From NCBI GenBank assembly GCA_038851565.1, contig JAWCKV010000007.1:1-30005 (forward strand): 30,005 bases of DNA, given 5' to 3'. The translations under genes were made by a program, and so were the position numbers. Positions 1 through 30,005 of the stretch are shown here, in pieces. The stretch is from Candidatus Hadarchaeales archaeon. Its GTDB lineage: Archaea; Hadarchaeota; Hadarchaeia; Hadarchaeales; Hadarchaeaceae. The notes under the pieces are model-generated. The model was not told the origin of the DNA. It ran no database searches and saw only the letters and a list, made by a program, of their open reading frames with translations. The first letter of the stretch is position 1. The number at the start of each line of letters is the position of its first letter.

Positions 1-236
1 TGCCATCTCACTGAGGAAAACAATTTCGTAAAGTTAAGAAAACTATACCCCGCGCTGTGGGACCACGCGATGAATCACTTCGGGTTTAAACAAATATGTA
101 AAAAATGTGGGGTAAAAATTGAATGATTTGATTAACACAGGTAAAAAGAGTGAAGCATTTCCCGTTTGGCCGATTATAAACTAAAAACAGTCTTATCCTC
201 CCAACGCTTCAACTCCTTTTCAATAATAAGTTTAAA

Positions 237-313
237 TGGTGCGGGGGGAGGGATTTGAACCCTCAACATTCGGATCTTCAGTCCGACACTCTCCCAGGTT
301 GAGTTACCCCCGC
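237..313 (-). tRNA. tRNA-Phe(GAA), intronless, CCA encoded
   Basis: Reverse complement folds as a cloverleaf: acceptor GCGGGGG/CCCCCGC + A-CCA, anticodon arm TCGGA-CTGAAGA-TCCGA, T arm GAGGG-TTCAAAT-CCCTC. Confidence 0.97.
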
Positions 314-385
314 CCATCTAACCTAACAGGATGTCTCTTAAAAAAATTGCCAAGGGTCTTTTTATCGGGAGGAGATTTATCTTCG

Positions 386-1018
386 ATGAGAACACAGCTT
401 CACCGCGCCCTCTCCCGCATCCCATCGTACTCCCAGGAGCTGGGGCTGGACCTGCGCAGATCCCATGGCCGCTTCAAGTGGTTCCTCGCGTCCGTTCTGT
501 TCGCGAAGCGCATCTCCGCGGACATAGCGAAGAGGACTTACAGGGAGTTCGAGAGGGAGGGACTCACGACCCCCGACGCGATCCTGCAGGCGGGATGGGA
601 CGAGCTCGTCAGGGTTCTGGACGCTGGCGGCTACGTGAGGTACGACTTCTCCACGGCATCCACCCTCCTCGAAACGATGAAGAGGCTAAAGGAGATGGGA
701 GGGCTGGAGCGGATTCACGACGAGGCCAAGGACCCAGCGGACCTGGAAAGGAAGCTGATGGAGCTCAAGGGAGTGGGGCCAACCGCGGTCAACATCTTCC
801 TCAGGGAGCTGAGGGGGATATGGAGGAAGGCCGACCCCAAGCCCTCAGACCTTGCCCTGAAGGTCGCCAGGAGGTTAGGGCTGAAAGACGTGAAGGGCCA
901 AGAATCCCAGCTCGTGAGGATCTCGCTCGAGTTCTGCAAGAGAAGGAAGTGCGGCAAGTGCCCGGTGTCTGAGTGGTGTGGTGAAAGGGCTCGCCCTCAG
1001 AGTGACCAGCCCAGGTAG
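386..1018 (+). CDS. HhH-GPD/endonuclease III-superfamily protein with C-terminal 4Fe-4S motif
   Basis: HhH-like LMELKGVGP and C-terminal C-x4-C-x2-C-x5-C (FCKRRKCGKCPVSEWC). Start moved to ATG 386 (GGAGGAG upstream) because the track's start overlaps the tRNA. Confidence 0.75.
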   Translation: MRTQLHRALSRIPSYSQELGLDLRRSHGRFKWFLASVLFAKRISADIAKRTYREFEREGLTTPDAILQAGWDELVRVLDAGGYVRYDFSTASTLLETMKRLKEMGGLERIHDEAKDPADLERKLMELKGVGPTAVNIFLRELRGIWRKADPKPSDLALKVARRLGLKDVKGQESQLVRISLEFCKRRKCGKCPVSEWCGERARPQSDQPR

Positions 1019-1149
1019 GGAAAACTGGGCCGCTGGGTGCACCCCTGGTGCAAGCCCCTGAGGCGGGCCTAAGCCTCAGTAAAAACAGGGATGTTTCTCA
1101 TGGGGCAGCGGCCGCCGTTCCCGTTTTAAAAGACCTCTGCCTCAATGGG

Positions 1150-1178
1150 TTTATACGTATAGAAGTATACTTGTATAC
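1150..1178 (+). promoter_or_regulatory. TATA box and palindromic operator candidates of the toxin-antitoxin operon
   Basis: TTTATA at 1150-1155 overlaps palindrome TATACGTATA (1152-1161), followed by GTATAC-TT-GTATAC (1165-1178), just upstream of the antitoxin ATG. Confidence 0.55.
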
Positions 1179-1188
1179 GGGTGGAAAG

Positions 1189-1461
1189 ATGGCAACCACG
1201 GTAAGGATCGACAAAGAGCACAAACAAAAGCTTGAGCGATTTCTCGCCACTCACATCCTCAGGCGGGGGAAGAAGATCTCCATGCAACAGGCGCTTGGAA
1301 TGGCCATCGACCATGCGCTGGAGTGCGCGAGGTTCGCAGAAAAACTCGAGAAGTTGCCGCCTCTTGAGGAGGACCCAGCCTGGAAGATGTTTCAAAATCC
1401 GGTGCGGACCGGGATCAGGGATCTCTCGGAAAACATCGACAAATACCTCTACGGGGAGTAG
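1189..1461 (+). CDS. vapB: VapB-type antitoxin (RHH-like DNA-binding N-terminus)
   Basis: MATTVRIDKEHKQKL strand-helix N-terminus; C-terminal DLSENIDKYLYG typical of archaeal VapB; directly abuts a PIN gene. Confidence 0.75.
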   Translation: MATTVRIDKEHKQKLERFLATHILRRGKKISMQQALGMAIDHALECARFAEKLEKLPPLEEDPAWKMFQNPVRTGIRDLSENIDKYLYGE

Positions 1462-1866
1462 ATGGCGATCTTTCTTGACACATGTGTTTTGATAGCCGCC
1501 AGAAACGCCGATGACAAAAACCATGCGCGGGCAAAGGAGATCATGAGATCTGTGCTTAAGGGAGAGCATGGGGAAATTTACACCTCGGACTATGTGATCG
1601 ATGAGGCCATAACCCTGATGCTGAGGCGCACGAGGAGTCTCAGGCTGGCGATCGACATGGGTGACCATGTCCTGAGTTCGCCGAGGATACGCAAGCTGTG
1701 GGTGACCGAGGACGTCTTCGGTAGGGCGTGGAAGTTGTTCAAATCCCAGAAGAGACCGATGAGCTTCACGGACTGCACCTCCCTTGCGCTCATGGAGAAG
1801 AACGGAATTGGAAAAATCGCGAGCTTTGACTCCGACTTTGACGGGTTGGTCGAGAGGATGGGTTAA
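1462..1866 (+). CDS. vapC: PIN-domain toxin (VapC family)
   Basis: IFLDTCVLIA, VIDEA, SFTDC and ASFDSDF acidic PIN motifs; 134 aa. Confidence 0.92.
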   Translation: MAIFLDTCVLIAARNADDKNHARAKEIMRSVLKGEHGEIYTSDYVIDEAITLMLRRTRSLRLAIDMGDHVLSSPRIRKLWVTEDVFGRAWKLFKSQKRPMSFTDCTSLALMEKNGIGKIASFDSDFDGLVERMG

Positions 1867-1969
1867 CATGCTGCGGTCCGGATATGAATTCCCGCACCTG
1901 TGGCGGTTCACTCAGGACGGCTCACAGAACTCTTAAGGGCACGGGTAGACCCTATTTTTACGGTGAAAC

Positions 1970-3178
1970 ATGCACCCATCCAGAGACATAATCGGCACGA
2001 AGGGCGACGCTCTGAAGGGAAGGAAAATAGCCCTCTGCGTCACAGGAAGCGTCGCGGCTGTCAGGGCACCCGATATAGCAAGGGAGCTCATGCGCTTGGG
2101 GGCTGAAGTGAGGGCGTGCATGAGCGAGGGCGCCGAGAGCCTGATAACCCCAGATCTCATGCACTGGGCAACAGCGAACGAGGTGGTCACGCGCCTCAGC
2201 GGAAGGGTGGAGCACGTGGAGCTCGCTGAGTGGGCGGACCTTGTGCTCGTTGCCCCGGCAACCGCCAACACCGTCGGCAAGATCGCATGGGCGGTGGACG
2301 ACACGCCCGTGACCTCCGTGGTGTCTGTGGCCCTCGGGCTCAGGAAGCCGGTCGTGGTGGTCCCCGCGATGCACGGGTCGATGTACGACCACGCGGGATT
2401 CCAGGAGAACCTGAAGAGGCTGGAGGGAGCCGGGATTCTGGTCATGGAGCCGGTCCTCGAGGAGGGAAAGGCGAAATTTCCGGAAGTGGACTCGGTCGTG
2501 AGGTTCGTCGTGCGTGCGCTCGGCCCCAGCGACATGGCCGGGATGAAGGTCATCATCACCGCAGGCCCAACAAGGGAGAGGATAGATCCGGTGAGGTTCA
2601 TCACGAACGCCAGCTCCGGGAAAATGGGCATCGAGCTGGCCAGGGCTGCGGCCCGCAGGGGCGCTGACGTGACCCTGATCTATGGGCCGGGAACGGAGCG
2701 CCCTCCGGCTGGCGTGAGGGTCATCAGGGTCACAACAGCAGAGGAGATGAAAAGGGCAGTCGAGGAAAACCTGCCCGGCACTGCAATCCTCATAGGCGCC
2801 GCCGCTCCCCAGGACTTCACGGTCGAGAGTCCCTCCGAGAGGAAGTTGAGACATCACGAGTGCACGAGCATCAGGCTAGTCCCGGCTCCCAGGGTTATCG
2901 ACGGCGTTAAGAGGATCTCCCCGCAGACCTACGCGGCGGCCTTTAAGGCGGAGTTCGGCGCGACCGGCGAACAGCTGCTGGAGGCCTGCAGGCTCAAGCT
3001 CGCAGAGGGGAACTTCGACATGGTGGTCGGCAACGACCTCGCTGAAGAGGGCTTTGGAAGTCCTACCAACCGCGTGATCATACTCACGAAAAAGACAGTG
3101 GAGAGGGCAGCTGGGACAAAGCTGGAGATAGCCGAGCTGATACTTGACATCGCGCTCAGGGAGATAGGGGGAGCATGA
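1970..3178 (+). CDS. coaBC: Bifunctional phosphopantothenoylcysteine decarboxylase/synthetase CoaBC
   Basis: LCVTGSVAA, EHVELA, APATANT, PAMHGSM, TAGPTRERIDPVRFITNASSGKMG and FKAE motifs. Confidence 0.96.
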   Translation: MHPSRDIIGTKGDALKGRKIALCVTGSVAAVRAPDIARELMRLGAEVRACMSEGAESLITPDLMHWATANEVVTRLSGRVEHVELAEWADLVLVAPATANTVGKIAWAVDDTPVTSVVSVALGLRKPVVVVPAMHGSMYDHAGFQENLKRLEGAGILVMEPVLEEGKAKFPEVDSVVRFVVRALGPSDMAGMKVIITAGPTRERIDPVRFITNASSGKMGIELARAAARRGADVTLIYGPGTERPPAGVRVIRVTTAEEMKRAVEENLPGTAILIGAAAPQDFTVESPSERKLRHHECTSIRLVPAPRVIDGVKRISPQTYAAAFKAEFGATGEQLLEACRLKLAEGNFDMVVGNDLAEEGFGSPTNRVIILTKKTVERAAGTKLEIAELILDIALREIGGA

Positions 3179-4086
3179 GGCAGGCAAGGAGGGTTGCCTT
3201 TGTCCCCGCCCACATCTCAGGCTTCTTCCAGCCCTTCATAACCGAAAACCCAGAGAGGAGCGGGTCCAGGAACTGCGGCCCCTGCCTGGAGGAGGGCGTG
3301 ACGACGGAGGTTGAGGTGAGGAGGGGTGAGGGGGTCTCGCTGGAGGTGCTCGTGGACGGGAGGAGGGAGCGTGCGGAAACCACTGAGAGGGTGGCGCGGG
3401 AGATCATGTCGTGGTGCGGGGGAGGCTACAGCGTGAGGATCTCGCACAGGTGCGGGGTCCCCGTTGGAGCTGGATACGGAGCCAGCGGGGCAGGGGCGCT
3501 CGGCGCAGCCATGGCGCTCTCGGATGCGCTCGGGCTGGAAAGGCCGGTTGAGGACCTCCAGGGGGCAGCCCACAGGGCCGAGGTCATCTGCAGGACGGGG
3601 CTAGGGGACGTTGGGGCGCAGGTCATCGGCGGTCTCGTCCTCACGCTTTCCCCGGGAGCGCCGCCGCACGGGAGGTGGATGAGGATTCCCGTGCCGGAGG
3701 ACATCAGGATCGTCTGCGCCACGATGGGGGAGATCCCCACGGATGAGGTGCTCGGCGATCCATCAATTATGAGGCGCGTGAGGGCGGCGGGAAAGAAGGC
3801 TTTCGAGCGGGTGAGGTCAAGTCCAACTGTGGAGGAGTTCCTGAGCGCGTCCAGGGGCTTCATGGAGGAGACAGGCCTAGCCGATGATGATGTTGAGGAG
3901 CTTGTTGAGGTCGCGGAGGGAGCGGGCGCCATGGGTGCCAGCCAGGCGATGCTGGGCAGATCTATCTTCGCCTTCTGCAGGTCTTCCTCTGCGAGGCGCG
4001 TGATGGAGGAGATCCGCAAGAGGAGGGATGTCCCCTACTTGACCGTCACGCGAGTCAGGGAACGCGGCGCGGAGCTCGCGCGTTAA
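3175..4086 (+). CDS. Pantoate kinase (archaeal GHMP-kinase family)
   Basis: AFVPAHISGFF, PVGAGYGASGA (GHMP motif), AHRAEV..TGLGDV, SQAMLG; ATGA overlap with coaBC. Confidence 0.9.
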   Translation: MRQARRVAFVPAHISGFFQPFITENPERSGSRNCGPCLEEGVTTEVEVRRGEGVSLEVLVDGRRERAETTERVAREIMSWCGGGYSVRISHRCGVPVGAGYGASGAGALGAAMALSDALGLERPVEDLQGAAHRAEVICRTGLGDVGAQVIGGLVLTLSPGAPPHGRWMRIPVPEDIRIVCATMGEIPTDEVLGDPSIMRRVRAAGKKAFERVRSSPTVEEFLSASRGFMEETGLADDDVEELVEVAEGAGAMGASQAMLGRSIFAFCRSSSARRVMEEIRKRRDVPYLTVTRVRERGAELAR

Positions 4087-4604
4087 AATGTCTCCTCGTG
4101 CGTGACCTCGTCCAGGCCGCGCCTCGGGGGCATCCCCGGCTTCTCAGCCGGCTTTCCAACGGGGATCATGGCAACCGGCCTGACATCCCTGGGAGCGCCT
4201 ATTGCCCTCGCTGCCATTTCCTCGTCAAAGGCCCCCACCCAGCACGTGCCGTATCCCAGGGAGTATGCGGTCAGAAGCATGTTCTGAACCGCTGCCGCGG
4301 TGTCCTGTATGCAGTAGAGCTCTGCGCCTCTCCTTCCATATCTTCCCGAGGTGCGCGGGATGTTCGCGCAAACAACGATCACAACAGGTGCTTCCACTAG
4401 GAACTCCTGCCCATGGGCCGCCGCCGATAACATCTCCCTCCGCCTTCTGTCCCTAACCACAACGAACTCCCACGGCTGGCAGTTTCCCGCGCTGGGAGCG
4501 TGGATTCCCGCCTCAATGATCCTCCTCAGGTCCGCCTCAGGTACCGGGTCCCGAAGATACGACCTGATGCTTCTCCTTCCCCTTATGGCGTGAGAGAGCT
4601 CCAT
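4083..4604 (-). CDS. Nitroreductase family protein
   Basis: RRSIRSY, APSAGNCQPWEF and QNMLLTAYSLGYGTCWVG motifs. Confidence 0.93.
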   Translation of the reverse strand: MELSHAIRGRRSIRSYLRDPVPEADLRRIIEAGIHAPSAGNCQPWEFVVVRDRRRREMLSAAAHGQEFLVEAPVVIVVCANIPRTSGRYGRRGAELYCIQDTAAAVQNMLLTAYSLGYGTCWVGAFDEEMAARAIGAPRDVRPVAMIPVGKPAEKPGMPPRRGLDEVTHEETF

Positions 4605-4653
4605 CTCCTCCCACCTGCCTTTTAAGCGCTGCCCCCTAAATCATTTTGGTAGG

Positions 4654-4920
4654 ATGCCAGAGCTTTCCTCGCTTGACTGGATAGTGCTTAAGGCCGCGGA
4701 GCTCCTCGAGGACAAGGTGAAGGACCAGCCCCTCACCTACAGGGATGTCGAGATAGCATTCGAGATGTTCGCCTCCCCAAGGCTGAAAACGCTGCAGGAG
4801 AAGTCCGAGCTGCCCACTAGCTGGGAGCAGGCGAAGGACTTCGTGATGATGAAGCTCCGGGAGAGGGCGAAGCAGCTGAACTCCGAGACCTGGAAGAAGC
4901 CGGAGCTGAGCCTGCGGTAA
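4654..4920 (+). CDS. Hypothetical protein, 88 aa, helical
   Basis: Fills the gap between nitroreductase and metG; host-like codon usage; TTTTAAG about 30 bp upstream; no family recognised. Confidence 0.7.
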   Translation: MPELSSLDWIVLKAAELLEDKVKDQPLTYRDVEIAFEMFASPRLKTLQEKSELPTSWEQAKDFVMMKLRERAKQLNSETWKKPELSLR

Positions 4921-4961
4921 GGTTAAAGCCCGCTGCGATGAGTTTTCCGGGGCGTGGGAGC

Positions 4962-6767
4962 GTGAAGTTCTACATAACCACCCCGATATACTACATAAAC
5001 GCGGTCCCCCACATCGGGCACGCCTACACCACGGTGGCGGCTGATGCGCTCGCCAGGTGGCACAGGCTGAGGGGGGATGAGGTATTCTTCCTGACCGGCC
5101 TGGACGAGAACTCGGAGAAGACCGTGGAGGCTGCGAGGGAGCAGGCCTACTCAGACATCAGGGCCTACGCCGACTTCATGGCAGATGTGTGGAGGAAGGC
5201 CTGGAGGGTCCTGGAAATAAGCTATGACGACTTCATAAGGACGACCGAGGAGAGGCACAGGAATAACGTCCACGAGCTGCTCGAGAGGGTGAGGAGGGCC
5301 GGGGACATATACAAGGGGACCTACGAGGGGCTATACTGCGACGGGTGCGAGGCCTATCTGACTGAGAGCGACCTCGTTGACGGGAAGTGTTCCCTCCACG
5401 AAAAGGAGCCTAGGAAGGTGAGGGAGGAGAACTACTTCTTCAGGCTCTCCAGGTATGCAGATGCCGTTCTCAGGCATATAGAGGAGAACCCTGACTTCAT
5501 CCGGCCGGAGGCGCGCAGGAACGAGGTGCTCAGTTTCCTGAGGTCCGGGCTGAAGGACGTGAGCATAAGCAGGAGGGGGGCCGGGTGGGGGATAGAGTTC
5601 CCGGGTGATCCCTCGCACATTGTGTGGGTGTGGTTCGACGCCCTCTGCAACTATCTCTCCCCCAGGGAGCACTGGCCTGCGGACCTCCACATAATAGCCA
5701 AGGACATCCTGAGGTTCCACTGCGTGATCTGGCCCGCCATGCTTCTCTCCGCCGGATATCCCCTCCCAAGGAGCATATTTGCGCACGGCTTCCTCACCAT
5801 AGATGGGAAGAAGATAAGCAAGTCGCTCGGAAACGTGATCGACCCCGTCTACCTCGCCGAGGAGTACACTTCCGATGCCGTGAGGTATTACCTGCTGAGG
5901 GAGATATCCTTTGGCCAGGACGGAGACTTTTCCGAGGAGGGACTGAGGAGGAGGCTGAACGACGAGCTCGCGGACATCTTCGGCAACTTCATTCACAGGG
6001 TCCTGACCTTCACAAGGGACAGGTTCGGGGGGAAGCTGCCGGATGGAGAGCACGATCCTGAAGTGGAGAAAAGGGCCGCGGAGAGCGTGGAGAAAATTGA
6101 GGGGCTGATGGAGAGCCTTAAGATATCGCAGGCGCTGGAGGAGGTGATCTCCCTCGCAAAGTTTGGCAATGAATACTTCCAGGCGAACAGGCCATGGGAG
6201 GCCATAAAATCCAACCCAGCGGGAGCCGCCCGGTGCATACTGACCTGCGCAAACCTGGTGAAGACCCTTTGCGTGCTGGTGAGCCCCTTCATGCCTTCCG
6301 CTTCCAGGAACCTGGCACAACAGCTGCGCATCGAGGTGAAGAGCTGGGAGCAGGCGAAGAGATTCGACCTGAAAGGGGGACACCGGATAGGCGAGCCGAA
6401 GCCCCTTTTCACAAAGGTTCAGGGGAGGAGGAACAACCCGGGAACTGAGATCACTCTGGAGGAGTTCAGGAGGATGGACATGAGGGTTTGTGAGGTCGTG
6501 GATGCGGTCAGGGTCGAGGGCTCTAAGAGGCTGCTCAGGCTCGTGCTTGACACCGGGTCCGGGAGGAGAACCGTGGTGGCCGGGATAGGGGAGAGGTATT
6601 CCCCCGAGGAGCTCGTGGGAAGGAAGGTGGTCGCAGTTCTTAACATGAAGCCGGTCAAGCTGATGGGGGTATTGTCTGAGGGGATGATCCTCGCTGCAGA
6701 GGACGGTAAGGAGATGTCGATTCTTTCGCCGGACAGGGACGTCAGCCCGGGATCCAGGGTGAGTTAG
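4962..6767 (+). CDS. metG: Methionyl-tRNA synthetase with C-terminal tRNA-binding (Trbp111-like) domain
   Basis: YITTPIYY, HIGH, KISKSLGN, Zn knuckle CDGC-x13-CSLH, C-terminal OB domain (SEGMILAA). GTG 4962 preceded by GGGAG; alternative ATG at 4938. Confidence 0.97.
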   Translation: MKFYITTPIYYINAVPHIGHAYTTVAADALARWHRLRGDEVFFLTGLDENSEKTVEAAREQAYSDIRAYADFMADVWRKAWRVLEISYDDFIRTTEERHRNNVHELLERVRRAGDIYKGTYEGLYCDGCEAYLTESDLVDGKCSLHEKEPRKVREENYFFRLSRYADAVLRHIEENPDFIRPEARRNEVLSFLRSGLKDVSISRRGAGWGIEFPGDPSHIVWVWFDALCNYLSPREHWPADLHIIAKDILRFHCVIWPAMLLSAGYPLPRSIFAHGFLTIDGKKISKSLGNVIDPVYLAEEYTSDAVRYYLLREISFGQDGDFSEEGLRRRLNDELADIFGNFIHRVLTFTRDRFGGKLPDGEHDPEVEKRAAESVEKIEGLMESLKISQALEEVISLAKFGNEYFQANRPWEAIKSNPAGAARCILTCANLVKTLCVLVSPFMPSASRNLAQQLRIEVKSWEQAKRFDLKGGHRIGEPKPLFTKVQGRRNNPGTEITLEEFRRMDMRVCEVVDAVRVEGSKRLLRLVLDTGSGRRTVVAGIGERYSPEELVGRKVVAVLNMKPVKLMGVLSEGMILAAEDGKEMSILSPDRDVSPGSRVS

Positions 6768-6768
6768 G

Positions 6769-7404
6769 TTGCTGAAGCTCGACCTGCACGTCCACACCTC
6801 CCACTCCATCGATGGCATGTTCTCCGTGCGGGAGATGGTGGAATCCGCCAGGAGGAAGGGATTGAGCGGGATAGCGATAGCCGACCACAACACCACATCT
6901 GGGCTGAGGGAGGCAATGGAGCTCTCGAGCAGGGACTTCCTGGTCATACCTGGTGCGGAGGTCTCGAGCGGTGGCGCGCACGTGGTGGCGCTCGGGATAG
7001 AGGAGGACATAGAGAGGGGCCTGCCGCTCAGCAAAACAGTTGAGACCATAAGGAGGCGGGGGGGCGTGGCGATCCTCGCCCATCCCTTCGTCCCGGGCAG
7101 GAACCCCAACGCGGTGAGGGAGGCGAAGTTCGATGCCATAGAGGTGCTGAACTCAAGGGCCTTCTTCCTCAGCAACCCGCTCGCAAGGAGGTATGCGGAG
7201 GGGAACGGGATGACAGCGGTTGCCGGCTCTGATGCCCATCACGCGGATGACGTTGGAACGGCATACACGTGCGTGGACTGCAGGCCGGACGTGGATGATG
7301 TTCTCAGGGAAATAAGGGAGGGCAGGACGAAGATAGGCGGCAGGGCCCTCTCGTTTCCAACGCTTCTCTGGAGATTCGTGCAAAGGACCTTCTCAAGAAG
7401 ATGA
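6769..7404 (+). CDS. PHP-domain metal-dependent phosphoesterase (TrpH/YciV-like)
   Basis: DLHVHT, ADHN, GAEVS, AHPF and GSDAH motifs. Confidence 0.9.
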   Translation: MLKLDLHVHTSHSIDGMFSVREMVESARRKGLSGIAIADHNTTSGLREAMELSSRDFLVIPGAEVSSGGAHVVALGIEEDIERGLPLSKTVETIRRRGGVAILAHPFVPGRNPNAVREAKFDAIEVLNSRAFFLSNPLARRYAEGNGMTAVAGSDAHHADDVGTAYTCVDCRPDVDDVLREIREGRTKIGGRALSFPTLLWRFVQRTFSRR

Positions 7405-7473
7405 GCGGGAGGGGGACGCGGGCAGAGCCCGCGCCCCTTCCTGCACCCCTTTGGAGGCTGGACCGAGGAGGTG
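7405..7473. other. Two adjacent GC-rich hairpins between convergent genes
   Basis: 18-bp stem (one bulge, two G-U) at 7405-7444 with loop AGA, then an imperfect stem CACCCCTTTGG/CCGAGGAGGTG at 7444-7473. Confidence 0.6.
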
Positions 7474-7486
7474 GGGGTGAACGCGA

Positions 7487-7663
7487 TTACTTCTTCTTAT
7501 ACTCCAGCAGGCCCTTGAATCCTACCTCCCTCATAACCCAGTCGTGCACCATTTTTCTGACGACCTCGCTGCGGTTCGTCCCGTATCCGGCGCTTATGAG
7601 GTCGTCAATGATCCTGAGATAGATGCCGTCAACAAAGACCCGGATCTCCTCTTTTTTCTCCAC
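7487..7663 (-). CDS. Ribbon-helix-helix (CopG/Arc/MetJ-type) regulator, 58 aa; not in ORF track
   Basis: Manual translation MEKKEEIRVFVDGIYLRIIDDLISAGYGTNRSEVVRKMVHDWVMREVGFKGLLEYKKK*; RHH signature G-Y-x-x-NRSEVVR; GTG start with GAGGAGGGG upstream; TTTAAATA at 7726-7733. Confidence 0.85.
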   Translation of the reverse strand: MEKKEEIRVFVDGIYLRIIDDLISAGYGTNRSEVVRKMVHDWVMREVGFKGLLEYKKK

Positions 7664-7682
7664 AACCCCCCCTCCTCATACC

Positions 7683-7864
7683 CTACAGTTAAATGACATC
7701 CATACTACAGCTAAACTGCACTTAGTATTTAAAGGTTGCGGCATCCGGAGAATCAGCATGGCATTTATTTTGCCTATATTGTAAATTTATCGGATTTTAT
7801 TGTAAGAAAATATGTTTCTACAATTTAAATTATTTTTTAATGGAAATACGGATATAATATATCC
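7683..7864. promoter_or_regulatory. AT-rich divergent intergenic region with direct and inverted repeats
   Basis: CTACAG(T/C)TAAA twice (7683, 7705); ATTGTAAGAAA..TTTCTACAAT (7799-7824); palindrome GGATATA-A-TATATCC (7850-7864). Confidence 0.55.
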
Positions 7865-7939
7865 TTTTCATGCTCAAGGATGAAAACCGCCTCCCTCCCG
7901 AACCCTAATAACTCCCGCCGAGAAGTAATACTGGTGACC

Positions 7940-9325
7940 ATGGAGCCTTTCCTCGCCCGTGTGCTGAGTCGGATCAAGCCCACCCCGGCTGAGAGGAGGA
8001 GGGCCGCCGCTGTAGCGGATGATGTGGTTGAGAGGGTGAACAGAAAGTGCGCAGAGCTCGGGGTGAATGCTGAGGCAATGCTGTTGGGTTCGATCGCGAG
8101 GGGAACATGGCTGAGGGACGAGAAGGACATCGACGTCTTCATACTCTTTCCGGAGCACCTCTCGAGGGAGGAACTGGAGAAGCAGGGGATGGGCGTCGCG
8201 AAGGCCGTGGCGGGAAGGTCCGGAGTGGAGAGGTACGCGGAGCATCCCTACGTGAGCATGAGGCACAGGGGCTTCGACGTCGACCTCGTCCCATGCTACG
8301 ACGTCAAGGATCCGGGGAGGATAAAGAGCGCGGTTGACAGGACTCCCCATCATCAGCGCTACATCCAGGCAAGGTTGACCGGGTCCATGGTAGACGAGAT
8401 ACTGCTCACAAAGGCATTCATGCGCGGCATAGGGGTCTATGGCGCCGAGCTCAGGATCCAGGGATTCTCAGGGTACCTGTGTGAACTCCTCACGCTGCAC
8501 TACGGATCCTTCAGGAGCCTGGTGGAAGCCGGGAGCGGCTGGGGGCCGGAGACCGTGATAGACCCAGAGAAGAGGTATGCGGATCAGTCAGAGCCCAGGC
8601 TGATGTTCAGAGGGAGCCCGCTGATAGTCATCGACCCCACTGACCAGAATCGCAACGTGGCAGCAGCGGTCTCCATGCAGAGCTTTGCCACGTTTGTGAG
8701 GGCATGCCAGGACTTTCTGAGGGTGCCCGGGGAGAGATTCTTCTTCCCGAAAAAGGCCGCGCTCATGGGCCGCTCGCGCATCCTGAGGGTTGTCAGGGAG
8801 AGGGGCACTAAGCTCATCTTCCTCGTCTTCAGGTCTCCAGAAGTCGTCCCGGATGTTCTCTACCCCCAGCTCAGGAGGACAGAGAGGGCGATACTCAACA
8901 GGCTTGCCCAGGAGGGATACCAGGTGGTGAGGAGCGACGTGTGGGCGAATTCGAGGGCTGTGCTTGTGTTCGAGCTCACGGACCTCAGGCTTCCGAGGAT
9001 GAGGACGAGGGTCGGCCCGCCGGTGCCATATCCCGGGGAGGAATTCGTGAAGGAGCACATGGGGTCAAAGAACAGGCTGGCCGGGCCGTTCGTGGACCGG
9101 GCCGGCAGGCTGGTTTTTGAGATGAAGAGGGAAGAGGGCGACGCGATTCGGGCGATACGGAGCGCAGTAGCCGATTCGAGAAGCCTCGGCAGGAACATCG
9201 CAAGGAGCATTCAGGAGGGATATGAGATACTTGATGAGAGGTCATCAGGGAGGCTGCTGAGGGAGAAGGGTTTCAGGGAGTTCATCTCGGAGTACCTCAC
9301 CAGGTGCCTTCCGTGGTACAGGTGA
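7940..9325 (+). CDS. cca: CCA-adding tRNA nucleotidyltransferase, archaeal class I
   Basis: GSIARGTWL..KDIDVF, YAEHPY, VDLVPCY, SAVDRTPHH, GVYGAE..GFSGYLCELL; ATG 7940 with GGTGA upstream. Confidence 0.96.
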   Translation: MEPFLARVLSRIKPTPAERRRAAAVADDVVERVNRKCAELGVNAEAMLLGSIARGTWLRDEKDIDVFILFPEHLSREELEKQGMGVAKAVAGRSGVERYAEHPYVSMRHRGFDVDLVPCYDVKDPGRIKSAVDRTPHHQRYIQARLTGSMVDEILLTKAFMRGIGVYGAELRIQGFSGYLCELLTLHYGSFRSLVEAGSGWGPETVIDPEKRYADQSEPRLMFRGSPLIVIDPTDQNRNVAAAVSMQSFATFVRACQDFLRVPGERFFFPKKAALMGRSRILRVVRERGTKLIFLVFRSPEVVPDVLYPQLRRTERAILNRLAQEGYQVVRSDVWANSRAVLVFELTDLRLPRMRTRVGPPVPYPGEEFVKEHMGSKNRLAGPFVDRAGRLVFEMKREEGDAIRAIRSAVADSRSLGRNIARSIQEGYEILDERSSGRLLREKGFREFISEYLTRCLPWYR

Positions 9326-9327
9326 GG

Positions 9328-9879
9328 TCAGAGCATCGTTTCAGCAACAGTGGTGTAGATGGGCCCACGTGGCGTGAGCGTGCTCTGCTTCAGCACGACG
9401 GATCTAACCTCCGTGCTTCCAAAGTCCATGCCTGACATTGACCTCACCTCCGCAGCCAGCCTCTCCTTTCCCCTGGGAGATCTCACCCTCGCCAGGGTGA
9501 TGTGGGGCACGAAATCCCTCTCCCGCTCAAATCCAAGCGCTTGCAGCTCCGCGTCCAGAGACCTCTGAATCTCAACTATCCTCTCAGATCCCGTGCCGAC
9601 CCCTGCCCAGATCACCCGCACGTGCCTGAGATCCGGAAAAACTCCGATCCCCCTCACTCCTGCCGGGAAGATCCCCCTTCCGGAGGCCGAGCGATCGATG
9701 GCCGCAGATATGTCGCCTATCCTCTCCTCGCTCACCTCCCCCAGGAACTTGAGCGTGAGATGTATGTTCTCTGGCTCCACGGGCTTGATGTCCGCGCCGG
9801 TGGCCTTCAGCCTCTCCTGTGCCCTCACAAGCTCCCTTCTCACGTCGTCGCTGACCTCGATCGCTATGAAGAGCCTCAA
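9328..9879 (-). CDS. thpR: RNA 2',3'-cyclic phosphodiesterase / 2'-5' RNA ligase (2H phosphoesterase)
   Basis: MRLFIAI, two HxT motifs (HLTLKFLG, PHITLAR), STLTPRGPIY. Confidence 0.95.
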   Translation of the reverse strand: MRLFIAIEVSDDVRRELVRAQERLKATGADIKPVEPENIHLTLKFLGEVSEERIGDISAAIDRSASGRGIFPAGVRGIGVFPDLRHVRVIWAGVGTGSERIVEIQRSLDAELQALGFERERDFVPHITLARVRSPRGKERLAAEVRSMSGMDFGSTEVRSVVLKQSTLTPRGPIYTTVAETML

Positions 9880-10580
9880 CCTCTCACCTCGAATCTCACA
9901 GCTCTCGGGAGATCGCGCACGCTTTCTATAACGGCATCAGGACCATATTTCTCCAGCAGTTCCCTGCGCATCTTGCCGGTGAGCACCGCCACGGTTCTGG
10001 CTCCTATTGCCCTGCCGTCCCTTATGTCGTTCCAGTAATCCCCGACCACCACGAGCTCGGCAGGAGGCATCCCGAGCCTCTCAGCAGCCAGCCTCATGAT
10101 CTCGACCTTGGAAAAATGATGTCCCCGCTCCAGCTCCCCCACGACATCGTGTGCGGTGGCGATCGCCCTCACATAACCTCCTACCCCGAGCCTGTTCAGC
10201 TCTTCCCTCAGCCTCTCAGCCGGAACTATGCAGCTGGTCATTACGGCGATCGGCACCCCTCTGGAGTGCAGATCCTCAAGGACCTCCTTAACACCAGGGA
10301 TCAGGACGGACTTAGGATCCTCCTCCCTGTATCTCCTCAGGAACTCCATCCAGAATGAGTGCAGCTCGGCCTCCCTGTCGGCAGCGCCGGGAGGGGCAAC
10401 GAGATCGTCAAGCTCATCTGCCAGATACGCCCTCCAGAACTCCTCCCTGCCAAGGTTTTTCCCCCTCTTCTCCGCCAGCATGCGGCTGAAGAGCTCAAAG
10501 TACCTCTCGAGGGTGTCCACGAGCGTGCAGTCAAGGTCGAACATCACCCCTCTCGCCCTTATCAAGCGTTCACCACCCAA
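9876..10580 (-). CDS. HAD-superfamily hydrolase (phosphoglycolate-phosphatase-like)
   Basis: FDLDCTLVD motif I, VMTS motif II, VVGDYWND motif IV; 4-bp overlap with thpR start. Confidence 0.88.
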   Translation of the reverse strand: MGGERLIRARGVMFDLDCTLVDTLERYFELFSRMLAEKRGKNLGREEFWRAYLADELDDLVAPPGAADREAELHSFWMEFLRRYREEDPKSVLIPGVKEVLEDLHSRGVPIAVMTSCIVPAERLREELNRLGVGGYVRAIATAHDVVGELERGHHFSKVEIMRLAAERLGMPPAELVVVGDYWNDIRDGRAIGARTVAVLTGKMRRELLEKYGPDAVIESVRDLPRAVRFEVRG

Positions 10581-10635
10581 ACTTCCTCAGGACATTATTT
10601 AATAGCGCCGGGATAATGGTAACGAGGGATCTGGG

Positions 10636-11286
10636 TTGAAGGCCATCTGTCTCCTCTCGGGCGGTCCGGACAGCGCGGTCGCCGCGGCCCTGGCAAGGAG
10701 AGAGGGATATGAGATATACTGCCTTTCGTTCGACTACGGGCAGAGGGCAAGAAGGGAGCTGGAGAGCGCGAGGAAGATCGCAAGGTCTCTCGGCGCGAGG
10801 GAGCACAGGATAGTGGACCTCTCCTCCATGAAGGAGATCCTGGGGAGAGGGGTGACCCCCCTCGTGGATGGAAGGATGGGCATGCCGGAAAAGTTTGAGA
10901 AGAGCCTGATAGTGCCCTTCAGGAACGGGATCATGCTTGCGGTGGCAGCCGGGCATGCCGTCGCGATTGGAGCCAGCGCGGTGTTCTACGGAGCTCAGGG
11001 GGACGATGCTGCTTTCTACCCTGACTGCAGGGATAGCTTCGCGAGGGCCATGGAGAAGGCGATTGGGGAGGGAACTGGAGAGAAGATAAAGGTTGTGAAT
11101 CCGCTGGTGAGGATGAAAAAGTCCCAGGTGATAAGGCTCGCTGACGAGCTGGGCGTGCCGCTGGAGGAAACATGGAGCTGCTATCTGGACGGAAGGCTGC
11201 ACTGCGGGAGGTGCGAGTCCTGCAGGAACAGGAAGAGGGCATTTGAGGAGGCCGGCATCAGGGATCCCACAAAATATCTGGAGTGA
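10636..11286 (+). CDS. queC: 7-cyano-7-deazaguanine synthase QueC
   Basis: LSGGPDS PP-loop, FDYGQR, VPFRN, YPDCR, TWSCY..HCGRCESC. Confidence 0.95.
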   Translation: MKAICLLSGGPDSAVAAALARREGYEIYCLSFDYGQRARRELESARKIARSLGAREHRIVDLSSMKEILGRGVTPLVDGRMGMPEKFEKSLIVPFRNGIMLAVAAGHAVAIGASAVFYGAQGDDAAFYPDCRDSFARAMEKAIGEGTGEKIKVVNPLVRMKKSQVIRLADELGVPLEETWSCYLDGRLHCGRCESCRNRKRAFEEAGIRDPTKYLE

Positions 11287-11373
11287 CCTCTTTGTCCAAA
11301 GGAGGATCGCGTGCGCATGCCCTAACCTCCTTGGACGGGGAAGTGATGCGCCACCGGCGGCGGTTGAGGCCGG

Positions 11374-12012
11374 CTATCCCACGAGGTTGGTGACCTCTCT
11401 CCTCCATCTGCACCACTCACAGTCATCCGATGAGGGAGGAGGCTCCTTCATGTCAATTATCTTCCTCGCCAGGCCAAGGATACCCGGAATTCTTTCAGGC
11501 TCAACCCTCACGTAAACCGGCTTTATGTCAAAGGGGATCCTCCCGTCGGCGATGTCGCCGTTAACCGGCATAAAGTGCAGGAGCACTCCCTTGGAAACCG
11601 GGGCGAGGCCGTTTTTCTCGAGAAGGTAGGCATAGCCGTCCAGCTGCAGCTTGTAGTTCTCGTTGACCTCCTCTTTCGGAGATGAGACCTTGTAGTCCAC
11701 CACCACGTAGCTCCCATCCTTCTCCCTCAGAAACGCGTCAAGCCTGCCCTTCAGGACCAGGCCGCTCTCCGGATCCCTCGCGGATAAACTTCTGGGCCCA
11801 AGGAATGTTCCTTTCACCGGAAACCACGAGGGGAGCTCGTCCCTGTTCATGAACCTCTCCATGAAGCTCTTGATCACAGAGTCCATCCTGTTCAGTATCG
11901 CCGGGAGGGGATAGCTCGGCGGATCGAGCCTGTTCCTGCTGAGCCAGTAGCAGAGAGGACAGCCCCGGACCTCTGCGAGCTCAGTCACCGATATCTCTAT
12001 GTTCTCGGCCGT
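11374..12012 (-). CDS. PD-(D/E)XK nuclease, Cas4/AddB-like (solo)
   Basis: CPLCYWL, GRLDAFL..VVDYK, QLDGY, C-terminal CEWC. Start uncertain: GTG 11988 or ACG 12012. Confidence 0.82.
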   Translation of the reverse strand, partial: TAENIEISVTELAEVRGCPLCYWLSRNRLDPPSYPLPAILNRMDSVIKSFMERFMNRDELPSWFPVKGTFLGPRSLSARDPESGLVLKGRLDAFLREKDGSYVVVDYKVSSPKEEVNENYKLQLDGYAYLLEKNGLAPVSKGVLLHFMPVNGDIADGRIPFDIKPVYVRVEPERIPGILGLARKIIDMKEPPPSSDDCEWCRWRREVTNLVG

Positions 12013-12113
12013 GTTACTCCCATCAAACTTTTCCCCGCAGATTTAAGAATATGGCCGCCCACCCGCGCATTTCTCCCTATATATGATGCCCCCTCGCAAC
12101 CGGAGAGCGGGCG

Positions 12114-12431
12114 GTGGTCCTCGTCCACTATCAGACCATGGAGGAGGTTGGTCCGGGGGAGCTTCGGACGCTGAGGGGGCTGGTGAAACATCTCAGAAGA
12201 TTCGGAGTTAACATGAGGCTGTGGAGGAAGTCAGACCTGCTCTGCGGGCTCAGGCCAGCTGGCGCGCGGTGGGGCCACGTAAGGGCGAGGTGCGAGGAGG
12301 AGATACGCAGGACCATAGCCGCGATATCCTTGTTATCGAGGGCGCTCCCGGGGATAACTTGGAGCGTCTACGTCGAGGGCAACGGTGGAGAGCTCATGCT
12401 GAGGAACGGAAGGTGCGTGGCTCTGCGGTAA
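12114..12431 (+). CDS. Hypothetical protein, 105 aa
   Basis: Fills the gap; TATATA at about 12078 and GGAGAG upstream; host-like codons; no family recognised. Confidence 0.6.
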   Translation: MVLVHYQTMEEVGPGELRTLRGLVKHLRRFGVNMRLWRKSDLLCGLRPAGARWGHVRARCEEEIRRTIAAISLLSRALPGITWSVYVEGNGGELMLRNGRCVALR

Positions 12432-12467
12432 GGTTAAAACCGCTCCAAAATAGTGAATCTGAGGTCC

Positions 12468-13496
12468 ATGAGGCTCACACCCGAGGAGGAGAGGCGCATA
12501 ATATCCAGGCTCCTCATCGCCGCGGGCGCGAACGAGGAGGAGGCCAAGACCGTGGCGGATGTGCTGACTGAGGGCGATCTGCGGGGCCTTTCGTCACACG
12601 GGATTCTCCGCCTTCCGTACATCCTGAGGGCGATGAGGCGGGGCACGATCATCGGGAACGCCAAACTCAGGATAGTGAGGGAAACTCCAGGGACCGCACT
12701 GATCGACGGGGGCCACGGACTCGGACACTACGTCGCGAGGAGGGGAATGGAGATCGCGATCGAGAAGGCAAAGGGGCAGGGTATAGGGGCGGTTGGCATC
12801 TTCAACACCAACCACTTCGGCATTGCTGGGTACTATGCCGAGATGGCGATTAGGGAGGGCCTGGTGGGCATGGTGGCGACAACCACCGATGCCCTCGTAC
12901 ACCCCTGGGGAGGCGTTGAGCCGCTTCTGGGAACAAACGCTCTTGCGATAGGCCTCCCCACCGATCCTCCGGTTCTGCTCGACATGGCGATGAGCGTAGC
13001 CGCCAGGGGAAAGCTAGTGGACGCTGCAAGGAGAGGACAGAAGATACCTGAGGGATGGGCGATAGATTCAGAGGGGAGGATGACCACGGACCCCGAGAGG
13101 GCGCTCAAGGGTGCGCTCAGTCCGTTTGGAGGCGCCAAGGGGTACGCTCTGGCGTTTGTTCTCGAGCTCCTGGCCGGGCCCCTGGTTGGTGCAGCTGCGG
13201 GGAGGGATGTCGTTGGCACGCTGGAGCCGGTGGAGGGATTCTCTACCAAGGGGGACCTCATGATAGCAATAGATGCTTCGGCGTTCGTCCCCCTGGAGGA
13301 GTTCCGCTCCCGGGCAAGGAAGTTCATAGACGAGGTGAAGGGATCGAAAAAGGCACCGGGTGTGCAGGAGATCATGATTCCAGGGGAGCCCGAGATGAGG
13401 ACAAGGGAGAAGAACATGCGTGAGGGCGTGGAGATTGCGGACGCAGTGTGGGCAGAGCTGAGGGAGATCGCGGGCGGGCTTGGCGTCAGGCTTTGA
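12468..13496 (+). CDS. Ldh_2 family NAD(P)-dependent dehydrogenase (malate/L-lactate/sulfolactate, ComC-like)
   Basis: DLRGLSSHG, NHFGIAGYYA, LGTNA, LDMA, PFGGAKGYAL, TKGDL, PGEPE; ATG 12468 with GAGGT upstream. Confidence 0.9.
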   Translation: MRLTPEEERRIISRLLIAAGANEEEAKTVADVLTEGDLRGLSSHGILRLPYILRAMRRGTIIGNAKLRIVRETPGTALIDGGHGLGHYVARRGMEIAIEKAKGQGIGAVGIFNTNHFGIAGYYAEMAIREGLVGMVATTTDALVHPWGGVEPLLGTNALAIGLPTDPPVLLDMAMSVAARGKLVDAARRGQKIPEGWAIDSEGRMTTDPERALKGALSPFGGAKGYALAFVLELLAGPLVGAAAGRDVVGTLEPVEGFSTKGDLMIAIDASAFVPLEEFRSRARKFIDEVKGSKKAPGVQEIMIPGEPEMRTREKNMREGVEIADAVWAELREIAGGLGVRL

Positions 13497-14064
13497 GATT
13501 CCACGGTTTCCTCAGATATGAGATCAGTCCCCTCGGGAGCAGGGGCTTGTCACCGACCAGCGGATATGCGTAGGGCAGCACGACTGAATGTCCCGGCCCG
13601 AGTTCCACCTCAACGCCCACCTTGACCGGTATGTCCTCCAGCCGTTTTCCCTCCCACACCAGCTTCGCCACGTACGCCGCCCCGTCAATGGAGAACTGAT
13701 GCGGTCCAATGTTCCTGACCGCAGCGCCCTTGGCCAGCCTCGTCAACATCATGCCGGTTCTGCCCTGCGGCGGATCATCCCCAAGTATTCCTCCGATGAC
13801 CACCGCCCGTTTTTGCTCCAGATCGCGAAAATCTAGCTCCATCTCGGCGAGGGGATCTAGGATCACAAGATCGCGCGGCCTGAAAGCCCTGAAAGCGCGC
13901 TCCCTCCTCACCTTTGCTATTGTGCTCAGCCGGGCCCTCTCCCCCGGGCTCCGCACATTTGTTATCAGGAGGTTCTCGCGTCCCACAATCCTGGAGGCGC
14001 TGGAGTATTCCATCAGAAGCCAATCGCTCAGCCTGGGCTCGAGGTGCTCTATCACGAAGAGCAA
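13486..14064 (-). CDS. SFM1-like SPOUT-family SAM-dependent methyltransferase
   Basis: VIEHLE, WLLMEY, ILDP.A, IGGILGDDPPQGRT, RNIGPHQFSIDGA, LPYAYP motifs. Confidence 0.85.
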   Translation of the reverse strand: MLFVIEHLEPRLSDWLLMEYSSASRIVGRENLLITNVRSPGERARLSTIAKVRRERAFRAFRPRDLVILDPLAEMELDFRDLEQKRAVVIGGILGDDPPQGRTGMMLTRLAKGAAVRNIGPHQFSIDGAAYVAKLVWEGKRLEDIPVKVGVEVELGPGHSVVLPYAYPLVGDKPLLPRGLISYLRKPWNLKA

Positions 14065-14070
14065 TCAGTT

Positions 14071-15399
14071 TCACCTCAGCTTCCTCATCAGGGCATCAGC
14101 TGCCACCTGAAGCGGGCTCAGGACATCTGTGGCCCACGGCATATAGCAGTGCTCCATTTCTCTGAGTTCCTCCGGACCAGCCCTCCTCACGATGGCAAAG
14201 GAGAGGAGGTCGATCATCTCCGCCACCCCGGATCTTCCGATTACCTGCCCTCCCACCAAATTCCCTCTGCCCGCCTCCGCTGTGAGTTTCACCATGACGC
14301 TGGCCGAGCCGGGCACATAGGAGGGCCTGTCCGCGACCCTTATCCTCGTGGAGACAGTTTTGATGGATCTCTGCTCGGCGGCCGAGGAAGTGAACCCTGT
14401 GGAGCCTATGAGGATGCTGTCGGCCCTTATGAGCGTGGAGTTCAGCACGCCGCCGAAGGTTGCCTTCCCCCCAGCCGCGTTGATTCCGGCCACCCTCCCC
14501 ATGCCGGCCGCGGTGCTCGCCAAGAAAGATGTGGTTGGCTCACCGGTCACCGCGTTCACGGTCTCCGCGCACTCGCCCGCTGCGAAGACGTCATGGGCGC
14601 TGGTCCGCATCCTTTTATCAACCCTGATGCCACCCGTCCTTCCTATCTTTATCCCGGAATCCCTGGCAAGCTCGGAGTTTGGCACCACACCGACTGCCAT
14701 TATCACGATTTCCGCGGGATGCTCTCTCTCGCCCGAGATCACGGCACGCACAGAGCGCTCTCCCCTGATCTCTGAGACCCTGCTCCCGCACGCAACCTCA
14801 ACACCTGCCTCCTCCAGCCTATTCTCCACGACCTCAGCCATGTCCTCGTCGAGAACCGTGGGGAGCACATATGGCATCTGTTCAAAAAGCACAACCTGGA
14901 GCCCCCTCCTGCGGAGGGAAAGCGCGACCTCCACCCCTATGGCACCTCCGCCTATCACGGCTGCCCTCCTTGCCCCCGAAACGCCTTTCAGGATTGCCTC
15001 GCAGTCCTCTATTGTCCTGACGGTATGGACTCCATCCAGATCGCTCCCCGGTATCCTGAGCCTCACAGGGATGCCCCCTGTTGCCAGTATGAGCGAGTCG
15101 TACGGAATCTCCCTCTCCCTGCCGCTCTCCTGCTCCCTGAGCCTCAGTACCCTCGAGCCTGTGTCTATGCCGGTTGTCTCGGCTCCACAGATGATTTCAA
15201 CGCCCGGTGGGGGGGACCCGTGCACGAGGTCCCTGGGCTTTACGACCCCCTCGATCGCCAGGGGAATGCCGCACGGATGGTAAAGGCCGTAAGGTCTCCT
15301 CTCAACTATGGTGACCTCAGCCCCTCTGCAGGTCATCCTGGCAAAGGAAGCTGCGGTGAAACCCGCGCTCTGGCTTCCCACTACCACTATCCGGGTCAA
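14071..15399 (-). CDS. FAD-dependent pyridine nucleotide-disulfide oxidoreductase (NADH oxidase/CoA-disulfide reductase type)
   Basis: Redox Cys in YHPCGIP, ILATGG, VIGGGAIGVE, FAAGEC; TTG 15399 overlaps the pgk stop. Confidence 0.9.
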   Translation of the reverse strand: MTRIVVVGSQSAGFTAASFARMTCRGAEVTIVERRPYGLYHPCGIPLAIEGVVKPRDLVHGSPPPGVEIICGAETTGIDTGSRVLRLREQESGREREIPYDSLILATGGIPVRLRIPGSDLDGVHTVRTIEDCEAILKGVSGARRAAVIGGGAIGVEVALSLRRRGLQVVLFEQMPYVLPTVLDEDMAEVVENRLEEAGVEVACGSRVSEIRGERSVRAVISGEREHPAEIVIMAVGVVPNSELARDSGIKIGRTGGIRVDKRMRTSAHDVFAAGECAETVNAVTGEPTTSFLASTAAGMGRVAGINAAGGKATFGGVLNSTLIRADSILIGSTGFTSSAAEQRSIKTVSTRIRVADRPSYVPGSASVMVKLTAEAGRGNLVGGQVIGRSGVAEMIDLLSFAIVRRAGPEELREMEHCYMPWATDVLSPLQVAADALMRKLR

Positions 15400-16607
15400 G
15401 AGCGAACCTTCGTGAGCATTTCCACTACTGGAAGCTTTTCGCCCGAGAGGAAGCTTATGCACGCGCCTCCTCCGGTGCTGACGTGTCCCATCCTTTCCGC
15501 AAGGCCCGATGCCTCAGCCGCTGCCACCATGTGTCCCCCTCCCACAACCGTGAAGGCACCGGATCTAGCCATGGCCTCCAGCACCCCGAAAGTCCCCCTC
15601 TCGTATCCCTTCTTCTCAAAAACCCCGAGGGGACCGTTTGCGACCACGGTCCTGGCCCCGGCGATTATCTCTGAATATCTACTCACGGTCCTGCTGCCGA
15701 TGTCCTGGACCAGATGCTGAGTGGGAAGATCATCAACCGAGATCTCGGAGGGCGTGCCGTCTCTGTTCACCACCACGTCAACTGGGGTCACTATCCTGTC
15801 CCCGTACTGCGAGAGGAGTTTTTTCGCCCTGTCGATCTCCTTGTCGAATCCCTTATCCGCGAGCACCTTCATGTTGTTCTCCCCTATGTTGACCCCCTTC
15901 GCTGCGAGAAAGGCCTGTGAGAGGAGTCCGCCGGTGAGCACCTTGTCGGCGATCCCCCTGCCCAGTATGTTCTCGATCATAACCATCGAGTCCTTTGCCT
16001 TCCCCCCGCCAAGCACGTACACGCATGGCCTCTCCGGGTTGAGCGCCCTTCCCAGTCCCCTCAGCTCCCTCTCCATCAGGCGGCCCGCATAGGTCGGCAG
16101 GACGGCGCCAAAGCCGACCAGTGAGGGCTGATCCCTGTGGGCAGCACCAAATGCATCGTTCACGAAGATGTCTGCCACGCTGGATAGCTTCTTCACCAGA
16201 AAGGTCTTCGCCATTTCCTCGGGGCTGCCCTTCAGCGATTCCTCAGCGCAGAACCTCACGTTCTCGAGGAGCAACACCTCTCCAGGTTTGAGCGACCTTA
16301 TGGCGGAGAGGGCGGATGGTCCGAATACGTCCTCCACGTACTTCACGTCAAGTCCCGTGGCCTCCCTCATCTTCTTCGCGTGTTTTTCTAGGGTGGTGAA
16401 GTCCTCGTCTCCAGGTCTCCCCTGGTGGGCGAGTATCACGACCTTCGCGCCCTTTGACGCCAGCTCCCTTATCGTCGGGGCGCATTCCCTGATCCTCTTG
16501 TCGTCCAGTATCTCGCCCGTTGATGGATCTATGGGCGAGTTGATGTCCACCCTGAGCAGAACGGTCTTTCCCTTAACATCAACGTCGTCGAGCGTCGGGA
16601 ATCTCAT
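15396..16607 (-). CDS. pgk: Phosphoglycerate kinase (archaeal type)
   Basis: LRVDINSP, AHQGRPG, LLENVRF, NDAFGAAHR, STGGGA. Confidence 0.97.
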   Translation of the reverse strand: MRFPTLDDVDVKGKTVLLRVDINSPIDPSTGEILDDKRIRECAPTIRELASKGAKVVILAHQGRPGDEDFTTLEKHAKKMREATGLDVKYVEDVFGPSALSAIRSLKPGEVLLLENVRFCAEESLKGSPEEMAKTFLVKKLSSVADIFVNDAFGAAHRDQPSLVGFGAVLPTYAGRLMERELRGLGRALNPERPCVYVLGGGKAKDSMVMIENILGRGIADKVLTGGLLSQAFLAAKGVNIGENNMKVLADKGFDKEIDRAKKLLSQYGDRIVTPVDVVVNRDGTPSEISVDDLPTQHLVQDIGSRTVSRYSEIIAGARTVVANGPLGVFEKKGYERGTFGVLEAMARSGAFTVVGGGHMVAAAEASGLAERMGHVSTGGGACISFLSGEKLPVVEMLTKVRS

Positions 16608-16617
16608 TTCATCCCCT

Positions 16618-17658
<1,041 letters not shown>

Positions 17659-17752
17659 TTAAGTCTTTTGGGCTTACAGTTTTGTTCCATTTTTAATACG
17701 CGTCACTTAATTGAGAAGGTATAAAAACAGGGACAGGGGAATGGAAGAAGGG

Positions 17753-18411
17753 ATGTGGATGAACACGGAGGGAATCATGGCATTGATGGTTCTTGCAAGG
17801 GAAGGGGGTCGGGGCGGGGAGGTGTCGCTTTCCCTTGGTCAGCTCGCGAAGCACCTTGGCGTCTCTAAGCAGACCGCCTCCCGGAGGCTTGAGGAGCTGG
17901 AGAGGGAGAGGATGATCACCAGAAAAACAGGCCCGAAGGGGCAGGTCATCAGGATCTCTTCAACTGGAATGGCAGCCCTTCGTGGGCTTTACAGGGAACT
18001 TGAGAAGATCCTGGAGGCTGAAACGCGTCCGATTGAGCTATCCGGAACTGTGATAACTGGACTGGGGGAGGGAGGGTATTACCTCTCCCGGGAGGGGTAC
18101 GCAAAACAGCTGGAGGAGAAGCTGGGCTTCAGGCCATATCCGGGCACCCTGGACATAAAGCTGGATGAAAAATCGCTTCACATGAGAGAAGTCCTGCTCC
18201 GAATGCCCATGGGTGAGGTCAAGGGATTCAGGACCAAGGAAAGGGAGTTCGGCCCGGTGAGGTTCGTCAAGGCAAAGATAGATGGAAGAGATGCTGCCAT
18301 CCTGTTTCCAGAGCGAACACACCATTCCGATGTGATAGAGGTGATAGCTCAGGTGAACCTTAGAAGGGCCCTGGGGCTGGAGGACGGATCGCGCGTGAAG
18401 GTGGTGGTGGG

Positions 18412-18415
<4 letters not shown>
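17753..18415 (+). CDS. ribK: CTP-dependent riboflavin kinase with N-terminal winged HTH (RbkR-type)
   Basis: HTH LAKHLGVSKQTASRRL; kinase motifs GLGEGGYY, PYPGTL, PERTHH, IEVIA. Start at 17741, 17753 or 17759; TATAAAAA at 17720. Confidence 0.92.
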
Positions 18416-19981
<1,566 letters not shown>

Positions 19982-19995
19982 GGCCGCAGCGCTCA

Positions 19996-20754
19996 TCACG
20001 TGAGGGGGACGAGGATCATCCTCAGGCCTATCAGGGCTATGAGGACCGCCAGCGTCCTCCTCAGCGTTAAGGCACGCACCCTCCCGGAGAGGCCTGCTCC
20101 GATCAGCCCTCCAGCCCCCCCTCCGATGGCGAGGGGGATCGCGTACTCAATTGCAACGTTTCCGAGGAGCCAGTGCGGAATGACGGCCGCAACCGTTGTT
20201 ATGGCCATGCCGAACATCGCCGTGCCCGCAGAGAGGTGAATCGCCATGCCGAGGACGAGTATCATCACGAGCTCGTCCACAACTCCTCCCCCAACACCGA
20301 ACATCGCGGAAACCATGCCGCTGAGAAAGCTCCCAATGACGCAGGCCCCCGCTGTGCGGGAGTTGAGCCGCAGACCTCCCCCGCTCTCCCCGGAGGCATT
20401 CCTCCTCATAAAAACGTGAATGGAGATGAAGAGAAGGAGGGCGCCGAACATGCCGGCGAGCAAGTTGGAATGAATCAGGGTTGTGAGGTATGCTCCAACG
20501 ATGGCGCCCGGAACGTCCATAGTGTCGAGGAGCAGCCCAACCTTGAAGTGTACCCTCCTCTGGATGCCGTACATGATCGCGGCGGATATTGTGATGAAGG
20601 TGACCGCGAAAAGGCTGGTCCCCACGGCCCTCTGCGTTGCGAGGCCGAAGCCGAGCACGAGCACGGGGACGATCAGAGTTCCGCCCGCCAGGCCTACCAT
20701 CGAGAACACTGTTGCTATCAGGAGGCCAACCGCGAACAGGAGGAGCTCAATCAC
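19996..20754 (-). CDS. Sulfite exporter TauE/SafE family membrane protein
   Basis: Two repeats of G-x-x-GG..VP / GVGGG, AVGTSL and AGTA motifs; about 8 hydrophobic segments. Confidence 0.88.
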   Translation of the reverse strand: MIELLLFAVGLLIATVFSMVGLAGGTLIVPVLVLGFGLATQRAVGTSLFAVTFITISAAIMYGIQRRVHFKVGLLLDTMDVPGAIVGAYLTTLIHSNLLAGMFGALLLFISIHVFMRRNASGESGGGLRLNSRTAGACVIGSFLSGMVSAMFGVGGGVVDELVMILVLGMAIHLSAGTAMFGMAITTVAAVIPHWLLGNVAIEYAIPLAIGGGAGGLIGAGLSGRVRALTLRRTLAVLIALIGLRMILVPLT

Positions 20755-21001
20755 CTTTCGTCATCTCCAGGTGTCCAAGGTTTTTTCCTGTCTCCAGGAT
20801 CGCCCATGCCCACACCAGACACTCAAAGCTCTTCACAAGGGAACGGTTTTTCAGGAAGTGTCGGGAGTCGTCGTGATACGCCCTTATGTTCTCGAGCATT
20901 TGATCTCCCGTCCTGTCCGATGATCGAACCCTTCTCAGCGCCTCCTCCAGCTTTCTCGACCACTTTTCTATCTCGCAGGTGAGCTCCGATTCTACGCTCA
21001 T
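20747..21001 (-). CDS. DUF357 domain protein
   Basis: ENIRAYHDDSRHFL..VKSFECLVWAWAILE; ATG 21001 overlaps the stop of the upstream gene; commonly near dph5. Confidence 0.85.
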   Translation of the reverse strand: MSVESELTCEIEKWSRKLEEALRRVRSSDRTGDQMLENIRAYHDDSRHFLKNRSLVKSFECLVWAWAILETGKNLGHLEMTKGD

Positions 21002-21666
21002 GCTTCGGCCTCCGCGTCTGGTGGCACTCCTATGTTTGCCACGATCACCGGTCCGGTCACCTCTCCGCGCTCCAGCAGTCCGACCTTCATCCTGTGGAAT
21101 GTTATCGTCACGTCTGCCCTGACGGTCCTCCCGCACGCCCTGCCGGTCAGGGGATCCAGCCCCGAGGGAACGTCCACGGCCACCTTGAATGCCCTGCTTC
21201 CGTTCACGAGATCTATGACGGAGGCGTATGGCTCCCCGAGCTCACCCCTTATCCCGGTCCCAAATATGGCATCGACTATCACATGGACCCCCTCCACGGC
21301 CTTTCGGAGTTCATCCATGAAGGAAGGATCGGAAACCGTGAGGAGGCGGATCGAGGACGGCATACCCGATACCACCCTGAGGTTGTGCGATGCCTCCGGC
21401 GTCTTCACGTCCTCACGCCTTCCCACGAGGAAGACCTCCACGGAAAAGCCGTACGCGGCGAGATGCCGGGCCGCCACAAGGCCATCCCCTCCGTTGTTTC
21501 CGGTGCCGCATATCACCGCCACCCTTCTTCCGGCCGGGTCCATCCTGCTCGCGATGAAATCGGCCACCGCCTTCCCTGCGTTTTCCATCAGCATCAGCCT
21601 TGAGACGCCCATTCGCTCAGCCCTCTCCTCTATCCTCCTCATCTCATCAGGAGTTATCGCCCTCAC
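20998..21666 (-). CDS. nnrE: NAD(P)H-hydrate epimerase (YjeF N-terminal)
   Basis: LMENAG, CGTGNNGGDG, VDAIFGTG, AVDVPSG, TFHRMKVG; GTG 21666 overlaps the dph5 stop. Confidence 0.92.
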   Translation of the reverse strand: MRAITPDEMRRIEERAERMGVSRLMLMENAGKAVADFIASRMDPAGRRVAVICGTGNNGGDGLVAARHLAAYGFSVEVFLVGRREDVKTPEASHNLRVVSGMPSSIRLLTVSDPSFMDELRKAVEGVHVIVDAIFGTGIRGELGEPYASVIDLVNGSRAFKVAVDVPSGLDPLTGRACGRTVRADVTITFHRMKVGLLERGEVTGPVIVANIGVPPDAEAEA

Positions 21667-22430
21667 CTTACCAGGTCCTCCGGCGCCCCCGCGAAAACCC
21701 TCAGCGCCTCCGCCTCCAGAAAGTGGAGCCTTCCCGGAACCACCAGCGCGTGAGGAGGACTCCCAAAGTCGAAAGCCCTCAACGCCTTCACGGCATCTGC
21801 CTTTACCACCTGGTCGTCCCAACCTGCGCGCGCTATCCCGACCGCCAGCATCTCCTCTGAAAACGCTCCCCTCTGAAGAGAACCCTCCAGACCGAGCATG
21901 ATCTCTATCGCCTCACGGATCGTCATGGCACGCCCCTCATCTGTCCGTATGTCCAGAAGGAGTAGTGTGTGCAGACCGCGCTGGAGGTTATCCGCGAGCA
22001 CATCGTACGGCCTGGTGGAGGGATTGTCGGGAAACGGCACAGTTGCAGAGGGGCCAAACCTGTAGCTCTGCAGGCCTGTCAGCCCTGGCACCGCAGAGAG
22101 AACGGAGGCTGACGGTATCACCCTGGTCTCTACCCCGGCCTTCGCTGCCCTGAGCCTGAGGTCAACGTGAGTGGTTGCAACCATGGGGTCGCCTGGAACC
22201 AGAAACACCACATTTTTCGTCTTCGCCTCCTGAATCATCTCGTCTGGATTTTCCTCGACGAACTTCCTGTTCACCAGCCGCACCGGTCTTCCGATGATTT
22301 TTCCCAGGTCGTGCTCCGGAAGCATGCTCGTGTAAAGCTCGGCATAGACGGCATCCGCGCGCCTTGCGAGCTCAAGGCCCCGCAGGGATATTCCGCCCCG
22401 CCCTACTCCAAGCCCAACGAAAGTCAGCAT
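21663..22430 (-). CDS. dph5: Diphthine synthase
   Basis: MLTFVGLG, ELYTS, GDPMVATTH, GLQSYRFG, HTLLLLDI, PPHALVVPGRLHFLE. Confidence 0.95.
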   Translation of the reverse strand: MLTFVGLGVGRGGISLRGLELARRADAVYAELYTSMLPEHDLGKIIGRPVRLVNRKFVEENPDEMIQEAKTKNVVFLVPGDPMVATTHVDLRLRAAKAGVETRVIPSASVLSAVPGLTGLQSYRFGPSATVPFPDNPSTRPYDVLADNLQRGLHTLLLLDIRTDEGRAMTIREAIEIMLGLEGSLQRGAFSEEMLAVGIARAGWDDQVVKADAVKALRAFDFGSPPHALVVPGRLHFLEAEALRVFAGAPEDLVR

Positions 22431-22473
22431 CGCAAATACTTAATTAGGCATTCCATAAATGAATGATGGGCCC

Positions 22474-22591
22474 GGGCCCGTGAATGGGCAGAGCCCATCG
22501 GGAAGCTCAGTCTGGTTAGAGCGCTCGACGGCTTTGCCGGGCGAAGCTCTTAACCGAGATGTCGAGGGTTCGAATCCCTCCGGGCCCGCCA
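22474..22591 (+). tRNA. tRNA-Lys(CTT) with two introns (22483-22504 at 9/10; 22528-22545 at 30/31), CCA encoded
   Basis: After removing both introns: GGGCCCG TG GCTC AGTCTGGTTA GAGC G CTCGG CTCTTAA CCGAG ATGTC GAGGG TTCGAAT CCCTC CGGGCCC G CCA, a standard cloverleaf; both introns have BHB motifs. Confidence 0.92.
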
Positions 22592-22597
22592 ATTTTA

Positions 22598-23146
22598 ATG
22601 GCGTACGTGCTATTTCATCCTGTGAAACTCGAGCTTGTCCTGGATGGGCGGACAAAAGCGTTCGACATCGCGCGGCTACAGCGCGCCCTGATGGAGGCGT
22701 TCAGCGGCTTCTTCGATGGAGTTCTCAGCAGGATCTCAGATATCACGGAGGGAACATACAACCCCGCAAGGGGGCAGCACGATGCTGAAATGATTCTGGC
22801 CAGGCTTCTCTCGGAGACCGGAAAGGGGAAGATCGCGCTGGGGGTGGTTGGCGTTGACATATACGTCAGGGGACTGAATTTCGTCTTTGGACTCTCCCGG
22901 CCATCCGGGAGGGCAGCGCTTATCTCCACCTTTCGCCTCAGTCCGGAGTTCTACGGCTGTGCCCCCGACGGAAGGAAGTTCGAGGAGAGGCTGATCAAGG
23001 AGGCGATTCACGAGCTCGGGCACGTGTTCGGCCTCAGGCACTGCCCGGACCGGAGATGCGTTATGCGCTTCTCCAACTCCATCATGGAGGTAGATGAGAA
23101 ATCGCACGAATTCTGCGCGAGGTGCAGGAGGGCGCTGCGGCGCTAA
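22598..23146 (+). CDS. amzA: Archaemetzincin (peptidase M54)
   Basis: YNPARGQ, DIY..GLNFVFG, KEAIHELGHVFGLRHC, CVMRFSNS..EVDEK, FCARC. Confidence 0.93.
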   Translation: MAYVLFHPVKLELVLDGRTKAFDIARLQRALMEAFSGFFDGVLSRISDITEGTYNPARGQHDAEMILARLLSETGKGKIALGVVGVDIYVRGLNFVFGLSRPSGRAALISTFRLSPEFYGCAPDGRKFEERLIKEAIHELGHVFGLRHCPDRRCVMRFSNSIMEVDEKSHEFCARCRRALRR

Positions 23147-23164
23147 GATCCATCCTGGCAGAGC

Positions 23165-23785
23165 CTACGCTCCGCTCAGCGCCTCAACGATCTTTCTGGC
23201 GAAGTCACTTGAGGCCCCTGGACCGTTGGCGGTTATAATGTTTCCATCGACCGTCACGCTCTCACCGGTGTATGTGGCACCGCCGGCCACGAGCATCGAA
23301 ATGTATGCTCCGTCAAAAACCGTGGCCCTTCTGCCGTCCAGGATCCCGGCATTTGCGAGAACCACGGGCGCTATACATATTGCGCCTACCACCTTGCCCT
23401 GGTCGTCGGCTGCGGCGAGAATGGAGTGAAGTCTGGAGTTGTTGAAATATGCGCTCTCAACCCCCACGCCTCCGATCACCACAACGGCATCATAGTCAGC
23501 GGGGTTGACCTCATCTATGGAGATATCTGGAGAAACCTGAGTGTTGTACATGCCGACCGCGGTCCCCCTTGTGGCGCTCGCGACTGTGACCGAGGCCCCG
23601 GCCTCGGTGAGCACATTTCTGACGGTGGAGTACTCTGTGTCGTTGAAATCGGTGGGCGCTATCACCATCAGAATCCTTCTGCCGGGTATGGACACACTTT
23701 TCTGGGCACCGAGGAGAAAAGCGCCGGTCACGGCAGCGATGACGATCAGAACTCCCAGCACAGCGACAAGCGGTCCGAGCTTCAC
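23165..23785 (-). CDS. DJ-1/PfpI family protein with N-terminal membrane anchor/signal
   Basis: DFNDTEY, YDAVVVIGG, nucleophile elbow GAICIAP, DGNIITANGP; hydrophobic residues 5-26. Confidence 0.88.
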   Translation of the reverse strand: MKLGPLVAVLGVLIVIAAVTGAFLLGAQKSVSIPGRRILMVIAPTDFNDTEYSTVRNVLTEAGASVTVASATRGTAVGMYNTQVSPDISIDEVNPADYDAVVVIGGVGVESAYFNNSRLHSILAAADDQGKVVGAICIAPVVLANAGILDGRRATVFDGAYISMLVAGGATYTGESVTVDGNIITANGPGASSDFARKIVEALSGA

Positions 23786-23867
23786 CAGATCCCCAACCCT
23801 TCTCTCTGATGGGATTTTATAAAATTTTACTCAGGGCGCGTCTAAAAAATTAAAATGCGGGACTGGC

Positions 23868-24761
23868 TCAGAAGCACCAGTCTCCGCTGTACATGTCATA
23901 CATCACGGGATTCATATTCCCGCCGTACTGGCTGGCCACAAAGTCATGCGCCAGGGGCGCCGCATAGGCGAAGGCGCTCTCCACGACATTGTACGTCTGG
24001 AGCCCCGCGGTCTCTGACCCAACGAAGTAGTACGTGAAGACCCCGTTTTGCTGCGCGGAGGTGCCGTCGTAGGAGTACTCGGTCTCGCCGCATGCTGCGA
24101 CCACCACGCGTCCATTGCCGTTCAGATCATCCATCCCCCCGGAGAAGCAGCTGTCGAAGATAAGCGTTATCTTCTTCGAGGAAAATGTGGATAGCTTCTG
24201 TCTCAGCTGCCCGTCCAGTATCAGGTAGAGATCCGATGAAACTATGGCCTCATCTGTGTACTCCGCGTCGCCATCGTTATAGCCATCGTACGTGCTTCCA
24301 TGCCCGCTGTAGAAGATGACCACCTCCGAGTTCGGCCCCTCCCATGAGTTGAGCCAGTCCAGGGCAGCCATTATGTTCTTAGCGGTGGCGTTGCCGTCCA
24401 GCAGGAGCTTTATGTTGCCCGCTGGATAGCCCCTGGATAGGAGGTAGTTGTACATGTCCCTGGCATCGTCGTCGCAGTACTGGAGGTCGTACTGTCTTCC
24501 CCTGTAGTCTGAGATCCCTATCACGACCGCCCATTTGTCAACGGACGGGTCGGGCTGAGGCCCAGAGGGCGGCTTCGGCTTTGCCTTCGCGCCAATCACT
24601 GCACTGTCAAAGGAACCCTTTTCCTCGTATATCTCCTTTGGACCGCGGTATACTCTCATTCCGCCTGAAACGTCCATTCCGGCCGCTGAAGATCCGATGA
24701 TCGCCATCACACACAGCACGGCGGCGGCACACGCCATCAGACGAATTGCTCCTTTCATCAT
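23868..24761 (-). CDS. Secreted caspase-family (peptidase C14, metacaspase-like) protein
   Basis: WAVVIGISDY, DDDA, His motif YSGHG, Cys motif FDSCFSGG, GVFTYY; N-terminal signal-like segment and Pro-rich linker; ATG 24761 with GGAGG upstream (TTG 24770 alternative). Confidence 0.88.
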   Translation of the reverse strand: MMKGAIRLMACAAAVLCVMAIIGSSAAGMDVSGGMRVYRGPKEIYEEKGSFDSAVIGAKAKPKPPSGPQPDPSVDKWAVVIGISDYRGRQYDLQYCDDDARDMYNYLLSRGYPAGNIKLLLDGNATAKNIMAALDWLNSWEGPNSEVVIFYSGHGSTYDGYNDGDAEYTDEAIVSSDLYLILDGQLRQKLSTFSSKKITLIFDSCFSGGMDDLNGNGRVVVAACGETEYSYDGTSAQQNGVFTYYFVGSETAGLQTYNVVESAFAYAAPLAHDFVASQYGGNMNPVMYDMYSGDWCF

Positions 24762-24814
24762 ATCCTCCAAGTTATTTCCACACTCGCCCTTTTAAAATGT
24801 CGTCTGGCGGAGCT

Positions 24815-26047
24815 TCAAAGGATTGAGAGGAACCCGAGATAGACAAGCGCGTTCAGGACGGTGAGGGGGCCTCCCACCCTCACAAAGTCAGCAAAGGTGA
24901 GTGTTTCCCCCCTTTTCTCGGCGCTCTGTATGATGATGACGTTGCTGGCCGCCCCCAGGATCGTGAGGTTTCCGGCTATCGTGCTGCCCGCGGCCAATGC
25001 CATGAGCTCTTTGATGGAGGAACCCGCAACAACGAGAGGCAAGAGGAGGGCCACGAGAGGAACATTTGATATAAACTGGCTGAGCAGGATGCTGATCGCC
25101 ATTATGAGCGGCAGCGAGAAGGGCATGAAGCTGCCTATTGCCGATTGAATGAACCCGGTTTCCCACACGCTTTCCATGAGCACGAACATCGAGGCAAAAA
25201 ACACCAGCGTTTGCCAGTCCATTTTCCTGAGGACCTCCCTTCTCCTCGGTCCCAGGATCAGCACCGGGGCAGCCGTGGCAAGGGCTATGACCGTCAGGCT
25301 AAAATCCGGACCCACGTTCAGCGCATCTAGGAGCACCTTTGCGGCTATCATGGTCCCAAGGATCGAAAGGGAGATCCTGCACGTCCTGGCCAGCCTCCGG
25401 TCCTTCAGCGGCTCCATGCGGTGCTCCAGGTCGCGGGAGCCGAACTCCCCCCTGAATGACAGCCTGAGCACCAGGTAGGCAAGGAGGAGGTTGATGACGG
25501 TGGGGATGAACAGATAACAAAAAAACGTTGTGAACGGATCTGCCACACCTCCCCTCAGGGCTATCAGCAGGTTCTGCGGGTTTCCGATCGGACTGGTAGC
25601 GCTTCCGATGGTGACTGCGAAGGCCAGAGAGAGCAGGAGCAGCTTCGGAGAGATGCGGTGCGATCTGGCCAGCAGGAGGACGATGGGCGTGCCTATTATC
25701 GCCATGGTGTCATTCATCATGAATGCAGACATCAGCCCCATGGAGAACAGTATCAGGAGCACAAGCGATTCGACTGAGCGCGCCCTTCTGAAGAGGGCAT
25801 GGGAGACGCGGGAGATGTAGCCGCTCTCCTCCATGGCCTGGCTCATCGCGAACATCGCGAAGAGGAACAGCATGACACTAGGGTCTATCGCCATGAGGGC
25901 TCTCAAAGGCGAGATCTGCCCCGTGACCAGGACGGCCACGGCGCCGCCCAACATAACCTGCCATATCTGCAGCCGTAGGTTTCCAACCTGTCTGACCGCT
26001 ATGAGGAGAAACACAAGCGCCAGAACCGCTATGGGAATGATCGCCAT
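24815..26047 (-). CDS. ArsB/NhaD (SLC13/CitM-like) anion permease
   Basis: SAFMMNDT, IGSATSPIGNPQNL, SQFISNVP, STIAGNLTILGAASN; many TM segments. Confidence 0.9.
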   Translation of the reverse strand: MAIIPIAVLALVFLLIAVRQVGNLRLQIWQVMLGGAVAVLVTGQISPLRALMAIDPSVMLFLFAMFAMSQAMEESGYISRVSHALFRRARSVESLVLLILFSMGLMSAFMMNDTMAIIGTPIVLLLARSHRISPKLLLLSLAFAVTIGSATSPIGNPQNLLIALRGGVADPFTTFFCYLFIPTVINLLLAYLVLRLSFRGEFGSRDLEHRMEPLKDRRLARTCRISLSILGTMIAAKVLLDALNVGPDFSLTVIALATAAPVLILGPRRREVLRKMDWQTLVFFASMFVLMESVWETGFIQSAIGSFMPFSLPLIMAISILLSQFISNVPLVALLLPLVVAGSSIKELMALAAGSTIAGNLTILGAASNVIIIQSAEKRGETLTFADFVRVGGPLTVLNALVYLGFLSIL

Positions 26048-26130
26048 GCTTCCTGCCCTCCGGCCGCGACCCTACAATCACCGGCGTTTGAGGCGTTAAT
26101 ATTTACCAAAGGGAAGAAATTGTAACTGGT

Positions 26131-26235
26131 AGCCCCGTGGTGTAGCGGTCTGGGTCAGAGCATGTGCTGTCCCCCGTAAAAGCATCCCGGCCTTTGGAGC
26201 CGGTGACGGCGGTTCGAATCCGCCCGGGGCTACCA
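26131..26235 (+). tRNA. tRNA-Gln(TTG) with a D-loop intron (26151-26179, position 20a/20b), CCA encoded
   Basis: Spliced form: AGCCCCG TG GTGT AGCGGTCAA GCAT C CCGGC CTTTGGA GCCGG TGAC GGCGG TTCGAAT CCGCC CGGGGCT A CCA; the A1-U72 pair is typical of archaeal tRNA-Gln. Confidence 0.92.
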
Positions 26236-26238
26236 GTT

Positions 26239-28365
26239 CTACGGAATTTTCTTCCTGGGCACCACGACAAACGCGTCCTCGTTCCGGGCGATGATCCTGC
26301 CGCCGTGCTCTATTGCCCCAAAAACCTTCCACTCCCCGACCTCCGCATCCTCCGGGATCTTCACGGTTTCCATCGGCAGAAATGGGTAAACTGTCACCAC
26401 GCCATCGGCAGGTATGTCGATCCTGCCCCTCCTCTCAAAGAGCATCTTTCCAGAAGGTGACTTGACGTACCACCTGTACCTGGCGCCCCTGAACTCCTTC
26501 GGCAGGTCGTTCACCACGGTGAAATCCCCGAAGAAACCAGCCCCCCGGCTGAACTCCTCCCTGGGAGGAGTCAGGATGATGTAAATCGGCGAATAGACCT
26601 TCTTGAGGGTGAAGTACCCTTTCTTCGGCCTCCTGTAGTAGTCGACCACGGACCAGGTGATAGCGGGCCAGGGATCCACAAACATGAACTGAAAGATTCC
26701 CGTGACGCCCGTGTACTTTCTCCTCCTGTAGTTCTCAACTGCGAACTTCAGAAGTTTCGACTGATACTCCTGGGAATTCCGGATGAATTCCTCAAGCGAT
26801 TTTCCCATCCTCACCCTCGCCACCCTGAAGGTCTCCTCATACTGGAAGTTGTGGAATGCCCACTTCGACCAGTTCGGCGGCCAGAGGTCACCGGGTTCAA
26901 ATGTTTTCCTCATGGACTCGAGGTTCATGAGCGCCTGAGCTCCAAACTCGGTGGGGCACGGACATCCGGGTATCCCGACGTACATGTGGTAATCCCCATG
27001 ATACCATCCTGGGTATGGATGCTCCCTGAACTCACTTGCCAGGTGCACGTATCTGGTGTCATCCAGCTTCCTGGCGAGCCCGTAGAGGGCTAGATCGAGT
27101 TCCCTCAGGTTGAACTCCTGCGGCTCGTTGTGGCAGCACCAGACCACTATGCTGGGGTGATTGAAGAACGTGTGAATCATCTCCCTCATCATCGGGAGCG
27201 CCCTGCTCGCAACGCTGTCGTCGTAGGACCACTGCAGGGGAAAGTCCTGCCAGACGAGGATTCCCATCTCGTCTGCAACCTGATACAGCTCTTCTCTCTC
27301 AACGTGGGCGTGCACCCTGATGAAGTTCACGTTGCACTCCCTCACAAGCCTCAGGTCCCTCTCATACTTTTTCCTGTTCATCTCGGACAGCCACTGAGAG
27401 TGTATGACGTTCGTGCCCCGCGGGAAGAACCTCCTGCCGTTCATGAACCAGTTCCACCCCCTGTCCACCTTGAGCCTACGGATGCCAAACCTTCCGCGCA
27501 CCCTGTCGCTCGTTCTTCCGCCTTCCCTGACCTCCACCTCAAAGAAGTACAGGTTCTGTGTCCCCTGATCCCACTGCCACCAGAGCCTGGGCCTAGGGAT
27601 GGGCATGGTGAAACCCACCTCAGCCTCCCCGGGACCCAGCTTTATCACCTTCCTGGCTGTTCTCGGGCCCCACCTGAAGTTCTCGCCGCCCACGCGCAGC
27701 ACCACCTCGCATGAAGTGGGCCTGCTTCCAAGGTTTCTGAGCACCACGCGGGGACGCAGGCGCGCAAGGCCCGCGTCAATCTTCTGATGTATCCTCACCG
27801 AGTCTATCTTCACCTGACCGGTGAGCACGAGCTCCACCGAGTTCCAGATGCCCCCGGTGTTCCATCTCTGTCCCTCCCTGCTCATCCCGCCCGGCCTGCA
27901 GTCGTGGTGTCCATATACCCCCTTTATTATCCTCTTGCTGTTGGGCCAGTCCTCCTCCTTTTCCCACGGGGAATCCACCTCCACCGCCAGTGTGTTCTCG
28001 TCCCTGATCATGTTTGTCACATTGAACTCAAACGGGGCGAAGTACCCCTCGTGTGAGCCGAGGTATTTGCCGTTGAGCCAGGCCCTGCAGGCGTAGTCGA
28101 CGCCGTTGAAGCGTAGGGTTGCGTATCCCGGCAAGTTCCCCCGCATGTTGAATTTTCTCCTGAACCAAACCCTCCCGTGGTAGTCCCACAGGCCTCCGAG
28201 GTGCCAGTTGGTTGGGATGCGCATCGCTCCCCACTGAGAGTCATCCCAGTCCGGGCTGGAGTATCCCTCCACCCCTCTGCCGCTGCCATCTGTTCTGAAT
28301 TTCCATCTCCCGTTCAGGCTCTTCAGGAAATCGGGCTCGCGGAGGAAAAACATCAGCCTACGCAC
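26239..28365 (-). CDS. Glycoside hydrolase family 2 (beta-mannosidase/beta-galactosidase-like), no signal peptide
   Basis: SLNGRWKF, FNGVDY, HEGYFAPF, PRLWW, RFGIR, ADEMGILVWQDF, HPSIVVWCCHNEP (acid/base), PTEFG (nucleophile). Alternative start ATG 28353. Confidence 0.9.
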   Translation of the reverse strand: MRRLMFFLREPDFLKSLNGRWKFRTDGSGRGVEGYSSPDWDDSQWGAMRIPTNWHLGGLWDYHGRVWFRRKFNMRGNLPGYATLRFNGVDYACRAWLNGKYLGSHEGYFAPFEFNVTNMIRDENTLAVEVDSPWEKEEDWPNSKRIIKGVYGHHDCRPGGMSREGQRWNTGGIWNSVELVLTGQVKIDSVRIHQKIDAGLARLRPRVVLRNLGSRPTSCEVVLRVGGENFRWGPRTARKVIKLGPGEAEVGFTMPIPRPRLWWQWDQGTQNLYFFEVEVREGGRTSDRVRGRFGIRRLKVDRGWNWFMNGRRFFPRGTNVIHSQWLSEMNRKKYERDLRLVRECNVNFIRVHAHVEREELYQVADEMGILVWQDFPLQWSYDDSVASRALPMMREMIHTFFNHPSIVVWCCHNEPQEFNLRELDLALYGLARKLDDTRYVHLASEFREHPYPGWYHGDYHMYVGIPGCPCPTEFGAQALMNLESMRKTFEPGDLWPPNWSKWAFHNFQYEETFRVARVRMGKSLEEFIRNSQEYQSKLLKFAVENYRRRKYTGVTGIFQFMFVDPWPAITWSVVDYYRRPKKGYFTLKKVYSPIYIILTPPREEFSRGAGFFGDFTVVNDLPKEFRGARYRWYVKSPSGKMLFERRGRIDIPADGVVTVYPFLPMETVKIPEDAEVGEWKVFGAIEHGGRIIARNEDAFVVVPRKKIP

Positions 28366-28767
28366 CTACTGTTTGATGTAGTTCTTCCAGTTTCTCATCA
28401 CCACGGCCGCACCGCCGAAAACCATCGCTATGCCGATCACTGTCAGGAGCATGGCGAACAGGGCGGGCTGCCACTCCCCGAACATCAGCGCGATCCCGGC
28501 TGCTAGGAATGCTATTCCGATAGCTATCATCGCAAAGTTGTTTTGGGGCTTGGTCTTCCACAGTTTGCTCGCTCCCGCAAATATGAGAAGGACTCCGCAG
28601 ACGAACAGGGAAACACCGGCCAGGATGTTTGTGGAGCTGCTCATCATCCCTATTCCGTAGTTTATCAGAACGGCTCCGATGATGATGAGCGCGAACCCGA
28701 TGACGATGAGCGCGAAGTACCTGGTTGGCTCGGGCATATAAGGCGGGGTGTACGCGACCTCAGCCAT
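28366..28767 (-). CDS. Small 4-TM membrane protein, 133 aa
   Basis: Start reassigned to ATG 28767 (GGAGGA upstream, TATA-like TTTATAAA at about 28813-28820); four hydrophobic helices; abuts the GH2 gene. Confidence 0.75.
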   Translation of the reverse strand: MAEVAYTPPYMPEPTRYFALIVIGFALIIIGAVLINYGIGMMSSSTNILAGVSLFVCGVLLIFAGASKLWKTKPQNNFAMIAIGIAFLAAGIALMFGEWQPALFAMLLTVIGIAMVFGGAAVVMRNWKNYIKQ

Positions 28768-28814
28768 CACATCTTCCTCCACATCCGTGTTCCTATCAAC
28801 TTTACAACCTGCTT

Positions 28815-30005
28815 TTATAAACCCCCGCCCCACAGTGCCAGCTCCAGGAAAAGCGTCATGCTGGCGGCCAGCATCACCGGGATCATGACTGCGAGACCAT
28901 ATCTGGAAAACGATGAGAAGGAGATCGGCAGACCCCTGTCCGCCAGGATTCCGGCCCACATCATGCCCGCCAGGGCCCCCACTAGGGTCAGATTGGCGCC
29001 GAAATTGCTTCCGGCTATCAGGGCAAGGTGCGATGCCAGCCTCTGGGGATTTTGGAGCTGGGAATTCTGCAGGGTCCTGGTGAAGATCACGACCATCGGA
29101 TGATTGTTTATCATTGATGCAGCGAACGAGGAGGCGAAGCACATGACCATGACTGCGCTGAAGGCGTTGCCGAGGAAGGGGGAAATCCCGGAGGCTAGCA
29201 GGGATGTCCAGCCCGTGGACGCCAGGCTCTCCGCTATTGCGAAGAGGCCGATGAGGAAGGGCACGATCCTCCAGGGAACTTTGGAGGCTATCGCGGAGAC
29301 CCGCGAACGGTGCCGAAATGCGTCCCGCAGGAAAACCGCCACTGCGAAGATGGATGGGAAAGCCCATATCGGCAGCCCCGTGAGGTCCTGTGGAAGGCTC
29401 ATGAAGAAGAGGGAAAGGACCAGCATGGAGAGTCCGAATACGGCCCCCTCCCTGTCACCTAGGGCAGTCCGTGGGAGCACAAAGCCGGTCATGGTCCCGG
29501 ATATGGAGCGCCTGAACATCAGCCACAGGATGGCCAGGCACACAGCGGCCGAGACCACGGACGGCAGCACCATCCACTTCGCGTGTTCCACAAAGGATAT
29601 CCCGGCAGCATCGGCCGCTATGATGTTAGTCGGGTTTCCTATGTAGAGGGCCATGCCGCTTATGTTGACCGCGAAGAACTGGGAGAGGAGGAATGGCAGC
29701 GGGTTCATACCCGTGTTTCTGGCAATGTGGAGGATTATGAACGTCATGGTGAGGATTATAACGTTGTTGTCCATGAAAAAGGTCAGGATAATCGTAAGGA
29801 AAAATATGAGGAGGAAGAGCCTTCTCCCGGAGTTTCCGGCTCCCCTCGCAACCTTGAGCGAGATGTGCTCGAAGAATCCGGAATGCTCGAGGGAGATGCA
29901 TATGTACGCGAGGGAGATTATGAGGATCATCACGGAGTAGGGCTTCACGTTGTCATATCCGATGAGTCCCCTCAGGATAACATCTGGACCGGCCGACAGC
30001 GTGAC
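28815..30005 (-). CDS. ArsB/NhaD family permease (5' end outside window)
   Basis: Frame is open to the window end; NNVIILT, LYIGNPTNII, INNHPM, GSNFGANLTLVGALAGMMW motifs. Confidence 0.88.
   Translation of the reverse strand, partial: VTLSAGPDVILRGLIGYDNVKPYSVMILIISLAYICISLEHSGFFEHISLKVARGAGNSGRRLFLLIFFLTIILTFFMDNNVIILTMTFIILHIARNTGMNPLPFLLSQFFAVNISGMALYIGNPTNIIAADAAGISFVEHAKWMVLPSVVSAAVCLAILWLMFRRSISGTMTGFVLPRTALGDREGAVFGLSMLVLSLFFMSLPQDLTGLPIWAFPSIFAVAVFLRDAFRHRSRVSAIASKVPWRIVPFLIGLFAIAESLASTGWTSLLASGISPFLGNAFSAVMVMCFASSFAASMINNHPMVVIFTRTLQNSQLQNPQRLASHLALIAGSNFGANLTLVGALAGMMWAGILADRGLPISFSSFSRYGLAVMIPVMLAASMTLFLELALWGGGL

Follow-up and report, generated by a model that had tools for sequence, protein, structure and literature searches.

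A tRNA-Lys(CTT) gene of a Hadarchaeales archaeon with predicted introns at positions 9/10 and 30/31 and a 5' leader that may assist splicing

Non-canonical intron positions listed for tRNA genes are 3/4, 20/21, 22/23, 25/26, 29/30, 30/31, 45/46, 53/54, 56/57, 59/60 'etc.' (Yoshihisa 2014, PMC4090602). Position 9/10 is not in this list, the comparison covering the running text of that paper. Neither a 9/10 position nor a leader helping in splicing was found in the accessible parts of PMC5829648, bioRxiv 10.64898/2026.10.13.758758, PMC4033280, PMC3239211, PMC12397907, PMC3293823, PMC11291895, PMC3218864, PMC3978253 and PMC8450103. The alpha4-type EndA of Hadesarchaea has been linked to marked tRNA disruption (Kaneta 2018, PMC5829648), and the intron richness of the Hadarchaeales group was therefore already known from that work. 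The first-pass annotation of the locus described here had assigned non-canonical multi-intron tRNAs to Thermoproteales and a few other lineages; this is to be amended, since the part of PMC5829648 available already ties the Hadarchaeales host to many disrupted tRNAs.

The window, that is the whole stretch of DNA analysed, spans 30,005 nucleotides (positions 1 to 30,005 of contig JAWCKV010000007.1, assembly GCA_038851565.1, hereafter G000). It hosts a tRNA-Lys(CTT) gene interrupted by two inserts, which are almost certainly spliced BHB introns located at positions 9/10 and 30/31. The features of the locus are the following.

21663..22430, minus strand: dph5 (diphthine synthase, Pfam PF00590), divergent neighbour used as synteny marker
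22430..22446, plus strand: BRE/TATA-like box, predicted archaeal promoter of the tRNA gene, placed by its position in orthologues
22468..22473, plus strand: GGGCCC, segment of the predicted 5' leader that duplicates 6 nt of the 5' acceptor strand, read from the sequence and able to pair with 22582-22587
22474..22482, plus strand: exon 1, tRNA positions 1-9 with G9, from in silico splicing and the G9 of intron-free matches
22483..22504, plus strand: predicted intron 1 at 9/10, 22 nt, strict hBHBh', from pairing check, shuffles and the relatives G009, G013, G022 and G034
22505..22527, plus strand: exon 2, positions 10-30 (D arm and 5' anticodon stem), from in silico splicing
22528..22545, plus strand: predicted intron 2 at 30/31, 18 nt, strict hBHBh', from pairing check, 30/31 being used also in Lys and Met genes of relatives
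22546..22591, plus strand: exon 3, positions 31-76, from the sequence and ARAGORN
22549-22551, plus strand: anticodon CTT, within exon 3
22589-22591, plus strand: encoded CCA, within exon 3

Once both inserts are cut out, ARAGORN finds a 78-nt tRNA-Lys(ctt) cloverleaf with a score of 123.3, comparable to that of intact tRNAs; when every BHB-like cut in the region was tried without bias, the same two introns ranked best, with the same score. The unspliced gene is invisible to ARAGORN, and reaches 29.1 bits with Rfam, only just at threshold. In mature numbering the junctions fall after nt 9 and nt 32, i.e. at positions 9/10 and 30/31. In intron 1 the central helix has 4/4 Watson-Crick pairs, the exon helix 3/3 pairs (one G-U) and the intron helix 6/6, the bulges being TG|A and AA|G. 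The corresponding helices of intron 2 are formed by 4/4 (one G-U), 4/4 and 4/4 pairs, with bulges CG|A and AA|G. In both, a 4-bp helix is thus flanked by a pair of 3-nt bulges and bordered by outer helices, as expected for BHB introns, and removal at the second bulge nucleotide yields a canonical tRNA agreeing with intron-free orthologues. A similar motif at 9/10, combining a 4-bp central helix and at least 4 intron-helix pairs, was met in 43 of 200,000 random 22-mers. The coordinates, helices and bulges given in the first-pass annotation were all borne out, as every pair named there was verified against the sequence, and the two-intron BHB tRNA-Lys(CTT) that it proposed is upheld by ARAGORN on the spliced form and by the G9 of orthologues. 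It had also held that lack of expression of the locus, along with an intronless Lys-CTT gene elsewhere, would refute it; a search of G000 (86.7% complete) for a second Lys(CTT) anticodon arm found none. The 6-nt leader copy upstream of the tRNA was absent from that annotation.

A canonical 37/38 intron was ruled out, as neither junction lies one base 3' of the anticodon; a split or permuted tRNA was likewise ruled out, the gene being contiguous and collinear over 22474-22591. The nearest named relative of the protein encoded by the flanking dph5 gene is 72% identical and comes from a 'Candidatus Hadarchaeales archaeon'. On the other side, an archaemetzincin gene (Pfam M54) is found at 22598-23146 (plus strand), with an in-frame ATG 7 nt past the tRNA CCA, and may be co-transcribed with the tRNA.

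A cut at 8/9 also yields a valid cloverleaf, with A9, according to ARAGORN, and the register of intron 1 had therefore to be tested on relatives. Intron-free sequences that match this 5' end, found in 31 of 66 genomes of the phylum, carry G9 in 24/32 and A9 in 8/32 cases; G9 is found in the same-genus genome G001. In two loci (L148 and L149) a cut at 8/9 would give U9, and in tRNA-Met genes hosting the same intron A9 is retained under 9/10 only. The 8/9 register, which lacks a central helix and does not fit the G9 of orthologues, was rejected, and on these comparisons the first junction is assigned to 9/10.

Genes with the same organization were searched in other archaea. In the host phylum, true 9/10 genes account for 20/25 pattern rows and are found in 16/66 genomes; 10 are Lys(CTT) and 10 Met(CAT) genes. 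The remaining 5/25 rows were discarded as not being tRNAs. Closely similar Lys(CTT) introns are present in Hadarchaeota/Hadesarchaea genomes. In the sample of the class Bathyarchaeia the pattern matched 43/251 genomes, and 30/45 pattern rows were retrieved as loci. A GTDB-wide scan, restricted to tRNAs whose positions 4-7 read CCCG, yielded 95 loci. Thirty-two of these are 9/10 candidates, distributed among Hadarchaeota-type genomes (12, one of them named 'Hodarchaeaceae'), Bathyarchaeia (15), Methanomethylicia (2), Nitrosothermus (1), Altiarchaeota (1) and Aenigmatarchaeota (1). The other 63/95 loci have no 9/10 intron, and nearly all are tRNAs free of introns, matched by chance in their upstream sequence. 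The intron helix lay outside the search pattern, and could hence be used as a separate check. Three or more of the first 4 pairs of this helix are formed in 19/19 distinct introns of the phylum versus 2.9 expected from shuffles, and in 36/37 Bathyarchaeia introns versus 5.4 expected. The isotypes of seven three-intron genes (L131, L142, L144-147, L151) were assigned by an anticodon regex. Viral contigs gave 8 pattern matches, 0 of which had a T arm in the sequence examined. The least secure case is the Aenigmatarchaeota gene (L071): its anticodon is TAT, the 16-nt insert at 9/10 is weakly paired, and a pairing leader is lacking.

Introns at 9/10 are thus found in at least six archaeal lineages, and are under-catalogued rather than unique. 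It had been suggested that the position might be rare or new; this stands as far as the published list is concerned, and in metagenome-assembled genomes the position is not rare. Lys(CTT) orthologues of the host family (L155-L179) feature no intron at all, or introns at the D-loop/D-stem boundary, 30/31, 37/38 or 9/10, and combinations of these, which points to rapid intron turnover at one mostly syntenic locus.

The GGGCCC copy at 22468-22473 may form 6/6 Watson-Crick pairs with 22582-22587, the strand that faces the true 5' acceptor strand in the mature tRNA. The association of such leaders with introns was scored on the duplex formed by the 15-nt leader with positions 66-76, a value of -9 kcal/mol or better defining a pairing leader. 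In the host phylum pairing leaders are found in 20/20 genes with a 9/10 intron versus 0/36 without, and in Bathyarchaeia in 37/38 versus 4/19 genes. Pooling the two, the leader is present in 57/58 genes with and 4/55 genes without the intron. It was found also in 14/15 scored tRNA-Asn genes with an 8/9 intron, and in 1/3 scored 9/10 genes of other lineages; two Methanomethylicia Lys(TTT) genes have, by eye, a wobble-type leader. The 9/10 genes lacking a strong leader are L126, L048 and L071. Left unscored were one positive gene and four controls in Bathyarchaeia, one control in the phylum and two other controls. Three flagged Asn genes and L217 are outside the scored Asn set, and in the Asn gene of G000 the scoring anchor fell inside its 8-nt copy.

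As many as 25/36 leader-negative controls of the phylum carry other introns (D-arm, 30/31 or 37/38), and the leader is therefore not a general companion of introns. Bathyarchaeia leaders are not plain copies of the 5' strand. They include G-U wobbles, extend the pairing to N73 and CCA, and follow the discriminator, C being opposite G73 in 26/29 and T opposite A73 in 8/9 genes; this reach to N73 is not conserved among genes of the host phylum. Three Bathyarchaeia Lys(TTT) genes (L240, L241, L242) lack a 9/10 intron and have leaders that still pair moderately (-10 to -14 kcal/mol); these are possibly remnants left after intron loss, or chance pairings in GC-rich leaders.

The leader is plausibly transcribed. 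A TATA-like box is located 28-33 nt upstream of the tRNA in 20/22 listed intron-free orthologues, the regex finding no box in 2, and 35-36 nt upstream in 3/5 intron-bearing genes, those sharing the box (35 nt in G000). In these 3 genes box and copy are spaced by 29-30 nt. The copy is therefore a 6-nt addition at the place that base 1 occupies in intron-free relatives, and would be transcribed if transcription starts as we infer. A sigma-70 promoter scan, ill suited to archaea, gave no match.

Since the genomes are related, the counts overstate the number of independent events; separate support comes from the distinct lineages and from contrasts within genera (g1, g9). The dph5 gene adjoins tRNA-Lys(CTT) in 4/10 intron-bearing and 22/28 intron-free loci tested. 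In a tree of Dph5 from 24 syntenic loci, G000, which has both intron and copy, is sister to G001, which has neither (support 100/99), and the intron/copy state requires 2-3 changes; clustering on the tree is not significant, as 76/500 label shuffles were equally clustered.

The 9/10 motif is built from bases 1-7, and is therefore mutually exclusive with the acceptor stem. Folding models were used to evaluate this competition. They do not favour the BHB geometry (in all runs the probability of the central helix of intron 2 is at most 0.07, that of the outer exon helix of intron 1 at most 0.03), and only the direction of the shifts given below is therefore to be considered. In the full-length precursor the predicted probability of the central helix of intron 1 is 0.000 without the leader; with the leader, it is 0.48, 0.26 and 0.21 at 37, 60 and 75 C, respectively. 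None of 300 random 6-nt leaders did as well as the native one at either 37 or 65 C. When the structures were folded explicitly at 37 C, the energies were -42.9 kcal/mol with the acceptor stem formed, -34.1 for the BHB without helper and -48.2 for the BHB plus leader pairing, the margin falling to about 2 kcal/mol at 65 C. In partial transcripts without leader ending at 22510-22552 the central helix is predicted with a probability of 0.29-0.78, dropping to 0 once the 3' strand exists. Considering transcripts ending at 22530-22552, the value is 0.01 with the leader versus 0.33-0.78 without; the leader is thus predicted to lower the motif in partial transcripts, which leaves room for the co-transcriptional route. 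In the precursor spliced in silico at both junctions, the leader is still predicted to hold the 3' strand (0.88), so release would need tertiary folding or capture by RNase P, both outside the model.

The host encodes predicted splicing enzymes. G000 encodes a single-unit EndA of 179 aa, found in two copies (PF01974/PF02778). Among single-unit PDB entries it best matches the alpha4 enzyme of M. jannaschii (1a79, E 1e-40), and Tyr, His and Lys, which we take to be the catalytic triad of that enzyme, are found at the corresponding positions. EndA was identified in 59/66 genomes of the phylum, as a single match in all but three. A beta-subunit model matched only the same EndA gene in 5/5 genomes, a search that a highly divergent beta subunit could escape. 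Being a single subunit of about 170-180 aa with no beta match, the enzyme is by sequence of the alpha4 type. It lacks the crenarchaeal CSL loop (a gap relative to A. pernix 3p1z) and shows no insertion relative to 1a79 in the Tyr-His region; 31 EndAs of the phylum align gap-free in the two regions compared. RtcB and RNase P RNA genes were found in 5/5 genomes checked; G000 has both, its RtcB gene being interrupted by a contig end. A PF01746 (Trm10/TrmD) model gave hits in 0/5 genomes, and also in 0/4 archaeal control genomes.

About 10/36 tRNA genes recovered from G000 (two by eye) host non-canonical introns. The tRNA-Gln(TTG) gene of the window (26131-26235, plus strand) has a 29-nt D-loop intron at 26151-26179, about 20a/20b, with a motif lacking the outer exon helix (relaxed HBh'), and is labelled Phe by ARAGORN when introns are allowed. 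The tRNA-Asn(GTT) gene (C27:1224, minus strand; L224) features a 19-nt intron at 8/9 and a 57-nt intron at 37/38, and its leader includes an 8-nt direct copy of the 5' end of the gene. Relatives of this gene are found at loci L213-L231, and the Asn 8/9 pattern in 19/66 genomes of the phylum. The tRNA-Asp(GTC) gene (C33:7983, plus strand) has introns at about 53/54 and at 68/69, the latter inside the 3' acceptor strand and absent from the list of positions in the text of PMC4090602. The trailer of this gene holds a near-copy of the 3' strand. The idea that this spare strand aids the 68/69 intron was rejected: at 37 C the helix had a probability of 0.81 without the trailer and of 0.17 with it. 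Pro(TGG) and Arg(CCT) genes are doubled in G000, one of the two Arg(CCT) genes having a 37/38 intron that the other lacks, and two EndA-TrpRS blocks, with EndAs 89% identical, are found in contigs C49 and C10 (L031, L032). The bin likely mixes two close populations.

The gene anatomy, the register of the junction and the co-occurrence of intron and leader are shown by the data above, as is the existence of genes for EndA, RtcB and RNase P RNA; on this ground a model of maturation may be drawn. We regard as likely that the interrupted Lys(CTT) gene is cut by EndA and joined by RtcB, and that the leader frees bases 1-7 for the 9/10 motif. The start of transcription, the cleavage, the exchange of strands and the sequence of these steps are set out here as we infer them. 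Transcription would begin at or just upstream of 22468. Once made, the 3' acceptor strand would be paired by the leader instead of bases 1-7; bases 4-7 would be left to pair with the 3' end of intron 1, and EndA would cut at TG|A and AA|G. RtcB would ligate the exons, the 30/31 intron being spliced independently. By branch migration the true 5' strand would regain its place in the acceptor stem, and RNase P would irreversibly remove the leader, 5' maturation being thereby kept behind splicing.

The first-pass annotation had concluded that splicing of intron 1 has to precede folding of the acceptor stem. This is only one of two routes, since the leader is predicted to permit the motif in the full-length precursor. 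Were it the sole route, both introns would be real, the 9/10 motif would be cut co-transcriptionally ahead of the 3' acceptor strand, and the leader would be incidental or a back-up. The values predicted for leaderless partial transcripts (0.29-0.78, and 0 after the 3' strand) are consistent with such early cleavage, as are the three 9/10 genes without a strong leader. This would however have to be accomplished within only about 80 nt of transcription, and the presence of the leader in 57/58 versus 4/55 genes, its wobbles and its complementarity to N73/CCA are left unexplained; we hold this rather unlikely. The leader might alternatively act only as a checkpoint, its pairing with the 3' end mainly holding back RNase P, 3' processing or charging as long as the intron is present. 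Bathyarchaeia leaders do span N73-CCA, the pairing with the 3' strand is predicted to outlast splicing (0.88), and, in the part of PMC9433436 available, bacterial RNase P is reported to be inhibited by leader pairing with the 3' RCCA. Genes with other introns also need ordering, yet have no leader, and the 9/10 motif is predicted to be absent from full-length RNA when the leader is missing; a checkpoint as sole function seems highly improbable, and is compatible with leader-assisted splicing as a side benefit.

A different origin for the copy would be a target-site-like duplication made by the arrival of the intron, with no role in splicing. An exact tandem copy (+6 nt) between promoter and tRNA, as found in G000 and several relatives, is what such a scar would look like, and the copy comes and goes with the intron. 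It is missing, however, from the 25 genes whose introns lie in the D arm or at 30/31 or 37/38, and Bathyarchaeia leaders diverge from bases 1-7, still pair, and reach N73-CCA, which a duplication of bases 1-7 cannot yield. The scar alone is distinctly unlikely as an explanation, and could account for the origin of the copy, with selection as the reason for its retention. That the locus is a pseudogene or an assembly artefact is scarcely credible. The bin does contain duplicated loci, such as the two EndA-TrpRS blocks mentioned; yet the gene is the sole Lys(CTT) found in G000, its spliced product scores like intact tRNAs, and the same intron, with a helix varied in sequence and still paired, is found in many independent assemblies.

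Extending leader-assisted splicing beyond this locus, we lean slightly towards a wider reading, in which 8/9 and 9/10 introns are possible only with a co-acquired leader, acting as a 'decoy strand' that exchanges with the 5' acceptor strand. This switch would have arisen, or have been tuned, separately in Hadarchaeota, Bathyarchaeia and Methanomethylicia, would couple splicing to RNase P, and would hide essential Lys, Met and Asn tRNAs from annotators. The data extend the map of positions where archaeal tRNA introns can persist, and point to a requirement beyond the BHB, namely a 5' leader helper where the motif competes with the acceptor stem. The leaders of tRNAs, usually seen as disposable, would gain a testable function. 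A second, linked change would accompany intron gain, a point of relevance to how such introns arrive. As genes of this type are missed by annotators (ARAGORN in this study), tRNAs apparently missing from metagenome-assembled genomes may be such genes.

Several described systems resemble the one reported here. The census of Asgard introns (bioRxiv 10.64898/2026.10.13.758758) similarly deals with 5'-side introns missed by annotators and with gains recurring at BHB-compatible sites; the portion of that work available describes no leader helper, and its supplements may list 8/9 or 9/10. The Hadesarchaea of Kaneta 2018 (PMC5829648) belong to the same group, and share a single-subunit EndA and raised tRNA disruption; intron positions and leader helpers are not described in the sections accessible. 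The same work refers to an 'L3 loop', which the alignments made here do not confirm, no loop insertion being seen in the EndA of G000 relative to that of M. jannaschii. The tRNA-Lys(CUU) that is split in Nanoarchaeum equitans and Staphylothermus (Chan 2011, PMC3218864, as far as its text is available) is of the same isotype, is broken at 30/31 and has a canonical hBHBh'. There flanking sequences aid BHB formation, as is proposed here; in contrast, the gene described here is contiguous, and its leader pairs with the mature 3' strand and is not part of the excised helix. The non-canonical BHB introns of Thermoproteales, ARMAN-2, Caldiarchaeum and Asgard covered in the accessible text of PMC4090602 are alike in being short, protein-spliced hBHBh' elements, several of which may occur per gene. 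The list given there includes 30/31, the site of intron 2, and has 3/4 as its extreme on the 5' acceptor side. Intron 1 differs from them in its location at 9/10, in the connector between acceptor and D arm, in a motif formed by bases 1-7 that excludes the acceptor stem, and in the presence of a pairing leader. The BHB intron class itself is known; what is new, as judged from sequence comparisons, is a predicted intron at position 9/10, not found in the texts compared, together with a putative cis helper that the comparison of lineages supports well.
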